Source: a phage | Direction: 5' to 3' (one strand) | Length of the DNA stretch: 64,000 nt | Sequence record: NC_102531.1 | Part shown: in pieces, positions 1-64,000 of the stretch | Layout: every line of letters starts with the position of its first letter | How positions within the stretch are numbered: position 1 is the first letter of the stretch | Made by a program: the position numbers and the translations under genes | The notes under the pieces: model-generated | Database searches by the model: none | What the model was told of the DNA's origin: nothing | What the model saw: the letters and a program-made list of their open reading frames with translations, nothing else

Positions 1-495
1 GGCGGACGGAATGGGAATACTTCTCATTCTTATAATAATTCTCAAATATCGAGGCAGTGAGGCAAATTAATAGGCCAGGCCGTTCACACAGTGGCACAAC
101 ATTTGCAACCTATCTTGGGCGGGTGAATGAGAATACCTATCATTGTGAGAACTGTTATCATTACGGGCAATTTAACATAATACCCATTATGCGCACCACT
201 GGCGATACATACAGGGATTGATAACATGGGTTACTGTTTACGCACATAACAATTATATTTCTTACTATTTGTGTGGGATATAGTTAGCAGCCGATAGATT
301 AGATATTAACCTGCAGACTTCTGACCGTCCAGACGTCTAAACGCCCACACACCAAGGATTATACATACACTCCTGAATGTAAACAGGGCCGCAAAAATGC
401 TACCATACAAGCTTGTAAATTTTCCATGCAGCACTTGACAAAGAGGAGAAAAACTTGTCTGACATAATGTGACCTAACTGTCACAACATGACACT

Positions 496-580
496 TTTAC
501 ACACCTATTAGTTTACACACTGGATTGTTTACATTCCTGATTGTTCACATGCTAACCATTTACATGATTGACTGTTTACA
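496..580. repeat. Periodic array of six TTTACA-core repeats (one is TTCACA) at 15-16 bp spacing, cores starting at 496, 512, 528, 544, 559, 575
   Basis: Counted directly in the sequence; non-coding context. Confidence 0.6.
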
Positions 581-592
581 CACCGATAATCA

Positions 593-612
593 GCCATGCC
601 ATTCGTTTGCAT
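593..612. repeat. 20-bp direct repeat gccatgccattcgtttgcat, copy 1
   Basis: Exact match to 824..843. Confidence 0.7.
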
Positions 613-676
613 GACAATAATTATACATGACAATAATCGCACTGATTATAATTAGCATGACATAATATAAAAGCAG

Positions 677-704
677 GGCAACTATTAGCAGATCTATAGT
701 TGCC
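677..704. repeat. Inverted repeat GGCAACTAT / ATAGTTGCC (9-bp arms) around an AGATCT-containing spacer
   Basis: Arms complementary on inspection; related GGCAACTAT / ATAGTTGCC motifs recur near 736 and 843. Confidence 0.5.
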
Positions 705-823
705 TTGCTTGTCATGTCATGATTAACTAAATACAAGGCAACTATGATCTGATTAATAGTTTGCAGACAAACTATCACGGGGGTGATGGTTACTGCTTTT
801 ATATTATGTCGCGACTCCGTCGC

Positions 824-843
824 GCCATGCCATTCGTTTGCAT
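824..843. repeat. 20-bp direct repeat gccatgccattcgtttgcat, copy 2
   Basis: Exact match to 593..612; preceded by palindrome cgcgactccgtcgcg. Confidence 0.7.
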
Positions 844-1454
844 AGTTGCCTTATTGTTACAGGTAAAACAATTACATTATTAATTATTTCTTATCTTTTT
901 CTTAGTCATCTAATGATTCCAGTCAGTATAGTAATGTACAGTAAACATTAGACGACTAAAGATTTCCCTGCTTATGATAACCTAACGTGACAATTACGAA
1001 CTGTTTACGAAAAATGTTGACACCGGGACAGGTTTATGTTATGTAGTTTATACGAATAATTATTTTGTACAGGTATTGACTATTCCGTTATTCTGTGGTC
1101 GGAATAAATACTTTGCAGGCTATAGAATGGTGATCGTACGTGGATTCTGAGATCTGTCGGCTATAGTTACACCCGATTTTTCACGTAGGACACGCTTTTT
1201 GGTTTGTGTAAGTGTATGAATTATAAGAATTTTTATTTGTTGACAAGATATTGAAGATATGCATCAGGTTAAAATTTATGCAGTAGCGGCATTACGTGCA
1301 ATTTTGGAAGAGAAAACGGGTAAAAATGACACTGCTACCACACAATGAAAAGTTATGCAATAGTTATTTTACCTGTATGTTTGTACAGTGAGGGCAATTG
1401 CTGGCTTGTTGGTTATTCCACTTGTCAGGCGGGGCCGTTTGTGGTAGGAAAAGA

Positions 1455-1485
1455 GCAGACAAAAAGAAAGGGGCCTAAGCCCCTT
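1455..1485 (-). terminator. Intrinsic terminator closing the leftward early block
   Basis: Stem AGGGGC / GCCCCT with loop CTAA, followed on the minus strand by TCTTTTTGTC; lies just downstream of the stop at 1498. Confidence 0.55.
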
Positions 1486-1497
1486 GATAATGTTGTA

Positions 1498-1761
1498 TTA
1501 TTTGTTACTCATCCAGCTTTCCCAAGCTGCCTGATAATCTGCCTCACTACGGCGGATCTCTTCTTGCTCTTCAAGGCGGATCTCTTCTTCAAGGTACCCC
1601 AGGATATCGGATTTTTTGGTCTGGCGTAGCATCCAGTCATCTTTTTTGCGGGTAAAGATCTTATAAGCTTTCTCGCAAACCTCTTTTTTGCTACCTTTTT
1701 GGACTTCAAGAATTCTGTAGGCCATGTACTGAACTAATTTAAGCTGATCCAGACGTTTCAT
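1498..1761 (-). CDS. Hypothetical early protein (87 aa)
   Basis: ORF with AAGAGGA Shine-Dalgarno upstream; terminator downstream. Confidence 0.5.
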   Translation of the reverse strand: MKRLDQLKLVQYMAYRILEVQKGSKKEVCEKAYKIFTRKKDDWMLRQTKKSDILGYLEEEIRLEEQEEIRRSEADYQAAWESWMSNK

Positions 1762-1838
1762 GATGTTTCCTCTTTATGTGGTTCGTTTTGATTAGTTGAT
1801 AATACAGCAGTTCGCAGATCAGTCTTTAGCAATTCATG

Positions 1839-2057
1839 CTATTTACTCACAAGGGTGTCGAAAACAAATTTTTCTTTATTGTCTAAACTCACGTATCCGA
1901 TTCGACCACGCAAGCCGCAAGTAGTGCCGTACTCGTAACCATTAAGGCCTTTAACCTTCCAATCCGTACCCATTAAAACCGCATTATATTCCTGACCAAC
2001 TACAAAAGCGCCCCCAGTCGATTCAATGCAAACAACTTTAATTTTACGGGTTGTCAT
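1839..2057 (-). CDS. Hypothetical protein (72 aa)
   Basis: ORF with AGAGGGA Shine-Dalgarno. Confidence 0.5.
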   Translation of the reverse strand: MTTRKIKVVCIESTGGAFVVGQEYNAVLMGTDWKVKGLNGYEYGTTCGLRGRIGYVSLDNKEKFVFDTLVSK

Positions 2058-2117
2058 TTTCTTTCCCTCTTTGTGTGGTTCTGATTAGTGGGCCTTTTGG
2101 CCCGTGTCATTATCTTA

Positions 2118-2390
2118 TTACTTACGGCGGCAGAATTCAAGCGTTTTTAATTGATAATCTTCCTCAGCCTGGAGTACTACCGCCTCGATCATTTCGTTGG
2201 CATTGTTAAAGCCATAACCTTTAGCGAACTCATCCGCGCCACCTTCGTGATCATGTTCTGCGTTCATCGCTTCCACAAAATGGAATTCCAAATTGTTGAG
2301 GTAGGGGCTTGATGTTCCGTCCTCTTTTTCGATGAGATCCCAAATAGCATTAAAACGTGATTCAACTTCTTGGTTAATCCAGCTTAACAT
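2118..2390 (-). CDS. Hypothetical protein (90 aa)
   Basis: ORF with GAGAGGA Shine-Dalgarno. Confidence 0.5.
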   Translation of the reverse strand: MLSWINQEVESRFNAIWDLIEKEDGTSSPYLNNLEFHFVEAMNAEHDHEGGADEFAKGYGFNNANEMIEAVVLQAEEDYQLKTLEFCRRK

Positions 2391-2601
2391 GGCGTTTTCC
2401 TCTCTTCCGGTTGTTGTGTGGGCACTTTTGCCCCTTCAAGATAAATGTTACCCCACCCCATGGCAGATGTCAACGGTTTTTATAGTTCTTATATGACAGG
2501 CACCCCCGGTGATTGTCTCCCCCCGTCGCCAGGTGCCTGCCGTGTAATAAGTATAACAAAAAACAGGACCATTGCAAGCCCTGTTTTCTAGTTAATAAGG
2601 A

Positions 2602-2793
2602 TTATATTTTTTCGCCTATGTAGTCCGGTCGGTTTTTCTCTGTCATGCGCTTTAGCAATTCTTGCATGTTACTTATGGCTTGTAGTGTATCCTCTTCCAG
2701 ACTTGAATCAACATAATCAGGATCGTCTATAACCTTTCTATGATTATGATAACGCAGTACCGCCAATACCTTTCTAACTTGTTCGGTATTCAT
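2602..2793 (-). CDS. Hypothetical protein (63 aa)
   Basis: ORF, weak Shine-Dalgarno. Confidence 0.4.
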   Translation of the reverse strand: MNTEQVRKVLAVLRYHNHRKVIDDPDYVDSSLEEDTLQAISNMQELLKRMTEKNRPDYIGEKI

Positions 2794-2942
2794 TTTTATC
2801 GCTCTTTAAAACAAGGTGCCAACCGTTTCCAATAGATCACTGACTACAAGGACAATACTGATCAGCACATATCTAACCATAAGGGGGAAGAGCGCCAGAG
2901 ATCCCGCCACAATCCCCAAGGTGATAATTATCTTTCTCATGG

Positions 2943-3227
2943 TTAACGGTTCACGTAAGTTTTCCCGTTTACGGTGATGGGCAGATCCTCCAGGTCTGGA
3001 TCTTCCTTAAGGTCGCGAGCAAGCTCACCGCACCGGATACCCTCGAATCCGTAGTACTCTGTCGTGCCGTCCCGGAAAGTTTTAGCGGCAAGGCATAAGC
3101 GATAAGTAACCCCGATTTGATTGACGGCATGAATATCCGTTAGATTAACCTCTTTTGCCAGCTCTTTAGCCATTACAGGCGCATTAAGTCCAACAACCAG
3201 GGCAACCACTGCGATCATCTTTTTCAT
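2943..3227 (-). CDS. Small secreted protein (94 aa) with N-terminal signal-peptide-like segment
   Basis: MKKMIAVVALVVGLNAPVMA then polar domain; AAGAGGA Shine-Dalgarno. Confidence 0.5.
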   Translation of the reverse strand: MKKMIAVVALVVGLNAPVMAKELAKEVNLTDIHAVNQIGVTYRLCLAAKTFRDGTTEYYGFEGIRCGELARDLKEDPDLEDLPITVNGKTYVNR

Positions 3228-3318
3228 TGTGTCTATCCTCTTTCTGCTAAGTTTAAGGCGGCGGTAACCGCCTGTTTATGCTTTGTTGGTTAATTTTCGG
3301 GTATCGGTATAAATTAAA

Positions 3319-3534
3319 CTATGCTGTACGCTCAACTATAACAACGGTTTGGGGGATCTCACCTTCCACCACTAATAAGGCCTTTTTCTGCGTGATGGAT
3401 ATCTTTACCCGTTGCAGCGTGGCGGTGAAGTCTTTCATTTCGTCACGTGGTGTTTTAGTGCAATACCAGATCTCAGGCTTGCCGATCTGTAAGTTGCGTA
3501 AAAATTCTGTTTTGCCTGTTTTGTTAGTGATCAT
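3319..3534 (-). CDS. Hypothetical protein (71 aa)
   Basis: ORF in the operon frame series. Confidence 0.45.
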   Translation of the reverse strand: MITNKTGKTEFLRNLQIGKPEIWYCTKTPRDEMKDFTATLQRVKISITQKKALLVVEGEIPQTVVIVERTA

Positions 3535-3543
3535 TTGCCAACC

Positions 3544-3648
3544 TCACCCGATACCGTTGGAAGACAAGATCATATTAGACATGGTTGCAATCAGGCCAAT
3601 ACCCAGGGCAATAACCAGGATCACCGCATCAATTAATTTCTGTTTCAT
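3544..3648 (-). CDS. Small hydrophobic peptide (34 aa, MKQKLIDAVILVIALGIGLIATMSNMILSSNGIG)
   Basis: Hand-translated; ATG preceded by AGAAGAGGA; below the ORF-track size cutoff. Confidence 0.35.
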   Translation of the reverse strand: MKQKLIDAVILVIALGIGLIATMSNMILSSNGIG

Positions 3649-3738
3649 CTTGTTTTCCTCTTCTTGTTCCAGGTGGCGGACCATTCCACCGCCTTATGTA
3701 TTATGCTTTGTTAGATGGTTGTTTGTTGTCAAGCTATT

Positions 3739-3993
3739 TTAACGATAATCATCGTACGCTTTATTAACCTGGCGAATATAACATTCAAAAGCCAGATCAA
3801 TAGATTTATATTCACGGATATATTCACCATAGGAAACAACATACATTTCTATAGCTTCCTCATATGCGAGGAGAATAGAATCTAAGCCTACGATCTCAGT
3901 CTTTGCAATAATAGCCATGATTTTTATCCTCTTTGTGGTTGGTGGGGCTTGTTCCTTTGATTTATATTCTACAGTCTTATAAGGCCATGTCAA
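3739..3993 (-). CDS. Hypothetical protein (84 aa)
   Basis: ORF. Confidence 0.45.
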   Translation of the reverse strand: MTWPYKTVEYKSKEQAPPTTKRIKIMAIIAKTEIVGLDSILLAYEEAIEMYVVSYGEYIREYKSIDLAFECYIRQVNKAYDDYR

Positions 3994-4251
3994 CTATTTT
4001 TCAAAAAATTTTTCTGCTGTGATATTCTTCCCGGTAGGGTTCGCTACTTTCAAAATTTTATCATGCACTGGACGCCCAAAAGAATAAGCGCCGTACACAG
4101 TAAACCAATAATCGCCGTCAGGCTGTACTATTACCGCCGCATATGGTACGCCTTTTTCGTTATTGCTGACAAAATAGATCACATTGCCATTAATAGCCTC
4201 AGCGCGTTTAATTTGTTCCATCATGATAGTTTGCCTCTTTTTATTTTTCAT
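3994..4251 (-). CDS. Hypothetical protein (85 aa)
   Basis: ORF abutting the upstream gene. Confidence 0.45.
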   Translation of the reverse strand: MKNKKRQTIMMEQIKRAEAINGNVIYFVSNNEKGVPYAAVIVQPDGDYWFTVYGAYSFGRPVHDKILKVANPTGKNITAEKFFEK

Positions 4252-4286
4252 AATTTCAGGCGGGGGCCTTTTCGGCCCCGCCAGGT

Positions 4287-4619
4287 TTATTTATTGATAG
4301 CGTGCAGCGGGAAAGCTACGCCAGGTTGATAGATAACCTTTACAACCTCATCAGGACAAAAGAAATTGCAGAACTCACCGCAATAGGCCTCATCCTCTTT
4401 CAACTCTTCATCAACATACTCAAAAAAGTAGTCGATGCTTGGATAATCTTGCCCTGGGTTATAGTCAACCATTGTCAGGACTAGTTCAAGATCGTTGCGT
4501 AGGATATGCATACCCGCTTTTAAGTATTTTGCTTCCATTTCTACTACATCGCCAGCGGTAACAATAGCCATGGTTTTAACTCCTGTTTCTGTTAATGATT
4601 GGGGGCCGCCCCTTGACAC
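4287..4619 (-). CDS. Hypothetical protein (110 aa)
   Basis: ORF. Confidence 0.5.
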   Translation of the reverse strand: MSRGGPQSLTETGVKTMAIVTAGDVVEMEAKYLKAGMHILRNDLELVLTMVDYNPGQDYPSIDYFFEYVDEELKEDEAYCGEFCNFFCPDEVVKVIYQPGVAFPLHAINK

Positions 4620-4792
4620 GTCCTATTATCCATATTGTAGGGCTTGATGCAAGTACTTATTTAAAAATTTTTTAAGCGCCTTGGGGGCCGCTGTAACGCT
4701 AAAATAATAAAGGCCATGCAACCGCATAGCCTTTATGTGATTATATCGCTGCAGGCCCTGCTAGGGGCCTTATTTTGCATCATTTGCCGGAA

Positions 4793-5098
4793 CTACACAG
4801 AGAAAACATCGTTCACAATAGCGATCACAATGCCGCCCACCTTGTCACGGTCAACAATGCACAAATCACCATAGATCATGTGGTAGTCTGGATGATCTTT
4901 CACGGAATAGTCAATGAGCGTTTTCTTGTCGTCCAGCTTTGTAACTTCCATTCTCATAACGATATGAGAATCATCAAAGGCATTATTCCGAAAAGTCATA
5001 GCCTGACCACCAGGGCACCCAGTGATCTCCACTTCCACACCGTCTACGATCTGACCATCAAAGAAATAAAGATTATTGGCGGGTATAAACATGATCAT
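4793..5098 (-). CDS. Hypothetical protein (101 aa; start moved to the ATG after AAGGAG)
   Basis: The track ORF begins at GTG 5113; ATG at 5098 has AAGGAG 4-5 nt upstream. Confidence 0.5.
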   Translation of the reverse strand: MIMFIPANNLYFFDGQIVDGVEVEITGCPGGQAMTFRNNAFDDSHIVMRMEVTKLDDKKTLIDYSVKDHPDYHMIYGDLCIVDRDKVGGIVIAIVNDVFSV

Positions 5099-5134
5099 TA
5101 CTCCTTTTTGCACTGATTATTTTAACAGGGTTTA

Positions 5135-5164
5135 AATTTACTTTATTGATGGCCCTGGAGTCAA
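5135..5164 (-). promoter_or_regulatory. Sigma70-like promoter, repeat family A copy 1 (-35 TTGACT, 18-nt spacer, -10 TAAATT)
   Basis: Inside a 50-bp element (5137..5186) repeated at 8880..8929 and, degenerate, at 9502..9541. Confidence 0.45.
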
Positions 5165-5183
5165 GGCCATCTAAAAATAAATT

Positions 5184-5384
5184 TTACAGGCCTACAATCT
5201 CTTTGATTCGTTTAATTGCTGCCTCAGCGCCTTGGGGGTAGAAATTATGGTAACCAATCACGCGAGTGATACTAATCGCCGTTTGATGATCTTCATAGTC
5301 GCCCTTGAAGATTTCTTGACCGTCAATCAGCACGGCAATTTTTTCTTCTTTTTTGAAGTTAATAACGCGGATATTGTTGCTCAT
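5184..5384 (-). CDS. Hypothetical protein (66 aa)
   Basis: ORF. Confidence 0.45.
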   Translation of the reverse strand: MSNNIRVINFKKEEKIAVLIDGQEIFKGDYEDHQTAISITRVIGYHNFYPQGAEAAIKRIKEIVGL

Positions 5385-5484
5385 TTTGTTTCTCCTTTCT
5401 GGTTTTTGTGGTGGTAGGGATTAGCTCCCCGTTGATTGTTATTATCCACATTCCGGACCGGATTGCAACACTCCGGAAGAAAAA

Positions 5485-5519
5485 TTTTTTAAAAAGATAG
5501 GCCCCCATGATCGGGGGCC
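5485..5519 (-). terminator. Intrinsic terminator
   Basis: Stem GGCCCCC / GGGGGCC, then TATCTTTTT on the minus strand. Confidence 0.55.
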
Positions 5520-5523
5520 GTTC

Positions 5524-5643
5524 TTAGTTACTTACAGCGATAAAGTACATCCCTACGCCTAGCAATATTTCAAGGGCGATAATCTCAAGCCATACCATAA
5601 CGCGGCGCACCTTATCGGTGCATGGCTTATCCTTGGTTGTCAT
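5524..5643 (-). CDS. Small membrane peptide (39 aa, MTTKDKPCTDKVRRVMVWLEIIALEILLGVGMYFIAVSN)
   Basis: Hand-translated; AGGAGGA Shine-Dalgarno; ATGA start-stop overlap with the upstream ORF. Confidence 0.35.
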   Translation of the reverse strand: MTTKDKPCTDKVRRVMVWLEIIALEILLGVGMYFIAVSN

Positions 5644-5903
5644 CGTCTCCCCCTTTCCTCCTGGTAGTAGTGACGCGATCTACAATGGCCCCCAGGAGTC
5701 CTATCACGACACACACCACAAGAAAAATTATCTCCGCTGTTGTTCGATCCATTGTTATAAAATTCCTCAAGATCAGGCCTGAAAATAAAGCGTTCGTTAT
5801 TGAATCCGTCACGCCAGGCGGCTGGCTTCAAATCTTCACTAAAGGGATTAATTAACGTGGCATTATTTAAACGGTTGGCCCACATATTTTCTATTCCTCT
5901 CAA
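5640..5903 (-). CDS. Hypothetical protein (about 81-87 aa; start uncertain)
   Basis: ATGA coupling to the 39-aa gene; the alternative frame 5627..5812 encodes a TM-containing ORF, so the frame choice is ambiguous. Confidence 0.3.
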   Translation of the reverse strand: MRGIENMWANRLNNATLINPFSEDLKPAAWRDGFNNERFIFRPDLEEFYNNGSNNSGDNFSCGVCRDRTPGGHCRSRHYYQEERGRR

Positions 5904-6234
5904 ATAGACGATCCGCCTCAGTTAAACATATCTCATGGGCTTGATCTCTGGTTTTAGCCTCATCAAAAACCTGTTGTGCCAGGCTGCAGCGTAGGGAGAC
6001 TGGAAGATCACTATAATAGGCGTTGACAAACGTTTGAGCGTCGTACAGGTCTGAAAATACTTTACCCTTTCTATTATTCCCCTTGTCAACAATTGCAAGG
6101 ATAACCAATACAATAGTTGCAACCACCCCCAAGAAAATAGATATAATAAACCATAAAAAGGCGGATCTGCCCATCTTGCCAGCGATCCAGGCGTTAAACA
6201 AGGCAACCAATACAGTCAAAATAATAAATTCCAT
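5863..6234 (-). CDS. Small membrane protein (123 aa, two hydrophobic helices)
   Basis: ATG at 6234 preceded by AAAGAGGT; track start at 6267 judged too far upstream. Confidence 0.5.
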   Translation of the reverse strand: MEFIILTVLVALFNAWIAGKMGRSAFLWFIISIFLGVVATIVLVILAIVDKGNNRKGKVFSDLYDAQTFVNAYYSDLPVSLRCSLAQQVFDEAKTRDQAHEICLTEADRLFERNRKYVGQPFK

Positions 6235-6298
6235 TCTATGTACCTCTTTTGCAGTTCTGTTTAACAATAAGGCGGCAAATATGCCGCCTGTTACCTGA

Positions 6299-6679
6299 TT
6301 AAAAATTATCGCCGTAAATCTTTCCGCTTTCTGCCCACACCACCACGCGGGGCATACTATCCCACACGTCTTGTTTTAGATTGAGCGCGTGCAATTCTTC
6401 GGTGGTGCCCATACCGGGCACGGGCTGATTGTATACTGCAAAACGACCACCCGCATAGTCATAGGCCAGAGTTAAATCACACTGGATCATCTTTTTGATC
6501 ATGGCATTAAGCATGGCGTTAGCCGCATACTGATCACGTTTTAAAGGCAACTCTTTGATTAGTTTGCGATAGTTTTCGATATGGTCGCACACTGTTTCAC
6601 GCGGAAGATCTTTCATATCCTCGCGAAAGGTAACCAGGTTAAACATAACGGTGTCAATAGCTTTAGTAGTGTTTTTCAT
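6299..6679 (-). CDS. Hypothetical protein (126 aa)
   Basis: ORF; hairpin GGGGGCAA / TTGCCCCC in the 5' UTR. Confidence 0.5.
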   Translation of the reverse strand: MKNTTKAIDTVMFNLVTFREDMKDLPRETVCDHIENYRKLIKELPLKRDQYAANAMLNAMIKKMIQCDLTLAYDYAGGRFAVYNQPVPGMGTTEELHALNLKQDVWDSMPRVVVWAESGKIYGDNF

Positions 6680-6769
6680 GATGTTTTCCTCTTTGTTTTG
6701 TGTGGGGGCAAACGTCTTGCCCCCTTGAGTTTTAATATAGCAGGTTTTTAGGTTATTGCAACACTTTAT

Positions 6770-7393
6770 TTATGAAAAAGTCATCTCGCCATATTCATCC
6801 ACATCAAACCGCCAATCATTGGCCTCGATAAGGCCGATCAGGTTTTCGGTAGTGAATTGTTCAAGATAGGCCCCCTCCAGGTCTACGTAAACCTTGCGGG
6901 ATAGTTCCCGTACCGTCTCGGTGATCAGCTCTTCCAGCTCTTCAACCTTACTTTCTTGCTTGGCTGTCAGGTCTAGCCATGTAGTATCGATGTACCCGCT
7001 TACAGTGTTTTCGTGACTATAGCGGCTATATGGATCACGCTCAACACTTGCGGATAGTTCGCCATCGTGCATTGTGCCGAACAAGTGACGAATTGAACGG
7101 AATTTAGTCAGAGACTTGACTTTACGCAAGAATTTTTCTAAATCCACGTTTTCAGCACTGATTGACGCGCCGTCACCCTGGCACCAAAAGCCGGACCAAT
7201 GTACCTTGGTATCTTCAAGGCCGTACTCTGGAAAGATATATTCTTCATAGTATTCAATTACATTTTCTGCAAAAAAGTTATCCCCGCTGTGTTCTTCTCT
7301 TTCGCGGACCATTTCAACGGCTTTTTCTTTTTGTTCGTCGGTCAGCACGTCGAAAGATAAATTGTAACCTGTGGTAATGTTAACGGTGGTCAT
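6770..7393 (-). CDS. Hypothetical acidic protein (207 aa)
   Basis: ORF with AGGAGAAAAT Shine-Dalgarno, downstream of a consensus-like promoter. Confidence 0.55.
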   Translation of the reverse strand: MTTVNITTGYNLSFDVLTDEQKEKAVEMVREREEHSGDNFFAENVIEYYEEYIFPEYGLEDTKVHWSGFWCQGDGASISAENVDLEKFLRKVKSLTKFRSIRHLFGTMHDGELSASVERDPYSRYSHENTVSGYIDTTWLDLTAKQESKVEELEELITETVRELSRKVYVDLEGAYLEQFTTENLIGLIEANDWRFDVDEYGEMTFS

Positions 7394-7421
7394 GATATTT
7401 TCTCCTATTTTCTTTGTTAGT

Positions 7422-7440
7422 GGCGGGAAGTTTTCCCGCC
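7422..7440 (-). promoter_or_regulatory. 5' UTR stem-loop GGCGGGAA gtt TTCCCGCC, conserved family B element
   Basis: 8-bp perfect stem between promoter and ribosome-binding site; related copies at 9293..9309 and 9958..9978. Confidence 0.45.
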
Positions 7441-7450
7441 TGTGTGTTTA

Positions 7451-7479
7451 AGTATACTTATTGATATTTACTTGTCAAC
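7451..7479 (-). promoter_or_regulatory. Sigma70-like promoter, family B copy 1 (-35 TTGACA, 17-nt spacer, -10 TATACT)
   Basis: Near-consensus hexamers with correct spacing upstream of gene 6770..7393. Confidence 0.55.
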
Positions 7480-7728
7480 ACTATTTTTTAAATTATTGTG
7501 GCGTAAAATGTTCAAGATCTCTTCAACGTCATCAACACGGCGGCAATTTTTAAACGCTACCAATTGCCCCAGGATTTTAATCACTGGACGGCCTTGCCAG
7601 TGCCCTTGGAGAAAGCGCGCCTTAACTTTATCGGTGGAACTATCGCGCCACCAAACTGCTTTATTATTGCAGTAGTAAAAATTATTCAGGACAACATCTA
7701 CTTTATCAAAATTTTTTAATTTGCGCAT
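7468..7728 (-). CDS. Hypothetical protein (86 aa)
   Basis: ORF. Confidence 0.45.
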   Translation of the reverse strand: MRKLKNFDKVDVVLNNFYYCNNKAVWWRDSSTDKVKARFLQGHWQGRPVIKILGQLVAFKNCRRVDDVEEILNILRHNNLKNSVDK

Positions 7729-7973
7729 GGCGTTTACTCCTTCCTTCTTGCTTTGATGTGGTTAGTATATCCGGACTATTCCAAGGTGTCAAGCTTTGAA
7801 TAAAATCACTGTCAATAATATTTTTAACGCCATAAAACGGCCCTAGACGCTGTTTTCAGGTCAAGAAAGGGGATTGCATAGGTAGGGGCTTTTGTGGCGT
7901 TTGTGGGGCCAACCGGGGGCGCTATTCGTAGGATAGAAATAAAAAGCCCCGCACAATGGCGGGGCGTTGGTTG

Positions 7974-8171
7974 TTATTTGCCTTTGTGGCGGTATCGTTC
8001 CGCCTGTCGTTCACGTTCCAAAAGTAGGCCCGGCAATTTACGATCATAATGATTCCGCCAGATCTTCCCAAATCTTTTTGGCTTATTCAGTTTATTGTTG
8101 CGCTGGCGGCGTTCCGGCAACTCTTCAGAATCATGAGGGCGCTTTACAATTTTTTCGAAATTAATTTTCAT
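7974..8171 (-). CDS. Small basic protein (65 aa)
   Basis: ATG at 8171 preceded by AGGGGGA; Arg/Lys-rich. Confidence 0.45.
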   Translation of the reverse strand: MKINFEKIVKRPHDSEELPERRQRNNKLNKPKRFGKIWRNHYDRKLPGLLLERERQAERYRHKGK

Positions 8172-8532
8172 AACTTCCCCCTTTACTGATCTCAATATTT
8201 GCCTGAATCGCCCGGATACGCCGTTTTATAACCTCCTGATCCTTGCAATCATATCCCCAAAAGTCTACGATTTTTGCGCCTCCAGCCTTTAGGCGGTATA
8301 GTGTTTCTTGCATCTTGTAAGCCGGGATCGGTCGCGGTGTTACCTGGTCGCCCTTCTCATTCTTGTACTTGATAATGTAGTCTTCATTGTCGTTGAATAC
8401 CCAAAATGGGTATTCTGTGAGCGCGTTGCTCTCTTTTTCGTTTTTGGATTGGATCTTGTTTACAATTAAAGCCGTAGCAATAGCACCAATAATAAAACTT
8501 GCCCCGCTGATCATGTTACTTTCTCCTTTCAT
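8161..8532 (-). CDS. Hypothetical protein with N-terminal hydrophobic segment (123 aa)
   Basis: ORF; ISGASFIIGAIATALIV looks like a TM helix. Confidence 0.45.
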   Translation of the reverse strand: MKGESNMISGASFIIGAIATALIVNKIQSKNEKESNALTEYPFWVFNDNEDYIIKYKNEKGDQVTPRPIPAYKMQETLYRLKAGGAKIVDFWGYDCKDQEVIKRRIRAIQANIEISKGGSYEN

Positions 8533-8590
8533 TGTGTTGATAAACTATCTTTATAGATGGCCCTGCTACCAGGACCACCGAAAAAACAGT

Positions 8591-8836
8591 TTATTTGACG
8601 ATACCGACAAAACAGATCCCGCCTTCCCCTATATAGGCAATATCGGTAATTTTATAATTTGTCAAGATCCGCGTGTTCAGCTCATTAATAAAATCTGTCA
8701 TCGCGTTGGTGTAGTTGTCTTCCATGTCTAGGGAATAATCCCAGGTGTAAACCTTTTTACGTCCGAAGCCTTTTACCATGATACGGGCGCTTTTGGTGTT
8801 AGTAGGAGCATAATACTTGGTGATTAGTGCTGCCAT
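8591..8836 (-). CDS. Hypothetical protein (81 aa)
   Basis: ORF with AAGGAG Shine-Dalgarno, downstream of the family A promoter. Confidence 0.5.
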   Translation of the reverse strand: MAALITKYYAPTNTKSARIMVKGFGRKKVYTWDYSLDMEDNYTNAMTDFINELNTRILTNYKITDIAYIGEGGICFVGIVK

Positions 8837-8877
8837 GGTTTTAACTCCTTTGCATTAGTTCAGTGTTAACAGTATAA

Positions 8878-8907
8878 AGTTTACTTTATTGATGGCCCTG
8901 GAGTCAA
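8878..8907 (-). promoter_or_regulatory. Sigma70-like promoter, family A copy 2 (-35 TTGACT, 18-nt spacer, -10 TAAACT)
   Basis: 50-bp element 8880..8929 identical to 5137..5186. Confidence 0.45.
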
Positions 8908-8926
8908 GGCCATCTAAAAATAAATT

Positions 8927-9268
8927 TTACTCGTTTTCTTCCAGCTTTGAAAGCTCTTCTTTCACTTCTTCAAGCTCTGTCTGCAATTCTTGGTACTCTT
9001 CATCGTCCTCAATATCCAGGCTGTCGATGTAGTCGCTAAATCCGCAGCGGTAAGCGATAGGATCTAACTCCTTGAGGATACGCGACGGAAGAAAAGAAAT
9101 GTTTCCGATCATAATTTCGCCATAAACCTCGTCTAGCCATTCATCATAGTTTTCGTCGTACTTGTCCTCGTCGATTTCAAAGTTATCGATCTTATTCTCA
9201 AGGTCTGCGATCTGTTTTTTCAGAGCGGCGATCTGCAGGGCTTTTTCTTCGGCGGTCATAGTAGTCAT
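8927..9268 (-). CDS. Acidic coiled-coil protein (113 aa)
   Basis: ORF; heptad-like acidic sequence. Confidence 0.5.
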   Translation of the reverse strand: MTTMTAEEKALQIAALKKQIADLENKIDNFEIDEDKYDENYDEWLDEVYGEIMIGNISFLPSRILKELDPIAYRCGFSDYIDSLDIEDDEEYQELQTELEEVKEELSKLEENE

Positions 9269-9319
9269 GGTGTTTTTCTCCTTTCGTGTGTCTGGGGAAG
9301 TTTTCCCGTCTATGTGCTT

Positions 9320-9347
9320 AGTATACTGATCTAAGTTAGCTTGTCAA
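9320..9347 (-). promoter_or_regulatory. Sigma70-like promoter, family B copy 2 (-35 TTGACA, 16-nt spacer, -10 TATACT)
   Basis: Same architecture as 7451..7479, followed by a GGGAA / TTCCC hairpin. Confidence 0.5.
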
Positions 9348-9467
9348 TTAAAAGTTTAAGAAAAATTTTGCTACACCGTTGGCGCTACCCATCAACATTT
9401 GCGCCAGGATGTAACCAATGATGCAAACGATAATAGTTACCTTTGTGTGCTGGCGTGTAGTGCTCAT
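9348..9467 (-). CDS. Small membrane peptide (39 aa, MSTTRQHTKVTIIVCIIGYILAQMLMGSANGVAKFFLNF)
   Basis: Hand-translated codon by codon; AGGAGG Shine-Dalgarno 7 nt upstream. Confidence 0.35.
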   Translation of the reverse strand: MSTTRQHTKVTIIVCIIGYILAQMLMGSANGVAKFFLNF

Positions 9468-9542
9468 CTTTAAGCCTCCTTTTCCGCTTAATTGTGGTTA
9501 GTTTACTTTATTGATTGGAGTCAAGGCCATCTAAAAATAAAC

Positions 9543-9938
9543 TCAATAAGTTTTTAGTACTTTCCCGTCCAATCTGTCAAGCTGGATCTCGATAGCTGCA
9601 GAAAACCTATTGTAAACCACATCGCCCAAGGAGTCCAGCCAATCTATGACGTTATACACCTGCTCTTTATTCTTGCAAGTCCGGATCCGTTTCATTACGT
9701 AAGACGGATCAATATTAGTGCTCTCGTTGTTGTGGTCATGCGCCTGGCCTGCCGCATTAGTTATAGATTTTACAACCACCTGAAAAGGCTTTAAGGTGCC
9801 TTTTGCGTTCATCTCACGCGCTTTTGCGGCGCGGTTGTTATATGTTACACAACGGCGGCAAATGTTGACTAAATGCATGTCAATAATTTTTTCATCGTTT
9901 GCCAGTTCGTTCATGATGCGGCGTACGTTCTTATTCAT
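9543..9938 (-). CDS. Hypothetical protein (131 aa)
   Basis: ORF with AGGAAA Shine-Dalgarno. Confidence 0.5.
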   Translation of the reverse strand: MNKNVRRIMNELANDEKIIDMHLVNICRRCVTYNNRAAKAREMNAKGTLKPFQVVVKSITNAAGQAHDHNNESTNIDPSYVMKRIRTCKNKEQVYNVIDWLDSLGDVVYNRFSAAIEIQLDRLDGKVLKTY

Positions 9939-9957
9939 GATCTTTTTCCTTTGTGTT

Positions 9958-9978
9958 GGCGGGAAACATTCCCGTCTT
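9958..9978 (-). promoter_or_regulatory. 5' UTR stem-loop GGCGGGAA aca TTCCCGTC, family B copy 3
   Basis: Same hairpin as 7422..7440 with one wobble pair. Confidence 0.4.
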
Positions 9979-10025
9979 TTGTGTATAGTTTACTTGAATT
10001 TTGCAGCGTGTCAATAATTTTTTTT

Positions 10026-10424
10026 TTATTCGTGGGCACATGTTACAATGTGCTTTTTATAGCCCAGGTGGTTAGCAAGTGCCGCCAAAAACTCTTCTTC
10101 ATAGATCCAGCCGTCGGCAGTGATTCCCATGGCACTTAATGCGCTTTCAAGTGCAGCGTTGGCTTTATCATAACCGTGACCGCTCGCCTTGCCGCCAGTA
10201 TAACCGTACTTATTGTTCTTGTTGTCGTGAATCCAAAATACACAGTAGTGAGTGTTACCGCTGGCGGCGGCATAGTACCGGATCTCCGCTACTTCGTGCA
10301 AATTATTATCATCGTCCAGGCCAACCAGATTATAGGCCTTGTAGAATCCGCGATCACGGCGGCAGCTTTTAACATCAGAAAAAGAGAAGTCAGCATTGTC
10401 AAAATTAAAGGTTGTGGTTTTCAT
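10026..10424 (-). CDS. Hypothetical protein (132 aa)
   Basis: ORF. Confidence 0.5.
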   Translation of the reverse strand: MKTTTFNFDNADFSFSDVKSCRRDRGFYKAYNLVGLDDDNNLHEVAEIRYYAAASGNTHYCVFWIHDNKNNKYGYTGGKASGHGYDKANAALESALSAMGITADGWIYEEEFLAALANHLGYKKHIVTCAHE

Positions 10425-10488
10425 GATTTTATCCTCTTAGTGTCTTTTGTGCTTTCAGTATATTTTGTTTCAGACTACATGTCAATAT

Positions 10489-10686
10489 TTATTTTTTATT
10501 AAACCAGTGGTTGATCTGACCTTTTGTCAGGGCGCAACGATTAAGCTGTTGCAGGGTATAGCTATGACCGCGACGAAATTTATAAAGGCCTTGCCCGTTG
10601 TTGATGGTTACATCCACCCGGCAAATCACTTGATTGGTGACCACCTGGCGAGTGTTGCGACGTACTTTGATCCCGTATGCGTTCAT
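10489..10686 (-). CDS. Hypothetical protein (65 aa; start at the internal ATG)
   Basis: ATG at 10686 preceded by AAAGAGGA. Confidence 0.4.
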   Translation of the reverse strand: MNAYGIKVRRNTRQVVTNQVICRVDVTINNGQGLYKFRRGHSYTLQQLNRCALTKGQINHWFNKK

Positions 10687-10767
10687 AAATTTATCCTCTT
10701 TACTGGTTAGTGCGGTGTTGTTCACCTTGTAGGGTAATAATACCATGATTAACCTTGTTGTCAACGA

Positions 10768-10941
10768 CTATTTTAAATTATTTTTATGATAGAATCCACC
10801 TGCCGCCCCCGCTAGGTTAACCACCATTTTTTCGTACTCTTCTTTATGTTCCAACGCTCCCGCCATAGCCTTTTCAACCAGGGCGATAGCCTCAGCGTCA
10901 TTAATCGCTACATTCTCCAGGTGAGTAGCATTACCTTTCAT
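10768..10941 (-). CDS. Small protein (57 aa, MKGNATHLENVAINDAEAIALVEKAMAGALEHKEEYEKMVVNLAGAAGGFYHKNNLK)
   Basis: Hand-translated; GAGGAGG Shine-Dalgarno 6 nt upstream. Confidence 0.35.
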   Translation of the reverse strand: MKGNATHLENVAINDAEAIALVEKAMAGALEHKEEYEKMVVNLAGAAGGFYHKNNLK

Positions 10942-11067
10942 TTTTGTACCTCCTCTTCAATTGTTTACCCTACTACCAGGTTTGCAAGCTTTCACCCCCC
11001 TGCCAGGCTGGCCCCGCCAGGTTGCAACGGTTAGCGCATCAGGTTAGAAAAAATTTTTTGAAAAGTG

Positions 11068-11096
11068 TTGACAGCGGCCCCGCCGGGTGGCACAAT
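11068..11096 (+). promoter_or_regulatory. Plus-strand promoter-like unit 1 (-35 TTGACA, AT-rich upstream, weak -10 CACAAT with TG at -15)
   Basis: Perfect -35 hexamer; weak -10; no ORF downstream. Confidence 0.35.
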
Positions 11097-11211
11097 ATAC
11101 CTATCGAAAGGACGGCAGGCACCGGTGACGGGGGAGACAACCACCGGGGATGGGCGCTGCATAAAATGAGAACGGTTATCATTATCATTTAAAAATTTAT
11201 GCAAAAAGTCC

Positions 11212-11242
11212 TTGCTTTCTTTGTCCTGTGTGATACTATAAT
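11212..11242 (+). promoter_or_regulatory. Plus-strand promoter-like unit 2 (-35 TTGCTT, -10 TATAAT)
   Basis: Perfect -10 hexamer at 11237..11242; downstream region shares GGGAGACAA and GAGAAnGnTTATCATT motifs with unit 1. Confidence 0.4.
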
Positions 11243-11358
11243 AACAAGCCGGGGCAACAGGGGCCGGGAGACAATCACCGGGCCTGCCCGTTATTCTGCA
11301 AACGAGAATGATTATCATTCAAAATTCTAAATGAGAACTCCTCGCATTTAATAAATTT

Positions 11359-11374
11359 AATTAGCATGCTAATT
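11359..11374. repeat. 16-bp perfect palindrome AATTAGCATGCTAATT (candidate operator)
   Basis: Self-complementary on inspection. Confidence 0.5.
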
Positions 11375-11523
11375 ACCCTCCGTAACAATTTCCTATAAAA
11401 CAGTATCCCATAAAATATTCCCATATAGAAATTTTAAAAATCCATTTCTGAAAACGAAAAATCGATTTCGTCCCCAAAAATTTCAGGTCGAGATCCGGAA
11501 CGATTTCCAGAAAATCCGGTTCA

Positions 11524-11547
11524 GAAAACGAAAAACAGATCGAGTAC
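11524..11547. repeat. Direct repeat GAAAACGAAAAACAGATCGAGTAC, copy b
   Basis: 22 bp identical to 11591..11612; partial copy at 11450..11466; contains GATC. Confidence 0.6.
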
Positions 11548-11589
11548 TGAGAAATTTATCGAGAAAAATTTTCAGAAAATTCAATCTTT

Positions 11590-11612
11590 GAAACGAAAAA
11601 CAGATCGAGTAC
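11590..11612. repeat. Direct repeat GAAACGAAAAACAGATCGAGTAC, copy c
   Basis: Matches copy b. Confidence 0.6.
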
Positions 11613-11924
11613 CTGGAAAGCTGCACCGCAACTTCAAGATAGTGGTTGGATTATTACCATAAAAGGTCAAGGGTAAGTGGAGGAAGTTCTGGTAGAAGGG
11701 TGTGAGCATGTGCGGGAAATCTGTAATGGTGGTCTGGAATATGGTGCAAACGATAGGATGAGTGGTTCATCTCGCCATGCCTGCTCTGAAAAATCCATTT
11801 TAGTTTTCGATCCATTTTCTGATTTTCTAAGGATTTTAAAATATCCAGCCTGGTGAAATATCAAAAGGAGGAAATCCATTTTAGAAATCCCCCTTACACT
11901 TGATATGCCAGGAATTTTCAAGTA

Positions 11925-12254
11925 TCAGCTGTCTTTGTTTTTAGGTTTGTACATGCGCAGAGGTATGGTCTTTGTAACACTCCATTTCCTCAACCCTTCC
12001 CAGCTCCAGTTGTGGGCGTGGTATCCGGTTATGCATGCACTGCTGGCGTGATCATAAGCATAAGAGAACGCTATGTGCACCAGGTGGGGCCAGTCCTTCC
12101 ACGGCTGTGGACCGTAAGCCTTTCTCCAACACCGACACAAACTAATTGTCTCAAGAATAGGGAGAATAACAATTCCATATACCACCACCAGAATGGTCAG
12201 TGCAATGATTGTCAGGAACACATACCCTGCAGTTGAAATGATGATCTCTGTCAT
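11925..12254 (-). CDS. Membrane protein (109 aa)
   Basis: ORF; N-terminal hydrophobic helix. Confidence 0.45.
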   Translation of the reverse strand: MTEIIISTAGYVFLTIIALTILVVVYGIVILPILETISLCRCWRKAYGPQPWKDWPHLVHIAFSYAYDHASSACITGYHAHNWSWEGLRKWSVTKTIPLRMYKPKNKDS

Positions 12255-12454
12255 TTGTCGTCCCCTTTCTTACGAATATAGATGTGAGAGCCTGCCTGTA
12301 TATAAATTTCTCGACCATCCTCTGCAAAGATATGAAATACACGATCACCTTCGTACTCGATACGAGATATCTTCATAATGGTCTTTCCACCTGGGATACG
12401 GATCTCGTCTCCCACAGCGATGTTCCATGCAGATTTAAGCTTAAACATCTGCAC
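12251..12454 (-). CDS. Hypothetical protein (67 aa)
   Basis: ORF with 4-nt overlap to the downstream gene. Confidence 0.45.
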   Translation of the reverse strand: MQMFKLKSAWNIAVGDEIRIPGGKTIMKISRIEYEGDRVFHIFAEDGREIYIQAGSHIYIRKKGDDK

Positions 12455-12686
12455 CCTCCTTTGGGAACTTGAACTCTGGCATAGCCATATACGCTACAAC
12501 AGGGTTGTGATCAAAGTAGAACTGACCGTTAATTATCCCGGTTTTGTCCACATAGTTACCAGATCCTGCAAGAACAACCTCGCAAGCTCCGAAATCTACA
12601 TTGCCATCCTCATCAGCCATAGCTACAATATACTTTCCTAGGGGCATGTTTTTAACGCCGTCTACAAATGTCCACCCTTTGTTCAT
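12441..12686 (-). CDS. Hypothetical protein (81 aa)
   Basis: ORF. Confidence 0.45.
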   Translation of the reverse strand: MNKGWTFVDGVKNMPLGKYIVAMADEDGNVDFGACEVVLAGSGNYVDKTGIINGQFYFDHNPVVAYMAMPEFKFPKEGADV

Positions 12687-12706
12687 ACTTTATCTCCTGC
12701 ACTCTC

Positions 12707-13039
12707 TTAAGGTAACCAGTAAACAATCTCGCCTTTCAGCTTCATGTCGTTTCCAACATAAATTTCCCAGCCATCCATCTTAGCAACTGTAGGCCCAAAG
12801 TCATCCGCACCCCTTACCTCTTTCCAGGCTCCGTAGTCAGGTTGCCAGATATAGAATCCACCTTCTTTGTCCCATGCTCCGTACACTACGTTTAACAGGT
12901 TTCCCATTGCAACAATGGTGGGCCGTGGGAATAATACATCTACAGATGCGCCACAATTTCGGGTATCTTTTAAGTTGCAATCCCAAAAGATGTCTGCCAG
13001 TGTGGCGGCGATAGCTTTACGTCTTTCCAATGTTACCAT
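12707..13039 (-). CDS. Hypothetical protein (110 aa)
   Basis: ORF. Confidence 0.5.
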   Translation of the reverse strand: MVTLERRKAIAATLADIFWDCNLKDTRNCGASVDVLFPRPTIVAMGNLLNVVYGAWDKEGGFYIWQPDYGAWKEVRGADDFGPTVAKMDGWEIYVGNDMKLKGEIVYWLP

Positions 13040-13049
13040 GGCACGATAC

Positions 13050-13241
13050 TCACTTGTTGTTAAGAAGTTCTAAAACTTTCTGTTTTACTTTATCAAGATC
13101 TGTTGATTCAAAAACTGTGCGATATCCCCAGCTTTGACCATAGGAGCGACTGCAATCTCCGTAGCACCATTGTTCAATTTGATAATATTCAAGGAATGGA
13201 TGCTGTCTGACTATGATACCATCCCGATTAAAAATTACCAT
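13050..13241 (-). CDS. Hypothetical protein (63 aa)
   Basis: ORF. Confidence 0.45.
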   Translation of the reverse strand: MVIFNRDGIIVRQHPFLEYYQIEQWCYGDCSRSYGQSWGYRTVFESTDLDKVKQKVLELLNNK

Positions 13242-13309
13242 GGTAAAGTTCTCTCTCTTTGTTGGTTTATGCTTGCATTATACACTACAGTTTTCAGATG
13301 TCAACCTTT

Positions 13310-13480
13310 TTATACTAAAATCTCCAGCCAGAAAGCACACGGGAACACCTTGATGATTGAATCTTTACCTGGTTCAGCAGTTCTTTTTCCGTAGGGCAGG
13401 TAGAAATACCCTCCTGCAGATTCGAACACAGCCCCTTCGGTTGTATCTATCACAGCTAGAATTAAGATTTTAGTCTCCAT
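13310..13480 (-). CDS. Small protein (56 aa, METKILILAVIDTTEGAVFESAGGYFYLPYGKRTAEPGKDSIIKVFPCAFWLEILV)
   Basis: Hand-translated; GAGGGAG Shine-Dalgarno upstream; fills a 290-bp gap in the track. Confidence 0.35.
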   Translation of the reverse strand: METKILILAVIDTTEGAVFESAGGYFYLPYGKRTAEPGKDSIIKVFPCAFWLEILV

Positions 13481-13533
13481 AGTGCTCCCTCTCTCAATTG
13501 TTGTGGTGACTATACCACCTCAAGAGCCAGCTG

Positions 13534-14091
13534 TCAACACTTTTTGTACTCCACCACGATCACATCAATGTCTGTGGTGGCAAGATTAATGACGTCTTCC
13601 ACGTGTTCCCACTTTAGACCACCAATACCGCATCCGATTTTAGGAATGTAGAACGGTAATGACATACCTTTGAATACCTCATTGACTCGCTCAAAGCCTT
13701 TCATGATTGAGAAGTATTCAGCGTTAGGTCCTGGGTAGAACTGAGTATATAGGTTGATTCCATATACAACCTTGTTCTTGGCAAAATGCTCCCAACAAGA
13801 AAACATGCCCAGCTTGTCTAGATTACCATAAGCAGTCTCTTTGTCGGCTGCCAATGCTTGAGGGAACTCACGGGCAATATCTTTCGCTATGCCTGCCCCC
13901 ATTGTGTGAAAGCAGTTACAACCGTGGATCATGTGTCCTGCCCCTTTCTTGAAAAGGGAGATCAGATCCCCCTCTACAGTATCAATAATCACGGTATGCC
14001 AGCTCCTCTTCTGCAATTTCCAAAAACTCATCCCAACACTGTGGCATATTTGAGTTGCCGAAGTGGCTTTCGTAGTAGAGATTTTTACCAC
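13534..14091 (-). CDS. Macrodomain protein, TARG1/OARD1/DarG-like (ADP-ribose binding or hydrolase)
   Basis: GDLISL...HGCNCFHTMGAGIAKDI and IPKIGCGIGGLKWEHV align with the TARG1 motifs GDLF...MGAGIA and MPRIGCGLDRLQWENV as recalled; true start may be an internal Met. Confidence 0.65.
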   Translation of the reverse strand: MVKISTTKATSATQICHSVGMSFWKLQKRSWHTVIIDTVEGDLISLFKKGAGHMIHGCNCFHTMGAGIAKDIAREFPQALAADKETAYGNLDKLGMFSCWEHFAKNKVVYGINLYTQFYPGPNAEYFSIMKGFERVNEVFKGMSLPFYIPKIGCGIGGLKWEHVEDVINLATTDIDVIVVEYKKC

Positions 14092-14407
14092 TTGGAAGGT
14101 AGAAATCTGTTACCTCGTAGAATCCACAATCATCGCACTCACCTTCTTCAAACTTAGCTTTAACTTTAATACCGAGGAAGGTGAAAAGTTTATGGATATC
14201 TTCAGTTTCGAACTCCCAGTGAATGTTGTTTTCCGCATCGGTGTAGAACTGGATCAGCAGACCATTGTCCAGTTTACCAAAATACTCTGTGAAGTAACTT
14301 CCTTCCCAGAAATCTTTATGACAAATAATATCCATGCGTTTGCCCATAATAATGGTGTGAGCGTTTTGGGCATCGTCACGAATCAGTTTTGGCATTTCAT
14401 AGATCAT
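13982..14407 (-). CDS. Hypothetical protein (141 aa)
   Basis: ORF with GGAGAA Shine-Dalgarno; its 3' end overlaps the macrodomain ORF in another frame. Confidence 0.45.
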   Translation of the reverse strand: MIYEMPKLIRDDAQNAHTIIMGKRMDIICHKDFWEGSYFTEYFGKLDNGLLIQFYTDAENNIHWEFETEDIHKLFTFLGIKVKAKFEEGECDDCGFYEVTDFYLPSGKNLYYESHFGNSNMPQCWDEFLEIAEEELAYRDY

Positions 14408-14475
14408 CTTCGTTCTCCGGGTTCAACAGGTGGTGGTGCTACAGGAAGATCATAAAACATGGCTATCACAGTCTC

Positions 14476-14673
14476 TTACACAGGAATTGCTTCAAACAGT
14501 CCGTTATCTATACCGTCCTTCAGATAGAGATTATATTCTATGTCGGTATCTGTATAAAGGGCAGCATCCAGCATTCTATCTGTGAGGCCATTCATTGGGT
14601 GGAGAAACCACCACCCACGCCAGTCAAAGTAACAGCCTGGTGCATCTTCTCTTACACGGATTCGATAAATCAT
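14476..14673 (-). CDS. Hypothetical Trp-rich protein (65 aa)
   Basis: ORF. Confidence 0.4.
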   Translation of the reverse strand: MIYRIRVREDAPGCYFDWRGWWFLHPMNGLTDRMLDAALYTDTDIEYNLYLKDGIDNGLFEAIPV

Positions 14674-14769
14674 GGGCAGTGGCCTCCTGTTAGTTATACA
14701 TCCCAGTTTTCTTCGTTCATCGCGTCCTCCCGTTATATGAAGTTATAATTGCACACCTTTCAACTTGTG

Positions 14770-15186
14770 TCAACAGAAAACTTCAACAAATTCTTCCACA
14801 GTTTTAATGTCGTGGGAAAAAGGTTTACGGCTATAACGGGCAATAGCACTATCAACCACCGCCCGGTACTCCAAATCTTCAGAATATTTCATGAAGCATT
14901 GCAGCGTCTCTGGGCAGATAGCTAAATAGCTCCACCACCCCTCTTCAGATTGGTAGTCGAATCCCATACTCTCCAACCATGAAGCATATACGCCTGCACC
15001 TTCAAGCCAGTGAGTATTTTCATCCAGAAACTTGTTAATAGACATGTGAGCTTCTAAGCATTTATCCAGCTCTTTTCCGTTAACCAGCCATGCACTAACT
15101 GTGGCGCATCCGAGGTCTACAGATTGAGTTGACAGGTTGTATTGGTCATAGTTCTCAGGTTTAACAATGATATCTTCTAATGTCAT
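14770..15186 (-). CDS. Hypothetical protein (138 aa)
   Basis: ORF with AAGGAG Shine-Dalgarno; follows a terminator. Confidence 0.5.
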   Translation of the reverse strand: MTLEDIIVKPENYDQYNLSTQSVDLGCATVSAWLVNGKELDKCLEAHMSINKFLDENTHWLEGAGVYASWLESMGFDYQSEEGWWSYLAICPETLQCFMKYSEDLEYRAVVDSAIARYSRKPFSHDIKTVEEFVEVFC

Positions 15187-15202
15187 TTTTCAGATCTCCT
15201 TA

Positions 15203-15233
15203 TACAAAAATGCCCCACCCTTTCGGGCAGGGC
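15203..15233 (-). terminator. Intrinsic terminator with GAAA tetraloop (GCCCTGCCC gaaa GGGTGGGGC, then ATTTTTG)
   Basis: 9-bp stem with T-run; the 22-nt hairpin sequence recurs exactly at 25334..25355. Confidence 0.65.
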
Positions 15234-15248
15234 TATGTTAACTAATTG

Positions 15249-16463
15249 TTAAAAAGGGATGTCATCATCAAAGGCGTACTGTGCGGGATTCTGATCCATT
15301 GGGTCATCTTCCTCATCATTTACAGGAGGAGCGTCTACAGTGTTTTGCTGTGGAGCTGCTTCCTGTTTGGCAGCCTGAGGTTCTTGATGGTCAGTTGACC
15401 CAGCACCGTTCTTGATCCAATCGTACAACGGCTCAGCCAGATTAGTCAAGACATCTTTTGCTTCTGCAGTAATTGCCGATGCAAAATCATCAACTTTCGT
15501 TTTCTTGTCAATGCGGCGACAAGCGTTCAACACCGCATTACCGACACTGGCACCTACTTCATCTTCAGTTCGGTTGGTGGCTTGAGCATACTCTTTCTTA
15601 AGCTCAATGGTGACTACGTGCAGTGTTTTAGCCACGCCTAGTGGGTCGTCTACCTTAAACCCGCGATCCAGGATGATCTGCAACGCATTGATGCTGTGCC
15701 CCGTCTCCACACCAATAGGGTCGTAAGAGGATTTACGCTTGCCACCAGAGCCTTGAGTGCCGTTCTCTGCCTTAGGTGGATAGGCTTTGAAACCACTGAT
15801 AATGTTTCCGGTGTCTTTGTCAACAATGGCTGCAACACGACCACCTACCACCAGGTCTTTAAGTTGCTCATCGGTGACAACCATAGCACCTTCGCCAATC
15901 TTGTGATCATTAACAGTAACCACGTTGCCAACAATCTGAGTCACATCGCCATAGATGCGTAAAACGTCCTGATTGGCATTCTGCTGAGGTTTCTGCTTCT
16001 GGCCTTGTGATTGTGCACCTTGCTGCTGAGTCGCTGCTGGAGCCTCTCCTGCACCCAGCTTGACCATCTTAGCCAGTGAGCCTTTGTAATAGGTCTTACC
16101 GTTATGCTCGTTTGCCTTCAAAGGGATATTTACGATCCATCCTGGTGTTACGGTTTCCCACTTGTCATCAATTTTAACAGAGACAGAGTCTTGATGACCC
16201 GGTTTAAGCAGCTTATCGCCCATACTGATCCAAACTTCTTCACCACCTTGAAGCAGGTTATCAGAGGAATCCAGTTCAGAAATCAGTAAAGAGATGGTGT
16301 GGCTGGATTCAATTTTCTTACCTTGCCACACAGTGGTTTTAATACCTGTTGTAGGATCAGCACCTTTGATAGGTTTGATGCTGACACGTTTAATCATGCC
16401 GTGAGCCAGTAAAACAGTTTCACGCGGATTCATCGGGTTAGCGAATTGTTGAATAACGCTCAT
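15249..16463 (-). CDS. Single-stranded DNA-binding protein-like (404 aa) with C-terminal DDDIPF tail
   Basis: C-terminus AQYAFDDDIPF matches the E. coli SSB acidic tip; Gln-rich linker; position in the replication module. Confidence 0.55.
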   Translation of the reverse strand: MSVIQQFANPMNPRETVLLAHGMIKRVSIKPIKGADPTTGIKTTVWQGKKIESSHTISLLISELDSSDNLLQGGEEVWISMGDKLLKPGHQDSVSVKIDDKWETVTPGWIVNIPLKANEHNGKTYYKGSLAKMVKLGAGEAPAATQQQGAQSQGQKQKPQQNANQDVLRIYGDVTQIVGNVVTVNDHKIGEGAMVVTDEQLKDLVVGGRVAAIVDKDTGNIISGFKAYPPKAENGTQGSGGKRKSSYDPIGVETGHSINALQIILDRGFKVDDPLGVAKTLHVVTIELKKEYAQATNRTEDEVGASVGNAVLNACRRIDKKTKVDDFASAITAEAKDVLTNLAEPLYDWIKNGAGSTDHQEPQAAKQEAAPQQNTVDAPPVNDEEDDPMDQNPAQYAFDDDIPF

Positions 16464-16828
16464 TATTTGTCTCCTTGTTCTTCGTTAGTGTTTGCCGTGT
16501 GTGCAAACCCTGCCTGAATTAATTTGTCCTGAACTTGAGCCAACAGGCCCATTGCAAAACTTGTGGTCCCAGAGAGGGCCATCAGCATATCTCGTTGTTG
16601 AGCTACCCAACCTAAGGCATAGTCCAAACGACGATATTTTTCTTCTTCACGCAGAGCCTGAAATAATTGTTCAGCCTCCGGTTGTTGTGTGAGCTCCTGA
16701 AGTCTTCCCATGAAAGAAGAAAGCACCAGCAAAAGAGACACTTGATCTTTACTTAACCCTAAGAAAAATTCTTGAGGTTGTTCTTGCTCGTTCATCGCAA
16801 CCGACGCTTGATCGTTCATTTGTTCCAT
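16463..16828 (-). CDS. Hypothetical protein (121 aa)
   Basis: ORF, 1-nt overlap with the SSB-like gene. Confidence 0.45.
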   Translation of the reverse strand: MEQMNDQASVAMNEQEQPQEFFLGLSKDQVSLLLVLSSFMGRLQELTQQPEAEQLFQALREEEKYRRLDYALGWVAQQRDMLMALSGTTSFAMGLLAQVQDKLIQAGFAHTANTNEEQGDK

Positions 16829-16872
16829 TATGGAATCTCCGATTTTATTTGAACAACATAGAAGGAGACACT

Positions 16873-16901
16873 ATTTTAGCATCCCCTTCTGTAAATTACA
16901 A
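16873..16901 (-). promoter_or_regulatory. Sigma70-like promoter (-35 TTGTAA, 17-nt spacer, -10 TAAAAT)
   Basis: Hexamers and spacing read from the sequence; lies between two minus-strand genes. Confidence 0.35.
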
Positions 16902-16911
16902 TAGGTATTTG

Positions 16912-17157
16912 TTAGCCAATCACTTCAAAAGTTCCCCAATTCCCGTCCAGCAGGCAGGTGATCGGATCCCCATCGTCGTCAAAGATTTCAAAGTTTTCAG
17001 CATCCAGGATGTGGCCCTCGAACACAATACTTTCGTCGCCACCGCCAGAAATAACAGCGTATTCCTTACCTTGAGTCAAGTTTTGACACCCTTTGCCACC
17101 AAAACCTACTTCAACACAACGTACTTTCTGTCCTGCGCGAGCAACTACTTCAGTCAT
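16912..17157 (-). CDS. Hypothetical protein (81 aa)
   Basis: ORF with AGGAGA Shine-Dalgarno. Confidence 0.45.
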   Translation of the reverse strand: MTEVVARAGQKVRCVEVGFGGKGCQNLTQGKEYAVISGGGDESIVFEGHILDAENFEIFDDDGDPITCLLDGNWGTFEVIG

Positions 17158-17174
17158 CTTAAGGTCTCCTGATA

Positions 17175-17495
17175 TTAATCGTCAAGTTCAAAATAGATTT
17201 TAACGGCTTCATCGAAGATTGGAATCCCGATGTTGTTGATAAGTTGCCAAACTACCATATCTTTACCTGGATCTGGGAGAATGTCAACCTTTCTCCATGC
17301 GCTGTATATCCAGTTCGGACCACCTTCTGCACTAACTGGCAGATTTTCACCAGCCTCCTGCAGATACTTATACAGCAAAAGATATTCTGGATACTCTAGA
17401 ACACTGTCCTCTGTAGTATATAGCAGTTCACGGTATACTTTTAAGAACCCTGCTGGGGTAATGTTTTCAGTCTTCATTTGCCGCTTCTCCTGCAT
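17175..17495 (-). CDS. Hypothetical protein (106 aa)
   Basis: ORF. Confidence 0.45.
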   Translation of the reverse strand: MQEKRQMKTENITPAGFLKVYRELLYTTEDSVLEYPEYLLLYKYLQEAGENLPVSAEGGPNWIYSAWRKVDILPDPGKDMVVWQLINNIGIPIFDEAVKIYFELDD

Positions 17496-17859
17496 TCATC
17501 AGGTCTGCCATAGCGTCACCTACGAAGAGAACAACCACATCGTTGACAGCGTCAGCATCATCTTTATTGACGTTGCTGAATTTAGGACACACAGCAATGA
17601 TCATATAGACACCGTTACCAACCTGAACTGTCCGTGTGGTGCACATCATGGCGGTATTTGTGCCTTCTTTGAAGGCGAAGCCTTGAAGACGCTCCTCTAA
17701 AGTGTTACCGGTAGATTTCAGAAGCGCCAGCTCGTCCAAGACATAGATGATATCTCCGGAAGTTAGTGTTGCCTTGCCATCAGACACCATAATAACTCCA
17801 TCAGCACCGTCAAGCTTAGAGGCTTCAAAGATATCAATATCCCAAATATTTTTCATCAC
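17467..17859 (-). CDS. Hypothetical protein (130 aa)
   Basis: ORF. Confidence 0.45.
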   Translation of the reverse strand: MMKNIWDIDIFEASKLDGADGVIMVSDGKATLTSGDIIYVLDELALLKSTGNTLEERLQGFAFKEGTNTAMMCTTRTVQVGNGVYMIIAVCPKFSNVNKDDADAVNDVVVLFVGDAMADLMNAGEAANED

Positions 17860-18176
17860 GCTTCCTCGTCGTCTAAGGAGTTGAAGATTTCACCGAAGTA
17901 TTCTAAGACTTCTAGCTCCCGTGTGGTGCAGAAAACACAGTCACCGTTGTCATCCTCGATAACGGCCTCTTTACCCAGCACATCTACTTCAAGTTTATCG
18001 TTCAACAGGACAGCCCCTGTGTAAACTTTGTCGGCTGTGCAGTCCCGAAAAGCAGAGTCTTTCTCCAGATAGTCTGGCTTAACCTTGGCTTTAATTCGTT
18101 GATATTGTTTGGTCATTGCTGTGGTCCCCTTTCGTTTTGATAGGGCCATTATATTAGGCCCCATCACTGTTGTCAA
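17856..18176 (-). CDS. Hypothetical protein (106 aa)
   Basis: ORF with 4-nt overlap. Confidence 0.45.
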   Translation of the reverse strand: MTTVMGPNIMALSKRKGTTAMTKQYQRIKAKVKPDYLEKDSAFRDCTADKVYTGAVLLNDKLEVDVLGKEAVIEDDNGDCVFCTTRELEVLEYFGEIFNSLDDEEA

Positions 18177-18179
18177 GTA

Positions 18180-18434
18180 TTAATGTTCAGGTTTTACAAA
18201 AACTACTTCATTAACAGTGCACCAGACAGAGTCTCCTTCATCATCTTTAAAGGTAAGGCACTGTGCTGAGTTTTCCAGCTCATCGATCTCTTCTTGTGAT
18301 AAAGGGGCCCCTTCTTCCAGGAGGGCTTTTACCAGAGGGTTCTCACAAAACTCTGCTTCATAAATTGCACCGACTGTGCAATCTTTAAAAGCTCGGTCAT
18401 TTGCAACGCATTCTGACTTCAAAGTAATTTTCAT
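18180..18434 (-). CDS. Hypothetical protein (84 aa)
   Basis: ORF. Confidence 0.45.
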   Translation of the reverse strand: MKITLKSECVANDRAFKDCTVGAIYEAEFCENPLVKALLEEGAPLSQEEIDELENSAQCLTFKDDEGDSVWCTVNEVVFVKPEH

Positions 18435-18510
18435 CTTAGCGGTCTCCTTAAGTGTTAAACAATCAACGCTCTGTTTGTGTGAAGCATCTTATATCTAATC
18501 TTACTTCCTG

Positions 18511-18909
18511 TCAACGACTATTTTCGATCATCCACCAAGGATCAAGATAAGTTTGTTGACTTTTTGCCCACTGACAAACTTCATTGTACATCTGAACCTC
18601 GTTGTCCGTCAATTCACGAATAGGTTCATCTACACCCTCATTTTTGTGGTAATCCCATTCTGCGTCTATCTCCCACAGCCATGACTTGTTGTCACCACGC
18701 TTACGCACACAGAAATCACCAGGGCGGCCTGCCAGTGCATTTAAGAACTCGTTCTCCGCTCGCTCCTGGAGAATACTAAGGAGCAAAACGTTGGAGCATG
18801 ACCGTAAAATATGCTTCAGCTCACAATCATCAATCTCAACTTCAATACGTTGTTTGACTGTGTGGGTACCTTTTACTAACATCCTACCTCCTCTAAACGA
18901 ACTCTGCAA
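18511..18909 (-). CDS. Hypothetical protein (132 aa)
   Basis: ORF. Confidence 0.45.
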   Translation of the reverse strand: MQSSFRGGRMLVKGTHTVKQRIEVEIDDCELKHILRSCSNVLLLSILQERAENEFLNALAGRPGDFCVRKRGDNKSWLWEIDAEWDYHKNEGVDEPIRELTDNEVQMYNEVCQWAKSQQTYLDPWWMIENSR

Positions 18910-19087
18910 GGGTTGTGTTGTTCACTGCACCACAGTAAATGGAGTATCCCAGCCCATTAGAGTGCAGAAACCACGGCGTGCCGAAATTATCTTTCACGTA
19001 GACATCGCCGTTGCTTGTAAAGGGCCAATATTCTTCACCAAGGGTGAAATACCTACTCATACCCTCAGCCAGATACTTTACTTTCAT
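18893..19087 (-). CDS. Hypothetical protein (64 aa)
   Basis: ORF. Confidence 0.4.
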   Translation of the reverse strand: MKVKYLAEGMSRYFTLGEEYWPFTSNGDVYVKDNFGTPWFLHSNGLGYSIYCGAVNNTTLAEFV

Positions 19088-19311
19088 AGGTCCTCTTCAA
19101 CAACTACAAACTTGGCAAGCAGGGTGGTTCCGTAGATATGATACTCACCGTTTGCCAGATGGGAGATAAACCAGGCAATCCCCTCCTCGTCTTTAATCAT
19201 CTTGTTTGCACGATCTTTATCGTAATAAACCTCGTAGGTCTTTCCTTCTTTAAAGAAGGACAGGTCTGTCATCTTTTCTTCTACAAAAGTAGCTTTAACC
19301 AAAGTTGTCAT
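19084..19311 (-). CDS. Hypothetical protein (75 aa)
   Basis: ORF. Confidence 0.4.
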   Translation of the reverse strand: MTTLVKATFVEEKMTDLSFFKEGKTYEVYYDKDRANKMIKDEEGIAWFISHLANGEYHIYGTTLLAKFVVVEEDL

Positions 19312-19682
19312 TGATCGGTCTCCTTCTTGTTAAGTCTGAATACTGCAATAATAGCATTCCCAAGGTGCAGTGTCAAATCATTTCCAAGATACCACAACAT
19401 TCCACGGTCATCTTTGATGAAAGGGTAACAATCTGGTGCCTTCCAGACATTGTACACTTTCCCGACCTGAAAGAAATCAGGACCTGTTGGGATTTTAGTG
19501 CCAGGCCACACTTGAGATACCTGAACACACTCTACCTGCATAATAACAGGGATAGTCATGGATGTAAATGTTTTTGTTGGTTCTACTACCATAAAAGTCT
19601 CCTCTTTGCTCAACAACACTTCCATGTGTTGATAGTTTACATTAGTGACAATCACCCCAATTACGACCACACAAGTATTCAC
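19308..19682 (-). CDS. Hypothetical protein (124 aa)
   Basis: ORF. Confidence 0.45.
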   Translation of the reverse strand: MNTCVVVIGVIVTNVNYQHMEVLLSKEETFMVVEPTKTFTSMTIPVIMQVECVQVSQVWPGTKIPTGPDFFQVGKVYNVWKAPDCYPFIKDDRGMLWYLGNDLTLHLGNAIIAVFRLNKKETDQ

Positions 19683-22419
19683 CTGTGATCTGGAACGGGA
19701 CTCCCATCATTTTAGAAGCTTGCCAGAAGCAATGCACCACCATTTCACCTACAGGGCTCCAGATAAGTTCAAGCTTTCCGTCATCGTTCAGGATAGGATC
19801 GTACACCGTGTTTCCGTCTCTGTCAACCACTTCGTTTCCGTCCTCATCCTTGCGTGCCTTTTTGTGCTTATGACCGTCGAACACATGAAGTTTGGCCTCC
19901 TGCTCTGCCTTAAATGCTTCCAGTTCTTCAATTGTGTCGAAGGTGTACACAGTCTTATACTTCGGTGTGTCAGGCACTTGAAGCTGATATTCGTCATGGT
20001 AATAGATAATACGACGGACACCTTCATCGTACCACCCACGCTTCACCATTTGGTGGTGCATGAGTATCCCAACCAAGTCACACAACGATGCACCACCATT
20101 TTGTTGGTATGCATTAAGCAAAGAGTGTTTAGAGCGAGTCCAGATGGCATGACCATCAAAAGAGTAGATAAATTTCTTACCTGTTGCTTCCCAGAATTTC
20201 TCCAAGTCCTCTTTACGCCCTTTAAGACCGGGGTTGGCATCCCAAAGCGCATCGATCACCCTTTGTCCCAACTCTGGAGAGATATCCAGCATGTCTGCAA
20301 CTTTATCTTTTTGTGCCCCATACATAACCCCATACGTGATAGGTTTACCGTCGTTACGAGACACCTCTCTGCCTGCTACTTTCGTATATGCCTCAGCATT
20401 GTTTTGGTGTGCGTCCCCGTTACTTACAACATCATAATACAAGCCGTTGTCGAACTCAAAGGCACCCCAAGCCCCGATAAGCTGCTCTAAGTTGGACCCG
20501 TCAATACCGATCTCAAAGTATCCTGGAGGAACACCCCACAGACTACGCATCTCTTTACCCATAACCACTTTAGGAGATGGTTTAGGCATGTTTGCACAAA
20601 TACTGTGTTTCTGTCTGGAAGTGTTTGTTAATCCAGAGCTTTTAGCAGGAAGCTTATGGTCAATCTTCAAACGTGGGTGATTAAGAAGACCAGTATCAAC
20701 CTTATCCTCCTTAATTGGATCAAGGACCGATCTGCGGTTTCGCAATGATAACCACAAGACGATATCTTTAGCCATCTCTCCGTTCAATTTTTCAAGATTC
20801 GGACATAGGTGTCCAAACGTATCTTTCAGTTGCGGAGAAGTAATAAGTGCCCTGGCTTTTCTACGTATTTTCCCGAATACTTCCTTTTTAATCCTCTCGG
20901 AGTTAGGAAAGCTTCGGAACTTGTGCACGGTTGTCTGGAACTTAGCATCAGTTTTGTTCCAGAAGTTGATAATCAGGTCACAATACTCTGACTCTAAAAG
21001 CTCGTCCATATATGCATATACTCGTGCATCAACATCTGCATCAGGTAGAGCTTTCTTCTTGCTGTCTTTAGTTACATCCTTAGTTCTCCACATTGTCGGA
21101 AGCCAACCAGCACTGATCAGGTATCGCTTAATATCGTCCTGATTGCTGATTTTCATAGGTATCTTGCAGTCAGGCATTCGCTTCTGCTGCAGATCGCTTA
21201 TTGCCTGATCCATCAGCTCTTTAGGTAAAGGTTGTGGTGTGGAGGTGCCCTTAATATAACCTCTCAAGAAATCAGCCATCTTGTCTGGGTCTTTGCAGCC
21301 CATCTCTTCACACCATTTTATCCCCATTTTACTGACATCTCCTGTGGAGGTAAATGCTCGCTTAGGTGGGGCTTTGAACTCTAAAGCGCTCATGTCTACA
21401 GGATAACCAAGCTTATCTTTTAACCATTTCCAACCATTATTGGAGATTGTCCCATCTTGGTTAAACGGCTTTTCAGGGAACTTGGGCCGCTGAGACATTG
21501 ACAGCTCTTTTAAAGGTAGTTGTGGTTCAACACGATCAGCTATTTCTTTCATCCACGCATCGCAACGGTCACGTAAAGCAATAGCCCCGTCTATGTCGAA
21601 ATACACACCCTGACGGGCCTGCAGCTCCATCAGGAAGTGCTGCAGCATGCCTCGGCGTAATGCGTTCTTCCAGGTGATCTTCTTGAACCCTTTTGGCTTC
21701 TCTTTGGCAGGATCGTACATAAAGTTCTGCATGTCAGATTTGCCGTAGAATACACCTTTTGATTCCGCTACCAGCTCTTTCCAGAGCAGCTCCTGGATGA
21801 TAACGTCCTCGAATACACGATCCACATACTTCCACAGCGGAAGATCGCGCCAGTCATCAATTTGAACTTTCTGGTTACCAAGAGCGTAGCCCCATGCCAT
21901 AAGGCCGTGAGGACCAACAGGCTGCATTTTCTTAGTAACCGGGTTGAATACAGAGTCCGGACAACCTTTTGGTAAAGGGCGATCAGGCCACAAGATTCGG
22001 CTCATCGCCAACGTATCGAACAGGTTAACCTGGTGGTCGTTGATAGTCCCCATACATTTAGGATCACGGAACATATCAAAATGAATACCGGATAATCTCT
22101 CCATCAGCATAAAGTCATAACTGTAGCAGTTATGGCAGTTCAAAGCTGTTGGTGACCAGTCGGAATTTCCTGTAAGCCAACCTTCCAACTCCGAAAAATC
22201 TGCTATGCGAACTTCAAAATCTTTATAAAGAGTTTTCTTTGCCAGAATAAAGTTCTTAGCCTTCTCTATATCCTCCTCGGAGTAGTGTGTGCGGTCATTT
22301 AGAGGAAGGAACAGCATAAAACGGTTCTTATTCAGCTCTTTAAACAGGCCGCAATGATAATAAAGATCTGGGTCTTCCAGCAAACCGGATGACTCAAAAT
22401 CGAACGACCACATGCTCAT
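19642..22419 (-). CDS. DNA polymerase, family A, T7 gp5-like, with N-terminal 3'-5' exonuclease
   Basis: FDFE exonuclease motif, motif B (KPITYGVMYGAQ), motif C (YYHDEYQ); N- and C-termini (ending NWGDCH) resemble T7 gp5 as recalled; AAGGAGA Shine-Dalgarno. Confidence 0.9.
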   Translation of the reverse strand: MSMWSFDFESSGLLEDPDLYYHCGLFKELNKNRFMLFLPLNDRTHYSEEDIEKAKNFILAKKTLYKDFEVRIADFSELEGWLTGNSDWSPTALNCHNCYSYDFMLMERLSGIHFDMFRDPKCMGTINDHQVNLFDTLAMSRILWPDRPLPKGCPDSVFNPVTKKMQPVGPHGLMAWGYALGNQKVQIDDWRDLPLWKYVDRVFEDVIIQELLWKELVAESKGVFYGKSDMQNFMYDPAKEKPKGFKKITWKNALRRGMLQHFLMELQARQGVYFDIDGAIALRDRCDAWMKEIADRVEPQLPLKELSMSQRPKFPEKPFNQDGTISNNGWKWLKDKLGYPVDMSALEFKAPPKRAFTSTGDVSKMGIKWCEEMGCKDPDKMADFLRGYIKGTSTPQPLPKELMDQAISDLQQKRMPDCKIPMKISNQDDIKRYLISAGWLPTMWRTKDVTKDSKKKALPDADVDARVYAYMDELLESEYCDLIINFWNKTDAKFQTTVHKFRSFPNSERIKKEVFGKIRRKARALITSPQLKDTFGHLCPNLEKLNGEMAKDIVLWLSLRNRRSVLDPIKEDKVDTGLLNHPRLKIDHKLPAKSSGLTNTSRQKHSICANMPKPSPKVVMGKEMRSLWGVPPGYFEIGIDGSNLEQLIGAWGAFEFDNGLYYDVVSNGDAHQNNAEAYTKVAGREVSRNDGKPITYGVMYGAQKDKVADMLDISPELGQRVIDALWDANPGLKGRKEDLEKFWEATGKKFIYSFDGHAIWTRSKHSLLNAYQQNGGASLCDLVGILMHHQMVKRGWYDEGVRRIIYYHDEYQLQVPDTPKYKTVYTFDTIEELEAFKAEQEAKLHVFDGHKHKKARKDEDGNEVVDRDGNTVYDPILNDDGKLELIWSPVGEMVVHCFWQASKMMGVPFQITGEYLCGRNWGDCH

Positions 22420-22437
22420 ATACAGTTCTCCTTAAAG

Positions 22438-22462
22438 GGGAGGCGGTTGTACTACCCCTCCC
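22438..22462 (-). promoter_or_regulatory. Intergenic stem-loop (GGGAGG / CCTCCC) just upstream of the polymerase ribosome-binding site
   Basis: Hairpin without a following T-run; candidate processing or stability element. Confidence 0.3.
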
Positions 22463-22477
22463 ACTCTTGGTTAAACA

Positions 22478-24556
22478 TTAAAAAGGCGTTTCATCGTCCT
22501 CAAAACCAGGAATCTGGTCAGAGGATGGATCATCGTACTGGAGGTCTTCCTGCGTGTCAACAGGCTTAACAGTAGGAGTTACAACCTTATCAGCCACAAC
22601 CTTGCCCATAGGTGTTTCTACAACTGCATGCTCCTGATCCTCAAACATGGCCTGAGGTCTCCAAACAACCTCCCCACCTTCTCCGTCTGTAAACATTTGC
22701 ATTTCTTTGTCCCAGTACCAATTACTGGCATCATGGAACTTACCTGTGTGCGGGTCCATAACTAGAGTGTCAGCAATACCTAAAGTTTTTGCTGGACGGT
22801 TTTTAAGACCTACCAGACGGACACGCCCACGAGAACGATCCACCATTTCTTCGGCCTCGACACCTATGACTACCCAACTCAACTGTTCAAGCCCAGCCGA
22901 TCCTCGCAAATTCTCTTTTCGCACAGGATACCAGAAAGGTAACGGGTTACCATCCTTGTCCTTAGGAGGCACAATCTCTGTACGTTTGAGGTGAGCAATC
23001 ACTAAGATAAACACGTTAAACTGCTTACAAAACGCAGCCAGTTGGGTCATAGCCATGTCCAGTTCTTTTCGCTCATCCTTAACATTAAGACCTGAAATTA
23101 CCATGGACAGGTGATCCAGTACAATATAACGACAATGGTACAGGCAAACCATTTGCTTAAGCTTAGTAATCAACTCGTCCACCGGAATAGATCCGAAATG
23201 TTTGAACACTTTGATTTTTCCAGCTTTTGCCCATGATTGGTGAATCTCTGCGTGTTCTTGATCAGTTAAAAACTGGCTAGGGTCTTCAACAAACTCTTTA
23301 ACATCAAACCCTAACTGGTTTGCATACAAGGAGTTAATTGCTTCCTCTGGGTCCTCCTCAAGATGGATCATGCATAGACGATCATCCTCTTCGTAGTCAT
23401 CGGCCTTCGGACATGTCGGGTCCATTAGGTATCTTGCAATACAGTGTTCCAGTTTTTTAGCTACGGTTGTTTTACCGCCACCTGACGGACCTGTAAGCAT
23501 TACGAGTGTCCCTTTGTGCAAGCCTTTTAGCATTTTTTGCAGTTTTGGGAACTCTGCGCTGATATCTACCCCGTTGGAAGTCTTTTTCCGCAAAGACTCG
23601 ATAGAGAAGTCTTCTAAATCCGACACAGCATCAGGCACATATTTAACAGGGTGCCGAAACATGTTGACAATATCTTCTAGCTTTTTAGCCTTCAGCATGT
23701 CACGGATATCTTTTACACCGTCAGGATCGTTTACCTCACCGGGATATTCTACGTGGTAAACGTTATCAGCCATCAAAAATGCTGCGATATTGTGAGTGGC
23801 CTCAACACCTTTAATGACGTGTTTTTGCTTTTCTACCTCGTTAGCTGCATCGTTATCCATTGCCAGCACAACTGTTCCATAGCTACGGATAAACTTCTCA
23901 TTGTTTGCAAAAGTATCTACTGCGTTTGCACATCCACAGTTAATTCCAACAAAAGGTAGGCAGGGTTTTCCTGCCAGATCACCACCGTTGATAACTGCAT
24001 CGATCCCGTCCTGGACCTCTTTAGCCCACTGCTTGACCTTTGCCGGGGCTTTAGCGTTGGTGAGAATCCCTTTTACCTGTATCTGATATGCAGCTTGCCA
24101 TGCTGCAATAACATCTCCTTCCCCCTCACAGACGTTAATCTGCTTGCGGTTGTTAGAGGATGCACACAGCTTTTGACCAAACATCTGAGAGTTAGCCTTT
24201 ACTATGCCTACTACAGACCAGTGTCCTTTCTGCTCTTTCGGCTTAGACCAATCACGTTTTTTGAAACCAGACAGATTCCCGTAGCGGTCGTAATATGGGA
24301 AATATGTTGCAGTAACTGTCACACCGTCTTCTTGGGACAATGCTGATCGCACACCAAAATATTGTGCAGCCATCAGACCGATATTTTGTTGTGGGACAGG
24401 GACAATTTTAGTATTTTCTAAAACAGTCTCTACAGTTTCAACTTCTTTTTCATCACGATAGTCTCGTTTCACACTTCCCCCACTTTTATACTTAGTTGCT
24501 TTCGGGTTTGGCTCACCGAAACGGTTGTATGCAGATGCCATAAATTTACTTCCCAT
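22478..24556 (-). CDS. Primase-helicase (DnaB-type helicase domain), T7 gp4-like
   Basis: Walker A LTGPSGGGKTT, Walker B-like DHLSM; N-terminal primase-like region; adjacent to the polymerase. Confidence 0.8.
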   Translation of the reverse strand: MGSKFMASAYNRFGEPNPKATKYKSGGSVKRDYRDEKEVETVETVLENTKIVPVPQQNIGLMAAQYFGVRSALSQEDGVTVTATYFPYYDRYGNLSGFKKRDWSKPKEQKGHWSVVGIVKANSQMFGQKLCASSNNRKQINVCEGEGDVIAAWQAAYQIQVKGILTNAKAPAKVKQWAKEVQDGIDAVINGGDLAGKPCLPFVGINCGCANAVDTFANNEKFIRSYGTVVLAMDNDAANEVEKQKHVIKGVEATHNIAAFLMADNVYHVEYPGEVNDPDGVKDIRDMLKAKKLEDIVNMFRHPVKYVPDAVSDLEDFSIESLRKKTSNGVDISAEFPKLQKMLKGLHKGTLVMLTGPSGGGKTTVAKKLEHCIARYLMDPTCPKADDYEEDDRLCMIHLEEDPEEAINSLYANQLGFDVKEFVEDPSQFLTDQEHAEIHQSWAKAGKIKVFKHFGSIPVDELITKLKQMVCLYHCRYIVLDHLSMVISGLNVKDERKELDMAMTQLAAFCKQFNVFILVIAHLKRTEIVPPKDKDGNPLPFWYPVRKENLRGSAGLEQLSWVVIGVEAEEMVDRSRGRVRLVGLKNRPAKTLGIADTLVMDPHTGKFHDASNWYWDKEMQMFTDGEGGEVVWRPQAMFEDQEHAVVETPMGKVVADKVVTPTVKPVDTQEDLQYDDPSSDQIPGFEDDETPF

Positions 24557-25340
24557 TAATTCTGCTCCTTACTGCAGGCTCGTTTGCTAAGAATACAGCT
24601 TTTGCCCAGCCACGGGGTGTGAGGCTTCGAATCATCTTTGTTCTTGCACTCTTTCCCCCCAGCTTGGCGTGTTGCATGGAATACCCGCTAACCGCGTCAA
24701 CTATTTGCGGGACAGGTTTTGTGGCCGGGATTATAAATCCATTACCTATCCAGCCGCAAGTTATTTTTGGATAGGCATCACGTGGAGCTATAAATTCAGG
24801 AAACCAGGGGTTTACATCATCCTCCGGTAAATACCCGCCATAATCAGAAGGGTGAAAACGGTAATCAGGTTTGCGCCACAGCGTGGACATAACACCCACA
24901 GGATTCTCTACATGCCACGGGCAATCGTAAATCTCTCCCAACTCTTCTGCAACCCGAGCATCCTTTACAGCGTTAATCTGGATCAGCGGGTCCTTAGCCA
25001 GCTTCTTCTTAAAGTGTGCAGCACCTGACACCGCTAAGTGGGTGCACGGAGGAAATGCAAGAACAAAGTCCGGAGCTGGGTACATGCAGAAAGTTTCCTG
25101 AGGGAACCATGGATCAATCCAATAATCTACATAGTGAATATTTGGATGATCGGTGATCACCTCTGCATAACTGCCGTGGTCAGCACCTTCTGCGTTAAAG
25201 CACAGGCACAGATATCCAGCTTTTGCCCAGTCAATGACTGCACCGCCAGATCCGTCAAACAGACTCCACACAACACCTTTGTGGTAGTGTTCTTTATAGA
25301 TAAATTTCAATTTGCTGTCTCCTAATGCAAAAAGCCCCAC
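24546..25340 (-). CDS. Compact C5-cytosine methyltransferase-like protein (264 aa) with variant catalytic motif
   Basis: Motif I SLFDGSGG, motif IV FPPCTHLAVSG (PCT instead of PCQ), motif VI HVENPVG; too short for a normal target-recognition domain. Confidence 0.5.
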   Translation of the reverse strand: MGLFALGDSKLKFIYKEHYHKGVVWSLFDGSGGAVIDWAKAGYLCLCFNAEGADHGSYAEVITDHPNIHYVDYWIDPWFPQETFCMYPAPDFVLAFPPCTHLAVSGAAHFKKKLAKDPLIQINAVKDARVAEELGEIYDCPWHVENPVGVMSTLWRKPDYRFHPSDYGGYLPEDDVNPWFPEFIAPRDAYPKITCGWIGNGFIIPATKPVPQIVDAVSGYSMQHAKLGGKSARTKMIRSLTPRGWAKAVFLANEPAVRSRINGK

Positions 25341-25355
25341 CCTTTCGGGCAGGGC
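25326..25355 (-). terminator. Intrinsic terminator, second copy of the GAAA-tetraloop hairpin
   Basis: Identical 22-nt hairpin to 15212..15233, followed by TTTTTGCA. Confidence 0.6.
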
Positions 25356-25361
25356 CTAGTG

Positions 25362-25844
25362 TTAAACCCGGATACCTATTGTATACTCGGTGGATACCAA
25401 TGTCAAATCTAAATTTAAAATTTCTTGCATCTCATAATATGCGTCCAGGGTGAGATACATTTCCCCATCCTTTTCTACATACTTGTCAAGGTGTTTGAGG
25501 CACTTTGGATAACTATCAAGTGCAGCTTTCAGACACTCAAATTCTGTGCTGTTGATGAATCCTTCCATCTTGGCTACCCGTTCTGGAGTAACGATAGCAC
25601 TGTAGTGAGATTTAGCTTCCTGAATGCAATGGGTCCAAGCATCAACTTTCTCTTCGAAAAGTCCGAAGAACTTCTTTTTGGTGAGCTTCAGATTCTTTAA
25701 GTGCTTAAGCACTCGGTTGCCGATCACAGCCACATCACGAAACTTAAGGATCACTTTGTCGATATCCTCGCGGCCTATTTTCACAAAGCAAGCTTCACAC
25801 ATTTCAGGAGCTGCGTAACCTACTTTCCACATAAAATCTGACAT
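25362..25844 (-). CDS. Hypothetical protein (160 aa)
   Basis: ORF. Confidence 0.5.
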   Translation of the reverse strand: MSDFMWKVGYAAPEMCEACFVKIGREDIDKVILKFRDVAVIGNRVLKHLKNLKLTKKKFFGLFEEKVDAWTHCIQEAKSHYSAIVTPERVAKMEGFINSTEFECLKAALDSYPKCLKHLDKYVEKDGEMYLTLDAYYEMQEILNLDLTLVSTEYTIGIRV

Positions 25845-25856
25845 AACACTATCTCC

Positions 25857-26255
25857 TTATTCTTCCTGAAAAGCTATGATATCATATGAACTTGCAGATG
25901 ATCCTGGTGAAGAATGACTCCAGTCCAGGTCATCAGAGTAGTCAGCGTACTGTGCACCGCTACGTAGTTTGTATTTTACCCACTTACCTGGTGCAGGGTT
26001 TTCACCACCTTCCCATACTTCCCAGCCTTCTGGCAGGCCGTCCTGAGCATAGTCATCCACCTCACTAATGATCTTAGGGTTTGGCACCAAGATCCCCGCA
26101 GGCTCTTCCTTCCGGATAAGTGTCCACACAGCGTAGGTATCTGAGCAGGCGCATGATAGCAAAGTATATCCACTATTCAGAACTTCTGCAAGCTCTTTTT
26201 CAGCATCTTCCAATTTAGTTAAGTGGTATTGGATAATCTTCACACCTGTAATCAT
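25857..26255 (-). CDS. Hypothetical protein (132 aa)
   Basis: ORF. Confidence 0.5.
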   Translation of the reverse strand: MITGVKIIQYHLTKLEDAEKELAEVLNSGYTLLSCACSDTYAVWTLIRKEEPAGILVPNPKIISEVDDYAQDGLPEGWEVWEGGENPAPGKWVKYKLRSGAQYADYSDDLDWSHSSPGSSASSYDIIAFQEE

Positions 26256-26599
26256 CAGAAACCTCCCACTTCTTCAGCAAATGCAGCTGCTGTCGTCGCT
26301 GCATCCAGATAGGACTCCAGTTCACGGGCTGCACGTTTGTAAATTGAGTGTCGCAAATCGTTTGGCAGTTGGTGGAAGTCCACCTCTTCACCGTTGTGGT
26401 AAACATGCACATCGGTAATTTGTCTAAATCCGTAATAGTCAACATCAGAATCACGGCACTCCGGGTCTGGCAACTGGACAACTGCCTGAGCTTCTACAGT
26501 AAACATATCGTCAAGTTCGAAATCGATTTCAAAAGTGTATGGTTTATAACGTTTCATCATTTGATTGTACTCTTTATTGATCAGACATATCTTTCGCAA
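26255..26599 (-). CDS. Hypothetical protein (114 aa)
   Basis: ORF. Confidence 0.5.
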   Translation of the reverse strand: MRKICLINKEYNQMMKRYKPYTFEIDFELDDMFTVEAQAVVQLPDPECRDSDVDYYGFRQITDVHVYHNGEEVDFHQLPNDLRHSIYKRAARELESYLDAATTAAAFAEEVGGF

Positions 26600-27899
26600 T
26601 TAAGGCCGGGGTAAGTTTGTAATAACGGAAGCCACCACCACCTTGCCAGTTTACAGACTTGGAAATACCACCTTGATCTTCGCCATCGATCACTTTTTCC
26701 AAGCGCGGAATAATATGGGTATGACAATGATCACCCAGTTCGATCAAGATCCAACGTCTTTTCATTTTGTGAGCTACAGCAGCAGTAGTTCCCGAACCAC
26801 CGAATGAATCCAATACCAAATCGCCTTCTCGCGTACACATTTCGAAAATCCGCTTCAAAAGCGCTTCTGGTTTTTTCCCATTTTTGAAACTAACGCCACC
26901 TTCATTTGCTATTCCATTCCAACTAATATCTGTCCAAACATCAGTTATTAGTTCCGCAGGCTGCATCTCACCGTCAATTTCCAAAAGCCTATTGGAGTAA
27001 AAGACCATTTGCCTACCATTTGCGATATAAAATCCTTCAACATCCTCATTTGGATGTACATAAACCTTATCCTTATCTTTCTTTGACTTCTCGATAGTTT
27101 CTTTTCTCTTTATTTTAGCACCACCACCAATTGCAACAGATTGAAATACACGTTCTGCATTATCAATTGCGAATTGTGCTAATTCATCATCGAATGTGTC
27201 AGGCAGTTTTTTCTTGGCTTCTTTTGCATCTTTATAGCCATTGGCCTTTGCAAACGCATCGGCAATACCGCACCACGTCCAATTTTTATAATGGTCATCC
27301 GGGTTTAATAGGTATTTGTTATATCCTGTATCATACCCTTTAGGTATATAGATTTTGTTAAGCGGTTTCTGGGTGCGATCTTTTGCATATACAAGCAAAA
27401 AGTTTGCTGTGGAGAAAACTGTGGCTCCTGTTGCCTTAAATCCCGAAGGGGAATTTGTGGTCATCGATATGGTAGTTAACTGATTTGCACGACCAAAAAT
27501 CTCGTCCATCAAAACTTTTAAATACGCCATTTCGCAATCATCTAAGTGAACGAATATTACCCCATCATCACTTAGAAGATTACGAATTATTTCTAACCTA
27601 TCCCTCATTAAGCCCAGCCAAATGGAATGCTCAAGGCTATCATCGTAGTGCTCAAAAGCCCTTCCAGTATTGAATGGTGGGTCTATGTAAACACACTTCA
27701 CTTTGCCTGCATACTCTTGCTCTAGCGCCTTCAATGCTAATAAGTTATCTCCAAAAATCAGTTTATTATCAAAAATATCGTTTTCGGTCACTTTCTGGCT
27801 GTGGTAAGACTTGCTAGAATCTTCTAACAAAATGTGCGGCTCTAACTTTTTGCGCTCGTTTTTACCTATCCAGGTTAGTTCTAATTTGGTTTTACTCAT
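26574..27899 (-). CDS. DNA methyltransferase, Mod-like, probably N6-adenine; no partner endonuclease recognised
   Basis: LIFGDNLLALKAL then VYIDPPFNTG (motif IV) and C-terminal SFGGSGTTAAVA (motif I), i.e. beta-class order. Confidence 0.8.
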   Translation of the reverse strand: MSKTKLELTWIGKNERKKLEPHILLEDSSKSYHSQKVTENDIFDNKLIFGDNLLALKALEQEYAGKVKCVYIDPPFNTGRAFEHYDDSLEHSIWLGLMRDRLEIIRNLLSDDGVIFVHLDDCEMAYLKVLMDEIFGRANQLTTISMTTNSPSGFKATGATVFSTANFLLVYAKDRTQKPLNKIYIPKGYDTGYNKYLLNPDDHYKNWTWCGIADAFAKANGYKDAKEAKKKLPDTFDDELAQFAIDNAERVFQSVAIGGGAKIKRKETIEKSKKDKDKVYVHPNEDVEGFYIANGRQMVFYSNRLLEIDGEMQPAELITDVWTDISWNGIANEGGVSFKNGKKPEALLKRIFEMCTREGDLVLDSFGGSGTTAAVAHKMKRRWILIELGDHCHTHIIPRLEKVIDGEDQGGISKSVNWQGGGGFRYYKLTPALIAKDMSDQ

Positions 27900-27960
27900 C
27901 GTTTGGTGCTCTCCTTAGTTTTTGTGGGGAGGAGTGCCTCCCCTTTATACTCACATCTTA

Positions 27961-28302
27961 CTACTCAAGGTCTTCAGAGTCAAGCTCAAAAAGAATCAAA
28001 CTGTGCATACCTGCAGAGAGATTAACACACCCTGCAACAATAAGGGTTTGATAGTAAGGTTCAGCACCCTCGATGTCTTCGTTAAAATCCACAACAAGAT
28101 AGTCACCTTTGTTAAAGGTGTATTTGTCCGATGTAAACGCAAAACCTGCCCAGTCCCCTACTGCAGGATCTTTATCAGTCACCTTTGTCAGCAGTAGATC
28201 TTTTTCACGAGATCTTTTAGTAAAATCGTGAATCACGACATCCTTCTCTTCAGGAGTTGGATTGCCACACACGTAGTTAACTATATTTCTCCACAAACTC
28301 AT
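27961..28302 (-). CDS. Hypothetical protein (113 aa)
   Basis: ORF. Confidence 0.45.
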   Translation of the reverse strand: MSLWRNIVNYVCGNPTPEEKDVVIHDFTKRSREKDLLLTKVTDKDPAVGDWAGFAFTSDKYTFNKGDYLVVDFNEDIEGAEPYYQTLIVAGCVNLSAGMHSLILFELDSEDLE

Positions 28303-29669
28303 ACGTCCCCCTCTTCTGCTCTGGTTTCAAAATCTTTCCTGACAATTTTGTCTAAGTCAGGAAAGGTTGTATTGTAAAACTCTACGACTCGCGGGTCAAC
28401 AATAATGTCAACTTCTCTTAGTGGACGCAACAAGTTTATTCCTTGTATTGTCTTAACTCGACTCAAAGCAACATACGTCATCCCAGGAGAGAAAGCTCCG
28501 TTCTTTCCAAGGTCCAGGTTGTAACAATCTAGCGTAAGTCCTTGACTTTTATGAGATGTTACGGCGTACCCAGATTTCAGAGGGAGTTGCTTGTATGATC
28601 CAATCACTACCCTCTCTATAAACTTCTCCATCTTCCTTTCTGCAATGTTGTATCTTTGAGATGGCTTATACTCGTTATTCTCCCACAACCTTTGTTCTAT
28701 GTCAACCTGTGTTCCATCTTCAAGCTCTACCACCACCGCCTTGTTCTTAAATTTAACAATTGTGGCACGTGTTCCGTTAACATAATAAGGTACTTTGTGC
28801 GTCGGGTCAACATCGTTGGCGGTTATCATAACTTTCATGCCAATTTTCAACTTCATCTCCTGCTCAACTGGCAAGGTGGAGGGAAACTTACCCTTCATTT
28901 CACCAGTGTATACCTTCTCTGGGGCGTTGATGGCATCATAGAACCTTCTGTTCACTTCCTCTGCTTGTTTGTTGGTGGCGCAAATTGTGAGAGCATCTGT
29001 TGGTACACCGCCTTTGTAACAGCGAGCATTAAGTTCTGCTACAACCTCTTTTATGCGACGACCCTCACGAACACAGTTGAGCATTGTGGCAAATCGAATA
29101 GACTCCTGTCGGAACTGATCTATTAGGGCTATGTTGTGGAGGTCAAGCTCTTTCCAAGATTCGGTATAGCAACACAGGTCCGTATGGTAGAAGTTGAAAT
29201 AGGCTTCCTTCTCCATAGAAGAGACAACAGGAGGTGCCTGGTAAAAATCGCCAAACAATATGACCTGTATGCCTCCGAAAGGTTTGTCATTTTTTCGAAG
29301 GAAGCGGAGTTTCCTATCCATCTCTATAAACTTATCAGCACGGATCATAGAGATTTCATCGATAATTAGGATGGTAAATGCCTTGCTTTTCAAAGGCTTT
29401 GCTGTTTTTGCCCTTATTGCGGTCCAATCTGACTCCATGCTCACACCTGCTGCAAGATCGAAGGTTCGGTGTGCTGTTGCTCCATTAACGTTTAAAGCGG
29501 CTACCCCTGTCGGGGCAACCGTTATGCAAGAGTCTCCATACATCGACTGGATCATGTTGATGAGATACGTCTTCCCACAACCTGCAGGTCCTGAAACGAA
29601 GACATTCTCACCACTCATGATTGCAACGAGGGCAGCATCTGTGCCTACATCATACTGCCCTTTTTCCAT
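28299..29669 (-). CDS. SF1B DNA helicase, Pif1/RecD/Dda-like
   Basis: Walker A GPAGCGKT, APTGVAA, Walker B IIDEISM, GDFYQAPPV, TSHKSQG. Confidence 0.8.
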   Translation of the reverse strand: MEKGQYDVGTDAALVAIMSGENVFVSGPAGCGKTYLINMIQSMYGDSCITVAPTGVAALNVNGATAHRTFDLAAGVSMESDWTAIRAKTAKPLKSKAFTILIIDEISMIRADKFIEMDRKLRFLRKNDKPFGGIQVILFGDFYQAPPVVSSMEKEAYFNFYHTDLCCYTESWKELDLHNIALIDQFRQESIRFATMLNCVREGRRIKEVVAELNARCYKGGVPTDALTICATNKQAEEVNRRFYDAINAPEKVYTGEMKGKFPSTLPVEQEMKLKIGMKVMITANDVDPTHKVPYYVNGTRATIVKFKNKAVVVELEDGTQVDIEQRLWENNEYKPSQRYNIAERKMEKFIERVVIGSYKQLPLKSGYAVTSHKSQGLTLDCYNLDLGKNGAFSPGMTYVALSRVKTIQGINLLRPLREVDIIVDPRVVEFYNTTFPDLDKIVRKDFETRAEEGDV

Positions 29670-30874
29670 TACGCCTCCTCGTAAAGAATGTCGATAGTGT
29701 TACCGTCACGATCAACTACATATTCAATAGGGTCTCCATCTTTGCGTGCTTCCGGAGCTACCACAATCTCATAGCGGCATGCACGGCACTTAGCGCTATT
29801 GTGTTGGTATGGCACACTAACCACATCTGCAGGGTCAACCATAACAGTCATTACAGTGCCGTAGCTCTTTGCATACTCTTTGCTGGCGCAGTGTAAGCCA
29901 TAGGAGCACGCAGCTTCCGGATCATCCTCTACAAAGTTACGAGGCATGGATACAAAAGCCCCCTGGTATTGTGGAACTTTACCACTGTGCCAATCCACCC
30001 ACTTGCTGCCGTTAAACTGAACCCCTTTGTAGCAAATGATTCGACCATCTTCTGCAATCTGAATATCATTGGCCTGCATAAAATCGTAGAGCATGTTTAC
30101 AGATTTTGCAGAAGGATTGCGTAGCAGGCGAACGAGGAATTTCACATAGCGGTCATCCAGTGTTCCGTCTGCATAATCTTTCTCAATTTTCTTTGCAATG
30201 GTGGATCGCATCTCTACACCGTAGTAGTAGAGCTTACCATCTTTCATGATCAGGTTGTCTGCAAGTGTGGTGAACTCATTCTTGCGTTCCAGCCAGACAA
30301 GGATTTCACCAATTGCCTCGTCATATTCCTGAACAGAGATATGGTCGAAGACTTTCTGGTAAACTTCCTCACTTTCGCTGCGGCGAATTTCAAAAATGCC
30401 TTCGTTGCAGGTAATCTGGAGGAGTTCCCCACAAATAACTACCAAAGGCTCAATGCTTCGAGTCTGTTGCTGAGACACACTGCTCACCACCTCCAGCACC
30501 GGATCTTTGACTTCTATTGAAGGTTCTTCTGACTTGATTGCTACCCCAGTGAACCCCACACCGTGAACAACACACAGTGGGTATACCACGCCCCAACGTT
30601 TAACGGAACCTTCGCCTAAATCTAAGATCATGGCGTACTTACCGTTATCTTCCAGACCGTATCGAAATAAACGGGCCTCTTCGCGGGTTTCAAAATCCTC
30701 ACGGGTGTAGCAGACGCTGTCACGGTCAGGATCGAACAACTCTGGGGCACCCACTGCCAGTGTCCAGGTTGTGTCGCCTTTCTCAATGGCACATGTGAAA
30801 CCCTTCTTCTCAAGTTCTGCACGGCGGTCTCGTGCTTCTTTACGGGTTTTGAAATGTTCGTAGATGAAAATCAT
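29669..30874 (-). CDS. Hypothetical protein (401 aa), partner of the GHKL ATPase
   Basis: Long ORF immediately downstream of the GHKL gene; no motif recognised. Confidence 0.55.
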   Translation of the reverse strand: MIFIYEHFKTRKEARDRRAELEKKGFTCAIEKGDTTWTLAVGAPELFDPDRDSVCYTREDFETREEARLFRYGLEDNGKYAMILDLGEGSVKRWGVVYPLCVVHGVGFTGVAIKSEEPSIEVKDPVLEVVSSVSQQQTRSIEPLVVICGELLQITCNEGIFEIRRSESEEVYQKVFDHISVQEYDEAIGEILVWLERKNEFTTLADNLIMKDGKLYYYGVEMRSTIAKKIEKDYADGTLDDRYVKFLVRLLRNPSAKSVNMLYDFMQANDIQIAEDGRIICYKGVQFNGSKWVDWHSGKVPQYQGAFVSMPRNFVEDDPEAACSYGLHCASKEYAKSYGTVMTVMVDPADVVSVPYQHNSAKCRACRYEIVVAPEARKDGDPIEYVVDRDGNTIDILYEEA

Positions 30875-30884
30875 CTTGGTCTCC

Positions 30885-32867
30885 TTATTTGATGTTATTC
30901 TTTGTATCGATCAGTTCACGGTATTCAATCATAGCAGGAGTGTCCCAATATTTCAAGCCTACATGCTTCAAAAGTGGGTATTTCTTTTCCAATCTTGCAA
31001 TATAGGCCTTCCCGCATTTAACTCGGTTGGCGATTAAGATTTTGGCACGATGATTTAGCTCGCTGTGCTTCCACGCGGTGTTACCTTCCCACTTGTGGAA
31101 ATGTGGCCGATAATTTCCAAAATCTTGCATGGGAATAATTTTCCCTAATTGTCTATACAGGCTGTCATATGAAGTTTCATTTGCTGCGCGAGTCAGTAAG
31201 AATTTCCAGGCGTCCTCTTTCAACAAATGTTCCACATTCTTCTCTGTAACATACTGGCAATCAGGATCAGTCCAAAGCAGACGAGATTCTGATACCAGGT
31301 ACAGATCTTCCCCTTCAGGAATCTGGAGTGCCGCACGCACACGGTCATAATTTTGCTGGTAGATGTTACTCATCTGTCCCAGCCAGCAGCTTCCCCGTTG
31401 GATATCTCCCTCATAAGGGATGCAATGCTTAATCTTCTTGAACTCTGCCTTCGTGAGGCGCTCACGATGGAAGTAGCCATCCTCTCTAAGCTTCTTAACC
31501 CAGTAACCCGGCTCGTAACGAGTTTTGGTTTCACCTTTCTTCGAAGGTCGGCGTGGAAGCTCAGATAATAATTTTACCGTATCTGCAAAGAACGGGTGGT
31601 GTGCCGCCTCTTTAAACTCTTTCACCAGATCCGTGTTCCGACAATAGAAAACGTTGCGTCCGGTGATCTCGCTTAAGTAGTTACACTTATTCCGGTTATA
31701 TTTGCCGTCTCCGTCGTTAAATACTAAATAGACTCCCCGTAGGAATTCTACCTTTCCGTAGCAGGAGTAGCCTATGCGGCCTTTATTTAAGCCGCCAGCG
31801 AAGATCTCACAATCTCCCAAACTTCCTAGTCCTGTCTCTTCCCATCGGTCCCACATAAAATTCTTACCGAAGATGTGCCCGAACACTCCACTGTTCTTCA
31901 TCATCTCGCGTGCTTCTGAGGATGTTTTTGCTGTCTCCAATTCCGCAACAACTTCTGCCCCACGAAGACGGATACCTTCTTTGACAAAAGCCTCCAGACG
32001 CTCTTGGAATCCACCATCGTCGTGCCCCTCTATGGTCCATTCGCGCCCAGGATTAATATTGCAATCCCCGATAGGGATCTCTACACAGATTGCAGGGTAG
32101 TCTGTCAATGTTTCCAGAAACTTAGAGCGGTAAGGTTGGTGTCCCATCACCACACGGCTCTCATCAGAGCTGGTATAACCTTTCAGGATGGTCATTTTCC
32201 AACCATCTTTCTCGTAGCGATACTGCGCCTCAACCTTGTCACCTTCCAGCATCTTACTGGTCATAGGGTCGGTAACGGTAAACGGAAACTTTGCATAGCG
32301 TAGGCATGACGCAATAGCAGTGCGATATTTCAGAACATGCTCTTTCTTAACATGGAACTGAACTTTTACCCCGTTGTGCTCTTCAGTCTTCCGCTCGCGG
32401 ATCTTGGTAACGTTTGGGATACCCTGATCCAAGAACAACAGATATGTGCTTTCAACACCGTTGTGCACACTGATCACATCGAAAGTGTCCACCATGCTGA
32501 ACGGGGCCTTTGAACCTACACCTTTATTACCTACCAGAGCGTTGCTGTTGCGCTTGGTTGACTCCCCGAGGTTCATGAAAGTGTTGCGGACCATCTCTTC
32601 CGACATGCCCAATCCAACGTCCTGCACAAAGAAGTATGGTTCAAGGTCTGTAGGAGAGTGAATGATGATCGGTACATCACCCCGTCCAGACTCAACATGG
32701 GAGTCCACAGCATTGAAGATTGGTTCACGGCAGCTTGCCAGCACCTTATCTTCGTAAATCCCTTTAATGATTAGCCCAAAAGTCTCTTTGTTCAGAGAAA
32801 TTGAGCCCCTGGTGACCTCCATATTTCCGGTTAGTACTGCTTTAGTTTCATTACTGTTTACAATCAT
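30885..32867 (-). CDS. GHKL-family ATPase domain protein (660 aa), rIIA-like candidate
   Basis: Bergerat-fold motifs: N-box EPIFNAVDS, G1 VQDVGLGMS, G2 GNKGVGSKAPF; the long C-terminal region is unassigned. Confidence 0.6.
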   Translation of the reverse strand: MIVNSNETKAVLTGNMEVTRGSISLNKETFGLIIKGIYEDKVLASCREPIFNAVDSHVESGRGDVPIIIHSPTDLEPYFFVQDVGLGMSEEMVRNTFMNLGESTKRNSNALVGNKGVGSKAPFSMVDTFDVISVHNGVESTYLLFLDQGIPNVTKIRERKTEEHNGVKVQFHVKKEHVLKYRTAIASCLRYAKFPFTVTDPMTSKMLEGDKVEAQYRYEKDGWKMTILKGYTSSDESRVVMGHQPYRSKFLETLTDYPAICVEIPIGDCNINPGREWTIEGHDDGGFQERLEAFVKEGIRLRGAEVVAELETAKTSSEAREMMKNSGVFGHIFGKNFMWDRWEETGLGSLGDCEIFAGGLNKGRIGYSCYGKVEFLRGVYLVFNDGDGKYNRNKCNYLSEITGRNVFYCRNTDLVKEFKEAAHHPFFADTVKLLSELPRRPSKKGETKTRYEPGYWVKKLREDGYFHRERLTKAEFKKIKHCIPYEGDIQRGSCWLGQMSNIYQQNYDRVRAALQIPEGEDLYLVSESRLLWTDPDCQYVTEKNVEHLLKEDAWKFLLTRAANETSYDSLYRQLGKIIPMQDFGNYRPHFHKWEGNTAWKHSELNHRAKILIANRVKCGKAYIARLEKKYPLLKHVGLKYWDTPAMIEYRELIDTKNNIK

Positions 32868-33364
32868 TTATTGCGCTCCTTGTAGTAGATATGACTCCCG
32901 AATTGAGCTGTCCTCTGCATCTTTTTTGCCCATTTCGGTCGTACTTTGGTTGTATGGTAGTGTGTTGCTCCACCTGTTATGTCCATAGCCATGTATGCAA
33001 CATGGTTGTTATTATAGACCTTTAGAAGCATCTTTGCAAGACTTTTAGCGTGATCCCATGAATCTTTTTCTGTCACCTTAAAAGTTTTGCCGTGGTTTGT
33101 CCACGAAAACTGGTTAGGTTGGTAGACAATCTTTCTTATAGTGTCTGGGTATTTGGGGTGAGATTTCCTGTTTAGTGTGGCAAACCCTGATGCCAGCATA
33201 CCCATCGTGCCATCCCCTCTAGCCTCCCTGTAGATATTGCATGCCAGAATGTTTTCCTTAGTATCTGAGGGCTTGCAAGTATGATATACTTTTTGTTTTG
33301 GTGCTGCAACAACAGGCAGCGATAAAAGTGCGCTCAAAATAATAGCAAAGATCTTAATTTTCAC
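32864..33364 (-). CDS. Secreted cell-wall hydrolase, SleB/CwlJ-like (candidate endolysin)
   Basis: Signal peptide MKIKIFAIILSALLSLPVVA; NIYREARG...QPNQFSW motif; GTG start; ATGA overlap with the GHKL gene. Confidence 0.6.
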   Translation of the reverse strand: MKIKIFAIILSALLSLPVVAAPKQKVYHTCKPSDTKENILACNIYREARGDGTMGMLASGFATLNRKSHPKYPDTIRKIVYQPNQFSWTNHGKTFKVTEKDSWDHAKSLAKMLLKVYNNNHVAYMAMDITGGATHYHTTKVRPKWAKKMQRTAQFGSHIYYKERNK

Positions 33365-33369
33365 AATGA

Positions 33370-33400
33370 CTCCAAATAGAAAATCCCCGCCGAAGCGGGG
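33370..33400 (-). terminator. Intrinsic terminator (CCCCGCTTCGGCGGGG then ATTTTCTATTT)
   Basis: Same 16-nt hairpin as at 59811..59826. Confidence 0.55.
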
Positions 33401-33412
33401 AGGTCTTAGAAA

Positions 33413-33841
33413 TTAATCGTAGTGTGCCAAAATCTCTCCATCGTTGCAAGTTCCCTCTACAAAGTTATGAAGATTCATGCACTCATCTTGATAGAAGAAT
33501 TTACCGCTTTTCAGCCGTAGGCCAAACAACTCCGCATCTCCACGATGGCAAGCCTCTACAAGTTCATAGATTTCATACGGCAACTCTCCGTCGTCATGGA
33601 AGAATCCAGCCTTATCGTTGACATAAATGAAGAAATAATCACTGCTATCGCAAGCATCCAATATTTTAAACCAGATTTCATCTACATCTTTTTCTCGGAT
33701 ATCGATCACGCAAGTGGAGCTGCATTCGTACTCCTTCTCCGGCTCCTCGGTCAATACCACCAGGTAGTTTCCCCGCTTACCTACTTTAGCCATACAACCC
33801 CCCTTAAGCTTTAGCCAAAATGGCGCTAAACTCTTCACCAA
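33413..33841 (-). CDS. Hypothetical Cys-containing protein (142 aa)
   Basis: ORF. Confidence 0.45.
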   Translation of the reverse strand: MVKSLAPFWLKLKGGCMAKVGKRGNYLVVLTEEPEKEYECSSTCVIDIREKDVDEIWFKILDACDSSDYFFIYVNDKAGFFHDDGELPYEIYELVEACHRGDAELFGLRLKSGKFFYQDECMNLHNFVEGTCNDGEILAHYD

Positions 33842-34988
33842 ACTCTTTTACAATCTTCATCAGGTTTGGGTATGCTTTGATCAGCTGAGCAACAATCTTG
33901 TCACGCCCTTTACCGATAAGCAAGGCATTTCCTAAGGCATTAGGTTTCATCATCGCCATAAAGACTGAGAATACAAAATCTCGGTTCTCGTCCTTGAAGT
34001 TTTCCCAAAGGAAATCGAGGAAGTTTGCCACGCAGCTGACAAGATCTTCGTCTGAGATACTTGCATTTTCCATCATATTACGAATAGCGATACAACCTTC
34101 AGATCCAAGAATCCACAAAATGTCTGGCTGCTTAGGACCTACGTATTCTTTGCAGCCACCTGCCATAATCCGACCGATTTCCGGTAAATTGCGTTTCTTG
34201 GTGTGGTATGTCCAGATCTCTACCGCTGCAGTGTGACCAATAGCACCTTGCAGAAGAATACGGGACATAGCGTCAGAAATAATACCGCTGTCAAAATCGT
34301 GCAAGATGTCAGATGCAGCAACCCAAGATCGTGGTGTGGCAAAAGATGGACAATTAATCTCAGCCATAGCCTCATAATTATCAATAGCTGATGGAACTCT
34401 TTTCAGATACCCAATTACAGAGGAGTGAACCCCGTTGAGGAATGCGTAGTCCTCAATAAACACCTCTGCATTGCTTGTAACCTCTACAATGATAAAGCGG
34501 TTAGCCAGAGGGGCTTCGAGCGCCGAAAGAACCGCACCATCTGTAGAACGGTTACCCGCAGCCACAAAAACAGAACCCTTAGGGAATGCATAGGTGCCGC
34601 ACTTGTGGTCAAGCATAATTTGCATTGCAACCTTTTGCAGGTAGTTATCTGCATGAGTGAGCTCATCCAGAAAGATAATTCCGCTCCAGTCAGGATCCGC
34701 AGGCCAAAATTCTGGAATTGCAAACACTGTACGTGTAGTTCCATCCGCTTCTACAGGGATAGGTAGCCCAGATAAGTCGGCAGGATCTTTATCTGACAGT
34801 CGCACGTCAACAAGGTTGTCATCTCGCTCACCGAACATATTATCAGCGATCTGCTTCATCACCTGGCTTTTACCCACACCCATTGGTCCCAAAATTAGGA
34901 CAGATCGGCTATGACGTTGGGCAAACTGAATAATAGCTGGCAACTCACGGACAGTGATTTGACCACTTTCGAATACGTTTCTTGACAT
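33804..34988 (-). CDS. AAA+ ATPase, MoxR/CbbQ/CobS-like
   Basis: Walker A GPMGVGKS, Walker B IIFLDELTHA, AAA_5-like layout. Confidence 0.7.
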   Translation of the reverse strand: MSRNVFESGQITVRELPAIIQFAQRHSRSVLILGPMGVGKSQVMKQIADNMFGERDDNLVDVRLSDKDPADLSGLPIPVEADGTTRTVFAIPEFWPADPDWSGIIFLDELTHADNYLQKVAMQIMLDHKCGTYAFPKGSVFVAAGNRSTDGAVLSALEAPLANRFIIVEVTSNAEVFIEDYAFLNGVHSSVIGYLKRVPSAIDNYEAMAEINCPSFATPRSWVAASDILHDFDSGIISDAMSRILLQGAIGHTAAVEIWTYHTKKRNLPEIGRIMAGGCKEYVGPKQPDILWILGSEGCIAIRNMMENASISDEDLVSCVANFLDFLWENFKDENRDFVFSVFMAMMKPNALGNALLIGKGRDKIVAQLIKAYPNLMKIVKEFGEEFSAILAKA

Positions 34989-35257
34989 TAGTAAAAGTCC
35001 TCTACTTGTGTGTAAGTGTTTTCAAAGTTTTCCAAAACAGATATCACATCGAATCTGTCAATATCATACGTGACTCTCCAGTTGTACGCAACCCTTTCTG
35101 CTGTTGCCTCTTCTGGCGCTAGTCGTCTGCTGGCATAAAAGAGTGTTGGAGTACACTTTCTTGCTTGCCCTCTAACTTTCCCATAATAATATCTGTGAAT
35201 ATCTTTGTCAAAATTTAACTCTTTTTCTGCACGAAGTTCATATTGCTGGTATAACAT
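34988..35257 (-). CDS. Hypothetical protein (89 aa)
   Basis: ORF. Confidence 0.45.
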   Translation of the reverse strand: MLYQQYELRAEKELNFDKDIHRYYYGKVRGQARKCTPTLFYASRRLAPEEATAERVAYNWRVTYDIDRFDVISVLENFENTYTQVEDFY

Positions 35258-35301
35258 CTCTACTACTCCTTAAGCAGCATCCTTGCCGCCATTCCTGCCC
35301 A

Positions 35302-35682
35302 CTAAAATGCAGTCCGAATCCAGACAAGGTTCTTATCTGCCCAATCATAGAGGCAAGTCATTGCACTATTGAATTGCTCACACGGAGGATAATCTTCTTC
35401 CATCTGGCGCATAGCAGAGCCTTGTGGGTAAAGCTCCCGTGCTGCAAACCACGCATCGTAGTCATCCACGGTATCGAAGTAGTATACAACATCCTCCAAC
35501 TCAGGATCGAACTTTGAACTATCAGGATCCAGTTGTTCAGGGAACTTGGAGCGTAACTTGCCAGCCACAATACTTGCCAACTCGCTAACATGCTTATTGT
35601 CCCACTCCACTAGCTTCCCGTCTTCAGTGATGCGTCCTAACCACTGATCATGAAGGTCAACTGTTGTCTTCCACTGAGCCAT
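35302..35682 (-). CDS. Hypothetical protein (126 aa)
   Basis: ORF. Confidence 0.45.
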   Translation of the reverse strand: MAQWKTTVDLHDQWLGRITEDGKLVEWDNKHVSELASIVAGKLRSKFPEQLDPDSSKFDPELEDVVYYFDTVDDYDAWFAARELYPQGSAMRQMEEDYPPCEQFNSAMTCLYDWADKNLVWIRTAF

Positions 35683-35684
35683 TA

Positions 35685-35942
35685 TCAGTCCACCTCTTCT
35701 TCTCGTTGTAGTTCAAGATACCCGTAGGTCTGGACATCTTGAAGGGTGTGGAACTCCCCCTCTGCCGCTAAGGCACGAACAACTTGGCACAAAACCTTAT
35801 GAGGAACTTCATCCAAACCTAGATTCAGTGCAGGAAACACCTTATCTAAGTCAACAAAATAAACGAACTGTAGCTCACCAGCTTCAAAAGGTGTATCTTC
35901 AATAAACATCTTCTCGGCATTAGTCAAGATCTGCACTTTCAT
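35685..35942 (-). CDS. Hypothetical protein (85 aa)
   Basis: ORF. Confidence 0.45.
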   Translation of the reverse strand: MKVQILTNAEKMFIEDTPFEAGELQFVYFVDLDKVFPALNLGLDEVPHKVLCQVVRALAAEGEFHTLQDVQTYGYLELQREEEVD

Positions 35943-36298
35943 TATTCTACCTCCTCTTCTTTTTCTTCGGCATTAGTTTCATGGCTACTCCACTCGGGAG
36001 TTTCTACCTCGACAGTAAACTCACGCACTACACGGTAATTGCCCATGAAGCGCTCTACTTCGTCAAGGCTTATGGAGAGGCCATTGGCAACCAGGTCTGC
36101 AGCACCCTCTTCTACCAGGTAGTCCAGATTGGCTTCCAGAGCCTCAGGTTCAAACCCTGTCAATGCAATCAGATAACCTTCCCCTTCATCAGGGAGGACA
36201 ATACAGCCCAATTGATTTTCTTTAAAAAGGCAGTGACCATCATTATTGATTGGGTGTTCATTGCAGTAAATAGCTGCACGATAAGTAACTTTAGACAT
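35942..36298 (-). CDS. Hypothetical protein (118 aa) beginning MSKVTYRA inside the 29-bp inverted repeat
   Basis: ATG at 36298 preceded by AAGGAGA; first 24 coding nt identical to 38142..38165 on the other strand. Confidence 0.45.
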   Translation of the reverse strand: MSKVTYRAAIYCNEHPINNDGHCLFKENQLGCIVLPDEGEGYLIALTGFEPEALEANLDYLVEEGAADLVANGLSISLDEVERFMGNYRVVREFTVEVETPEWSSHETNAEEKEEEVE

Positions 36299-36303
36299 CG
36301 GTA
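36275..36303. repeat. 29-bp perfect inverted repeat, left copy
   Basis: Exact reverse complement of 38137..38165; flanking bases differ on both sides. Confidence 0.85.
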
Positions 36304-36311
36304 AGGTCTCC

Positions 36312-36590
36312 TTAGGCAATTGTCATTTTACATTCTTGAAATTTTAACACAAGACGGTGATTGTGTCTAGTGTCTAAAAAGATTTTTTCAACCATCAGGC
36401 ACACGGTATAACCGTCCATCTTGTTGACAACAAAATCTCCAGGATGAGGGAGGATGTCTCCCGGATTGGGGAAACATAGTCCACTCAGAAAGGCATCGTC
36501 AGTGGTGGACTTAATAGATTTCCACACACTGTCTGCCTGAACATGTTCGCCGACGTAATATACATTACCACATGCCTTCATCATAGTCAA
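36312..36590 (-). CDS. Hypothetical protein (92 aa)
   Basis: ORF. Confidence 0.45.
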   Translation of the reverse strand: MTMMKACGNVYYVGEHVQADSVWKSIKSTTDDAFLSGLCFPNPGDILPHPGDFVVNKMDGYTVCLMVEKIFLDTRHNHRLVLKFQECKMTIA

Positions 36591-37486
36591 ACCCTCGCAT
36601 AAATTAAACTTGTATCAGTATACTTCTTTAATGGGTAAATATCCTGTCCATAGATGCAATCATTAAACACCTCATCTACCCAAAGGCTACACTTATATCC
36701 CATCATTTCTAAAACACCCATCTCTTCTTCGGTAAACTTATCACCGCTCTTGCAAGATGTCAATACCTCATTCTGAACTCTTGCTACCTCGAAGCGGTTA
36801 TTGGCAATATCGCTATTGGCGATCAAATACTCACCTAGAGGGTGTGCGGCATTAAAGATGCACAGTGGACGGCTGACGTAATAGTCTCCGGGTGTATAAA
36901 AATTGTTGAGGTCTTTCACTAGAACATTCTTATCAGTCACTTCATTTATAACATCATGCATATCGCACATCTTTATATGTTTGAGGATTCCATCCCCCAT
37001 CACAAAATAAAAACTTGCTGAGACACTTTCGGCATAGATCTTACTAGATCCGTTGTAGTTGTATTTTACTCGGATGCTAACGGGGGTTTTTCCTGTCGCG
37101 TTAGCCATCATCCAAAGAAATGGCAGCTCATACTTCTCCTCTGAGGAAACAAAAGGTGAGGTAGCCAGAGATCGAAAACCTCCAGAGAAGTTGAAAGTTA
37201 CAGAACCGCTCCGGCGGTATGATACCGCGTATTCTACTTTTATATCGACGTACCCATTGGAATAGGTGTGTCCTTCATTATCTAAATATGTCCACTTATC
37301 AGACCCAGATACCAATCTACGCTCAATAACCTTCATCACTACAGGAATTAGTGGGTTGGTACAAACCGCTTTTGAAGTAGCTTTATCATCTAAAGCCTCG
37401 TAAATTGCAGAAAGGATGTCCCCAGCTGAAAGATTGGTTGTTATGTCCTGTTTCCACCGCGTACTAAAACTGTTAAGATTTGCCAT
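36587..37486 (-). CDS. Hypothetical protein (299 aa)
   Basis: ORF; first gene of the leftward block. Confidence 0.5.
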   Translation of the reverse strand: MANLNSFSTRWKQDITTNLSAGDILSAIYEALDDKATSKAVCTNPLIPVVMKVIERRLVSGSDKWTYLDNEGHTYSNGYVDIKVEYAVSYRRSGSVTFNFSGGFRSLATSPFVSSEEKYELPFLWMMANATGKTPVSIRVKYNYNGSSKIYAESVSASFYFVMGDGILKHIKMCDMHDVINEVTDKNVLVKDLNNFYTPGDYYVSRPLCIFNAAHPLGEYLIANSDIANNRFEVARVQNEVLTSCKSGDKFTEEEMGVLEMMGYKCSLWVDEVFNDCIYGQDIYPLKKYTDTSLIYARV

Positions 37487-37526
37487 AAGTAAGTGCTCCT
37501 ATGTTAGTTTTCTTTCGAATGGGTGC

Positions 37527-37555
37527 ACTATATTGTGGAGTTAGAGTAAAGTCAA
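37527..37555 (-). promoter_or_regulatory. Sigma70-like promoter in the divergent region (-35 TTGACT, 17-nt spacer, -10 TATAGT)
   Basis: Hexamers and spacing read directly. Confidence 0.45.
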
Positions 37556-37565
37556 CACGTTTTTG

Positions 37566-38606
37566 ATGTTGACATCTGTTGAGACAATTGATACGATTTC
37601 TTCACTTACAGAGCACGAGAGACGACTCATGAATCTTGAAAAATATTATACACCAGAAGAGTTAGAGCGCTTGCTCAAAAAATATAGACGCAAACAGAAT
37701 AACGCACGGAAACGAGATATAGAGTTCGACCTGTCATGGGAAGAATACCTCCTATTTGGTAAAAAACTTTTAGGAGATGGAGTATGCGACTATACCCTTA
37801 TACCTTTTGACATGCACACAGATGAAAACGGGCTGGGAAATCCTTTCTACCCATCTCTGGAGCGGATAGATGATGAAGGTCCTTATGCGGTTGATAACTG
37901 TTGTGTGGTGGGATTGAGATGCAACTCTCTAAAGGACTGTCTGGTAGATAAAAAGACTGCAGTCTTGATTAAAGACGAAACTGATCGAAAAATTGTCCAG
38001 CAGATGATGCTCCACCTGAGCGAAGAGCGTATGGAGAAATTGAAAGGTGATTATACTTTTGAAGATTTCATCTTGCAATATGGAACGGAAGAGGATAAAC
38101 TAGCACTCTTTGACGAAGAAGAGGAGGAAGATATGCTACCGATGTCTAAAGTTACTTATCGTGCACCCAAGAAGCACATTTCCGACATTGTAAACGAGCC
38201 TATCACAGAAGAGATTGAAGAAATGACGCAACAGGTGCATGAAGAGGAAAAAGAGACTCAGGAGGTCGAAGAGGAGCTTACAGAAGAGGTTCCTGCACTA
38301 CCTGATGATGTTGAGATTGCCAAAGCTTACACTTTCTATTGTCAAACGTTCTACGATGTAGGTATGAAAGTTGATCTGTCGTTCAGCCAATTTAAGAGTT
38401 CGTATATTCGCAAATGCTGTGCTTTAACTGGTGAACGTCTTGAAGCTGGACTTAAACCTCTGTTGGTGACCGACTGGAATAAAGGTTTCACTAAAGGAAA
38501 CTTTATGGTAGTATCTCCAATTATGGAGAAAGCTATGACAGATCTTATGAAGACCACCCGCATGACAATGACCGAGTTGGCAGGTATTTTCAAACACGTT
38601 AAATAA
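37566..38606 (+). CDS. Hypothetical protein (346 aa) with internal MSKVTYRA copy at residue 193 and an acidic central linker
   Basis: First gene of the plus-strand island; contains the right copy of the 29-bp inverted repeat in frame. Confidence 0.5.
   Translation: MLTSVETIDTISSLTEHERRLMNLEKYYTPEELERLLKKYRRKQNNARKRDIEFDLSWEEYLLFGKKLLGDGVCDYTLIPFDMHTDENGLGNPFYPSLERIDDEGPYAVDNCCVVGLRCNSLKDCLVDKKTAVLIKDETDRKIVQQMMLHLSEERMEKLKGDYTFEDFILQYGTEEDKLALFDEEEEEDMLPMSKVTYRAPKKHISDIVNEPITEEIEEMTQQVHEEEKETQEVEEELTEEVPALPDDVEIAKAYTFYCQTFYDVGMKVDLSFSQFKSSYIRKCCALTGERLEAGLKPLLVTDWNKGFTKGNFMVVSPIMEKAMTDLMKTTRMTMTELAGIFKHVK
38137..38165. repeat. 29-bp perfect inverted repeat, right copy
   Basis: taccgatgtctaaagttacttatcgtgca, reverse-complementary to 36275..36303. 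Confidence 0.85.
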
Positions 38607-38639
38607 TAACAGGGGCCAATGGCCCCTTCTGGAGTTTTA

Positions 38640-40100
38640 ATGGATAGCAGAAGTTCAGAAATCATTGCCTCGCAGAAAGATGATGCCCTGAGAATGTTGC
38701 AGGCTGCACGTATGTATCTCCTTGAAAAGCTGCCGTTCTATGGCACACTACTGTCAGGGTTGCAGTTCGTAGAAAACCACACATGGTGCTCCACCATGGC
38801 AACCGACCATAAACGCATCTATTACAGTCCTGAGTTCATTATGGGATTGGCTGATGAACGCAAGGCTATTCTTAAGGCTTCTCTAACTGACGAGCAGTTT
38901 GAGATGGCTGAAGTTTTCTATTCCCCAAAATCTGTGAAAGAGGTGGCCTTCCTTCTGTCACATGAGGTGGGGCATATTATCTGTGATCACCTAGTCCGTG
39001 GTAAAAGCTTTGAGCCGGAACTGTTCAATATTGCTTGTGATCACGTTATCAACACAGGCCTTGTGGTTGACTTTAGCAAACCTCCTTGTGTTTTCTTCCC
39101 GAAGGGGAAAAGCACTACGTTCGTGAAAGGTAAGCCTTTTGGCTTCTTAGCCAGCTGCTACTGCGACATGAAGTTTCATGGATGGATTGCTGAGAACGTT
39201 TATGCAGTTCTTGATAAGCAAAGAGATCAGAATAACGGTAAAAGTAAGAACGGTAAAGGTGAGAACTCTCAAAGTGATAAGCGACAAACCGATGATCACA
39301 TGAGTGGGAACGGTGGCACCAATGATAATCTTGGAAAGGCTATGGGGTATGATCAGCCACAACCTGTAATCAGCCAATCTGATAAAGATCAGGCCATGCA
39401 GGACTCTGGTGATATGCTGGAGGCAGCAATGCAAGCGTCCGGAGGCCGTTGCCCTGAGGCGGTGCGTGAGTTTGTCAAGAACAGAGGTAAACCTGTAATC
39501 AACTATATAGACATCATTAAGCAACGCATGTTGTCTAAAAGAAAGGCCGAACTGACCTACAGAAAACCTGGTCGCCGATCTGGGTCTTTGACCAGCACAA
39601 TGCGAAAAGTTGGGGCTATAAACAAGAACCAGCACGTTATTGTTCCTGGTCGTAATCCGGAAAACACTATAGATATTGTGGTGGCTTTAGACGTTTCTGG
39701 CTCGATCTCTCAAAGAACTTTAAAGAAAATGTTCAATGAAATCACCGGATTGTGCAATCTGTATAAAGAGTTTAAGGTTACAATGTTCTGTTGGTCAACT
39801 GAGGTTGGAGAGGTTAAAGTATACACTCGCGGCAACATAGACGAGATGATCAACTATGAGGTCCACTCAACATGGGGCACAACAGCTGCTTGCGTGTTCG
39901 AGTATCTGGATGCCAACATACCTAATGCAAAAGATGTCATCGTCCTGACCGACCTATACTTTGAGCATAACTTTGAACAAAAGGTTGTTGACAACAAGTG
40001 GAAAAAGTACGATACTCTATGGGTCCTCACTGAGGGGTATAATAAAAATTATATCCCGAGCTTTGGGAAAACTGTGGAATTAATCGAGTACGCTAAGTAA
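38640..40100 (+). CDS. vWA-domain protein with N-terminal HExxH metallopeptidase-like motif (CobT-like partner of the MoxR ATPase)
   Basis: LSHEVGHIICDH (HExxH) and MIDAS-like VVALDVSGS; start placed at the ATG after GGAG rather than the ATG inside hairpin 38611..38627. Confidence 0.65.
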   Translation: MDSRSSEIIASQKDDALRMLQAARMYLLEKLPFYGTLLSGLQFVENHTWCSTMATDHKRIYYSPEFIMGLADERKAILKASLTDEQFEMAEVFYSPKSVKEVAFLLSHEVGHIICDHLVRGKSFEPELFNIACDHVINTGLVVDFSKPPCVFFPKGKSTTFVKGKPFGFLASCYCDMKFHGWIAENVYAVLDKQRDQNNGKSKNGKGENSQSDKRQTDDHMSGNGGTNDNLGKAMGYDQPQPVISQSDKDQAMQDSGDMLEAAMQASGGRCPEAVREFVKNRGKPVINYIDIIKQRMLSKRKAELTYRKPGRRSGSLTSTMRKVGAINKNQHVIVPGRNPENTIDIVVALDVSGSISQRTLKKMFNEITGLCNLYKEFKVTMFCWSTEVGEVKVYTRGNIDEMINYEVHSTWGTTAACVFEYLDANIPNAKDVIVLTDLYFEHNFEQKVVDNKWKKYDTLWVLTEGYNKNYIPSFGKTVELIEYAK

Positions 40101-40115
40101 GAGAGGAGGTTATTT

Positions 40116-40379
40116 ATGGCAACAGAGTTAAAATTTGCATCAAACCGTAAAACTAAGAAGTATCTGTCCTCAGTAGCTCCAGGCACTGTGGTGATGTTTG
40201 TTGATGAACTTGGGGATGTGAATACAGCACTTGTTGTAAAATCACATCCTGCAAACATATATGTTGGGGTATTTGACCTGTTCAGAAAGGTGTTTGTAGA
40301 ACTACCTCACAGTTTGGTTGTTACAGAAATGGATGCCTGCATAGAAATTCTTGGCGAAGTTATGGTGGAGGAACAATAA
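40116..40379 (+). CDS. Small paralogous protein 1 of 4 (87 aa)
   Basis: Shares the layout KF-x-S, G-x-VV, Cys or His core, V-TE(L/M)D, I-ILGE with the next three genes. Confidence 0.5.
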   Translation: MATELKFASNRKTKKYLSSVAPGTVVMFVDELGDVNTALVVKSHPANIYVGVFDLFRKVFVELPHSLVVTEMDACIEILGEVMVEEQ

Positions 40380-40642
40380 TGGCTACCAGCATTGTATTCA
40401 ATTCTAAGGTGAAGAACAAAAAGCGTGCAGACAGCTTTCCGTGTGGGACCGTGGTAAGTTGCGACGGAGACGGCATTCAAAACATAGTTATGATTGTCAA
40501 AACAGGAGAACATTGTGTGTGGGGGTTCGATTTAGAAAATAATGAGTTGTACGATCTGCCACCAAACATGAAAGTTACAGAGCTTGACACCAAAATTACC
40601 ATCCTTGGAGAGACAAGCTATTCAAAAGAAGGAGGAGAATAA
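40379..40642 (+). CDS. Small paralogous protein 2 of 4 (87 aa)
   Basis: Tandem paralog, TAATG-type junction. Confidence 0.5.
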   Translation: MATSIVFNSKVKNKKRADSFPCGTVVSCDGDGIQNIVMIVKTGEHCVWGFDLENNELYDLPPNMKVTELDTKITILGETSYSKEGGE

Positions 40643-40905
40643 TGACCACAAAAATCACTATCGCAGAACCGAAAGCTAACACTCAACCTATCGAAAAGTT
40701 TAAGTGCGGTGAGGTGGTAACATTCACACCAGATAATGAAGATGCTAAGATTTTCGCAATGGTCACAGCTGAGTGGATGTGTGACAACACCACACAGGTT
40801 CTGCGTTTTGACACCTATCTTACCGATGAAATCAGGAACGACAAGATTGTGACTGGTGTGGATACTGAGATTGTTTTCTACAAGAGCTTTTTAGAGGGTT
40901 TCTGA
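40642..40905 (+). CDS. Small paralogous protein 3 of 4 (87 aa)
   Basis: Tandem paralog. Confidence 0.5.
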   Translation: MTTKITIAEPKANTQPIEKFKCGEVVTFTPDNEDAKIFAMVTAEWMCDNTTQVLRFDTYLTDEIRNDKIVTGVDTEIVFYKSFLEGF

Positions 40906-40906
40906 T

Positions 40907-41140
40907 ATGGCAAAAATTCGTAAATTATCTAGTAATCAGGTTGTGAAAGACTTTGAATCTGGAGAGATTCTTTATGTTCGTGATGCAGATGACGAAGGTG
41001 AAGATCTCGTTATGTTGGTGGGGCACGCTGAGGACGGATGCATCCAAGCTGTTTTTCTTGAAACAGCTATGGTGCACTGGATAGAGCTGGACCTGAAAGC
41101 ACGAAAACCTAAAGCAGAAATCCTGATTTACGAAGATTAA
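40907..41140 (+). CDS. Small paralogous protein 4 of 4 (77 aa, most diverged)
   Basis: Similar length and motif order. Confidence 0.45.
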   Translation: MAKIRKLSSNQVVKDFESGEILYVRDADDEGEDLVMLVGHAEDGCIQAVFLETAMVHWIELDLKARKPKAEILIYED

Positions 41141-41155
41141 TAAAAGGAGAGAGCC

Positions 41156-41605
41156 GTGTTGAGCAAACGTGAATGCGACAGCATTAGCCTGAATTCTTAT
41201 AAGAAACAATGGTTTGGGGTGGAAGTTTGCCGACTGCGGCTAGGCTCCTACCTGAACTTCGTTTATTATGAGAGCGACAGTCGTATCGTTTCTTATGAAG
41301 TGTTCTACACTAAGAACACATTCGAACTGCGCCGTAAAGTAGAGGGAGGGAGAACTACCGCCCAGAATAATTGGGAAACTATTCTGCCTCCAGATGTTAT
41401 AGGAAGCCCCCTGAATGTATCTGAAGATGAAAATCTTATGGTTCATGCTATGATGGGACTTGACAGCTTAGAGCTGGCGATCTATGATATGTCCATCGAA
41501 GCAGTTAAGCTGGACTACATCGAAAACACTTTAGAGGAAGGTATCAAGAAGTTTCTCAGTGAGAAATTAAAAGACCACTTTCATAAGGAGCTATATCTGT
41601 TATGA
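41156..41605 (+). CDS. Hypothetical protein (149 aa), GTG start
   Basis: AGGAGA Shine-Dalgarno 6 nt upstream of the GTG. Confidence 0.45.
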   Translation: MLSKRECDSISLNSYKKQWFGVEVCRLRLGSYLNFVYYESDSRIVSYEVFYTKNTFELRRKVEGGRTTAQNNWETILPPDVIGSPLNVSEDENLMVHAMMGLDSLELAIYDMSIEAVKLDYIENTLEEGIKKFLSEKLKDHFHKELYLL

Positions 41606-41847
41606 AGACCCGTAAAGAACGTAACAAAATTTTACCTGGAGCTCTCGAACACCTGATGAAGTGCAGATCTATTTGGCACTCTGCCAAGGAAGGGCAGAAG
41701 GTGGTTGTGGTTAGTGACAATGCCAACCCGTTTGGAGATTATACCACCATGATGGCCCCATATGTCCGTGATGGCGTTGTAGAAGTGGTCCCTTACAACG
41801 GTTTGCATGAACGGCACTTTGAAAGCACTTTGCTAGTGGAGCTATAG
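41602..41847 (+). CDS. Hypothetical protein (81 aa)
   Basis: ORF, ATGA overlap. Confidence 0.45.
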   Translation: MKTRKERNKILPGALEHLMKCRSIWHSAKEGQKVVVVSDNANPFGDYTTMMAPYVRDGVVEVVPYNGLHERHFESTLLVEL

Positions 41848-41849
41848 TC

Positions 41850-42416
41850 ATGGCGGTCAATGTGGCTTACAACACAGGAAAGCTTGACAGAGACATTGGG
41901 TGTCTTGTCCTTTCAGATACAGAAGAGTATTGGGGTTATGGGTTGCTGTCAGACCCACACCCGAGCAACCTTGTATCAACAGTGCTATACCGCTACGACC
42001 CTGTGCCAACGGTACACGACAAAGACATTCACGACCTTCGGATCAAGTGTCTGGAAGATCTGCTGAACAATGGTTGCAACGATCTGCAGGTAGCCAAGGA
42101 GAAGCTTACAAACATTCACAAAGAGGAAGTGATGAGTACCCTCAGTAAAAGATCAGTGCACAAAAAGATGATGCTGAACTTTGCAATGGGTATCTACATG
42201 GATGGGTATAAGGGAGGGGATCCGATCCTCAAGCTTCGCTGCCCGACACTGTGGGAAAGAGTGGTTGACAGTAAGGACGGTACTGCCCTGCTCGAACTCC
42301 ACACTGCAGGTTGGATTTGGCGGTATGTAGACGGATACCCTCTGTGGGCATGTGGACCTGGGGAATTTGTTGACAGACCTAGCGCGGTGGTGGACTTACT
42401 ATTGCAGTTTGAATAA
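41850..42416 (+). CDS. Hypothetical protein (188 aa)
   Basis: ORF. Confidence 0.5.
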   Translation: MAVNVAYNTGKLDRDIGCLVLSDTEEYWGYGLLSDPHPSNLVSTVLYRYDPVPTVHDKDIHDLRIKCLEDLLNNGCNDLQVAKEKLTNIHKEEVMSTLSKRSVHKKMMLNFAMGIYMDGYKGGDPILKLRCPTLWERVVDSKDGTALLELHTAGWIWRYVDGYPLWACGPGEFVDRPSAVVDLLLQFE

Positions 42417-42473
42417 AAAGGTGAGGTATAAGGTATTCATACACCTACCAACAATACAACAGGAGAGACTAAG

Positions 42474-42749
42474 ATGACGAAAGAAGAGGCCGACGTATTA
42501 GATTTTGCACTAGAGGCTACGCAGGAGGCTTTGGTGTTAGCTTGGAAAATGAACCAGCGTGCTGCAGAATGCAACCGCCGCATCAATGAGATCTTGGGCA
42601 TGTCTATGTATGATTTCACCATGCATGCCGGAGAGATTCCTGAATTAACTGCCGAGATGAATGATCTTGACGATAAAATTAATATCATTCTGAAGACAGC
42701 AGAAACAACTCACCAAACCGCCCGTAAATTTATCAACGAGAAGGTGTGA
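42474..42749 (+). CDS. Hypothetical protein (91 aa)
   Basis: ORF. Confidence 0.45.
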   Translation: MTKEEADVLDFALEATQEALVLAWKMNQRAAECNRRINEILGMSMYDFTMHAGEIPELTAEMNDLDDKINIILKTAETTHQTARKFINEKV

Positions 42750-43216
42750 ATATGGACTACAGCTACTGCGGGGAAGAAGTCCCTTTTAATTACAGCAATC
42801 TTACAACGAGCAATCCATATGAGACTCGCCACGGCACGCACATCATTGCCATCGACTTTGATGGAACGTTTAATGCGAGCCCTTTCATCTTCTCCCGCCT
42901 GATCAGGGATCTGAAGAAGGAGGGGTGGACAGTCTACCTTGTGACTTTCCGATTCATTACTCAAGACAATGTAGACATTGAGTATTGGCGCAAGGAGCTC
43001 GATGTTGGTGTGTTCTACACAGGTGGTGTTCAGAAGGCAGCCTACCTGGCGCAGTTTGATATCTACCCAGATATCTGGATTGATGATTCTCCGGCATGTA
43101 TTCCGGCTAAGAATCAGTTAGAGTTTGCAATGAAGGAGATTGAGTATAAGTCTGAGGCTAAGCGGAACGGATGGCCCTTTATTATTGAAGATTACCCAGA
43201 TCCTGAACCGGAGTAA
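42746..43216 (+). CDS. HAD-superfamily phosphatase-like protein (156 aa)
   Basis: Motif I IAIDFDGTF (DxDGT) and C-terminal IWIDDSP (DD). Confidence 0.45.
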   Translation: MNMDYSYCGEEVPFNYSNLTTSNPYETRHGTHIIAIDFDGTFNASPFIFSRLIRDLKKEGWTVYLVTFRFITQDNVDIEYWRKELDVGVFYTGGVQKAAYLAQFDIYPDIWIDDSPACIPAKNQLEFAMKEIEYKSEAKRNGWPFIIEDYPDPEPE

Positions 43217-43221
43217 GAGCC

Positions 43222-43392
43222 ATGAGGCGAAGATATCATTACCTGATGTGGAAGTTATATCAAAATGCTGCCAAAGCCTATCATACCATGTTTGGCAATG
43301 ACGATCACTACATCATGTTACATCTCACCGCTATTGAGCATCACAATGAGTGGATTCATGCAATCGTGGCAGGTGATAAAGACTTTAAGTAA
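43222..43392 (+). CDS. Small His-rich protein (56 aa)
   Basis: Hand-translated MRRRYHYLMW...GDKDFK; below the track cutoff. Confidence 0.3.
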   Translation: MRRRYHYLMWKLYQNAAKAYHTMFGNDDHYIMLHLTAIEHHNEWIHAIVAGDKDFK

Positions 43393-43442
43393 AGTATACC
43401 TCAAAAACGTATAGTGCGGCTTTCTAGACGGAGACTGATTAA

Positions 43443-43823
43443 ATGTGCAAGTGTAAATCCTATAATTGGAAAGTGAAAGGTGCCAAGCATCCAAATGTTA
43501 TCGTTGATGTGCCTAAAAATCTTCGTGACGGCAAAAAACGTGTGTGCCTTGATAAGTGTATGGCTAAGCCTATCATGAGTTTGTGGGCAGCAGGTTTGAA
43601 AACGCTAAACTGCTGCTGTGGTCATAACAAAGATATTCCAAGCATCATTATCCCAGAAGATGCAGATCCTAAAGCTTATGCCAAAATACTGACCCGCTAT
43701 CCCAGCACCTTCCTGATCGGAAAATGGTGTCACGATGAACTCCAATGGTGGATAGCCTATGGTAGTATAGGCACTACTTTTGGCTTCCCAGCTTTGTCAG
43801 AGCGCTATGTCAAAGTGTCATAA
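43443..43823 (+). CDS. Cys-rich hypothetical protein (126 aa)
   Basis: ORF with multiple Cys clusters. Confidence 0.45.
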   Translation: MCKCKSYNWKVKGAKHPNVIVDVPKNLRDGKKRVCLDKCMAKPIMSLWAAGLKTLNCCCGHNKDIPSIIIPEDADPKAYAKILTRYPSTFLIGKWCHDELQWWIAYGSIGTTFGFPALSERYVKVS

Positions 43824-43927
43824 TAGAATTTAAGGCCTCAAACGAGGCCTGTGCCTTCATAAATTTCCCCACCCTGTGCGATTGCCTTCCTGAATAAAAT
43901 ACCCTCTCAGATCTCTTAAAATTAAGC

Positions 43928-43956
43928 TTGACACCACCACCAGATCTATATATAAT
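43928..43956 (+). promoter_or_regulatory. Perfect-consensus sigma70 promoter (TTGACA, 17-nt spacer, TATAAT) inside the plus-strand island
   Basis: Both hexamers exact with 17-bp spacing; GAGGAG Shine-Dalgarno and ATG at 43985 follow. Confidence 0.65.
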
Positions 43957-43984
43957 TCTCACCAACCAAACAGAGGAGATCGTC

Positions 43985-44389
43985 ATGGATAATCTTGCAG
44001 ATGTAAATGTCGAAATTGTTAAACTAAAGTTCTTGGGCTTTCGAGACCATTCTTTAACAGCCATACTAATGGATACTCACTTCACACCAGGTAAAGAGTA
44101 CACTGCCTTCCGTTATATTTGCGGAGATCACGAATCAGCTTACAGTGTGAATACAAACCTCGGCGAGGGATATTTCATCAGAGATATCACAGATCACTTG
44201 TGGGGCATGTGGGAGTTGGTGGAGGAAGAGAATAAATCCCTTCCTAAAGAGATTTGGGTGCACACCTTCCACACAGGTAAGTTTGGAGGTACGGAACATA
44301 AGTCTATCCACTATGATGAAGAAAGTGCCATCAAACAACAAGCTGTGCTTGGTGGATCTATAGAAAAATTTGTTAAATGCGAGGACTGA
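43985..44389 (+). CDS. Hypothetical protein (134 aa; start moved to the ATG after GAGGAG)
   Basis: The track start at 43928 is the TTG of the promoter -35 hexamer. Confidence 0.5.
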   Translation: MDNLADVNVEIVKLKFLGFRDHSLTAILMDTHFTPGKEYTAFRYICGDHESAYSVNTNLGEGYFIRDITDHLWGMWELVEEENKSLPKEIWVHTFHTGKFGGTEHKSIHYDEESAIKQQAVLGGSIEKFVKCED

Positions 44390-44392
44390 GAA

Positions 44393-44593
44393 ATGGCTGA
44401 TTTTTGTAAAGATTGCTCTGAAGAGTTGTTTGGCTTTGACTGCAAAGATTTGGAAGGTCTGATCACTGAGGATCAGTGGAAGGAAGGCTATGCAGCACCT
44501 GTTATTTGTGAAGGTTGTGGCTATACCTATGTTGACCATAAAGGTAAGCGCGTCAAGCCGTCTGAAGATGGGGCATGTTGGGAGTATTACTAA
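44393..44593 (+). CDS. Zinc-ribbon-like small protein (66 aa)
   Basis: CxxC ... CxxC pairs (CKDC, CEGC). Confidence 0.45.
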   Translation: MADFCKDCSEELFGFDCKDLEGLITEDQWKEGYAAPVICEGCGYTYVDHKGKRVKPSEDGACWEYY

Positions 44594-44597
44594 CTAT

Positions 44598-44630
44598 AAA
44601 AAGAAAGGGGCCGTTTGGCCCCTTTTTATT
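44598..44630. terminator. Bidirectional intrinsic terminator between convergent blocks
   Basis: Stem GGGGCC gttt GGCCCC with T-runs on both strands. Confidence 0.65.
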
Positions 44631-44640
44631 TACCCCCTTG

Positions 44641-47600
44641 TTAACGAGAAAAGGTTGCGTAGGCTTCTAGACGATACTGCTGGTCACCAGGGAACATAAC
44701 ACCTATAGAGGCTGTCCCTAGAATCCTGCCTTCCTTTCCAGACTCCATTCTGAACCCTACCCATCCTGAACTCCTTGCAGCCTCGATGTTGTCGCTATAC
44801 CCGAAAGTGGCAAGATCGTCAACACCAGCCCCAAACAGCAACTGAAGCTGACTTCTCGGAAGCCCTATAATTTCAGGAATATACGCACCAAAGTACACCA
44901 TCTGCCCTACCTTAGGACCGCTGCCGTACTCCATCGGTTTGCTTGTAGAGAAAGTCTTCATACCAGAAGTACCTGCCGGATTAGGGTATGCCCCGTTTGT
45001 TGCTGTACCTATCCACATTCTCCACTGTGGTGCCATCTGTTTGACAGTAAAAGATGTTGAAGACGTTTTGCGCCCTGCATCATCTGTAACTACAAACTTT
45101 ATGGTGACATTCCCAGTAGCTTTAAATGTTACCAGTCCTGTGGTGGCATCCACTGTTGCAATGTTGGTATTACTACTTTCCCAAGTCTTTCTAATCCCGG
45201 ATACGTTGGAAGGGGTAATAGAAGGTTCCTGCATCTGCAGTTTACCCCCAACAATCCCTATGCCGTTGCCCGGATTATACAGCACACCAACCTCGTCTAT
45301 AATGTTCCCTGCTTTGAGACTATACTTCCTTGAGAAGTTGTAGGTTCCGTTATAAGTGTGTGTCCCCGAGAAGGTGACATCTGCCTTCCCGTAAGAGATG
45401 CAAACCAAAGCATACTTCCTGTCAGGCAACGTTTCTCCAGTCTCTGGGTGAGTTTTACCTACCTGGAACACACTCGGGTCAGTAGAGTCGTGACTATCAC
45501 TAACGGAGCTTGGACCGCCCATCAACTGTGACAAACAATTCCTTACCCATGTCCAGTTATTATCGCTGGAGAAGTCCACAGTCAAATCAAACACAACCCA
45601 CTCATTTGGCTTCCACACAGGTGTTGTAATGGACTTGCCTACACCACCTCCTTGGAGTGTTGCCGACTGTTCAGTGATCAGGGCCGCATAGGCCAGAGTT
45701 CCTAAACTCAAAGTCTGGCTTGCTGTCCTCACTACCTTAGAATCAGCATCTGTGAAGTTGTTGATGATCTGGAATGTGCCATAAGTGTTTTTACAGGTAA
45801 TTCTGGCGTTCAGCGTGTCAATCTTCCTCACATCTGCCATAGCAGTGTTAGACACAGAGAAGTCAGAAGCTTTAGCTGAGTTTGCCGCAACAGCAGGATC
45901 AACGTTAAGAGTTGCGTTGAACTGACAGGCAGGGGTAACCAGCAGCTTGTTATCACCTATTTGCTTCCATGAAATACTTTGGACAGGTAGATTCCATTTA
46001 ATACCTGAGAAAACTTTAGCAACCCTTGGCCCCAAAGCTCCAGTCCTGTTGTCTTTACAGCACATAGACATGGTGATCGTTGACGGAGTTGCTTGACCAA
46101 ATAATTGCTGTGCTTTTGCAGAGGACATAGTGTAGAAATTGTCCTTAACAAACTCATCAGCAGCTAAAGATCCATCAGCTCTCCACCACTGAACCTGGTA
46201 CCCTGTTTTGTCCCAACCACCGACCTGCTTCAAGTCCTCCCAGGAGATTTCTAGATCCCCAGTGGTAGGGTTGATTGCAGCAGTTCCCGGTGTTCCGGGT
46301 GACCACAATGGGATATCGAACCACGCTGGTTTAACAGATTGTACTGCGTTCGGTCCTATTGCAGCAGCAAGTTGCTGACCCATCAACACACGAGCATCTT
46401 TTACCAAGCCCCATTCAATCATGGACCCGGAGTAGCCTTCTTTCTTATAGGCCGAAGATCCGTTCAAATGGATAAGTCTGCTGCAGTCGAAACCATACGC
46501 CCCGCCACCGTTAGGATCTGCAAAGTTAGTTATGATTCTATCCCTTATATTTTTCCATGCCCTGCCTCCAATCTCATAGTCATGGTCATAACATCTCTGC
46601 AGCGTTGTCCAGCAAATGATTGCCATTCTTCTGCCACCAGTAAACCCGAAAGCGCCGTCATTCAACTCTTTCCACAGATAGCAGTTAGTTGCCCACATAG
46701 CTCTGTGGATATTGAACCAGTTTATAGACTTAGCAGAATTGTCCCACTGAGTTCCAGGTAATTCAGGCCACACCGCATTCACCAGCATATCCTCTGTGCC
46801 AGCATCGACCAGGAAGCCTCTTACCTTCCTACCCATCCCTTCTCTGTCTTTAGCAATCCAATTGCCAAACAGCCTCAGTTTTGGACCATAAACAACATCT
46901 TCAGGGTGCTCAAAAGAGACATACTTCAAGTATACCGTAGGATCACCGTAGGTGCCATCACAAACACTTTTATGCATGTTCTCACCCAGGTCTAGACGAA
47001 GTCCTGTCACCACTTTAGATGTGTCGGTGAATTTGTCTGTTAAATCAAATTCATACCACCACCATCCGCCACCAAGCATAAATTTCTTGCACCGCGCAGT
47101 GTCTGTATCTGATATTCTCTTATCCCCTGCAAAAGGTGAATCAGCAAACTGATAGTGCAGAGCAGTCTCAAATAGATGTGTTGAGGTTCCGTTTTCTGCA
47201 AGAACTTGCTTACCTATTAAGTCACACTTAATAATCATCACAACACGCTTGTAGCCGTTTGTTATCGGAACCTGCATAGATATGGATGTTCCGTCCATGT
47301 TCGATCTTAGTGCGGTCATGATGATGTAAGGATCAACAGCATTACCCAAAGTTTCAGGTCCTGGAATTATCTTGTACTTCTTGACCTGCCCCATGAATCT
47401 GTCACTGGCGTAAGTTGCAGCCTCGAAGCAAGACCCACCTCCAGGTAGTTCCCCCGGACCCCAGAAAAATGCGCCATAACAGTTATAAAACCATTTGTTA
47501 GGGTCATATTTATTCTTGAAGGTCTGAACCTCGTTGGCCTGTTTTGTCAAGAAAACCTGCGTGTCTGTGAAGATTGCAGGGTTTACTCTCGCCTGTCTTG

Positions 47601-50277
47601 GAGGGTAACCTGTAGTTTGGTTAAACCACAAATTACAAGAGTAATCCCTCATATAGTCATAATCAGAGTATTTGTTTACATCTTCGTTCCAACACATGTT
47701 TAGGTTGGTACCGCCCATGCATACAATATATTCTGCGACATACTTATCACTTCTGGTAGGAATACCTATGAACCATCTGTTAACAGGCTCATCCCAAGCT
47801 GTGCGCTCATCTTTAACGCAGATAGCAATCCAGTCATGTGTTCCTGTTTTCTTGCACACATCTCGCTTCATACCATAGTAGAACTCTTTAGTATTCGGCT
47901 CAGGTGCATTTATCAGGTAACTCCATGCCTGATTTGCATAAGTTCCATTGGTGCGTGGATCATGATCAAAGGCATACATGATGATCCTTTCCCCACCAAG
48001 ATGTTCGCCAAGAGTAACTTTGACATTCACATCGCCGTAACCATTGCGAACAACCTCCATATTATCAATAGAGATACCTCTGGGCGTGTAGGCAATTTTC
48101 AGCGAGTTATCTTCACTAGTGCCGCCAAGTGTAATCCCTATGTTGTTTGTTGTCCCGTCGACATATCTTACTGTAGCTTCCCAGCGTATTCCGAAATATC
48201 CTGCATCATGGCTGACAATTTTCAGTGTACGAGCTCCCGGGTGAGGTTTTCCAGGATCAGGCCAAGGGTCTGGGTGTTCGTGAACAGTCAACGACGTTCC
48301 GTTCTGCTCATTAACCTGCAACATTTTACCACCCTTGCCATTAGGATTGAACTCCCACAAGGCTTGTGTTTTCACAATATTGTCATACGTGGCGCGTCTT
48401 TGATCGTAGATCTCTTGGGTCACATCATAAGTTACTGATCCAGCATCCATTCTGTGGAGTCTGACCATATACGATGTATCCCCTTCTACTGCAGGCTGGG
48501 TCCCATTCAGCCCAAAGTATACAGTATCGTTAACATGGAACTGCTTGTTTCTACCAACGGTATGCCACTTGCCGTTGGACGGATACGCAGGAACTATGGT
48601 GTTCCAGTTCAAAGTCCTTGTCGTGTGAGTTCTGCCTGTGCCATGCTTGTCATGATAGGTTATTTTTACAGAGTACAGGCCACGTCTGTTAACATTTCTG
48701 TTATACTGGGTAACAACAACTTCGTTGGCCCCGCCGTGGTTCCAGTTGGTGGAGAATTGGTAATTTGCATCTGTAACAACCGTACCTGCAGCATTCACCA
48801 GTTCAATCTTGTCAATGATGAACGTAGCTCCCTCTGGCTGAGGCTTCAATTTCATCTTGACCGTGTCACCAATGTAGATATTGCTAACACTGCTAACACC
48901 ATTAACGTCGAAAATATCATCAACGCCCCAACTGTCTACTGGGACATTTTTATACCAATTCTCAGGAACCTCTGTGAACCCCTGACTATTAAGTCTGCCG
49001 CCAAACAGGTTATTAGAGCCTGTAAAACTTCCCCTTGGGATACCTGACCACCAAAGTTTACCATTAACAACAGTAAAGGTCCCTAAGAAACCTTCTCTGT
49101 GGATGCCTTGGAAATAAACACTCTCTGTCCAGCTGACTGGCAGGCGTTGCTCAACATATTTAGCTGTAGCAAGAGCTTGATAGTGGATAAAATCGGCCCT
49201 AGGACTATTGTTTGCAGATTGTGCACCAATATCATTACATAAGTTGCGAGAGAACCCACGATACTGCTTAGTGCCATTATTGAAGAAAATGCCACTTGTG
49301 CCGTACCCACGAGCCATCATTACCTCATGGGTGTAGGTGATATTCAGTTCCCGCCATGTATCATCTCCCCAAATGTTTTGACCATAAAATACGTTAACAA
49401 GCTGCTGGTCATCGGGTCTATGCATCCTCTGTGTAGCAATTACTGCCCCGTTAGGACCACACATAAACCCTTTCCACTCCTCATCTGCAGGAATGCCCCT
49501 CAAATCGTTACGAGTAATCTGCACAGGAGGCCAAACAAGGTCGTTTCTACTGTTATTTCTCAGAAAGTCGTATCCAGCAATCCAGAAACCCCTAGGACCA
49601 CCGAAAATAACAGAGTTGTCATGCACCTCACAGTTGATGCTTGGGTTTTTCCAAGGGCCTGTTTCAGGATTTTCCGATGTCTCACCAATCTTTACAGGGG
49701 TTGCATGCTGATTTTTATCTACATGCAAAGATCCGTAGGTGTTGTTACCAGATCCATACAGGTTAAGTATGCCAGTACCTTCTGCCTCTGCAATAACCCA
49801 GACAGTGTTGTTAATACCGCCCATCACCTCAATAAGGCGTTCTGGGTGGGTGTCAAGGTGCAATCCTTTAACAATCTGCTCTGGGAGTGGTGTCCACTCG
49901 TTTACGCAAACATCATTACCGCCTGCCGCAGTGGATCCGATAAGACCTGCAGTGCAGCCGATGTAGAAAAACTGGTTATCAAAAGTCCGGATCACAAACG
50001 CGCGGTCTGCTCTCCACACATGATCAACATTCCAGGCTGTTTCGCTCGGATAGTTTATAGGGCTACGATCCCCAGTGCGGCACTCTCCGAACTTGTTATA
50101 GCCAGTAATATTAAGCTGACCATCATCAAAAAGTATAGCTAAGCTATTTACATAGGATACTGTGTTGCTTGTACCATCACTGTTGTCTATTGGGTATGAC
50201 AGAACAGCAAGTTCCTTAATTCCACCCCTCTTATCGAGGAAATGACGACCAAGTTTTAGCAAAGGGATTGGAAGCAT
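44641..50277 (-). CDS. Very large tail fibre or receptor-binding structural protein (1878 aa), putative
   Basis: Beta-rich Gly/Asn/Trp/Tyr-rich composition; position downstream of the fibre cluster. Confidence 0.6.
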   Translation of the reverse strand: MLPIPLLKLGRHFLDKRGGIKELAVLSYPIDNSDGTSNTVSYVNSLAILFDDGQLNITGYNKFGECRTGDRSPINYPSETAWNVDHVWRADRAFVIRTFDNQFFYIGCTAGLIGSTAAGGNDVCVNEWTPLPEQIVKGLHLDTHPERLIEVMGGINNTVWVIAEAEGTGILNLYGSGNNTYGSLHVDKNQHATPVKIGETSENPETGPWKNPSINCEVHDNSVIFGGPRGFWIAGYDFLRNNSRNDLVWPPVQITRNDLRGIPADEEWKGFMCGPNGAVIATQRMHRPDDQQLVNVFYGQNIWGDDTWRELNITYTHEVMMARGYGTSGIFFNNGTKQYRGFSRNLCNDIGAQSANNSPRADFIHYQALATAKYVEQRLPVSWTESVYFQGIHREGFLGTFTVVNGKLWWSGIPRGSFTGSNNLFGGRLNSQGFTEVPENWYKNVPVDSWGVDDIFDVNGVSSVSNIYIGDTVKMKLKPQPEGATFIIDKIELVNAAGTVVTDANYQFSTNWNHGGANEVVVTQYNRNVNRRGLYSVKITYHDKHGTGRTHTTRTLNWNTIVPAYPSNGKWHTVGRNKQFHVNDTVYFGLNGTQPAVEGDTSYMVRLHRMDAGSVTYDVTQEIYDQRRATYDNIVKTQALWEFNPNGKGGKMLQVNEQNGTSLTVHEHPDPWPDPGKPHPGARTLKIVSHDAGYFGIRWEATVRYVDGTTNNIGITLGGTSEDNSLKIAYTPRGISIDNMEVVRNGYGDVNVKVTLGEHLGGERIIMYAFDHDPRTNGTYANQAWSYLINAPEPNTKEFYYGMKRDVCKKTGTHDWIAICVKDERTAWDEPVNRWFIGIPTRSDKYVAEYIVCMGGTNLNMCWNEDVNKYSDYDYMRDYSCNLWFNQTTGYPPRQARVNPAIFTDTQVFLTKQANEVQTFKNKYDPNKWFYNCYGAFFWGPGELPGGGSCFEAATYASDRFMGQVKKYKIIPGPETLGNAVDPYIIMTALRSNMDGTSISMQVPITNGYKRVVMIIKCDLIGKQVLAENGTSTHLFETALHYQFADSPFAGDKRISDTDTARCKKFMLGGGWWWYEFDLTDKFTDTSKVVTGLRLDLGENMHKSVCDGTYGDPTVYLKYVSFEHPEDVVYGPKLRLFGNWIAKDREGMGRKVRGFLVDAGTEDMLVNAVWPELPGTQWDNSAKSINWFNIHRAMWATNCYLWKELNDGAFGFTGGRRMAIICWTTLQRCYDHDYEIGGRAWKNIRDRIITNFADPNGGGAYGFDCSRLIHLNGSSAYKKEGYSGSMIEWGLVKDARVLMGQQLAAAIGPNAVQSVKPAWFDIPLWSPGTPGTAAINPTTGDLEISWEDLKQVGGWDKTGYQVQWWRADGSLAADEFVKDNFYTMSSAKAQQLFGQATPSTITMSMCCKDNRTGALGPRVAKVFSGIKWNLPVQSISWKQIGDNKLLVTPACQFNATLNVDPAVAANSAKASDFSVSNTAMADVRKIDTLNARITCKNTYGTFQIINNFTDADSKVVRTASQTLSLGTLAYAALITEQSATLQGGGVGKSITTPVWKPNEWVVFDLTVDFSSDNNWTWVRNCLSQLMGGPSSVSDSHDSTDPSVFQVGKTHPETGETLPDRKYALVCISYGKADVTFSGTHTYNGTYNFSRKYSLKAGNIIDEVGVLYNPGNGIGIVGGKLQMQEPSITPSNVSGIRKTWESSNTNIATVDATTGLVTFKATGNVTIKFVVTDDAGRKTSSTSFTVKQMAPQWRMWIGTATNGAYPNPAGTSGMKTFSTSKPMEYGSGPKVGQMVYFGAYIPEIIGLPRSQLQLLFGAGVDDLATFGYSDNIEAARSSGWVGFRMESGKEGRILGTASIGVMFPGDQQYRLEAYATFSR

Positions 50278-50285
50278 TGTGTTCT

Positions 50286-50318
50286 CCAGATAAGAAAACC
50301 GCCCCGTCAGGAGCGGTT
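50286..50318 (-). terminator. Terminator or attenuator hairpin upstream of the 1878-aa gene
   Basis: Stem AACCGC / GCGGTT then TTTCTTATC; overlaps the ribosome-binding region. Confidence 0.4.
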
Positions 50319-50325
50319 AGATATA

Positions 50326-52071
50326 TTAACGTTGTGCAATTACTACGTCTACGATATCACCAACACCACAATACGTTAATTGCAGCAAGGTAACACTGTT
50401 AGCCTTGTTGTTAATAACAGGTGTTGCCGACAGGATAGCATACTTATCGTGCAAAGTCACGTTGTGACCTACAGCATCCTGAATTACATAGATAACCGCA
50501 GTGAATGGATAAGGTTTATCTTCCGCTGATGTCCCAGGCCACTGTCCTATTGTAAAATCCCCTTTCGCGTGAACAACATACATACTGGCCTGCCCGTTAG
50601 GTGTCCATGTCCCACTGGACGCGTCAACCTCCTCTAAATCAAAATCTACCTTTCCTGCGTGGAAAGTAGGGGCAGTAATGGTTTTACCCGCCTCAATTTC
50701 TTGAGAGGTGGTTATCTTGCCACTGGAGTTAATGCCATTACAGACAAAGTTGACATTAGAGAAGTCAGGCAACCACCCAGTCACCGTGCCGGATATTTCA
50801 AGGTTGTGAACAGAGGTGGTGCCAGTCCCTGCTGCGTTTAAACTGACATCTCCATTTACCTGCAAGTTGCGGGTAACGTTGCAGTTTTCAGAGTTTGCAG
50901 TTGTTGCAGTTAAAGTGGTTGTTGTCAGCTCGGTAATTACACCTTTGTTGGCTGTAAGCCCTTCTCCTTCAAAAGTTGCACGCTCATTGACTCTTAAGGT
51001 ATTCAGAGCTATGTTTTGGATAGAGGCCGTACCTCGAATAACTACAGACCCGCCAACCTCCAAATCGCCATTTATCAATGCATCACCAGTGCTTTCAATA
51101 TAGCTAGGGTAGATCATGGTGCCATCGACAGAGTATGTTATCCCTGTAACGGTACCTGTCACCTCAAGGTTCTTAACCCTGGTGGTCCCATCTACCTGCA
51201 ATGTCGGTTCGGTTGCTGCCTTCATGGCATTACCACGAATGTACACGTAGTCAAAAAAGTTATTACCCAGGCCATCAAAATGCACATCGTTATTATTAGC
51301 CACTGGTTTCCCAGAAGTTATAGTGTCAGCTATAACCCTGTGGGTGGACACTTCATGAGGTTGCAGCTCTGTACTTCTCCAGTCTGCATGCTTAGGATCG
51401 CTCCACGCAAAAGTAAGTGTAGAAGTATTTGCCGTGAGGATTAGATTCCTAAAGCGTGCAGTAGAATCTGCCCCATTAACAGGTCCATGTAAGGTAAGGG
51501 TGCCACCAACTATAGTGTTAGCGAGTTCTGTAAGACCTTTTACCACCAAAGACCCTACAGTAACTTTCATCCCCTCCATGGCTTTAAATATGCTATCAAC
51601 ATAGTCAACAACAAACTCTGTGTTTGCTATGGACTCTGACTTATCGTCCATTGGAGGTGTAGGTACTCGTGGGTCACCTTCGAACCTCGGGCTGTTAAGT
51701 TTTGCGTAGTATTTTGCCATTACTGCAGAGTCGGTGTATAATCTCCAGTTTGGAGATTGTGAAGGATCTGCTGGCATTCTAACCGGGTTAGATTTTGATG
51801 CTGCGGGAGCGTACCACCATTGAGGGCCTGTGTCCCCTTTAAACTCATACAGCTGGTTAAAAACTGTTGTGGATGCACCATACGCCCAAGGGATCGGTGG
51901 CGTTTTAAAATAAAGGTTGTCAAGCATGGCTTTTCGTACCGTAGGGATGGTGGTCCCATCCTCTACGACAACTTCATCCACAGCGTTACCGTTGACAACC
52001 AAGTGCAAACGTTCAGAATCAACAATTACTTGATCTACCGCCTGCTCAAAGCTTGTCATGTCTTGCGCCAT
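50326..52071 (-). CDS. Tail fibre or spike protein (581 aa), putative
   Basis: Thr/Gly/Asn-rich repetitive beta-helix-like sequence. Confidence 0.55.
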   Translation of the reverse strand: MAQDMTSFEQAVDQVIVDSERLHLVVNGNAVDEVVVEDGTTIPTVRKAMLDNLYFKTPPIPWAYGASTTVFNQLYEFKGDTGPQWWYAPAASKSNPVRMPADPSQSPNWRLYTDSAVMAKYYAKLNSPRFEGDPRVPTPPMDDKSESIANTEFVVDYVDSIFKAMEGMKVTVGSLVVKGLTELANTIVGGTLTLHGPVNGADSTARFRNLILTANTSTLTFAWSDPKHADWRSTELQPHEVSTHRVIADTITSGKPVANNNDVHFDGLGNNFFDYVYIRGNAMKAATEPTLQVDGTTRVKNLEVTGTVTGITYSVDGTMIYPSYIESTGDALINGDLEVGGSVVIRGTASIQNIALNTLRVNERATFEGEGLTANKGVITELTTTTLTATTANSENCNVTRNLQVNGDVSLNAAGTGTTSVHNLEISGTVTGWLPDFSNVNFVCNGINSSGKITTSQEIEAGKTITAPTFHAGKVDFDLEEVDASSGTWTPNGQASMYVVHAKGDFTIGQWPGTSAEDKPYPFTAVIYVIQDAVGHNVTLHDKYAILSATPVINNKANSVTLLQLTYCGVGDIVDVVIAQR

Positions 52072-52080
52072 GATTTCTCC

Positions 52081-52347
52081 TTAAGCTTTTTGCTCTTCGT
52101 TTTTAACGTGGTCAGGGTGCTGGCAACCCCACCGGAGCGAGATGAATTTGCTAATAAGCTGGGGGCAAGCTACTGAAGGCGCGTATATCCACGCATACCA
52201 TTCAGGAAGCGTATCATTATACCCCATATGAATAAACACCCCAGTCATCACCGCCATGCCTATGTTCGACCATAGCTTAGATTGGGATACTTTCGTAGGG
52301 TCATCAGATGCCGCAACCAGTCCCCATAAAAACTGAGTTAGTTTCAT
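52081..52347 (-). CDS. Small two-TM membrane protein (88 aa), holin-like candidate
   Basis: Two hydrophobic segments plus charged C-terminus KNEEQKA. Confidence 0.35.
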   Translation of the reverse strand: MKLTQFLWGLVAASDDPTKVSQSKLWSNIGMAVMTGVFIHMGYNDTLPEWYAWIYAPSVACPQLISKFISLRWGCQHPDHVKNEEQKA

Positions 52348-52358
52348 TTACCCTCTTT

Positions 52359-53402
52359 TTAAGCATAAGATATAGTGATCCATTGACCATTTACAAGTTT
52401 TTGGATAGCACCTGTCCAGTAATCACCTTGATAAGGGTGTTTATAAGCGTAGTTACCAGAGCACATCACATGTCCAGGGTAGACTCTTGACTCTCTGTAG
52501 GTGGTTTTGAAACGGTTTGCTATCCTTACATCATCAACACCTCTGCTGGGCATAGGGATAGTAAGGTTACCACTACCGTCTGCGCTGTTACCATTTACCC
52601 TACGGACCACGTTTCTTCCACCAACTGTTGCATATTGGCCCCTGACGGTTTCATCGTTACAATCAACTCTTCCACCTATTTGAGCGCTTCCGCAGGATTG
52701 TTGTCCGTTAACAGTGGCTCTTGGTATCGTAACTGCATTGGCATTTGCAGAGGAACTTTTTGCGTCGTTGCATTCAAGATTTCCTTGGATAGCCAGTCTT
52801 GCACGGTTGGCAGTTATAGCATTGAGCTTCATAGCTGAAAACACAGGCTGCCCACCAGAAGGTTGAAATCTCCAACGGAACCCGTCTATTTGGTGAGAAG
52901 GATCATCAAGATCTGTGCCGTCAGCACCACCGATGTTGTCCATAATCCAGAAATCCATCATCGTCTTGTCTGAGGTTATGGTGGTATATATTGCCGCACT
53001 GTCTGTTGACGCAGATGCAAACTCGATTCTTTGGAGACCTAAAGTTTGAGTCTGAATCATTATGTCTCCAGACTTGTCAACATATAGATCGTCCATTTCT
53101 TCAGGTGAATATACATTGAGAACTTGACGTGCAGCAGCTTTGTCTGGAACGTCTGCTAGATTATTAGTGACCCTTAAGAATCTATTATCCCATCCTGGGA
53201 CAACATCTTCTGTTAAATGCTTTAACCACGCAGAAAGCATGTGAAGTTCAAAGTTAACAACTTCACATGCCACTCTTTGTGTCATATCCCAACCTTTCAA
53301 TCTCTCTTCTTTTTTTGGTTGAGACTTATTCAATTCTCCCGTATTTTCAAGCACAACATCCTGATTGGCCCAAATATCAAGAGGGATAACTGGTTTAGTC
53401 AT
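52359..53402 (-). CDS. Tail fibre protein, paralog A (347 aa)
   Basis: Homologous over its length to 54417..55457; shared N-terminus and C-terminus KLVNGQWITISYA. Confidence 0.6.
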   Translation of the reverse strand: MTKPVIPLDIWANQDVVLENTGELNKSQPKKEERLKGWDMTQRVACEVVNFELHMLSAWLKHLTEDVVPGWDNRFLRVTNNLADVPDKAAARQVLNVYSPEEMDDLYVDKSGDIMIQTQTLGLQRIEFASASTDSAAIYTTITSDKTMMDFWIMDNIGGADGTDLDDPSHQIDGFRWRFQPSGGQPVFSAMKLNAITANRARLAIQGNLECNDAKSSSANANAVTIPRATVNGQQSCGSAQIGGRVDCNDETVRGQYATVGGRNVVRRVNGNSADGSGNLTIPMPSRGVDDVRIANRFKTTYRESRVYPGHVMCSGNYAYKHPYQGDYWTGAIQKLVNGQWITISYA

Positions 53403-53491
53403 CGCGTTCTCCTGAGAAAATTCCTTAGGACTATTTTAACACTTTAGAGAACAAAATGCAAGAACGGAGTCCTTTCCGTTCTGACCTTTGT

Positions 53492-53806
53492 TTACCTTTT
53501 ACTATGCTCTACGAGCATGTGCAAAATCTTTTGTACATCAGCTCGGATACCGGAGACATCTGTCCTGACATCCTGCTTAAGGTCGTTAATATCGGCCTCT
53601 AGCTTGCTTAACCGGGTCTCGATAACGGAATCAAGTCTATCTTTTGTAACCATACTGTTTTTCACTAAGATGAGGTCTTTCTCCAGCTCATCTAACCTCT
53701 TGGAAATGCCTTTCCATTTGGTGTGCCACTGGTTGAAAGCCCATACACAGATCGGGACAACGGTACCCATGCAGATACCGTACAATGCCGCCAAATCCAA
53801 CTCCAC
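53492..53806 (-). CDS. TM plus coiled-coil protein (104 aa), i-spanin-like candidate
   Basis: N-terminal hydrophobic helix then heptad-rich charged region. Confidence 0.35.
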   Translation of the reverse strand: MELDLAALYGICMGTVVPICVWAFNQWHTKWKGISKRLDELEKDLILVKNSMVTKDRLDSVIETRLSKLEADINDLKQDVRTDVSGIRADVQKILHMLVEHSKR

Positions 53807-53817
53807 AACACCTCCTC

Positions 53818-54402
53818 TTAGAGGGTAGGTCGCTCCGGGAAGAAAATGTCAGGGGCTTTAGATGTATCTATTTCAAGAAGTTTTACCCTGTACATTTTCA
53901 AATCTCTGATGTTACGTTTCTGGTCATCAGTAAGATCATATTCAAGGTCAATCATGTCTTGATAGGCACCAATTCTAGCAGTAGCCCAAGCAAGTTCTGT
54001 CTCTATGACACCCTCTGCCTGTTGAACAAAGAATTCATTGTCTGTGACAAATTCATCACCAACTAAACGCAAAGCGTCGTGGTGAAGCATAATGTTTTCT
54101 GGTACCTCTTCTTTTTTGGCGATAACCACACGAAGACCTGGAGCAGGCCATAAGGCATCAGGTTCTTCTGTAGATGTCTTAAGAATTCCCTTTTCGTCAA
54201 CAAGTAGGAAGATACAACCCGGATTTTCTTGTCGTAATGTTCGTGACTGCACATACCAATCGCCATCATCATTACGTAAAAAATACCCAGTGTATGCGGT
54301 GTAATCCTCAACCTCTTGAGGGGTCAGCTCTTTGGTTTCCTTGTTGGCGTGGTATTCGCCAGATCCCGGTTGGTAAAGTTTAAACTCTTGAAGTATTTTC
54401 AT
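53818..54402 (-). CDS. Tail fibre assembly chaperone (Tfa family)
   Basis: C-terminal KMYRVKLLEIDTSKAPDIFFPERP matches the Tfa signature as recalled; directly downstream of a fibre gene. Confidence 0.7.
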   Translation of the reverse strand: MKILQEFKLYQPGSGEYHANKETKELTPQEVEDYTAYTGYFLRNDDGDWYVQSRTLRQENPGCIFLLVDEKGILKTSTEEPDALWPAPGLRVVIAKKEEVPENIMLHHDALRLVGDEFVTDNEFFVQQAEGVIETELAWATARIGAYQDMIDLEYDLTDDQKRNIRDLKMYRVKLLEIDTSKAPDIFFPERPTL

Positions 54403-54416
54403 GCTAGTCCCCCGAT

Positions 54417-55457
54417 CTATGCATAATTAACAGTGATCCATTGACCATTTACAAGTTTTTGTAAAGGTCCTGCCCAGTAAGTTGAACCACGCATCTCTTT
54501 TTTGTCACCGAAATGCCAGCCTGTGACAACGTAGCCGTTGCGGATTGGGGATTCAGAAACGCCGTCCACAAGTCTTGCACCGATTCTGATGTCTTGCACA
54601 CCTGTCTGCGGGATGGTGATCGTTACATCACCGTTACCGTTAGCCGTCACTCCGTTCACAGAGCGAACCACATTTCTGTTACCGACAACACAGTGCTGGC
54701 TTCTTACAACCATACTGTCACAACTTGCACCACCATTAACATATACTGACCCAGCCGTCAATTGACTAGCCACATTACAGTTGGTGAATGTTGCTGTATT
54801 GCTGATAGTAAGGTTATTACACCTCATGTTATCGACAACTTCAACATTGCCTACCACTTTCAACAGCGCACGGTTAGCCGTGATCGCGTTAAGGTACATC
54901 AAAGTGAACTCTGGATTAATATCCGGCTGAGTTGGCTGGAATCTCCAACGAAACGCATCTATTGTAGATGTGCCACCATCATCAAACGACCCAATATTAT
55001 CACTTAACCCAAAGTCGAGAGTTGTCTTATCTGGGCCAATAGTTGTCTCTATCCAAGCCTTATCTGTATCGGCAGCTTTAAAGTTGATACGTTGCAAACC
55101 CAATGGGCCTGTCATTGTATCACCTGTAACTTTTACATACCTGGCGTCTGCCTCTTCCTTAGTAATAATCCCAAGGTTTCTACGGGCAACAGGGATGTTC
55201 AAAAGATCACTCAAGTTATTATCACGTACCAGATAACGGCCTTCTTGAGCGGGGATCTGCTCGTCAGCAATGTATTTTGCCCAAGTTCCGAGCATATTGA
55301 AAATATAGTTAAGTTCTTCACATGAGGGCTTTTGACCAAGATCCCAACCTTTTCTCCACAAATCATCAATCGGGCGTAGCCTGTTCTGTCTGTGGGTGTT
55401 AGGCAGAACCTGATCCTCCTCTGCCCAAATCTCTAATGGAAAACTAGGTTTTGACAT
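54417..55457 (-). CDS. Tail fibre protein, paralog B (346 aa)
   Basis: Paralog of 52359..53402 (C-terminus KLVNGQWITVNYA); followed by Tfa. Confidence 0.6.
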   Translation of the reverse strand: MSKPSFPLEIWAEEDQVLPNTHRQNRLRPIDDLWRKGWDLGQKPSCEELNYIFNMLGTWAKYIADEQIPAQEGRYLVRDNNLSDLLNIPVARRNLGIITKEEADARYVKVTGDTMTGPLGLQRINFKAADTDKAWIETTIGPDKTTLDFGLSDNIGSFDDGGTSTIDAFRWRFQPTQPDINPEFTLMYLNAITANRALLKVVGNVEVVDNMRCNNLTISNTATFTNCNVASQLTAGSVYVNGGASCDSMVVRSQHCVVGNRNVVRSVNGVTANGNGDVTITIPQTGVQDIRIGARLVDGVSESPIRNGYVVTGWHFGDKKEMRGSTYWAGPLQKLVNGQWITVNYA

Positions 55458-55469
55458 TTTATCTCCTGA

Positions 55470-57542
55470 TTATGAGAAGTCTGGCGGGACAACATCTTCT
55501 ACATACCCTTTCAGAGCAACCTGCCCCATATGAAGCACGGTAGAATCTCTAGCGGTAACAGTGATGCTGTCAGACATTACTTGCGGGTATGCCCACACAT
55601 ACTGTTTTACCTCAGGATATCTATACTCTATAGTTGCCATGTTTCCGCAAATACATCTCCATAAAAATTCTTGGTAATTCCTAGTTGGGTCGTAACCATA
55701 TACCGGAGCAAGCTCTTTACTAGGAACGAACCCTGCAAGGTATTGTATTTCAGACGGTTGCCAACCTAACTTAACGATAGGTATGTTTACAGACTCTTTT
55801 GCCTTTTCAATACCTCCCTGCATCACCCAATCGTAGCACTCGGTGCAGAAGAAATCAAGAGCACCTGCTTCCTTTTTATATTGGTCAGCAAGGTTCAGCT
55901 TTTGCGTAAGCTCAGTTTCCATAATGGTTGGGAAAAACAACAAAGCTGTCATCTGAGCTGATGCAGCGTGTGCCTTTATTGCCTTTGAAATAGCCGCAAT
56001 ACGAGCGCCAAGCTTACCACGACAAAATGCTACATACTTGTCGTAAACACCGCCAGTTTTAGGATCGTCAATAGTCCCAATATCTAATGCATACTCACCT
56101 GTCTCATCATAAAACGCCTGCTTTGTAGGGTAATCATAAATACAAGGTCTACGAGTATCGGTATTGTACCACCACCACGGTTCACCAACCTGCATAATCA
56201 CTGGCAGGTTGTTTCTCATAGCGGCTGATGCAAAATTCTTAAATACTGCAGTAAGGAAATTCATACCCTCTTCAATGGTTGGAGACAGGAGGTAGCTACA
56301 AGGTGTATACCCTGTTTTAGCGTAGTTATCGTTCCAGTCTCTTTGGGTCCATTCCAACGGGCAGGCATCGCTGAAAAGCTCAAAACTTACAGACTGCATA
56401 ACGTCGAAGTTATGTCGTTTGGCATTGTACATAAAATCATCATGCCATTTATAGGCTGCAGCGTTTAGCGCTCCTGTTCTGTTTATAGACCATTGGGTTC
56501 CTGACCATGTGTAGTCATAATAATGACTCATACCAACATAATGGTTTATGGTTCCGGTATAGCCCAGACGCTTGATATTGTTCAACACCCTTAAAGGAGA
56601 TACGTTCCACATATCGTCATATGCGGTGCAGATCCCAACGTCGTGCTCTCTCACCTGAATATTGTTAAGTTGCATCATTTTCCAGCCTGTGTCTGGCTGA
56701 AGCAGATCTAGGCGCAACTCACACTCTACGTTTTCCGTTCTCGGGTCTGTGCTGTTACTTACCCAGTCTTTAGGCATGAGCGGTATTAAAATCCTTCTCA
56801 CCTGCCGAGGATCAACACCCATCATGTTGTTGTTCTGGTCCATCCCAACGCAGTCCTCAAAATCAATATGAATTTCTGCAACATTCTTATCCTCTGAGAT
56901 GCTGACAGCATATTGAGCTAAAGGAACATAGATGATTGTGCCATCAACAAGGTCTACAGTCATAATCATCTTTTCAGGGGTGGAGAAGTTGCTGGCGTTG
57001 GTTATTGACATTCTGAACCAAAGCTTGGTGTTTCTCATCTCATAATGATCATCAAATCCAATACCGAAATGGTCATACTTGTCAACTGTTTCCCAAATGC
57101 ACCCAGCCATACCCCCATATGTTCTTGACACTAAACGGTTAATACAACAGTTGTTATCTGCAACAATACAGGTACTTTCAGTCTGCTGAGTAGTTGTAAC
57201 CCAATATCTTGGGTGAAACATTCTCTCCTCAACAGTATCCCAAGATATCCTGTCAAGATTCTCATCTGAAACTATTGTACATTTCGCCCTTTGTGTCCCG
57301 ATCATCACCCCTTGGGATTTTGATGAAAACTCCATAAAGAAGCTTCTTGGCAACCTGTTGGGTAATTTGTCAACAATTTCCACCGGGATCTCAATACTGG
57401 TTGCCCCAACTGGGATAGTTACATCGCCCTCAACATGATCATAATCCCTACCCGGAACGGCAGTATCCTGAACTGTGCGGTAATGAAACCGTGCAGCCAT
57501 TGTAGAGTAATCACGGTAAGGTTTAAAAACAGCTGTTGCCAT
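55470..57542 (-). CDS. Tail or baseplate structural protein (690 aa), putative
   Basis: Large ORF in the tail module; no motif recognised. Confidence 0.45.
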   Translation of the reverse strand: MATAVFKPYRDYSTMAARFHYRTVQDTAVPGRDYDHVEGDVTIPVGATSIEIPVEIVDKLPNRLPRSFFMEFSSKSQGVMIGTQRAKCTIVSDENLDRISWDTVEERMFHPRYWVTTTQQTESTCIVADNNCCINRLVSRTYGGMAGCIWETVDKYDHFGIGFDDHYEMRNTKLWFRMSITNASNFSTPEKMIMTVDLVDGTIIYVPLAQYAVSISEDKNVAEIHIDFEDCVGMDQNNNMMGVDPRQVRRILIPLMPKDWVSNSTDPRTENVECELRLDLLQPDTGWKMMQLNNIQVREHDVGICTAYDDMWNVSPLRVLNNIKRLGYTGTINHYVGMSHYYDYTWSGTQWSINRTGALNAAAYKWHDDFMYNAKRHNFDVMQSVSFELFSDACPLEWTQRDWNDNYAKTGYTPCSYLLSPTIEEGMNFLTAVFKNFASAAMRNNLPVIMQVGEPWWWYNTDTRRPCIYDYPTKQAFYDETGEYALDIGTIDDPKTGGVYDKYVAFCRGKLGARIAAISKAIKAHAASAQMTALLFFPTIMETELTQKLNLADQYKKEAGALDFFCTECYDWVMQGGIEKAKESVNIPIVKLGWQPSEIQYLAGFVPSKELAPVYGYDPTRNYQEFLWRCICGNMATIEYRYPEVKQYVWAYPQVMSDSITVTARDSTVLHMGQVALKGYVEDVVPPDFS

Positions 57543-58228
57543 TAACCCTCCTGTCTAGTTGCGTTTACTGTAATACTTTCACAATAAATGGTTGTGGTGT
57601 CCCAATCAGGTCTTACGTCAGGAACATACAGCAAAGTAGCCAGCCCACCAACTCCGAACTGGTTTTCTTCCCATACTGATCCGAAGCCAAGAGCTGTGGA
57701 GTCCCCTTCAAAACCAAAAGCTTGCCCTTGCGATTCTGTAAGGCGCAAATGACAAGGCAATGGCAGCATATCTAAGATCTGATCGATAGACTGCAATATG
57801 TCAAAGCAAGTTTTTCTAATGTTTATGTCAAACCTGAAGTTGTCTCCTTTCCACGTATCGAAATTGTTTCTTCCGAACAATTGTCGCAAGGTGGAGATGA
57901 CATCTTCGCGAGTCCCTCCCCTTGATGCTGCGGCCTGCTGAATAATTAGTGTGGCACGAAAATCAGCATCTGAGAGTCCATTCCTAAGAATACCAAGTTG
58001 ATTACCAACTTCGTCAAGGTATCTTCCGCTGGCATTGTTAAGCAATCTTCCTTCAGCCAAACCTACCAGCATCTTATCAACATCCTCCAACCTTTTAAGG
58101 TACACGGTTAAGAATGTGACTAAATTAACCTTCTCAGCCAGAAAATCTCCAGGCAGGTAGTCAAGACCTCCCTGAACAAAATCTGGCAGAGTGTGGATGT
58201 GGTTAACATCCGACTTAATCTCTGCCAT
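57542..58228 (-). CDS. Tail or baseplate protein (228 aa), putative
   Basis: ORF coupled to its neighbours. Confidence 0.45.
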   Translation of the reverse strand: MAEIKSDVNHIHTLPDFVQGGLDYLPGDFLAEKVNLVTFLTVYLKRLEDVDKMLVGLAEGRLLNNASGRYLDEVGNQLGILRNGLSDADFRATLIIQQAAASRGGTREDVISTLRQLFGRNNFDTWKGDNFRFDINIRKTCFDILQSIDQILDMLPLPCHLRLTESQGQAFGFEGDSTALGFGSVWEENQFGVGGLATLLYVPDVRPDWDTTTIYCESITVNATRQEG

Positions 58229-58239
58229 ATCTCGCCGCC

Positions 58240-59730
58240 TTAAATAGTTTGTTGGAAAGTTATATTACTTTCGTCGAGGTCAAACACCTCGGTCATGTTC
58301 GCAACAATATCGTTTGTAGTGTAAGCTTCATCAGAAGCTCCTACTGGTTTAACTTGAATTACCAGTCTATTAAATCTGCCTATAGACACAGCAGCAGATG
58401 CAGCACCGACCAATTGGATATTGTACAACGTATCTGCAACATCCAGTCCGTTAACAACCTGCAAAAGAGCCTCTACAATGGCATCTTTTTCGGTTGTGGA
58501 AAGCGCAGCACCGGAGTAGGTAATTCTTACATCCAGGCGGTAGGTATTTGCCTTGGAATAATAAATTCTTTCAGTTTGACCGTCAGATGTAGTGACATCG
58601 TAGAAAATATTACCATAAGTCCTGTTCGTACAGGCTATAGTTTGGTAAAGTGCTTGGCAAATGTCCTCCGTTGCACCACCAAACACAACCACTTGGAACT
58701 TGTAAGGAGGTATACCTTTAGCATCAGTTTTATCGGTGTTGTTGGAGAACACTCTCACTTTCTCAACACCTTTTACCTCGCTTACAGCGCTAAGGATTGC
58801 AGGACGGGTAGCCTTCGATGTTAACTGTTTTGTGCTGGAAGCTCTTAAGCGATACTCTGAGTCTTTTTCAACATCCCTTCCCTCATTGAATCTTTCTCGG
58901 TTGGTAAGCTTAATAAATCCACTGGGGGTAGGCGACATTGTTGTCACGGTTTCTGCCTCTCTTGACAGCTCACCAGCCTCGTTAGCGATAACATCTAGGG
59001 TGATAGTTCTTTCCCCTACAATCGGGGATACTCTGAAATCTACCCTACTATTAAGTCCAACTTGATCAAGATTCGAATTGTACCCTATCCACAACGTTCC
59101 TGTCAACATATCGATTTGAATCAAATCGTCGTTCAACAGAGTTGTATTATCGACAATGAATTGCTTAATCTCTCCGTAAAAGCTTGGCAGATCAGAAGAG
59201 TCCAGAGCCTTATCTGTTAAAACCAGACTTTTTGTTTTGATACTTCCATCTGTCTGGTTGGTAATTTGAAAGTTGTATTTCCCAATTCTTAGATCTGGAG
59301 CGTTTATCCTGTGAGCAATAAGATTCCCTGCTACCTGCACGTCGTTGCTAAGAACAAAGTTCCCACTGTCTAATGTGTAAGTTTTGGAATCGTAAATCAT
59401 GTTGTACGGCACAGTTGTGTTGATCGTCAACTGGCAGGTACCTGATGATTTAGAACGGCCTCTTCGGTAAATACCCTGTCTTCCAAGAAGTTCATCTAGG
59501 TAAATACCTTCTGCCCCATACAGCGTCTGCGATGCGTATACAGATGCTGCCATAAGAATAAGTTGATACTCTCGCTCGTTGAAGATAGTGGTCAGCTTAT
59601 CTGCAACGGAGTTACTCTGTACGTTGAAGTTTTCGCCAAAAGCACGGATCAGGCTTTGCTTAGTTTCAACGATTAGGTCATTTAGGGTTGGTATAACGAA
59701 ACCAGCCTCTGTCAATCCATACTTAGCCAC
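58240..59730 (-). CDS. Tail or baseplate protein (496 aa), putative
   Basis: ORF immediately downstream of the J-like gene. Confidence 0.45.
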   Translation of the reverse strand: MAKYGLTEAGFVIPTLNDLIVETKQSLIRAFGENFNVQSNSVADKLTTIFNEREYQLILMAASVYASQTLYGAEGIYLDELLGRQGIYRRGRSKSSGTCQLTINTTVPYNMIYDSKTYTLDSGNFVLSNDVQVAGNLIAHRINAPDLRIGKYNFQITNQTDGSIKTKSLVLTDKALDSSDLPSFYGEIKQFIVDNTTLLNDDLIQIDMLTGTLWIGYNSNLDQVGLNSRVDFRVSPIVGERTITLDVIANEAGELSREAETVTTMSPTPSGFIKLTNRERFNEGRDVEKDSEYRLRASSTKQLTSKATRPAILSAVSEVKGVEKVRVFSNNTDKTDAKGIPPYKFQVVVFGGATEDICQALYQTIACTNRTYGNIFYDVTTSDGQTERIYYSKANTYRLDVRITYSGAALSTTEKDAIVEALLQVVNGLDVADTLYNIQLVGAASAAVSIGRFNRLVIQVKPVGASDEAYTTNDIVANMTEVFDLDESNITFQQTI

Positions 59731-59797
59731 GTCACTCCTCCGGTATGAAAATCTCTACAAGGTATTTTACCAAATTTTGTAACAATAGTCAATCTGA

Positions 59798-59826
59798 GCA
59801 TAAAAATAAACCCCGCCGAAGCGGGG
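59798..59826 (-). terminator. Intrinsic terminator after the J-like gene
   Basis: Hairpin CCCCGCTTCGGCGGGG then TTTATTTTTATG; same hairpin as 33385..33400. Confidence 0.55.
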
Positions 59827-59835
59827 CTTTAAAGG

Positions 59836-62800
59836 TTAGTCGTGAGACTCGTTCCAAGGTCCTTGGAAGCTTGAGTTAGAACGGCTTACCACAACAGTAG
59901 GACAGGATATTGCGACCCCTGTTACAGAAGACGTTGACCATGGTGTGTAGATTTCAACAACAATATCTATGGTTTGTTCACCAAGACCTGTTATCCCTAC
60001 CGCACACATGCCGTTGTTGTCGTTTCCGTACTTCTTACCTGCAAGGATTTGATGTCCGGCTATCCAAACGTTGAGCTGGGAGCTGGCAAGAGTACCATTC
60101 AGTTTAAAGAAGAATGTTACGTTCTTACCCTGACCTGAAACGTTATCTACGTATCTCCACCTCCAACGGCAAACCCTTTGCTGGGAGTTATATACTGGAG
60201 CACAATCCCCGTAAGTCCTATGTGCAACAATTGCACCTTCGAACTGGTTAGCACGGATAACAGAAGCTTCTACACGACCACGGAAGGTACCTCCGGTTGC
60301 ATCTATGGTGCCCCTAAAGCTACCATTATTGGCATAAACATCCCCACGGAAGGTACCACTAGTGGCGTTAACTGCCCCTGTGAAGTTACCAGAACTAGCG
60401 TTGATGTTGCCTTTCACCCACACATCCATAAATTGGGCGTGCCCGTTCTTGTTAATATACCAACCGTATTTATGGTACCCGTTGCCATCGTAGTTGTTTG
60501 ACGAGATTTCTTGTGCGATCTTGGCAGAGGAGATCGTGCCATTCTCTATAAAAGCGTCTTTCAAGAACGCTTGGTTGTTCTTGATTGCGAAAGCAAGGGT
60601 TGCTGTTCCATTTCCTGGGTTGTATACCGCAAAATTGTTTGCACTAACCATGAAGTAGGATTGAACTTGGCCTCCAGACCCTTCCATCCCCAACTGAATA
60701 CCTGCAACATATTTATTCCCTGCGGAGTCTACCTGTATTTTTGTGCCCCATTGAGCATTTACTTTACCCTCTAAGTCGGTTACAGCCTTAGATGTTGTAG
60801 CTACTGCAGCCCTGATCTCAGACACATCCCCAACATCATCCATGATCTCCTGCTTAGCAACAGCAAGTTCTTGACGAATAGCTGACGCTGTGCCGTTGAT
60901 AAGGTCCACAGTGGCTTTGTTGGTATCGGAAATTGTAGCATCCAGCGCTGTTTTTGTGGAGGTCAGTTTTCCATCCAAAGCATCAATCGCTTGCTTGTTG
61001 GTAGAAATCTCCCCACGTGCAGAAGTTATCTGCTCTGACAGTGCAGATGTTTTCTGATTAAGCAGGTCAGTGGTGGCCTTGTTGGTATTGGCAATCAAGG
61101 TGTTGAGGTCAGTTTTTGCGGTAGTTATCTTTCCGTCAAGGGTGGTATAGTTTTTAGATACCGTCGCGTTTGTCTGACTAATCTTTTGATCCAGAGTTTC
61201 AGATGTCCTGTTCAGAAGATCTACAGTGGCTTGGTTAGTGCTCAAGATGCTTGCGTCAAGTTCTGTTCTCTGAGTATTGATCTTACCATCCAGAGTTTTA
61301 TCTCCGGCTAAATACCCGCTCTCAACTCCATCTATCTGCTCTACCAGCTCACCTTTGGCGGCAACCAATTTCTCATCTAAAGCCTCTGTCTTTTTGTTCA
61401 GAAGATCAGTAGTTGCTTTATTGGTTGTCTCAATCAGAGATGCCAATCTTCCACTTTCAGTGTTCAGATCGTTGGTGAACTTGTTCTGTGCAGCAACAAG
61501 TTTCCTATCCAGCGCTGTGATATTGCCATTGACATCCTCAAACTTCTGAGTTGTCTCTGTAACTACCGCACCTATTCTGTCTCCAAGTTGCTGGAATGCC
61601 TCATCTACCCTACCATCCATGTATTTATTAAGCTCTGTGACACGATTTTCAACCTCTTCAATAGAGGAATCCAAAGTGCTCATCAACTCTTTATAAGTTT
61701 CTGTCTTTTTGAATTCAGCATCTATCTGAGGCATCAAATCCTCGATAGAGGTGTAGCAGCGTGCAGCGCATTCTACAAACTGAGAACTACCAAAAGCGTT
61801 TGTGGTTCTAATATACCAATAATAAACCTTATCGTTCTGCAGACCTTCAGATGTCCAAGTTGAACCAACACCCATACGAGTGGCTTTTGAAGTAACAGTT
61901 GCATCACTGGTGTCGGGCAACCTTGTCATACCAGATGTCCAAAAGTCATACTGGGTACTTACACTTGCCAAATCCCTGCTGTGTGGAATCAAGGTGATAG
62001 CAAAGTATCCCTGCTTAACCTCTACAGAAACCGGAGCCTCAGGTGCCTGAATGTTAAACTCGCAGTACGCTTCTGGAGATACACCACCTTTATAAGATGT
62101 TGCAACCACGGTTGCTGTGTATGACCCTTTGGTCAAGCCTTCTACTCGGACAAACTGCTCAACTGTTTGTGCTGTCCAAACAATCTCTCCGTTCTTTCTT
62201 ACCTGCACAATATTTTGAGCGTATGTCCCAACGTTGTCCCAAGCCAAAACACCGTGAGTTACTTCTCCAGCTTGGAGAACGGAATATCTGAAGTTTTGCG
62301 GTTGAGCTACACCAGATGGAGATATTGGAATATCTACATCGCCAGAATCCGGAAGTTGCCCTGTGGCATCATTCCACTCTTTAGCATCTTGACGAAGTTT
62401 TACCTTGACACCACCCTTTTTAGTAAACTCCCATTCAAGAACTCTCATTTCTTGGCCCACTATACCAATACTTGGGAGGTCCATTGTAACGTAACGACCA
62501 GGTTTAAATTTGAAACCTCGCATATTGCAGGTGACTTCAATAATCCTGCCAGCTCTGGCACGTCTTAGGAAGATTGCAGAAACACGCTGAGCTTGATAAG
62601 GGCTGGTAACAAAGCGATAGTCTATATCGATTATCTTTCTTTCTCCATCCTTCTCTATCCACTCTGGGACAAACACTGATGGGAAATCTGTTTCAGAATA
62701 CCCTTTGGTCGGACTAGTGAATCTGCCAGTTATTGTGTTAGATCTTTTGTCAAATGAGGCTTCCGGATAGATCTTAACCTCACCACAGACACAGTCCTCA

Positions 62801-63675
62801 CTAAGTGTCATTGTTGCTGGGCCATAGTATGCACCAACCAGCAAACCATACTTACCAGCAACATAACTAAGATCTGCACCGCAAGCTTTCAGCATTTCTG
62901 CCATAATACTTGCTGGGGCCTCATCCATGTCAAACTCACCGTTAATGGTGTAACGGCGCTCACTGGTTCCGTCTGCGTTTTTTACCGCCTCGTCGCATAT
63001 GTTGGCAGCCTCCTTAAAGGACTCCCAGTTGATGGTTTCGTCAGGACATTTAAGGTACGTTCTTAAATAGTCTAGGATCACCAAGGCAGCGTTATTGGTA
63101 TACACCTCTTTACTGATGCGAGGATCATAGCATTTTTTACCAACCTTGACGAGTGTAACGTTTGGCAACCCAAAAGGAAACTTGTTAGGGTCAAACTTGA
63201 AACTGGCACGTAGCCAACTGATCCCTCTACCTATCATGTCGGGTGACCATGATGGGCAGTGTGTACCCATGAAAGGATCAGATGTTTTTCTGTCGTTATG
63301 TAGCTCCCACGATACCAGATCTCCATACGAGGAAATAGGATTACCGTCGATAAGTATGTCTTCTATACCTTCCAGAGGATGATTAGCAAGAACAATGGCA
63401 CAATGGAGGGTTCTGTCTCTGTCCTGCTCCAAAAACGCAAGCAGTCCAGACGTGCGTGTCTTCCCATACACTACAGAGCAAGGTGCAGCAGAAGATCTGA
63501 GAAGCTTTTGTCTATCTTGCTGACTTCTGTAAGATTTGTTGCCCTCAAAAATCTTATCCAGAGTTCTGGTGGTAACAGTGTTCAGGCTGTCAGCCAGAGC
63601 TGCCTTGGATGCGTTCCAGTCATAACTTGAAGATCTTGCAGAAGCAACGATGTTATCAATCATTGCAATTGGCAT
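59836..63675 (-). CDS. Host-specificity or tail-tip protein, lambda J-like (1279 aa) with internal coiled-coil repeat insert
   Basis: C-terminal half shows J-like segments (GYFAITLIPHS, YYWYIRTTNAFGSSQFVE, GNKYVAGIQLGMEG) against lambda J as recalled from memory. Confidence 0.55.
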   Translation of the reverse strand: MPIAMIDNIVASARSSSYDWNASKAALADSLNTVTTRTLDKIFEGNKSYRSQQDRQKLLRSSAAPCSVVYGKTRTSGLLAFLEQDRDRTLHCAIVLANHPLEGIEDILIDGNPISSYGDLVSWELHNDRKTSDPFMGTHCPSWSPDMIGRGISWLRASFKFDPNKFPFGLPNVTLVKVGKKCYDPRISKEVYTNNAALVILDYLRTYLKCPDETINWESFKEAANICDEAVKNADGTSERRYTINGEFDMDEAPASIMAEMLKACGADLSYVAGKYGLLVGAYYGPATMTLSEDCVCGEVKIYPEASFDKRSNTITGRFTSPTKGYSETDFPSVFVPEWIEKDGERKIIDIDYRFVTSPYQAQRVSAIFLRRARAGRIIEVTCNMRGFKFKPGRYVTMDLPSIGIVGQEMRVLEWEFTKKGGVKVKLRQDAKEWNDATGQLPDSGDVDIPISPSGVAQPQNFRYSVLQAGEVTHGVLAWDNVGTYAQNIVQVRKNGEIVWTAQTVEQFVRVEGLTKGSYTATVVATSYKGGVSPEAYCEFNIQAPEAPVSVEVKQGYFAITLIPHSRDLASVSTQYDFWTSGMTRLPDTSDATVTSKATRMGVGSTWTSEGLQNDKVYYWYIRTTNAFGSSQFVECAARCYTSIEDLMPQIDAEFKKTETYKELMSTLDSSIEEVENRVTELNKYMDGRVDEAFQQLGDRIGAVVTETTQKFEDVNGNITALDRKLVAAQNKFTNDLNTESGRLASLIETTNKATTDLLNKKTEALDEKLVAAKGELVEQIDGVESGYLAGDKTLDGKINTQRTELDASILSTNQATVDLLNRTSETLDQKISQTNATVSKNYTTLDGKITTAKTDLNTLIANTNKATTDLLNQKTSALSEQITSARGEISTNKQAIDALDGKLTSTKTALDATISDTNKATVDLINGTASAIRQELAVAKQEIMDDVGDVSEIRAAVATTSKAVTDLEGKVNAQWGTKIQVDSAGNKYVAGIQLGMEGSGGQVQSYFMVSANNFAVYNPGNGTATLAFAIKNNQAFLKDAFIENGTISSAKIAQEISSNNYDGNGYHKYGWYINKNGHAQFMDVWVKGNINASSGNFTGAVNATSGTFRGDVYANNGSFRGTIDATGGTFRGRVEASVIRANQFEGAIVAHRTYGDCAPVYNSQQRVCRWRWRYVDNVSGQGKNVTFFFKLNGTLASSQLNVWIAGHQILAGKKYGNDNNGMCAVGITGLGEQTIDIVVEIYTPWSTSSVTGVAISCPTVVVSRSNSSFQGPWNESHD
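60978..61758 (-). repeat. Tandem degenerate coding repeats (about 4-5 units) encoding the coiled-coil insert of the J-like protein
   Basis: Recurrent DNA phrase ...agaagatc...agtggc.ttgttggt... and peptide TNKATTDLLN-like units; coordinates estimated from residue positions. Confidence 0.4.
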
Positions 63676-63920
63676 TAATACCTCCAGACATCAACAACGA
63701 TAGAATCTTTCATGTCGAACATAAAGACCCCTTTATCACCTTTAGCCCAAATCTGGTTGTTCCAGAACACACCAGCGGTGAGCCCGTTCAGACCTTCGAA
63801 AATGACAATATCTCCACGCTGAACCTGTTTAGGAGTATCCAGCCGAGTCATAAAGAGATCAAAAATAGTGGGCAGGTGTGTGGTTTTGAAACGGAGCATG
63901 CACCATCTTTTGCTTTCCAA
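63675..63920 (-). CDS. Small tail-assembly-associated protein (81 aa)
   Basis: TAATG overlap couples it to the J-like gene. Confidence 0.4.
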   Translation of the reverse strand: MESKRWCMLRFKTTHLPTIFDLFMTRLDTPKQVQRGDIVIFEGLNGLTAGVFWNNQIWAKGDKGVFMFDMKDSIVVDVWRY

Positions 63921-64000
63921 CTCTGTTTTATACGTTCCTTCAAAATTAGAAAGAAAATCTGTTCCGTATTGGGCATCAACACACTTAGCTGCAAAGGTGC

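Follow-up and report, generated by a model that had tools for sequence, protein, structure and literature searches.

The stretch of DNA analyzed here (the window, 64,000 nucleotides) is the left 64 kb of the genome of an rV5-like Escherichia coli phage belonging to Vequintavirus, and other Vequintavirus genomes are 93 to 95% identical to it. Between two leftward gene blocks, at 10945 to 11924, lies a region of about 1 kb, here called the hub, which a preliminary description based on the same DNA had regarded as non-coding. Our analysis agrees with that view, as good coding evidence is absent. The rV5 record annotates the region as hypothetical ORFs, and the present account is the first concrete anatomy of it.

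A 459-bp direct terminal repeat begins at window position 1, which is the left genome end, and the hub lies about 10.5 kb beyond this repeat, at 8.0 to 8.7% of the ~136-kb genome. Because the terminal repeats of the genome are fixed and lie 11 kb away, at window position 1, the hub is unlikely to be a packaging site. A scan for tRNA and tmRNA genes returned none.

Within Vequintavirus, positions 11020 to 11640 and 11790 to 11924 are nearly invariant. The left edge of the hub (10945 to 11067) varies among Vequintavirus genomes, which differ by indels as far as about position 11020. This edge contains the repeat GGCCCCGCCAGGTTGCA at 11010 to 11026, which occurs again in the spacer of the first promoter (11076 to 11092), and an A/T tract at 11044 to 11064, just 5′ of that promoter. 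The least conserved part is a variable spacer at 11640 to 11790, where the indel lengths are not multiples of 3 and the minus-strand ORFs are unlikely to be genes. It is followed by an almost invariant right block (11790 to 11924), which carries AAATCCATTTT-type repeats at 11791, 11808, and 11874 (another is found at 11440) and the repeats AAATATCC/AAATATCA at 11840 and 11856. In other genera, too, the hub ends on the right with AAATATCA repeats.

We identified the hub, flanked by minus-strand gene blocks, in PVP-SE1, 4MG, Mydo, KB57, PcCB7V, W70, 24-2-1, ESCO13, and Aeromonas phage 2L372X. In all of these relatives the order of the elements is identical, namely, promoter, hairpin, Fur boxes (1 to 4), promoter, three iterons, and AAATATCA repeats, and the layout is also seen in other genera of Vequintavirinae, in Stephanstirmvirinae, and in one Aeromonas phage. 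The preliminary description had made its case depend on the conservation of the paired motifs in relatives, and the hairpin and the boxes are indeed conserved across genera.

Promoters and leader hairpins

Two tandem plus-strand promoters had been proposed in the left part of the hub, one with TTGACA and a weak −10 element and the other with TTGCTT and TATAAT, and both are found there. Promoter P1 (11068 to 11096, plus strand) consists of TTGACA (11068 to 11073), a 17-nt spacer, and CACAAT (11091 to 11096). Its −10 element is of the extended type (TGgCACAAT, with the TG at 11088-89) and reads CATAAT in some relatives; within the first 34 kb, our promoter scan gave 10/12 or more to no intergenic plus-strand site other than P1. 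Promoter P2 (11212 to 11242, plus strand) consists of TTGCTT (11212 to 11217) and TATAAT (11237 to 11242) and was given no score by the promoter scanner because its spacer is 19 nt long. It can alternatively be read with an extended −10 element, TGtGATACT, at 11229 to 11237, and the homologous promoter in relatives has a spacer of 16 to 18 nt. Both promoters, recognized by consensus matching, point rightward, against the leftward flanking genes, and plus-strand promoters other than these two are almost absent from the first 34 kb. They are kept across genera, and relatives add a third promoter directly before the iterons. No plus-strand terminator was detected in the hub or after either of the units that the two promoters head, and no RNA 3′ end is defined. 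A weak promoter-like sequence, TTGAAT-18-CAGAAT, is also readable on the minus strand, and a Fur box (see below) would fall in its spacer, which makes the direction that is controlled ambiguous.

Each unit contains a motif previously given as GGGAGACAA..CACCGGG. The motif is real in both units, and we reinterpret it as the loop of a promoter-proximal plus-strand hairpin. The sequence GGGAGACAAYCACCGGG occurs at 11132 and 11266 and has 4 matches in the 64 kb, against 0.23 expected. The leader hairpin of unit 1 (11115 to 11160, plus strand) carries GGGAGACAACCACCGGG in its loop (11132 to 11148) and is a diverged paralogue that the covariance model fails to recover. The leader hairpin of unit 2 (11244 to 11300, plus strand), with GGGAGACAATCACCGGG in its loop (11266 to 11282), has an orthologue in every related hub and matches the covariance model with 43 bits (E = 5e-8). 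The loop motif also has an exact match outside the hub, its third, at 2505 to 2521 on the minus strand. It is part of a third copy of the module (2487 to 2577, minus strand) in which the promoter TTGCAA-16-TATACT (2577 to 2550), which overlaps a terminator-like hairpin, is followed by the hairpin GGCAGGCACC..GGTGCCTGTC (2487 to 2545), whose loop is exactly GGGAGACAATCACCGGG (2521 to 2505). This copy is co-oriented with the genes and is without a good Fur box, and the Klebsiella-phage relatives possess an equivalent of it with a 15/18 Fur box. Besides unit 2 and the minus-strand copy, the covariance model recovers second copies in the Klebsiella-phage relatives, and each of the hairpin homologues stands at a fixed distance behind a promoter.

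The hairpin loop GAGACAAnCACCG is conserved while the stems vary. The analysis of covariance and structure across relatives, which the preliminary description had called for, favors a conserved fold in one alignment and not in others. The outer helix is 86% paired, versus 32 to 46% when the partner columns are slid. When the alignment was fitted to the covariance model, and only then, 4 pairs were changed on both sides and covariation exceeded that of shuffled alignments (0.190 versus 0.143, reached by 0 of 500 shuffles). In the unfitted alignment the outer helix is likewise 86% paired, but covariation is not above the shuffles, and RNAalifold, applied to a plain MAFFT alignment of 21 sequences, returned no consensus fold. 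The outer helix keeps many G-U pairs, which would be C.A on the other strand, so that the pattern is specific to the plus strand. Single-sequence folds of the units are unremarkable (z-scores of −1.4 and −2.0), and the inner stem shifts register between lineages. Searching Rfam with the window and four related hubs, at gathering and permissive (E ≤ 10) thresholds, yielded no match. We deem the hairpin restricted to the rV5-type phage group, since pattern scans of metagenomes and IMG/VR added few new homologues. A second conserved RNA-like element of related hubs, GCCACCCCACGGCGnAAAGGCGGGGCTAAC, is absent from the window.

Fur boxes behind the hairpins

Downstream of the hairpins, the two units share the motif GAGAAnGnTTATCATT (at 11168 and 11304), with 7 matches in the window against 0.85 expected. 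The presence of this motif in both units had been noted correctly, whereas its identity as an operator of the host iron sensor Fur had been missed. It is a canonical Fur box (AATGAKAATnATTMTCATT), a type of bacterial operator known from textbooks, and with this identity the most likely logic of the region becomes a different one. In the 19-bp 9-1-9 inverted repeat, 18 positions were scored against the consensus from PMC1790865, a work that reports the Fur consensus sequences of Xanthomonas (AATGAgAATcATTctCATT) and B. subtilis (aaTGAtAATnATTaTCAtt); the Fur boxes of E. faecalis read TGAGAATGATTCTCA (PMC6056675). Unit 1 contains two overlapping boxes with a 6-bp offset (11165 to 11189), AATGAGAACGGTTATCATT (16/18, from 11165) and AACGGTTATCATTATCATT (15/18, from 11171), an arrangement that is also seen in the overlapping, 6-bp-offset sites of the classical E. 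coli Fur 19-mer. Unit 2 contains the box AACGAGAATGATTATCATT (11301 to 11319, 17/18) and a degenerate second box, AATGAGAACTCCTCGCATT (11330 to 11348, 14/18), 29 bp from the first. Further Fur-like boxes lie in the 459-bp terminal repeat, at 10 to 28 (16/18), 126 to 144 (16/18), and 144 to 162 (14/18). Overall, 5 sites score at least 15/18 in the window, against 0.23 expected, and all 5 are in the hub or in the terminal repeat. The boxes of the relatives score 16 to 18/18, against 15 to 17/18 here, and the Vequintavirus boxes are the more degenerate; arrays comprise 1 to 4 boxes and, where multiple boxes are present, these are spaced by 29 bp.

The exact 21-mer of the box was found at 107 loci in bacterial genomes and, in nine hand-picked cases, less than 300 bp upstream of genes for TonB-dependent receptors, FeoA, FeoB, Fur, an ECF sigma factor, rubrerythrin, or an iron-type (solute-)binding protein. 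The hub boxes share with bacterial Fur operators the 19-bp 9-1-9 repeat AATGA(T/G)AATnATT(A/C)TCATT and the very sequence that precedes iron genes. They differ in being carried by a virulent phage, in non-coding DNA with no iron gene, and in standing in 29-bp arrays behind a leader hairpin instead of over a promoter. The boxes lie at about +62 to +100 from the starts of P1 and P2 and at about −60 to −85 from the next start, and none overlaps the −35 element, the −10 element, or the start of P1 or P2, from where Fur normally represses. That these candidate sites act as a roadblock or from upstream is only assumed here. Changes in the half-sites of the box are uncompensated, and its flanks show no covariation beyond column composition, which points to a protein site on DNA; an RNA hairpin formed by the box was rejected on these grounds.

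No Fur homologue is encoded in the Vequintavirinae or T5-like records. The T5-like phages harbor a perfect Fur box behind a GC-rich hairpin, together with an array of Fur-like repeats, in the untranslated region of their terminal repeat. In addition, the Fur-box sequence is present in more than 120 IMG/VR contigs with a GC content of 21 to 59%. Some unrelated phage contigs in IMG/VR display a strong promoter, a Fur box at about +8 to +28, and a terminator-like hairpin, and they resemble small Fur-repressed RNA genes. In the literature, we found no report of Fur boxes being conserved in the non-coding control DNA of virulent phages and nothing specific on transcriptomes, origins, or Fur sites in the rV5 group. 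The layout common to distant relatives suggests a connection, not described so far, between the iron status of the host and the control DNA of the phage.

AT-rich iterons and the origin question

To the right of the second unit lies the palindrome TAATTAGCATGCTAATTA (11358 to 11375). It is perfect, as described before, with a length of 18 bp and not 16 bp, and its symmetry is broken in some relatives by single non-compensated changes. It is followed by the AT-rich iteron region (11419 to 11619, plus strand, 25 to 41% GC), which comprises three 62-nt iterons starting at 11419, 11493, and 11558, with spacings of 74 and 65 nt; the GC content drops to 25 to 33% at 11300 to 11450. All three copies of the 24-mer mentioned in the preliminary description reside inside these longer repeats, but only two are good copies (23- to 24-mers). 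The core of iteron 2, GAAAACGAAAAACAGATCGAGTAC (11524 to 11547), is exact and that of iteron 3, GAAACGAAAAACAGATCGAGTAC (11590 to 11612), is missing one A, while the core of iteron 1, GAAAACGAAAAATCGATTTCGTCC (11450 to 11473), is degenerate and shares only its first 12 nt. The iteron core is conserved in seven genera. In W70 and ESCO13 the iteron sequence is replaced wholesale and the layout is kept.

GATC had previously been noted in the direct repeats, but the hub has 4 sites/kb against 5.1/kb in the window, with none at all from 10673 to 11491. Dam/SeqA-type control through GATC clustering was accordingly rejected, GATC not being enriched in the hub.

Part of an origin had been among the functions suggested for the region. 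In agreement with this, direct repeats and an AT-rich trough that could serve as an unwinding region occur together here in an arrangement conserved in relatives, and P1 and P2, by consensus matching, are aimed into it. On the other side, no inflection of the GC skew was observed at the hub, the skew tracking only gene orientation and transcription, and the rV5 paper likewise found no skew inflection (PMC3606486). No DnaA boxes were detected between 8543 and 12544, and Pfam and PHROGs searches with the flanking and hub-associated small proteins returned only families of unknown function, including DUF7170, and no identifiable initiator. We consider it possible that the hub is part of a replication origin.

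Models for the function of the hub

The explanation that we favor, while placing it somewhat below an even chance, is that Fur-gated rightward non-coding transcription feeds a cis-acting AT-rich iteron region, which may be a replication origin. In this model, the hub is the conserved non-coding DNA from which rV5-like phages exert control. The left half consists of one module present twice in tandem, made of a predicted host sigma-70 promoter, a 5′ leader hairpin of 45 to 55 nt with the conserved loop, and one or two Fur operators, and the right half is AT-rich DNA with the three iterons and other short repeats. Host RNA polymerase would initiate at P1 and P2, and Fe2+-Fur, if it occupies the boxes in vivo, would limit or modulate the non-coding transcription that enters the iterons and the AT-rich DNA. 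This transcription would encode no peptide and would act in cis, its most plausible effect being to open or prime a replication origin.

With more reserve, we put forward a broader proposal, which may be correct but which we would not presume to be so. At least two unrelated lineages of large virulent phages, the T5-like siphoviruses on one side and, on the other, the rV5-like myoviruses together with their relatives, would have placed host Fur operators in conserved non-coding control DNA, tied in the rV5-like phages to the promoter-hairpin module. The iron status of the infected cell would then gate an early cis-acting step, be it the firing of an origin, the entry of the genome, or the antisense control of early genes. 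Should host Fur bind the hub, phages of the rV5-like and T5-like groups would sense the iron status of their host directly. These phages are widely used in phage therapy and typing, and because little iron is available in the gut and in the course of an infection, gating by Fur could affect phage efficacy in vivo. Our results also suggest that the “DRD” repeats in the long-puzzling T5 injection-stop region may be Fur sites.

A possible, though in our view rather doubtful, alternative is a replication origin for which Fur is inessential, where a phage or host initiator would act on the three iterons, the AT-rich DNA would melt, and P1 and P2 (in relatives, also the third promoter) would serve for activation or priming. 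The three iterons with a core kept in seven genera, and a layout retained even where those of W70 and ESCO13 were replaced, are in line with this alternative, as are the low GC content at 11300 to 11450, the tandem promoters aimed into the region, deep conservation despite the lack of good coding evidence, and the location of the packaging site elsewhere, given the fixed terminal repeats. Against it stand the missing skew inflection, here and in the rV5 paper (PMC3606486), the absence of DnaA boxes, the unclustered GATC sites, and neighboring proteins without a recognizable initiator or DNA-binding family. Moreover, the iterons are 65 to 95 bp apart, unlike those of classical iteron origins. 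A Fur-independent origin overlaps with the model that we favor, and the two differ only in the contribution of the Fur boxes. Among the known phage origins, the T7 primary origin has the tandem promoters 1.1A/1.1B and an AT-rich segment, T4 oriF and oriG have a promoter and an unwinding element, and lambda ori has iterons and AT-rich DNA. The hub is similar to them in its tandem promoters directed into AT-rich DNA with adjoining repeats, while it departs from them in its host sigma-70 promoters and widely spaced iterons, with neither an initiator nor a skew signal found.

We regard as unlikely that the transcripts from P1, P2, and the hairpin at 2487 to 2545 are small regulatory RNAs, which would act through the loop on phage or host RNA or protein, or on RNA polymerase in cis, in the manner of the leader hairpins of lambda nut or HK022 put. 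Paralogous plus-strand small RNAs had been suggested before, and this suggestion is partly supported by the conserved promoters and hairpin with the plus-strand-specific G-U pattern. A conserved loop on variable stems would suit such a role, and so would the three copies per genome directly behind promoters, one leftward and two rightward, which recall nutL/nutR; the unrelated IMG/VR contigs with a promoter, a Fur box, and a terminator-like hairpin can be counted on the same side. However, the units have no terminator and no Rfam family, fold statistics are weak, and the window holds no complementary target besides the copies themselves. The Fur-repressed RNAs RyhB and PrrF resemble the hub in having a Fur box with a short non-coding transcript, which in the hub is a candidate one, but the hub, with no Rfam match, intrinsic terminator, or known seed and with its box downstream of the start and not over the promoter, does not belong with them. 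Lambda nutL/nutR boxB and HK022 putL/putR are also conserved-loop, variable-stem hairpins within the first 60 nt, in several copies facing both ways, yet the hub hairpins share neither sequence nor shape with them, and we found no boxA and no N-like protein.

Two further explanations concern what the boxes are for and what binds them, and we consider each of them quite improbable. In the first, the boxes would not regulate the phage but act as decoys, the replicating genome soaking up host Fur and thereby switching on iron uptake and the Fur-repressed ribonucleotide reductase genes. Multicopy Fur boxes are known to titrate Fur, as exploited in the FURTA assay, and arrays of 1 to 4 boxes with 29-bp spacing and no promoter overlap, the additional boxes in the terminal repeat, and a phage that has no Fur gene would all fit a decoy. 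Nevertheless, there are about 5 to 8 sites per genome versus thousands of Fur molecules per cell, the T5-like boxes lie on DNA that is single-copy early in infection, and the boxes keep their place directly behind a promoter and a hairpin in all lineages and in either copy of the module, a position that argues for local regulation over a decoy. In the second, a phage-encoded dimeric protein, for instance, an initiator or a repressor, would bind the boxes, whose likeness to Fur boxes would be coincidental. A 9-1-9 palindrome in regular arrays is often seen at initiator and repressor sites, and most neighboring proteins have no known function. Nonetheless, the same sequence stands at iron genes in bacteria of many phyla and in unrelated phages (the T5-like phages and more than 120 IMG/VR contigs), a recurrence for which a lineage-specific phage protein does not account.

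Even less probable, in our opinion, is a checkpoint of DNA entry or early infection similar to the T5 injection stop signal (iss), by which host proteins would pause or organize the incoming DNA at a hub located 8% from the putative entering end, and the rightward promoters might help to pull in the remaining genome. By analogy with T5, one could point to the window beginning at the terminal repeat, to the position of the hub at 8.0 to 8.7% of ~136 kb compared with 7.9% for the T5 iss, to P1 and P2 being almost the sole rightward promoters in the first 34 kb, and to the untranslated region of T5-like phages with its perfect Fur box after a GC-rich hairpin and its Fur-like array. Like the hub, the injection stop region of T5-like phages is large, conserved, and free of genes and lies about 8% into the genome, counted from the left end, of a virulent coliphage with terminal repeats; it has dense repeats and palindromes, host-factor sites, and the same Fur box and Fur-like arrays. 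Two-step entry is, however, not known in rV5-like phages. The T5 region is inside a ~10-kb terminal repeat and has paired DnaA boxes, whereas the hub is outside the short, 459-bp repeat and has none, and therefore it does not conform to the T5 type. The hub also has promoter-hairpin modules and GATCGAG iterons, and there is no homology between the two regions beyond the boxes.

Finally, Ile-rich leader-peptide attenuators or genuine minus-strand protein genes (rV5 ORF198/199) can be practically dismissed on account of the features of the reading frames described here. Mechanical ORFs cross the hub, and those annotated in the rV5 genome record as hypothetical ORF198 and ORF199 look spurious, as do the others. 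A minus-strand ORF of 95 codons (11031 to 11318) is uninterrupted in 6 of 7 genomes, and the records of rV5, EmilHeitz, and JEP1 annotate it, but it is frameshifted in EdH4, is annotated neither in isim and BP9 nor in many other records, and is nonexistent in other genera. Its variable columns are distributed 10:6:11 over the codon positions, and its start lies inside a Fur box without a ribosome-binding site. As for the attenuators, the mini-frames MRTVIIII and MIIIQNSK, on which the preliminary description had based them, are readable in the sequence, but they arise from the boxes at 11165 to 11189 and 11301 to 11348, respectively, and are rich in Ile because the half-sites of the Fur box read ATCATT/ATTATC. 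Neither a Shine-Dalgarno sequence nor a terminator/antiterminator pair is present, and the leader frame is not conserved, the same box reading MRMILIQ... in relatives.

Organization of the hub and its predicted leader hairpins

According to our analysis, the previously described non-coding hub (10945 to 11924) is real and holds more structure than could be seen at first. Sequence comparisons show two, in effect three, conserved rightward modules, each predicted to consist of a promoter, a leader hairpin and a Fur box. The promoter P1 (11068 to 11096) was confirmed as TTGACA-17-CACAAT with an extended −10 TG, while P2 (11212 to 11242) has the reported TTGCTT and TATAAT, but with a spacer of 19 nt. 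The two motifs said to follow both promoters, GGGAGACAAYCACCGGG and GAGAAnGnTTATCATT, are non-random, with 4 and 7 matches in the window versus 0.23 and 0.85 expected. The units are present in the hub as described but are not exclusive to it, since a third exact copy of the loop motif occurs at 2505 to 2521 on the minus strand. Similarly, the palindrome at 11358 to 11375 exists but measures 18 bp instead of 16 bp, and of three reported copies of a 23- to 24-mer only two (11524 to 11547 and 11590 to 11612) are good, the third (11450 to 11473) being degenerate; all three lie inside the iterons, 62-nt repeats at 11419 to 11619, with a spacing of 74 and 65 nt. GATC, noted before in the direct repeats, is not enriched in the hub. 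Across the window GATC is over-represented (327 sites versus 215 ± 13 in shuffles), yet there is none in 10673 to 11491.

The leader-peptide reading proved wrong: the Ile-rich mini-frames are ATCATT/ATTATC read as codons, lack a ribosome-binding site and a terminator, and are not conserved as frames. We also consider spurious, with a small residual doubt, a minus-strand open reading frame (ORF) of 92 to 95 codons spanning both units, which is annotated in rV5, EmilHeitz and JEP1, in a shorter version in EdH4, and not in isim and BP9. It is open in six of seven genomes (frameshifted in EdH4), its variable columns are distributed 10:6:11 by codon position, it begins within a Fur box with no Shine-Dalgarno sequence in front, and other genera lack a counterpart.

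The upstream shared motif is the predicted loop of a promoter-proximal hairpin, whose homologues all lie at a fixed distance behind a sigma-70-like promoter, with the predicted transcript starting near ACACAT(A/G)GCG. Single-sequence folds mostly give an outer stem (in Certrevirus, AUAGCGGG pairs with CCCGCUAU; in the copy at 2487 to 2545, GGCAGGCACC pairs with GGUGCCUGUC) and a short inner stem that closes the loop; the inner-stem pair beside the loop is CCGG/CCGG, UCG/CGA or GCG/CGC depending on lineage, with register shifts. The evidence for this fold is mixed. In the covariance and structure analysis proposed in the preliminary description, RNAalifold on a plain alignment of the homologues returned no consensus structure and covariation in an unfitted 14-sequence alignment was not above shuffles, whereas in a model-fitted alignment of 24 sequences, which leans toward the covariance model, four pairs show changes on both sides, with a score above that of 500 of 500 shuffles. 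Fold z-scores of −1.4 and −2.0 were counted against the fold; in its favor, the outer helix is paired in 86% versus 32 to 46% when slid. G-U pairs are numerous (38 cells in three columns) and on the other strand would become C.A, which favors a plus-strand hairpin transcript.

The covariance model finds unit 2 (P2 with its hairpin, 11244 to 11300; 43 bits), the minus-strand copy at 2487 to 2545 (28 bits) and, in Klebsiella-phage relatives, a second, minus-strand hairpin about 7 kb left of the hub, behind which come a 15/18 Fur box and, after it, a gene. Since this copy again pairs the hairpin with a 15/18 Fur box, promoter, hairpin and Fur box appear to form a reusable module, which in the window phage is a tandem duplicate within the hub. 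The minus-strand copy at 2487 to 2590 runs in the same direction as the genes; its promoter, TTGCAA-16-TATACT, lies within the T-tail that belongs to a terminator-like hairpin (2590 to 2557), and a second promoter, TTGACA-17-TAACAT (2473 to 2445), lies behind the hairpin.

Candidate Fur boxes

The motif downstream of the units is, judging by its sequence, a Fur box. The palindrome of the relatives, AATGAGAATGATTCTCATT (AATGATAATGATTATCATT in 4MG), is the same as the published Xanthomonas Fur consensus AATGAgAATcATTctCATT, for which that study gives 84% identity with the consensus sequences of Shewanella and B. subtilis (PMC1790865), and its core serves as the Fur box in front of iron transporters in E. 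faecalis (PMC6056675). The exact 21-mer occurs at 107 bacterial genome loci from many phyla, where the adjoining genes, in nine cases hand-picked from 84, encode TonB-dependent receptors, FeoA, FeoB, Fur, an ECF sigma factor, rubrerythrin and an iron-type binding protein. Five sites in the window match AATGAKAATnATTMTCATT at 15/18 or better, versus 0.23 in shuffles: three in the hub (11165, 11171 and 11301) and two in the terminal repeat (10 and 126). Because half-site changes are uncompensated in the other half and the flanks lack covariation, the element is deemed to act as a protein site on DNA and not as an RNA stem. No Fur homologue is encoded in any rV5-like or T5-like phage record, which makes host Fur the candidate ligand.

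The terminal repeat carries three Fur-like boxes (10 to 28, 126 to 144 and 144 to 162), the first just 10 bp from the DNA end. The exact 19-mer is also present in >120 IMG/VR contigs (21 to 59% GC). It frequently lies around +8 to +28 from a promoter close to consensus; in some contigs a terminator-like hairpin comes next, and in some the boxes form 30-bp tandem arrays. Unrelated environmental phage contigs (L022, L052, L072, L094, L097, L123, L129 and others) share the unit TTGACA-17-(G)ATAAAAT-cGGCGCC-nn-AAATGAGAATGATTCTCATTT; L111 has three to four exact boxes in 30-bp tandem repeats, and in L047 and L134 a (GAGAAT)n tract runs into the box. Such promoter-box units, sometimes with the terminator-like hairpin behind, may be small Fur-repressed RNA genes.

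Conservation and layout in related phages

Megablast with 10700 to 12000 matched 121 phage records at 80 to 99% identity, nearly all Vequintavirus (rV5-like, ~137 kb), the top match being E. coli O157 typing phage 14 (94.5%). Within Vequintavirus genomes, 11020 to 11640 and 11790 to 11924 are nearly invariant, while 10945 to 11020 and 11640 to 11790 are variable, with indels. The conservation of the paired motifs, earlier set as a test, extends further: sensitive blastn (query 11040 to 11345) found unit 2 at 72 to 87% identity in many other phages, including Seunavirus (PVP-SE1, 4MG), Certrevirus (PcCB7V), Mydovirus (Mydo, KB57), Avunavirus (24-2-1), W70, Phapecoctavirus (ESCO13) and an Aeromonas Plateaulakevirus, almost always in DNA without annotation. 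At nine of nine related loci examined, the element lies in a 1- to 1.3-kb gap between minus-strand gene blocks and is oriented against them.

Reading the related hubs gave a common order: an optional small plus-strand ORF; a promoter with a second RNA-like element, missing from the window; TTTGTAAAGAnnTGTAAAGA; a promoter; the hairpin with loop GAGACAAnCACCG; one to four 19-bp palindromes; a further promoter; three iterons of 65 to 95 bp ending in GATCGAGAACC; a variable stretch; and AAATATCA repeats. W70 and ESCO13 retain this layout with different iteron sequences. The second RNA-like element (..GAAGAGGAAACGCCACCCCACGGCGAAAAGGCGGGGCTAAC..GGAAGGTGGATCGCCGGTAG..; L003 1325 to 1425, L004 1375 to 1470, L006 1315 to 1410, and L016 to L019) is strongly conserved behind its own promoter in PVP-SE1, ESCO13, Mydo, 4MG, KB57, W70 and 24-2-1. 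It has no Rfam match, and CCCC in its loop with GGGG downstream suggests a pseudoknot. The GC-rich string GGCCCCGCC(A/G)GGT occurs twice in the window hub, at 11010 to 11026 and, within the P1 spacer, at 11076 to 11092; in other genera, the −35 and −10 elements of hub promoters are separated by similar GC-rich palindromic spacers (cggccccggcctggg, gcccggcgggcctgg), which hints at a common promoter subtype or an extra protein site.

Possible role of rightward transcription

The EdH4 genome carries exact direct terminal repeats of 459 bp, which window positions 1 to 460 match with 10 mismatches; the window thus starts at the physical left genome end. The hub, at 8.0 to 8.7% of genome length, is flanked by two blocks of small, function-unassigned leftward genes, and rightward promoters are nearly absent elsewhere in the first 34 kb. 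This deeply conserved region also has an AT-rich trough (11300 to 11450, 25 to 33% GC) and the three iterons. We propose that host RNA polymerase would transcribe rightward from P1 and P2, that Fe2+-Fur on the boxes would modulate read-through into the iteron region, or the next promoter, and that this transcription would act in cis on that region. The most economical candidate for such a cis function is a transcription-activated origin, since the hub encodes nothing and is not where the packaging ends lie. None of skew, DnaA boxes and initiator genes supported an origin at the hub, and skew analysis in the rV5 genome paper failed to locate one (PMC3606486). An origin that works independently of Fur is possible, if on the unlikely side. 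Small RNAs, regulatory or polymerase-modifying, are a doubtful reading of the promoter-hairpin units, and we give still less credence to the boxes serving as a Fur decoy.

The closest analogue of the hub appears to be the untranslated repeat region of T5-like phages. In the T5-like phage chee24, a perfect Fur box follows a GC-rich hairpin, and a Fur-like repeat array, partly with 29-bp spacing, is also present, next to DnaA boxes; the detailed analysis of this region deals with DnaA boxes, and Fur does not come up in it (bioRxiv 10.1101/866236). A T5-like entry checkpoint at the hub seems very improbable. In our search of the literature on rV5-like phages we found no description of the hub, of RNAs made from it or of Fur sites; what would be new is the apparent coupling of host Fur operators to a promoter-hairpin module that is conserved, like the phage control region around it, over great distances. 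The left terminal repeat of chee24 (L286 1640 to 2210, the 'injection stop' region) carries several host-factor-like sites, with two DnaA boxes (TGTGGATAA) and, as a perfect palindrome resembling an SOS box, TACTGTATATTTATACAGTA; LexA, too, goes unmentioned in the published work on the region (bioRxiv 10.1101/866236).

A second large unannotated region, at 460 to 1500 of the window and 134614 to 136031 of EdH4 (~2.9 kb including the terminal repeat), lies where two transcription units converge and may be the gene-free 'non-coding' box on the rV5 genome map (PMC3606486). Finally, 16 to 17 GenBank 'Campylobacter phage' records (e.g., A13b, A141, C9 and C12) are 91 to 98% identical to the hub region of E. 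coli Vequintavirus and look like mislabelled or contaminating phages.

Follow-up and report, generated by a model that had tools for sequence, protein, structure and literature searches.

What does a phage use a stand-alone macrodomain for, and could such a protein shield phage DNA from an ADP-ribosylating host defence? The question is raised by a minus-strand reading frame in the window (the whole 64,000-nucleotide stretch of phage DNA analysed here), which a preliminary description, made from the letters alone, had read as a TARG1/DarG-like macrodomain and a candidate for reversing host ADP-ribosylation of phage DNA or proteins, such as that by DarT-type toxins. The phage belongs to the genus Vequintavirus and is a myophage of E. 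coli resembling rV5: the 3 kb around the gene matches 119 phage records, mostly at 90–95% identity. Sixteen GenBank records named ‘Campylobacter phage’ (MG065654, MG065658, MG065659, MG065661, MG065662, MG065666 and others) are 93–95% identical to the Vequintavirus region; the host labels are probably in error, or else contaminating E. coli was the source of the phages.

The reading frame originally placed at 13534–14091 does exist on the minus strand, but its extent must be revised. The 185-aa version, 13534..14091 with a GTG at 14091, is a mechanical open reading frame whose 5′ end is too long, as homologues and annotated relatives begin at the GTG at 13992, which is preceded by GAGGAG. The macrodomain gene, of the T4 Tk.4/AdfM type, is 13534..13992 (minus strand; 459 nt, 152 aa), as assigned from its GTG start, ribosome-binding site, annotated relatives and homologue alignment. 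Its start region (13990..14008, minus) comprises GAGGAG at 14008–14003, a 10-nt spacer and GTG at 13992–13990. From this start 43 homologues can be aligned, most of them beginning with ‘MI’, and the identical 459-nt CDS is annotated in the relatives Murica (gp091), BP9 and O157 typing phage 14. The GTG start overlaps the TGA stop (13984–13982) of a neighbouring 141-aa ORF, and the Murica annotation has the same overlap with the upstream stop. Because the true CDS starts at 13992, the overlap amounts to 11 nt (GTGATTATTGA) and not to about 110 nt. Both motif blocks that had been quoted for the reading frame are present on the minus strand: EGDL occupies residues 7–10 of the 152-aa protein and is accompanied by HGCNCFHTMGAGIA, and the PKIGCGIGGLKWEHV block runs from 13644 downwards.

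Two checks proposed at the outset, a profile search and a structure prediction, were carried out, and both agree with a macrodomain of the TARG1/DarG-like class. The Pfam Macro profile (PF01661) matches the 152-aa protein over profile positions 1–117 of 118 with 26.7 bits (E 5.6e-6), above the gathering cut-off of 22 bits, and PHROG 335 is its best PHROG (E 2.5e-60). The PADLOC model of DarG matches at 6.9e-13 in its macrodomain part only; similarly, the NCBIfam DarG model NF048014 matches (E 2.4e-12, 46.8 bits against an equivalog cut-off of 250 bits) only at model positions 3–143 of 338, again the macrodomain part. Sequence comparison with the PDB, using HMMER, gave the same leading set whether the query was the single protein or a profile of 44 family sequences, with SCO6735 (2.6e-14), the M. 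tuberculosis DarG macrodomain (3.3e-14), BT1257, TARG1 (7e-13), Poa1p and T. aquaticus DarG foremost among the profile matches. In this profile search, members of the ALC1-like class range from 2.6e-14 to 1e-9, with macrodomains of the coronavirus nsp3 type at about 4e-3.

An AlphaFold2 model built from the family alignment has a pLDDT of 93.8 and a pTM of 0.89. When the model was compared with solved structures by Foldseek, TARG1, Poa1p, DarG (TM 0.75–0.77), BT1257 and SCO6735 led with TM scores of 0.70–0.77, and the top 16 matches all belonged to the ALC1-like class; TARG1 (PDB 4J5S) was the first of them, at E 1.5e-9. By sequence and predicted fold, then, the 152-aa protein is a member of the ALC1-like macrodomain class, which includes TARG1, DarG, SCO6735 and Poa1p. 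The best viral structural match of the model is tk.4 of Acinetobacter phage 133 (TM 0.88). A match in BFVD, A0A481YV05, is a Marseillevirus ‘SNF2 subfamily protein’ whose macrodomain is 40% identical to the 152-aa protein (TM 0.92); here a giant virus combines SNF2 with a macrodomain, as in ALC1.

If the protein worked through the same catalytic residues as TARG1, a conserved Lys/Asp pair would be expected, and this part of the preliminary description does not hold: the pair is absent, and Gln84 and Gly124 stand in its place. Alignments and conservation point to three elements of the active site, all on the minus strand: the putative ADP-ribose-binding loop HGCNCFHTMGAGIA (13885..13926), which includes Asn26 (13917–13915); the NLYTQ motif (13741..13755), which includes Gln84 (13743–13741); and PKIGCGIGG (13618..13644), the putative glycine-rich diphosphate-binding loop, which includes Gly124. 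Among 249 proteins, namely the macrodomain and the homologues that two database searches returned, Asn26 never varies (249/249) and Gln84 hardly does (247/249), and the position aligned with TARG1 Asp125 is Gly or Ala in 248. DarG Lys80 (in a PTK motif) and TARG1 Lys84 (in an ITK motif) fall opposite Gln84 whether the alignment is made by HMMER or, with reference sequences, by MAFFT.

Gln84 and Asn26 align instead with Gln85 and Asn27 of SCO6735, a protein that lacks both of the TARG1 catalytic residues and has Gln85 at the Lys position, held by Asn27 (PMC9411070). Mutation of this glutamine (Q85A) abolishes all activity, and Asn27 is also needed (PMC9411070). SCO6735 nevertheless releases ADP-ribose linked to thymidine in DNA that DarT has modified, and it shields cells against DarT (PMC9411070). 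Because this cleavage is carried out by an enzyme with the same Gln, and one that depends on it, the missing Lys/Asp dyad does not refute a de-ADP-ribosylating function for the phage protein. The extended mobile loop of SCO6735 is missing from the 152-aa protein, which has a gap of 5–6 residues opposite ‘MKTGSKG’.

Membership of this class does not by itself specify a substrate, since Poa1p, which is also a member, is an ADP-ribose-1''-phosphate phosphatase, and the family retains a Poa1p-like His23; both points count against a role on DNA. The protein could accordingly be a metabolic enzyme, either a phosphatase like Poa1p or an O-acetyl-ADP-ribose deacetylase. Such a role is what many GenBank labels and the PHROG label name (‘phosphatase’ or ‘O-acetyl-ADP-ribose deacetylase’); Poa1p also ranks among the best matches in both sequence and fold, and 243 of the 249 proteins retain the residue that aligns with Poa1p His23. 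However, these labels are inherited from the generic domain name ‘A1pp’ and not from assays. Moreover, the position of Poa1p Ser30 is Thr30 in the 152-aa protein and variable across the family, and that of Phe152 is Gly or Ala (the three Poa1p residues were picked from deposited mutants, and their roles are known from PDB entry titles only). The scanned part of the 64-kb window yielded no producer of ADP-ribose-1''-phosphate, and the phenotype of the T4 homologue is specific to defence. A metabolic role therefore seems improbable to us.

The T4 homologue in question is Tk.4, which shows 39% identity and 67% similarity to the 152-aa protein over 150 of the latter's 152 residues (E 3e-43); the GenBank record of rV5 already calls the gene ‘Tk.4 conserved hypothetical protein’. 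A protein 67.5% identical to the Vequintavirus one is encoded at the canonical vs–tk.4–tk locus of the RB49-like phage Krischvirus kvi. PHROG 335 is the best family not only for the 152-aa protein but also for T4 Tk.4 and for gp104 of PhiKZ, although identity to the latter is only 22% (E 6e-5). The family is widespread: tblastn detected a match to the macrodomain in 2835 of 50,697 phage records, and 4708 representatives of clusters at 50% identity match the family at E values up to 1e-3. For the Vequintavirus protein, fold, class, conserved residues and homology to T4 Tk.4 are thus established.

Two recent studies bear on what members of this family do. When a T4 transposon library was screened on a host carrying DarTG2, tk.4 was the single significant hit (HIDEN-SEQ preprint, Nov 2025, bioRxiv 10.1101/2025.11.20.689424). 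A clean knockout of tk.4 sensitised T4 to DarTG2, which is genetic evidence from a preprint, and the gene was renamed adfM, for anti-DarT factor macrodomain (bioRxiv 10.1101/2025.11.20.689424). PhiKZ gp104 was independently named AdfM (2026 Cell Reports, PMC13309987). It strips DarT2-made ADP-ribose off a TNTC oligonucleotide in vitro, relieves the toxicity of DarT2 and is required for growth on DarTG2 hosts, and it needs a conserved active-site Asn, as judged from an N23A construct (PMC13309987).

Homology to T4 Tk.4 and PhiKZ gp104 supports the original proposal that the protein reverses DarT-type ADP-ribosylation of phage DNA, and we infer that it acts against DarT as T4 tk.4, SCO6735 and PhiKZ gp104 do. 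We consider it likely that the 152-aa protein is a stand-alone ADP-ribosylglycohydrolase of the T4 Tk.4/AdfM family, which erases from phage DNA the ADP-ribose attached by DarT2. Under this model, the macrodomain would be made early in infection from host-type promoters, as judged from promoter-like sequences, and would remove ADP-ribose from those thymidines of single-stranded phage DNA that host DarT2, the toxin of the DarTG2 toxin–antitoxin defence, had modified, so that replication and packaging of the phage genome could be restored. In a site of the SCO6735 type, Asn26 would position Gln84, which in turn would position the distal ribose, and hydrolysis would proceed by an activated water, a mechanism unlike that of DarG and TARG1, which use Lys or Lys/Asp.

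Counting against this reading is the modest identity to T4 Tk.4, at only 39%, and the class is known to be promiscuous, in that the substrates of TARG1 and SCO6735 include ADP-ribose linked to protein (PMC9411070). The macrodomain might thus erase ADP-ribose from proteins or RNA, placed there by other host defences or by phage transferases, rather than from DNA. This explanation draws on the fact that TARG1 and SCO6735 are the closest solved relatives, on the presence of two ADP-ribosyltransferases, ModA and ModB, in T4, which itself bears Tk.4, and on the occurrence of the family in 2835 phage records, possibly wider than pressure from DarTG2 alone would explain. Yet tk.4 was the sole significant T4 hit on DarTG2, and we regard erasure from proteins or RNA in place of DNA as unlikely, if somewhat less so than a metabolic role.

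One version of this explanation, that the macrodomain regulates ADP-ribosylation by the phage's own transferases, is not favoured, as ModB matches come mainly from T4-sized genomes and apparently from no Vequintavirus. A tblastn search with ModB matched 1016 records, and a spread sample of 30 of them contained only phages of about 160–290 kb, except for one 1.5-kb fragment of T4. Nor do the organism counts of these matches, from a search that covered ModB-type enzymes, include the 16 Vequintavirus records that bear the name ‘Campylobacter phage’. Judging from the organism counts, the source phage probably has no Mod-type enzyme to regulate; and because no ModA/ModB-type transferase was detected in Vequintavirus records by this indirect count, a role in regulating the phage's own ADP-ribosylation is less likely there.

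The history of the gene within Vequintavirus offers a further view of how it is constrained. When 13534–13992 was compared with its counterpart in O157 typing phage 14 (L005, 2501–2959), nucleotide identity was 80%, with a dS of 0.88 and a dN/dS of 0.13, as against 92–98.5% identity and a dS of 0.06–0.44 for seven of the eight flanking genes compared between the same two phages. In tblastn matches the gene falls into two allele groups, about 43 records at 90–99% identity and 75 at 80–90%. The protein of the BASEL phage Bas59 EduardKellenberger, also a Vequintavirus, is 96% identical to that of the window, and the allele of O157 typing phage 14 is roughly 83% identical. Because dN/dS relative to the divergent allele is 0.13, the macrodomain gene is under purifying selection. 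This ratio, together with the dS of 0.88, rules out positive selection as the source of the divergent allele, which looks like an old allele exchanged by recombination.

The existence of two deeply diverged alleles in Vequintavirus is pertinent to another explanation, namely, that the macrodomain neutralises DarT mainly by binding the toxin stoichiometrically and not by catalysis: co-evolution with a protein target could give such a pattern. Binding of this sort has a precedent, in that the catalytically dead Q85A form of SCO6735 still strongly inhibits DarT in vitro, more so than DarG K80A or TARG1 K84A (PMC9411070). On the other hand, the strict conservation of the catalytic Asn and Gln and of the glycine loops across 249 proteins, combined with the dN/dS of 0.13, indicates a conserved enzyme, and the protein has no counterpart of the C-terminal domain by which DarG binds DarT. 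An inhibitor acting mainly by binding is, in our estimation, very unlikely, and the least probable of the explanations considered here. A broader and speculative possibility, to which we give limited credence but more than to any of these alternatives, is that AdfM of the T4/rV5 type forms a mechanistically distinct phage clade, relying on Gln and water, that may also block DarT by binding or erase ADP-ribose from proteins or RNA, the diverged Vequintavirus alleles reflecting different host toxins. If such added activities exist, a single small gene would suffice against several defences that act by ADP-ribosylation.

The surroundings of the gene were also taken to be informative, the preliminary description having placed it in a replication module and having suggested that the adjacent 141-aa ORF might share its function. 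The first of these is true only loosely. The macrodomain gene lies 5.65 kb downstream of the DNA polymerase gene (19642–22419, same strand), in a block of small genes without known function. The DNA polymerase, primase–helicase, two DNA methyltransferases, a Dda-like helicase and rIIA/rIIB are found upstream of the macrodomain gene, likewise on its strand, between 19.6 kb and 32.9 kb. The two DNA methyltransferase genes (24546–25340 and 26574–27899, minus), which sit in this replication block beside the primase–helicase, may serve anti-restriction functions. Elsewhere in the window are a DUF2201 metallopeptidase/VWA-like protein (38619–40100, plus) and a separate ATPase, phrog_1297 (33804–34988, minus). 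A MoxR ATPase of the Vequintavirus Bas54, possibly the same gene, is reported to be an anti-defence factor against ‘DS-28’ (HIDEN-SEQ, bioRxiv 10.1101/2025.11.20.689424). Pfam or PHROG scans of about 20 larger ORFs of the window revealed no other ADP-ribose-related gene, although a NADAR protein encoded by a small ORF could have escaped notice.

Of the claim about the 141-aa ORF (13982..14407, minus; assigned to phrog_8157 by PHROG search), the overlap stands, at 11 nt only, and the ORF is probably translationally coupled to the macrodomain gene; a common function is unsupported, as the two genes are unlinked in other phages. Conserved linkage was rejected on two grounds: the 141-aa ORF occurs in 176 phage records as against 2835 for the macrodomain, and in Krischvirus kvi its homologue and the macrodomain gene are about 8 kb apart. 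Members of phrog_8157 occur only in Vequintavirus and in RB49-like Krischvirus phages, at about 36% identity, and their conserved cysteines include C29 and the C91/C94 pair of a CDDC motif. Neither a fold relative nor a PADLOC or Pfam match was detected for the 141-aa ORF.

Candidate transcription signals, all on the minus strand and all from a consensus scan only, surround this pair of genes. A sigma70-like match (10/12) at 14530..14558, 5′ of the 141-aa ORF, is a candidate promoter for the pair; a second (10/12, with the TG of an extended −10) lies at 14745..14773, 5′ of a 65-aa ORF; and an intrinsic-terminator-like hairpin at 15212..15233, after a 404-aa gene, divides the small-gene block from the upstream genes. 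Together, the promoter matches and the hairpin suggest a separate early transcription unit that includes the macrodomain gene. Immediately 3′ of the macrodomain gene, the minus strand has two near-perfect sigma70 consensus promoters, at 13277–13304 (12/12) and 13509–13537 (11/12, extended −10), of which the second begins inside the macrodomain stop codon. These downstream sequences point to a string of small, separately promoted early genes.

Further along, an ORF-poor interval of about 1.1 kb (10850–11920), in which relatives annotate only tiny CDSs, contains three direct repeats of 62–74 nt (11419–11480, 11493–11554 and 11558–11619) that are 61–74% identical and share the core GAAAACGAAAAA. 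GC-rich 17-mers recur in the interval as well, GGGAGACAAYCACCGGG at 11132 and 11266 and GGCCCCGCCRGGTKGCA at 11010 and 11076. The interval has no Rfam or tRNA match, and such scans returned nothing for the window as a whole.

That a phage macrodomain can counter DarTG2 is a published concept, and the gene family is already annotated in rV5-like genomes. What is modestly new is that, according to the alignments, the T4/rV5 clade has a Gln-type active site resembling that of SCO6735, unlike DarG and the AdfM of PhiKZ. The proposed function predicts natural protection from defences of the DarTG2 type for rV5-like phages, a group employed in cocktails for phage therapy and biocontrol.

How the protein compares with known systems depends on the feature considered. 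Human TARG1/OARD1, its top Foldseek match, has the (M/I)P(R/K)IGCG...L.WE.V block in common with it, but the Lys84/Asp125 dyad of TARG1 is replaced by Gln84 and Gly124, and Ser26 by Asn26. DarG (DarG2; PDB 5M3I and 5M31) resembles it in fold and class (TM 0.75–0.77, profile E 3e-14) and in presumed substrate, whereas the phage protein lacks the C-terminal DarT-binding domain, has Gln for Lys80 and scores 46.8 bits against the cut-off of 250. No darT lies beside the macrodomain gene, whose neighbours are ORFs of 56–141 aa belonging to unknown PHROGs. SCO6735 (PDB 5E3B) and Bacteroides BT1257 (2FG1), the best PDB sequence and profile matches, share with the phage protein an active site of Asn and Gln with no Lys/Asp dyad. 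They differ in being cellular proteins, in having IGQH where the phage protein has YTQF, and in a mobile loop that is 5–6 residues longer, the extension, with Lys89 and Lys94 implicated in DNA binding, being missing in the phage protein.

Among phage-encoded countermeasures, AdfN (found in T4, T5-like and some Vequintavirinae phages) is likewise an orphan, antitoxin-like eraser in a lytic phage that undoes DNA ADP-ribosylation by DarT (PMC11825919). It has, however, the unrelated NADAR fold and is specific to guanosine-linked ADP-ribose: these NADAR enzymes counter DarTG1 and are inactive against DarTG2 (PMC11825919). PhiKZ gp104, by contrast, is itself a DarG-like macrodomain that stands alone; its best PHROG is also 335, and it counters DarTG2 by de-ADP-ribosylation of DNA. 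It departs from the Vequintavirus protein, to which it is 22% identical, in having the DarG-type Lys (FPTKDNW) in place of Gln, and in being imported into the phage nucleus, a structure that Vequintaviruses are not known to build. T4 Tk.4 is also a stand-alone macrodomain of about 150 aa, and shares with the Vequintavirus protein HGCNCFHTMG(A/S)G, NLYTQF, P(K/R)IG(C/A)GIG and the Gln that replaces the catalytic Lys. Its gene lies between vs and tk in T-even phages, as opposed to after the 141-aa ORF in a small-gene block of the rV5 type, and T4 is the one of the two in which the anti-DarTG2 phenotype was demonstrated. At the sequence level, therefore, the two phage lineages that bear the name AdfM differ in active site, with Gln in T4 and rV5 and Lys in PhiKZ, a split that matters both for studies of mechanism and for the design of inhibitors.

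Follow-up and report, generated by a model that had tools for sequence, protein, structure and literature searches.

The window considered here is a stretch of 64,000 nucleotides of phage DNA (sequence record NC_102531.1) that belongs to a Vequintavirus, an rV5-like phage of E. coli. Between positions 15249 and 16463 the ORF listing holds a single long open reading frame (ORF), located on the minus strand, which starts with ATG and encodes a protein of 404 amino acids (aa); translation of the plus strand over the same interval encounters stops throughout and offers no alternative reading. DNA matches of 95-97.5% identity to the gene occur in 115 phage records, nearly all from Vequintavirus E. 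coli myoviruses, and in all 115 it is labelled "hypothetical protein". The features recognized at and around this locus are as follows.

15203..15233, minus strand: intrinsic-terminator-like hairpin (GCCCTGCCC GAAA GGGTGGGGC) with a T-run, from a terminator scan
15249..16463 including the stop, minus strand: complete gene for an SSB-like protein, ortholog of Bas52_0087 and member of PHROG 4477, from the ORF list, the phrog_4477 match and the identity to Bas52_0087
15252..15269, minus strand: tip DDDIPF, aa 399-404, the same hexapeptide that ends E. coli SSB
15270..15407, minus strand: predicted disordered acidic tail rich in Q, P, E and D, aa 353-398 (pLDDT 29-37)
15408..15722, minus strand: predicted four-helix domain, aa 248-352, the region most conserved within the family
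15723..15776, minus strand: predicted disordered Gly/Lys-rich connector, aa 230-247 (pLDDT <50 for 233-246)
15777..15968, minus strand: OB2, aa 166-229, predicted small barrel of five strands, strands 3 and 4 being separated by a short helix
15969..16049, minus strand: predicted disordered Gln-rich linker, aa 139-165 (pLDDT <50)
16050..16463, minus strand: OB1, aa 1-138, N-terminal beta-barrel with a predicted SSB/RPA-type OB fold
16463..16828, minus strand: upstream ORF of 121 aa, phrog_7310, of unknown function, a positional neighbour only
19642-22419, minus strand (that of the SSB-like gene): DNA polymerase, weakly Pol A-like (Pol A 31.8 bits against a cut-off of 34.3)
22478-24556, minus strand (that of the SSB-like gene): DnaB-type primase-helicase, from a DnaB_C match

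The 3′ end of the gene can be read from the raw sequence, where the codons from 15269 down to 15249 are GAT GAT GAC ATC CCT TTT TAA, with the stop directly after the Phe codon; the GC-rich hairpin and its T-run (15233-15212 in the terminator scan) begin 15 nt past this stop. The encoded C-terminus is ...DQNPAQYAFDDDIPF, also given as ...DEEDDPMDQNPAQYAFDDDIPF, and the C-terminal peptide is ...NPAQYAFDDDIPF. The preliminary description had reported a protein ending in AQYAFDDDIPF without stating its strand, and both the ORF list and the raw DNA bear out this ending, on the minus strand. E. coli SSB ends in PPMDFDDDIPF, as seen in PDB tail alignments and in nucleotide matches to the 3′ end of ssb. 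Under uniform residue frequencies the probability of the exact C-terminal 6-mer is 20^-6, or approximately 1.6e-8, and since the tip is also conserved across a large family, a chance origin is excluded.

Some 3 kb separate the gene from the polymerase and primase-helicase genes, which are located upstream of it on the same strand, and a PIF1-type helicase is encoded further upstream of these two. In phi92 the polymerase is annotated as 'similar to DNA polymerase from T7-like phages'. In Vequintavirus, Mydovirus, Phapecoctavirus and phi92 alike, the gene follows the polymerase, with a small ORF immediately before it. Within the window the stop of this small ORF (phrog_7310) overlaps the start of the SSB-like gene (TAATG) and a GGAG is positioned 8-11 nt upstream of that start; the two genes are probably translationally coupled. 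The positional counterpart of the small ORF in phAPEC8-like phages was compared with it as a candidate homolog, and no similarity was found. The full annotation of the closely related Bas52 (Escherichia phage RudolfGeigy) includes a polymerase, a primase-helicase, a helicase, a ligase, exonucleases and endonuclease VII, and contains no other SSB, while a tblastn search with two canonical phage SSBs found only the tail of the SSB-like gene. Since a T7-like replisome encoded by the phage itself requires an SSB and no other was found, the SSB-like protein is the only candidate for this role.

Sequence comparisons place the protein in one family and keep it apart from the classical SSBs. It matches phrog_4477 ("unknown function") with an E value of 3.9e-174, residues 1-404 aligning with positions 1-393 of a 393-position profile. 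A Pfam search gave as its best result a sub-threshold match to DCX2 (E 0.21), which is noise, and no match to PF00436 at E values up to 1; an NCBIfam search returned nothing, and searches of the PDB, run once with the single sequence and once with a profile, gave no significant match. Among the sub-threshold PDB matches, those to a salivary D7 protein, Mediator and a sorting nexin were dismissed as chance, and the others are the tails of E. coli SSB constructs. None of 67 diverse family members matches PF00436 either, scattered single chance matches being all that a Pfam search of them returned, and NCBIfam SSB models reach only the tails of homologs, at scores far below the cut-offs. Profile comparisons with hhalign gave a probability below 1% when either OB1 or OB2 was compared with two canonical phage SSBs, the canonical profile being thin, and no signal for the helical domain against the OB folds and canonical SSB. 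By sequence, the protein is thus classed with PHROG 4477 and not with PF00436. The 'SSB' labels that a few distant homologs carry in GenBank probably rest on tail-only matches to SSB PHROGs or NCBIfam models.

A fold that sequence profiles do not detect is nevertheless predicted. The full-length AlphaFold model, built from an alignment of 25 sequences, has a mean pLDDT of 71, and in a structure search the best matches of its N-terminal barrel, OB1, are bacterial SSBs. The top structural neighbours of the barrel are overwhelmingly ssDNA binders, among them SSB, PriB, RPA, Stn1, RecO and MCM, and the residues of OB1 conserved within the family are G22, S54/H55, G82, G108 and G122. An OB-fold prediction for the N-terminal region had been proposed as a check on the SSB-like assignment, and its outcome, at the level of models, is a predicted OB fold with bacterial SSBs as closest structural relatives. 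Foldseek comparison with viral structures yielded significant matches only to the protein's own uncharacterised family; matches to SSBs, LEF-3 and DUF2815 were weak and non-significant.

The Gln-rich linker that had been noted earlier is present between two folded domains, with its Gln-rich segment at aa 143-165 (ATQQQGAQSQGQKQKPQQNANQ); its length differs among orthologs, with Bas52 having four additional residues (KQQQ). Beyond it, the AlphaFold model shows a small barrel (aa 167-228) with the strand order b1-b2-b3-short helix-b4-b5. When the full-length model was used for structure searching, the same PDB chains were aligned across only 61-66 residues at approximately 2 A, and alignments of that length point to the 62-residue middle domain as the source of these matches, from which we infer that this domain is a second, minimal OB fold, in agreement with the count of two given in a preprint (bioRxiv 10.64898/2026.04.29.721553). 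The two barrels gave no signal against each other in hhalign, and internal duplication is not supported.

The predicted four-helix domain consists of helices at 249-266, 274-295, 300-317 and 324-351 (pLDDT 85-92) and carries two motifs, D248-x2-G251-x3-G255-H-A-x-N259 and G304-A-x2-G308-x-A310; structure searches with it gave no relative with known function. Two sites of substitution in phage mutants (described below), D248 and Y347, both fall in this domain, and together with its GxxxG-type motifs they suggest a role in helix packing or self-association, so that the domain is probably a self-association module. The C-terminal 50 aa form a second disordered stretch, again rich in Q, P, E and D (pLDDT <50). 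Overall, the predicted architecture of a folded core, a disordered acidic linker and DDDIPF mirrors that of bacterial SSB.

The breadth of the family was assessed by searching 1.84 billion representative proteins with a profile, which recovered 231 clusters for PHROG 4477, nearly all with an acidic tail and PF. Conservation was scored on 139 full-length representatives sharing at most 50% identity with one another. The core architecture among these is OB1, the helical domain and the tail, amounting to about 270-300 aa; OB2 is found in only 38 of the 139 and is missing in the other 101, and is thus a lineage-specific insertion, or accessory domain. P403 and F404 are common to 94% of the representatives, a PF ending occurs in 109 of the 139, and the final 15 residues carry a median net charge of -6. 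Beyond the tip, the most conserved positions are G22, H55 and G108 in OB1 and the two small-residue motifs of the helical domain, and D248 is kept in 84% of the family. The ending PPMDFDDDIPF, which matches 11 residues of E. coli SSB, is found in many members. The acidic residues vary among members, with endings such as DDSIPF, CDDIPF, EDVPF and DDLPF, and even PW or DF ends.

The DDDIPF-type tip occurs in most bacterial SSBs. It is also present in the SSBs of Vibrio, Aeromonas and Erwinia phages, and retention of a host tip is common among phage-encoded SSBs. The suggestion that the motif betrays an enterobacterial-type host is therefore half right: the host is indeed E. coli, yet the motif is non-specific, being shared with SSBs of Vibrio and Aeromonas phages. 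When the tail nucleotides of the window were compared with 5,426 E. coli genomes no match was obtained, which provides no evidence for recent capture of this allele from the host. In 5,416 of the 5,426 genomes, E. coli ssb matches the last 39 nt of a Phapecoctavirus homolog at approximately 90% identity, which suggests selection for host-type sequence.

The protein and its interpretation as an SSB are already known. It has 98% aa identity (401/408) to Bas52_0087 (QXV84166.1) of Escherichia phage RudolfGeigy, from which it is set apart by a 4-aa indel in the Gln linker and by three substitutions, of which two fall in the tail; the two genes agree in genome position and in the FDDDIPF end. In a preprint of April 2026, Phold and AF2 gave an SSB-like call for Bas52_0087 (bioRxiv 10.64898/2026.04.29.721553); its authors predict two OB folds in this SSB-like protein, note that its C-terminus is disordered and its C-tip resembles the E. 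coli one, and identify it as the trigger of DRT10 (bioRxiv 10.64898/2026.04.29.721553). Two Bas52 escapers of the DRT10 (UG17) reverse-transcriptase defence were mutated only in this gene, with the substitutions D252V and Y351C, and the escape site was called a putative oligomerisation interface (bioRxiv 10.64898/2026.04.29.721553). Supplying wild-type Bas52_0087 in trans strengthens restriction, expression of Bas52_0087 alone is neither toxic to E. coli nor triggers DRT10, and overexpression of host SbcB (ExoI) weakens the defence (bioRxiv 10.64898/2026.04.29.721553). In the window protein D252 corresponds to D248 and Y351 to Y347, both residues being present and Y347 being located in the last helix. 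The subfamilies restricted by DRT10, Vequintavirinae and Stephanstirmvirinae, are the two that carry the SSB-like family. Beyond the preprint, the present analysis recognises the four-helix domain as a conserved module of its own, shows how widespread the family is and documents alleles extended past the tip. Literature searches for rV5 with SSB, or for DDDIPF with phage, returned nothing specific, and a Retron Eco2 paper was set aside because this gene is not its subject.

Taken together, the protein is probably the phage's own replicative, non-canonical SSB, equipped with a self-association domain and a DDDIPF docking tail. The SSB-like call made from the sequence is supported by the predicted OB fold, the position in the replication module, the lack of another SSB in the annotated relative and the preprint (bioRxiv 10.64898/2026.04.29.721553); against it stands the absence, outside the tail, of a sequence link to any SSB family. 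With bacterial SSB (PF00436) the protein shares a predicted OB-fold core, a disordered linker and a free terminal DDDIPF. It has no detectable homology outside the tail to canonical phage and plasmid SSBs such as P1 Ssb and the mEpX2 SSB, is 404 aa long whereas canonical SSBs have about 170-195 aa, and is predicted to possess two different OB folds per chain together with a four-helix domain that canonical SSBs lack. Thermus/Deinococcus-type SSBs also have two OB folds per chain and act as homodimers, but in the phage protein the two folds are not detectably related, OB2 is a lineage-specific insertion, and a separate helical domain is present.

The way in which such a protein might operate can be outlined from its parts. 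OB1 would bind ssDNA, assisted in the rV5-like subgroup by the inserted mini-OB2, and the four-helix domain would hold subunits together, while the long acidic disordered tail would display the C-terminal DDDIPF as a docking peptide. On phage ssDNA the host-identical tip may plug into the network of SSB partners, for which ExoI/SbcB, chi, PriA, RecQ and others are candidates, and it could possibly also dock the Pol A-type polymerase and DnaB-type primase-helicase of the phage. During infection, the ssDNA activity of the protein would be what the DRT10 reverse-transcriptase defence senses. ExoI/SbcB is a known partner of the SSB tip. Host SSB partners are favoured by the identity of the tip, by the SbcB dosage effect and by the roughly 90% nucleotide identity in Phapecoctavirus; the lack of harm upon expression argues against strong titration of these partners. 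Recruitment or hijacking of host factors through the tail, as first suggested from the sequence, is plausible.

The interpretation that competes most seriously is that of a replicative SSB whose tail serves the phage's own replisome, with the identity to the host tip reflecting shared ancestry or exchange of the tail segment. Acidic tails that dock onto a phage's own replisome have precedents in T7 gp2.5 and T4 gp32. T7 gp2.5 is a phage-specific SSB with a non-canonical OB fold, whose acidic tail ending in Phe docks a Pol A polymerase and a DnaB-family primase-helicase; the window protein likewise has an acidic tail ending in Phe, and its phage encodes what looks like the same type of replisome, the Pol A match being weak. 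This T7-like set of a Pol A-like polymerase and a DnaB-family primase-helicase speaks for docking at home, as do the family hallmark, which is an acidic tail with an aromatic end and not any exact run of acidic residues, and the harmlessness of the protein when expressed by itself in E. coli. Such an account is less at ease with the many members that retain the full host-like PPMDFDDDIPF, with the approximately 90% DNA identity between E. coli ssb and the 39-nt end of the Phapecoctavirus gene, and with the SbcB dosage effect of the preprint, which points to a host partner; by analogy with T7 it is a possible but distinctly less probable explanation of the tail. The two kinds of docking are not exclusive, and a single tail could serve both.

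Two further accounts would take the protein away from replication or from ssDNA. Were it mainly a decoy or anti-host factor, its tip would sequester host SSB partners such as ExoI, RecJ, RecQ or UDG, or displace them from phage DNA, and thereby protect phage intermediates; the identity with the host's tip speaks for such a role. The absence of toxicity in E. coli, the universal presence of the gene in the replication module of these phages, which have no other SSB, the finding that the escape mutants are missense only (n=2), which fits an essential gene, and the existence of natural alleles in which the tip is masked all count against it, and it is considered unlikely. Still harder to credit is a non-ssDNA-binding adaptor or scaffold, for instance a recombination mediator or replisome organiser, in which the barrels bind protein or another ligand: the structural neighbours of OB1 are ssDNA binders in overwhelming majority, the tail and tip are otherwise specific to SSBs, and the phage would be left without any SSB at all, so that this possibility is given very little weight next to a replicative SSB.

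A replicative SSB of this type is of interest since phage SSBs are emerging as common triggers of immunity (Retron-Eco8, Hna, AbpAB and now DRT10). ssDNA processing in the host is networked through the SSB tip as its hub, and here the same hub peptide is borne by a structurally distinct, widespread phage family that is absent from Pfam. Its recognition helps to annotate the missing SSB of rV5-, phi92- and phAPEC8-like phages and gives a handle on whether phages recruit host SSB partners or compete for them. The discovery value is small, as the same protein and the same reading are already contained in the 2026 preprint (bioRxiv 10.64898/2026.04.29.721553), and the addition made here is the cassette and 15-aa extension found in related alleles.

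In 19 of 202 family proteins the sequence continues past IPF for approximately 15 residues, with conserved versions APIGLQYGRSKIYAL, APVGLQYARHAIYAI and APIGLPYGRNFIHCI and the consensus A-P-[IV]-G-L-Q-Y-x4-I-[HY]-[AC]-[LIM]. At least 32 Vequintavirus records, about a third of the genomes and including rV5, carry 15 aa beyond the tip. The arrangement can be followed in phage DrSchubert, where the ORF ends in ...CDDIPF-APVGLQYGKSRIHAL*, a 207-aa endonuclease gene (phrog_1035, endonuclease VII-like) begins within the extension, and past the endonuclease stop the junction alignment rejoins the window sequence just before the terminator hairpin. The insertion is a cassette of approximately 650 bp, of the endonuclease-VII/HNH homing type, placed exactly after the Phe codon and before the hairpin. 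It is found in 52 records, 32 of them with the cassette at full length, among which is the type phage rV5, and it is absent from the window. Among the BASEL phages, DrSchubert, EmilHeitz and MaxBurger carry it, and RudolfGeigy, CarlMeissner and JeffSchatz are without it; cassette-free alleles have the uninterrupted junction ...GACATCCCTTTTTAA.... The gp156 of phi92 is likewise extended, with a putative site-specific endonuclease encoded next. The junction string DIPFAP occurred in no paper of the literature searched.

The same peptide ends proteins that lack a downstream endonuclease gene, namely that of KpS11 and the canonical SSBs of lambdoid mEpX2 and Vibrio phage Valp1. For this reason the extension was rejected as a mere by-product of the cassette, at least as a full explanation, and is regarded as a peptide conserved independently of the endonuclease. 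Partner binding by E. coli SSB depends strongly on the free carboxylate of its terminal Phe. The natural occurrence of extended alleles implies either that a free tip is not strictly required for the viability of Vequintavirus or that the extension has a function of its own. That the 15 residues constitute a functional module, acting as a tip cap, an alternative docking peptide or a degradation signal, is a speculative and rather doubtful proposal drawn from these alignments. If it were true, near-isogenic Vequintaviruses with and without the cassette would differ in the access of their SSB to the host partner network, and would perhaps be sensed differently by defences such as DRT10. The allele carried by the window is the uncapped one.

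In 32-52 records of Vequintavirus, rV5 among them, the SSB-like gene carries an endonuclease cassette inserted exactly after its Phe codon; the insertion replaces the stop codon and extends the protein by 15 residues (APVGLQYGKSRIHAL). In phage DrSchubert the cassette is located as follows:

L008 (DrSchubert, MZ501060.1) 2525-3168: endonuclease cassette, ~650 bp, product endonuclease-VII/HNH-like (phrog_1035)

The arrangement of gp156 and gp155 in phi92 matches that of the Vequintavirus SSB-like gene and its cassette. The allele in the window is uninterrupted, and the empty cassette site lies between the Phe codon at 15252 and the terminator-like hairpin at 15233.

The peptide that follows the tip is conserved as DDDIPF-AP[IV]xL[QP][YF]...I[HY][AC][LIM], and it also ends the products of the following genes, all of which lack a downstream endonuclease gene:

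L009:1078-1584: canonical SSB of phage mEpX2
L010:994-1581: canonical SSB of Vibrio phage Valp1
L004:3001-4218: member of the SSB-like family (PHROG 4477) in Klebsiella phage KpS11

The two bearers of the peptide on canonical SSBs, mEpX2 and Valp1, are unrelated temperate phages. A literature search found no paper containing the string that spans the junction of tip and peptide.

The DNA encoding the tail was compared with chromosomal ssb, using the end of a Phapecoctavirus homolog:

L002:3445-3483: tail end of the vB_EcoM_REC homolog, last 39 nt, EPPMDFDDDIPF*

In 5,416 of the 5,426 E. coli genomes searched, the 3′ end of ssb shares ~90% DNA identity with these nucleotides, suggesting that the tail-coding segment has been exchanged between SSB-like homologs and canonical ssb genes. 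The window's own tail has no comparable nucleotide match to ssb in the E. coli genomes searched. Among close orthologs (P0001-P0008 and that of Bas52, L001), which are at least 96% identical overall, comparison of the C-terminal 10 residues reveals AFDDDIPF, SFDDDIPF, EFDDSIPF and DFCDDIPF, and the stretch before IPF is a local variation hotspot. Its variability may stem from co-conversion around the site where the endonuclease cassette inserts, or from selection acting on recognition by a partner or defence system.

A candidate for a partner protein may be the product of the small ORF located immediately upstream in the window:

16463-16828 (-): 121-aa ORF (phrog_7310), overlapping the SSB-like start codon (TAATG), with a ribosome-binding site in place

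This product has no Pfam match. A small ORF occupies the position upstream of the SSB-like gene in all related subfamilies, and no sequence similarity was found between phrog_7310 and its Phapecoctavirus counterpart (phrog_16560).

In Bas52 the DNA polymerase coding sequence is annotated as a join of two pieces and the large terminase as three (L001:5769-8822, L005:683-2817), and several homing endonucleases are annotated elsewhere in the genome; genomes of this kind are therefore rich in mobile insertions. The polymerase ORF of the window (19642-22419, 925 aa) has a Pol A match just under the Pfam cut-off.

Over the SSB-like gene, 16 to 21 database records that are titled "Campylobacter phage" and give C. 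jejuni as host share 95-97% identity with Vequintaviruses of E. coli, and their host labels look doubtful.

Follow-up and report, generated by a model that had tools for sequence, protein, structure and literature searches.

The experimental reference point for the gene described here is the Dcm of phage K42, the trigger of retron Ec86 (Eco1), which raised 5-methylcytosine (5mC) on Ec86 msDNA as measured by LC-MS; a C82A/E128A/K175A/K176A mutant, in which the four residues were changed jointly rather than singly, gave no increase in 5mC (bioRxiv 10.1101/2023.08.16.553469). The production of 5mC by K42 Dcm is restated in PMC12916289. Its target, CCWGG, was assumed from Escherichia coli Dcm, with mutation of the msDNA site as the sole support (bioRxiv 10.1101/2023.08.16.553469). 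K42 Dcm is nearly identical to the Dcm-like protein of phage KarlJaspers (Bas06; 711 bp, 236 aa), which in turn is 53% identical over its full length (E 4e-86) to the 254-aa methyltransferase (MTase) analyzed below.

The window, a 64,000-nucleotide stretch of phage DNA (NC_102531.1), belongs to an rV5-like Vequintavirus, a coliphage 97% identical to phage JohannBauhin. The MTase gene that it carries very probably encodes a DNA cytosine-C5 methyltransferase that depends on SAM, stands alone ("orphan"), and belongs to the compact Dcm-like family of phages (PHROG 757). The gene is not new but is annotated in near-identical phages, so that its recognition from the bare sequence is a correct rediscovery of an annotated family: the JohannBauhin orthologue, approximately 99% identical in protein, is already labeled "Dcm-like C5 cytosine methyltransferase," and rV5-like orthologues bear this label, "Dcm," or "DNA methyltransferase." The gene and its upstream region comprise the following features:

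24546..25310, minus strand: coding sequence for the compact Dcm-like C5-cytosine DNA methyltransferase (254 aa), running from TTG to the TAA at 24548..24546
25311..25340, minus strand: ten extra codons of the 264-aa ORF with GTG start, probably untranslated 5′ leader
25319..25323, minus strand: Shine–Dalgarno sequence AGGAG, 8 nt ahead of the TTG, identified by inspection of the nucleotides
25332..25357, minus strand: terminator-like hairpin between the upstream ORF and the MTase gene (11-bp stem with 7 GC, GAAA loop, T-run)
25378..25406, minus strand: sigma-70-like promoter TTGACA-17-TACAAT in the 3′-terminal part of the upstream ORF, a consensus match only

The ORF of the preliminary description (24546..25340, 264 aa counted from GTG) exists and lies on the minus strand, which had not been specified, and its start is to be revised: translation probably begins at the TTG at 25310 rather than at the GTG at 25340. 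The TTG is preferred because AGGAG sits 8 nt upstream, because the GTG falls within the 3′ arm of the terminator-like hairpin (25357..25332), because the orthologous JohannBauhin CDS (bas53_0073) is 765 bp long, and because a 79%-identical homologue (P0002) begins at the aligned position. In addition, the 254 aa of homologue cluster P0001 fit the TTG start, and the ten GTG-side codons are covered by no homologue in the alignment. The putative promoter matches the consensus at 11 of 12 positions, such sites being no more numerous in the region than in shuffled sequences.

The search for a DNA methylase profile proposed in the preliminary description gave a split outcome. PHROG 757, "DNA methyltransferase," was matched over its full length (E 7.9e-87, residues 10–261 of the 264-aa query), whereas none of the Pfam, NCBIfam, and PADLOC models matched the window protein itself (PF00145 absent at E ≤ 1). 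Three relatives 54% to 56% identical to it (P0054, P0070, and P0072) do pass PF00145, over motifs I–IV only, with 24.7 to 28.5 bits against a gathering cut-off of 22 bits; the missing match therefore reflects divergence and does not count against homology. HMMER searches of PDB sequences with the single sequence and two profiles returned marginal matches only (E 0.3–1, again restricted to motifs I–IV), and these searches found no solved structure for any member of the compact family. The methyltransferase fold, by contrast, could be verified: in the fold searches the protein came out as a class I AdoMet-MTase whose nearest counterparts are known C5-MTases. The window MTase has 3,529 database homologues, nearly all of 225 to 260 aa, which form 2,052 clusters at 50% identity; together with the PHROG match, this number is far beyond chance. 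The family is present in 1,501 of 50,697 phage records, where it is mostly labeled as cytosine methylases, and its hallmarks, namely the length, FPPCT, ENPV, and GGKS..RSLTPRG, are all found in the window protein.

The translation further bore out the three motifs first noticed (FDGSGG, FPPCT, and ENPVG), which are ordered and spaced like motifs I, IV, and VI of C5-MTases. The conserved elements, in the order of the protein, are:

25242..25259, minus strand: motif I, F18-D-G-S-G-G23, AdoMet-binding FxGxG loop, from the translation
25041..25055, minus strand: motif IV, F86-P-P-C89-T90, predicted catalytic Cys nucleophile, matching the family consensus FPPCT
24894..24908, minus strand: motif VI, E135-N-P-V-G139, with the Glu that in C5-MTases donates a proton to N3 of cytosine, from conservation
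24750..24767, minus strand: motif VIII position, K182-I-T-C-G-W187, in place of the canonical QxRxR strand, from conservation and the predicted model
24660..24734, minus strand: mini target-recognition loop, I193–L217, 25 aa, "GYSxQ" class, from comparison of loop length and class
24594..24659, minus strand: C-terminal conserved block G218–V239 (GGKSARTKMIRSLTPRGWAKAV), presumed counterpart of motifs IX/X

Motif I aligns with motif I of M.HaeIII and DNMT3B, and its residues G20 and S21 hardly vary across the homologue alignment. Among 85 diverse members, C89, E135, and P137 are invariant, and F86, P87, N136, K182, R228, and S229 are at least 90% conserved. The codons of motifs IV (TTT CCT CCG TGC ACC, 25055..25041) and VI (GAG AAT CCT GTG GGT, 24908..24894) were read on the sequence. 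The PCT had been singled out as a special replacement of PCQ, which does not hold: the family as a whole has FPPCT followed by D, H, or N as its consensus, and the residue after Pro-Cys varies among proven enzymes too, with DNMT3B having PCN at the same place (GSPCNDLS).

Beyond motif VI, the protein departs from the canonical pattern. The QxRxR of motif VIII is not recognizable; its position reads P-K182-I-T-C-G-W (family consensus PKKTCLW), with K182, T184, and W187 conserved and a strand at residues 184–189 of the predicted model, and the conserved Lys may substitute for Arg. Nor is the GN(A/S)V of motif X recognizable, R228-S-L-T-P preceding the C-terminal helix 233–251, which follows another predicted helix at 222–229. 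The C-terminal block, in which R228, S229, P232, G234, and A238 are at least 90% conserved, is presumed to correspond to motifs IX/X; hhalign comparisons with M.HhaI alone (its sequence identical to 10mh_A) and with a HhaI-family profile of 120 close homologues (71% to 100% identical) gave no significant alignment and placed the C-terminus wrongly.

The remark that the ORF is too short for a standard target-recognition domain (TRD) proved correct. Only about 25 residues (I193–L217) separate the motif VIII strand from the GGKS...RSLTPRG block; across the family this loop measures 21 to 25 residues, 25 here, and a separate TRD between motifs VIII and IX is absent. In the predicted model the loop has lower pLDDT (72–79) and is devoid of regular secondary structure.

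Residues C82, E128, and K175 of K42/KarlJaspers Dcm correspond to C89, E135, and K182 of the window MTase, and K176 corresponds to Ile183. Activity and target were examined for K42 Dcm only, to which the window MTase is likened by sequence. The loops differ in class (...SGYSMQHAKL in the window versus ...DKDNPGWAKT, "NPGW" class, in K42), and target specificity is therefore not transferable from K42 Dcm. CCWGG as the target of the window MTase, a member of the rV5-type ("GYSxQ") branch, is only a guess, and the CCWGG label given in databases is an assumption. The window contains 114 CCWGG sites, with 83 expected under a zero-order model and 144 under a Markov model, so that the site is neither decisively avoided nor enriched, and no conclusion on the target can be drawn from oligonucleotide counts. 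Our search of the accessible literature found no methylome or nucleoside data for rV5-like phages.

Homology, fold, and conservation of catalytic residues are what was obtained here for the window MTase; its activity, target, timing, and biological role we infer. By analogy with the C5-MTase family, the FDGSGG loop would bind AdoMet, Cys89 (PPCT) would attack C6 of the flipped-out base, a cytosine whose N3 is protonated by Glu135 (ENP), and the methyl group would be moved to C5 before β-elimination frees 5-methylcytosine. Sequence reading would be accomplished by short loops, the approximately 25-residue loop 193–217 and probably also a conserved insert at 160–181, in place of a separate TRD, a mode comparable to that of the DNMT3 catalytic domain. 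The enzyme would act on phage DNA during replication and, as a side effect, on that of the host. The phage would probably gain a shield against restriction enzymes specific for the target in its unmethylated form, and the cost known in the family is that retron Ec86/Eco1 can be set off by this same activity.

The position of the gene bears on when it is made and with whom it might act:

22478..24556, minus strand: DNA primase/helicase gene, whose ATG overlaps the MTase 3′ end
24546..24556, minus strand: 11 nt shared by the end of the MTase gene and the start (ATG) of the primase/helicase gene, from the ORF coordinates

The 11-nt overlap suggests that the gene shares a transcript, or is translationally coupled, with the replication module, the neighbors being a helicase, the primase/helicase, a polymerase, and small unknown ORFs. 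From its place in this module and the overlapping start, the gene is probably made early or mid infection. The three ORFs between the MTase and a Mod-like gene (25362..25844, 25857..26255, and 26255..26599), previously suggested as partners, are absent around the homologues in four other phage groups. Their tblastn matches were confined to the near-identical phage, apart from a single weak hit for the third (26255..26599) in PVP-SE1, and we rejected the partner idea; the ORFs are syntenic neighbors, not family partners. Two further candidates were rejected. Gene 10 of PVP-SE1 carries the same annotation note as gene 9 but shows no similarity by hhalign and is not a second compact methylase. 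The Mod-like neighbor was not equated with the published Bas51 GATC methylase, the trigger of retrons Asa1/Squ1, as D69G, D79G, and T83P misfit C69, G79, and E83.

Of the two options originally offered, the minimal DNA C5-methylase is thus the best explanation, and the other, a different base modification made by the same covalent chemistry, found no support, a 53%-identical family member yielding 5mC. In a variant that we consider improbable, the "GYSxQ" branch would not be a plain CCWGG methylase, with the conserved Arg228, close to the cofactor site, accepting Cx-SAM or another AdoMet analogue, or with a dense, very short motif as target; if true, this would amount to an undescribed cytosine modification state in Vequintavirus DNA. 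We rate somewhat lower the broader proposal that the Cys chemistry transfers a nonmethyl group, for example, carboxymethyl from Cx-SAM as in CmoX, yielding 5-carboxymethylcytosine or a hypermodification precursor. Its discoverers recognize CmoX by SPPC together with R350, in most cases accompanied by neighboring genes for an amide ligase and a phage CmoA, whereas the window MTase has FPPC, and the best gapless match would place Ser229, not Arg228, at the position of HhaI Asn304. The closest annotated genome, that of the 97%-identical JohannBauhin, in which many ORFs remain hypothetical, has no gene labeled as CmoA, ligase, or TET, and the Vequintavirinae are reported to be exceptionally sensitive to restriction.

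Equally doubtful is a catalytically dead remnant that binds only DNA or AdoMet, for instance as a regulator or decoy. The noncanonical motifs VIII and X and the Ile at the position of K176 of the K42 enzyme would fit such a remnant, and for rV5-like enzymes activity is predicted from sequence; yet the catalytic Cys and Glu, along with their PPC and ENP surroundings and approximately 20 more positions, are invariant or nearly so across widely divergent members, including all Vequintavirus orthologues, and 115 phage records preserve the gene with a protein identity of at least 95%. A Dnmt2-type enzyme that methylates cytosine C5 in RNA (tRNA) is less likely still: DNA C5-MTases outscore Dnmt2 in both fold searches, the characterized family member methylates DNA, and the family is located in replication or nin-type DNA-metabolism modules. 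Least probable of all is the modification half of a restriction-modification (RM) system. The Mod-like gene, at a distance of 1.3 kb, does encode a type III methyltransferase by its PADLOC match (MTase_III, E 1.7e-204), but neither annotation nor search reveals a gene for a restriction endonuclease or Res in the vicinity, the window MTase matches no PADLOC RM model, and its homologues stand alone in many unrelated phage contexts.

Set against known systems, the window MTase, as a probable orphan cytosine-C5 methyltransferase, most resembles K42/KarlJaspers Dcm, with which it shares the size class, PPCT, ENPV, the C-terminal GGKS..RSLTPRG block, and the condition of a stand-alone phage gene adjoining replication genes; it differs in the loop ("GYSxQ" versus "NPGW") and in having Ile in place of K176, and the phages belong to different families (Vequintavirinae versus Drexlerviridae). 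Knowing which phages carry which branch of the family helps to predict sensitivity to retron Ec86/Eco1. SpCmoX of Synechococcus phage S-B43 (PDB 8yf3), a DNA cytosine C5-carboxymethyltransferase, is larger (approximately 350 aa or more, with 333 residues in the 8yf3 chain), and its SPPC and, by the JohannBauhin annotation, the accompanying phage CmoA and ligase were not found for the window MTase, in which no counterpart was assigned to the Arg that binds the Cx-SAM carboxylate. The catalytic domains of DNMT3A and DNMT3B are only 12% to 15% identical to it and belong to eukaryotic, oligomeric enzymes with regulatory domains and a CpG target. The canonical M.HhaI, M.HaeIII, and E. coli Dcm (PF00145) share the fold, the order of motifs I, IV, and VI, and presumably the Cys/Glu chemistry, but the window MTase is approximately 70 to 220 residues shorter and lacks their separate TRD. 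The compact family is among the smallest C5-MTase architectures, and the point of interest is how a loop of approximately 25 residues would read DNA.

Over 6.5 kb surrounding the gene, the sequence shares 97% identity with about 80 rV5-like coliphages (genus Vequintavirus), and the orthologues in JohannBauhin, MaxBurger, and other BASEL phages (98% to 99% protein identity) are labeled "Dcm-like C5 cytosine methyltransferase," with "Dcm," "DNA methyltransferase," and "putative DNA cytosine methyltransferase" used in further orthologue records. Sixteen "Campylobacter phage" records (MG065635, MG065647, and others; host Campylobacter jejuni) are also ~97% identical to the rV5-like coliphages here, and their names or hosts look doubtful. 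The gene is part of a replication module with the minus-strand order helicase, small ORF, Mod-like N6-adenine methyltransferase, three small ORFs, C5-methyltransferase, primase/helicase, and DNA polymerase, and the primase/helicase start codon lies within its final 11 nt. Further along the window, the ORF at 36587..37486 (minus strand) corresponds by coordinate mapping to the JohannBauhin "putative 1-3 fucosyltransferase" and had no Pfam match at E ≤ 0.01.

ORF calling recovered the ORF at 24546..25340 reported in the preliminary description and placed it on the minus strand, and its FDGSGG, FPPCT, and ENPVG motifs, with codons checked on the raw sequence, follow the C5-methyltransferase order I, IV, VI. 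The 264-aa reading, which starts at a GTG, probably includes ten codons too many, because AGGAG lies 8 nt ahead of a TTG at 25310, the GTG start falls within a terminator-like hairpin, the orthologous JohannBauhin CDS is 765 bp (254 aa), and the first residue of a 79%-identical homologue is at the position aligned with the TTG start. Residue numbers below follow the 254-aa protein. The upstream signals are as follows:

25406..25378, minus strand: sigma-70-like promoter (TTGACA-17-TACAAT; 11 of 12 consensus matches), within the 3' end of the upstream ORF
25357..25332, minus strand: terminator-like hairpin with a T-run, between the promoter and the ribosome-binding site

The 5'-to-3' order is thus promoter, hairpin, ribosome-binding site, and TTG, the promoter and hairpin being known purely from consensus matches. 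Together with the primase/helicase overlap, these signals suggest that the methyltransferase is co-expressed with the replication genes. The promoter lies only ~20 nt upstream of the strong hairpin, which the ribosome-binding site directly follows (25332..25406, minus strand), so that transcripts from this promoter would start with the hairpin; the hairpin might terminate transcription of the upstream ORF, act in attenuation, or stabilize the 5' end.

Assignment to a DNA methylase family was borne out by a match to PHROG 757 ("DNA methyltransferase") across the whole protein (E = 7.9e-87), whereas Pfam, NCBIfam, and PADLOC scans returned no match. Searches of PDB sequences gave marginal matches, and hhalign comparison with the M.HhaI-family profile was not significant and yielded no fixed structural equivalent for the conserved Arg228. 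Three relatives (54% to 56% identity) exceed the PF00145 gathering score across motifs I to IV, which links the protein to PF00145 transitively. AlphaFold2, run on the family alignment, gave a confident model (pLDDT 88, pTM 0.88); Foldseek matched it to DNMT3A/B (E about 1e-6), and its viral structure neighbors are labeled DNA-cytosine methylases.

Neither the gene nor its family is new, and both already carry annotations. A large protein database holds 3,529 homologues, nearly all of 225 to 260 aa; a profile search yielded 2,052 clusters at 50% identity, and by tblastn, 1,501 of the 50,697 phage records searched carry a member. The phages are both lytic and temperate, with hosts including Escherichia, Klebsiella, Salmonella, Vibrio, Pseudomonas, Xanthomonas, and Arthrobacter. 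C89, E135, and P137 show no variation across 85 diverse members, in which conservation is 90% or higher at F86, P87, N136, K182, T184, R228, S229, P232, and G234. The PCT in place of PCQ, initially singled out, is not peculiar to this phage, because FPPCTD, FPPCTH, or FPPCTN occurs in 178 of the 270 family sequences examined; the aligned motif of DNMT3B is GSPCNDLS, so the residue after Pro-Cys varies in proven enzymes too. The family member of JohannBuxtorf_Bas84 (PQ850611.1, 26839..27481), matched in two pieces and annotated "DNA methyltransferase (x2) | HNH endonuclease," appears to be split through a homing-endonuclease insertion. Larger architectures also occur: in the homologue P0270 (563 aa), the compact C5-like domain is joined to a D12-class (Dam-like) adenine methyltransferase (Pfam E = 2.5e-48), and in BFVD A0A6J5SE15_1 (1397 aa, uncultured phage), it lies inside a helicase-containing giant protein.

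Activity has been characterized for phage K42, which is 95% identical to the BASEL phage KarlJaspers and whose 711-bp "Dcm-like" gene triggers retron Ec86 (bioRxiv 10.1101/2023.08.16.553469; restated in the later peer-reviewed PMC12916289). LC-MS showed that its expression increased msDNA 5-methylcytosine; the C82A/E128A/K175A/K176A mutant did not raise it, and mutating the CCTGG site of msDNA abolished defense (bioRxiv 10.1101/2023.08.16.553469). The KarlJaspers gene has exactly the same length, 711 bp. The full-length alignment of its product with the window protein shows 53% identity (E = 4e-86) and pairs C82, E128, and K175 with C89, E135, and K182. This places the window protein in a family with demonstrated C5 DNA methylation. 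E. coli K-12 has its own Dcm. The K42 study took CCWGG over from that enzyme rather than mapping it, and its assays ran in MG1655, where msDNA 5mC nevertheless stayed low with the empty vector (bioRxiv 10.1101/2023.08.16.553469); we therefore infer that the phage enzyme need not have the exact specificity of Dcm. The family comprises at least 2 sequence classes of recognition loop, "NPGW" in K42 versus "GYSxQ" in the window enzyme, so the K42 target is not transferable to the rV5-type enzyme. Were the target CCWGG, the window alone would carry 114 sites, which are neither clearly avoided nor enriched. Across the whole window, CTAG (64 observed versus 126 Markov and 240 zero-order) and GTAC (133 versus 200 and 240) are under-represented, and GATC (327 observed) is not.

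Another base modification, also proposed at the outset, found no support. The sole natural precedent found is CmoX, a phage C5-carboxymethyltransferase marked by SPPC, by a Cx-SAM carboxylate-binding Arg where HhaI has Asn304, and by co-occurring phage CmoA and amide ligase (PMC12783734). Arg228, beside the presumed motif X, may leave slight room for such chemistry; in the BASEL study, Vequintavirinae were "exceptionally susceptible" to restriction-modification systems, which speaks against their DNA carrying any dense or bulky modification.

The suggestion that the three small ORFs (25362..25844, 25857..26255, and 26255..26599) are partners fared no better. None was found beside family members in KarlJaspers, mEp021, a Krischvirus, or an Arthrobacter phage, and a weak match in the related Salmonella phage PVP-SE1 (E = 3e-6) was limited to the third; the methyltransferase moves without fixed companions, and its gene neighborhood changes from one phage lineage to another. 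Strong PHROG matches of the three were exclusively to function-unknown families, those to annotated ones being weak. The ORFs at 25857..26255, 26255..26599, and 27961..28302 (minus strand) weakly resemble parts of annotated families, namely the "DNA ligase" families phrog_10384 (2e-6) and phrog_10936 (1.5e-4) and the "DNA methyltransferase" family phrog_1573 (4e-5), probably through small shared domains. The Mod-like gene (26574..27899, minus strand) matched the PADLOC type III methyltransferase model (E = 1.7e-204) and Pfam N6_N4_Mtase and has no Res partner. In the sibling phage Bas51, a GATC adenine methylase triggers retrons Asa1/Squ1, with mutations D69G, D79G, and T83P (PMC12548924); because residues C69, G79, and E83 of the Mod-like protein do not fit these, the Bas51 enzyme is probably one of the two further N6A methylases that these phages encode outside the window.

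The initial reading as a minimal DNA C5-methylase is supported. The most likely role of the enzyme is shielding phage DNA from restriction enzymes that 5mC at the target blocks, at the documented cost that such methylation can trigger retron Ec86/Eco1. Compared with canonical enzymes, the compact family has P-K-(K/I)-T-C-x-W instead of QxRxR at motif VIII, and the GN of motif X is unrecognizable, a conserved GGKS...IRSLTPRG(F/W)A block preceding the C-terminal helix. Whereas bacterial enzymes have a domain of ~80 to 120 residues between the motif-VIII strand and this block, the compact family has 21 to 25, leaving, as first surmised, no room for a standard target-recognition domain. The nearest structural analogue is the catalytic domain of DNMT3, likewise a known type with a minimal recognition region.
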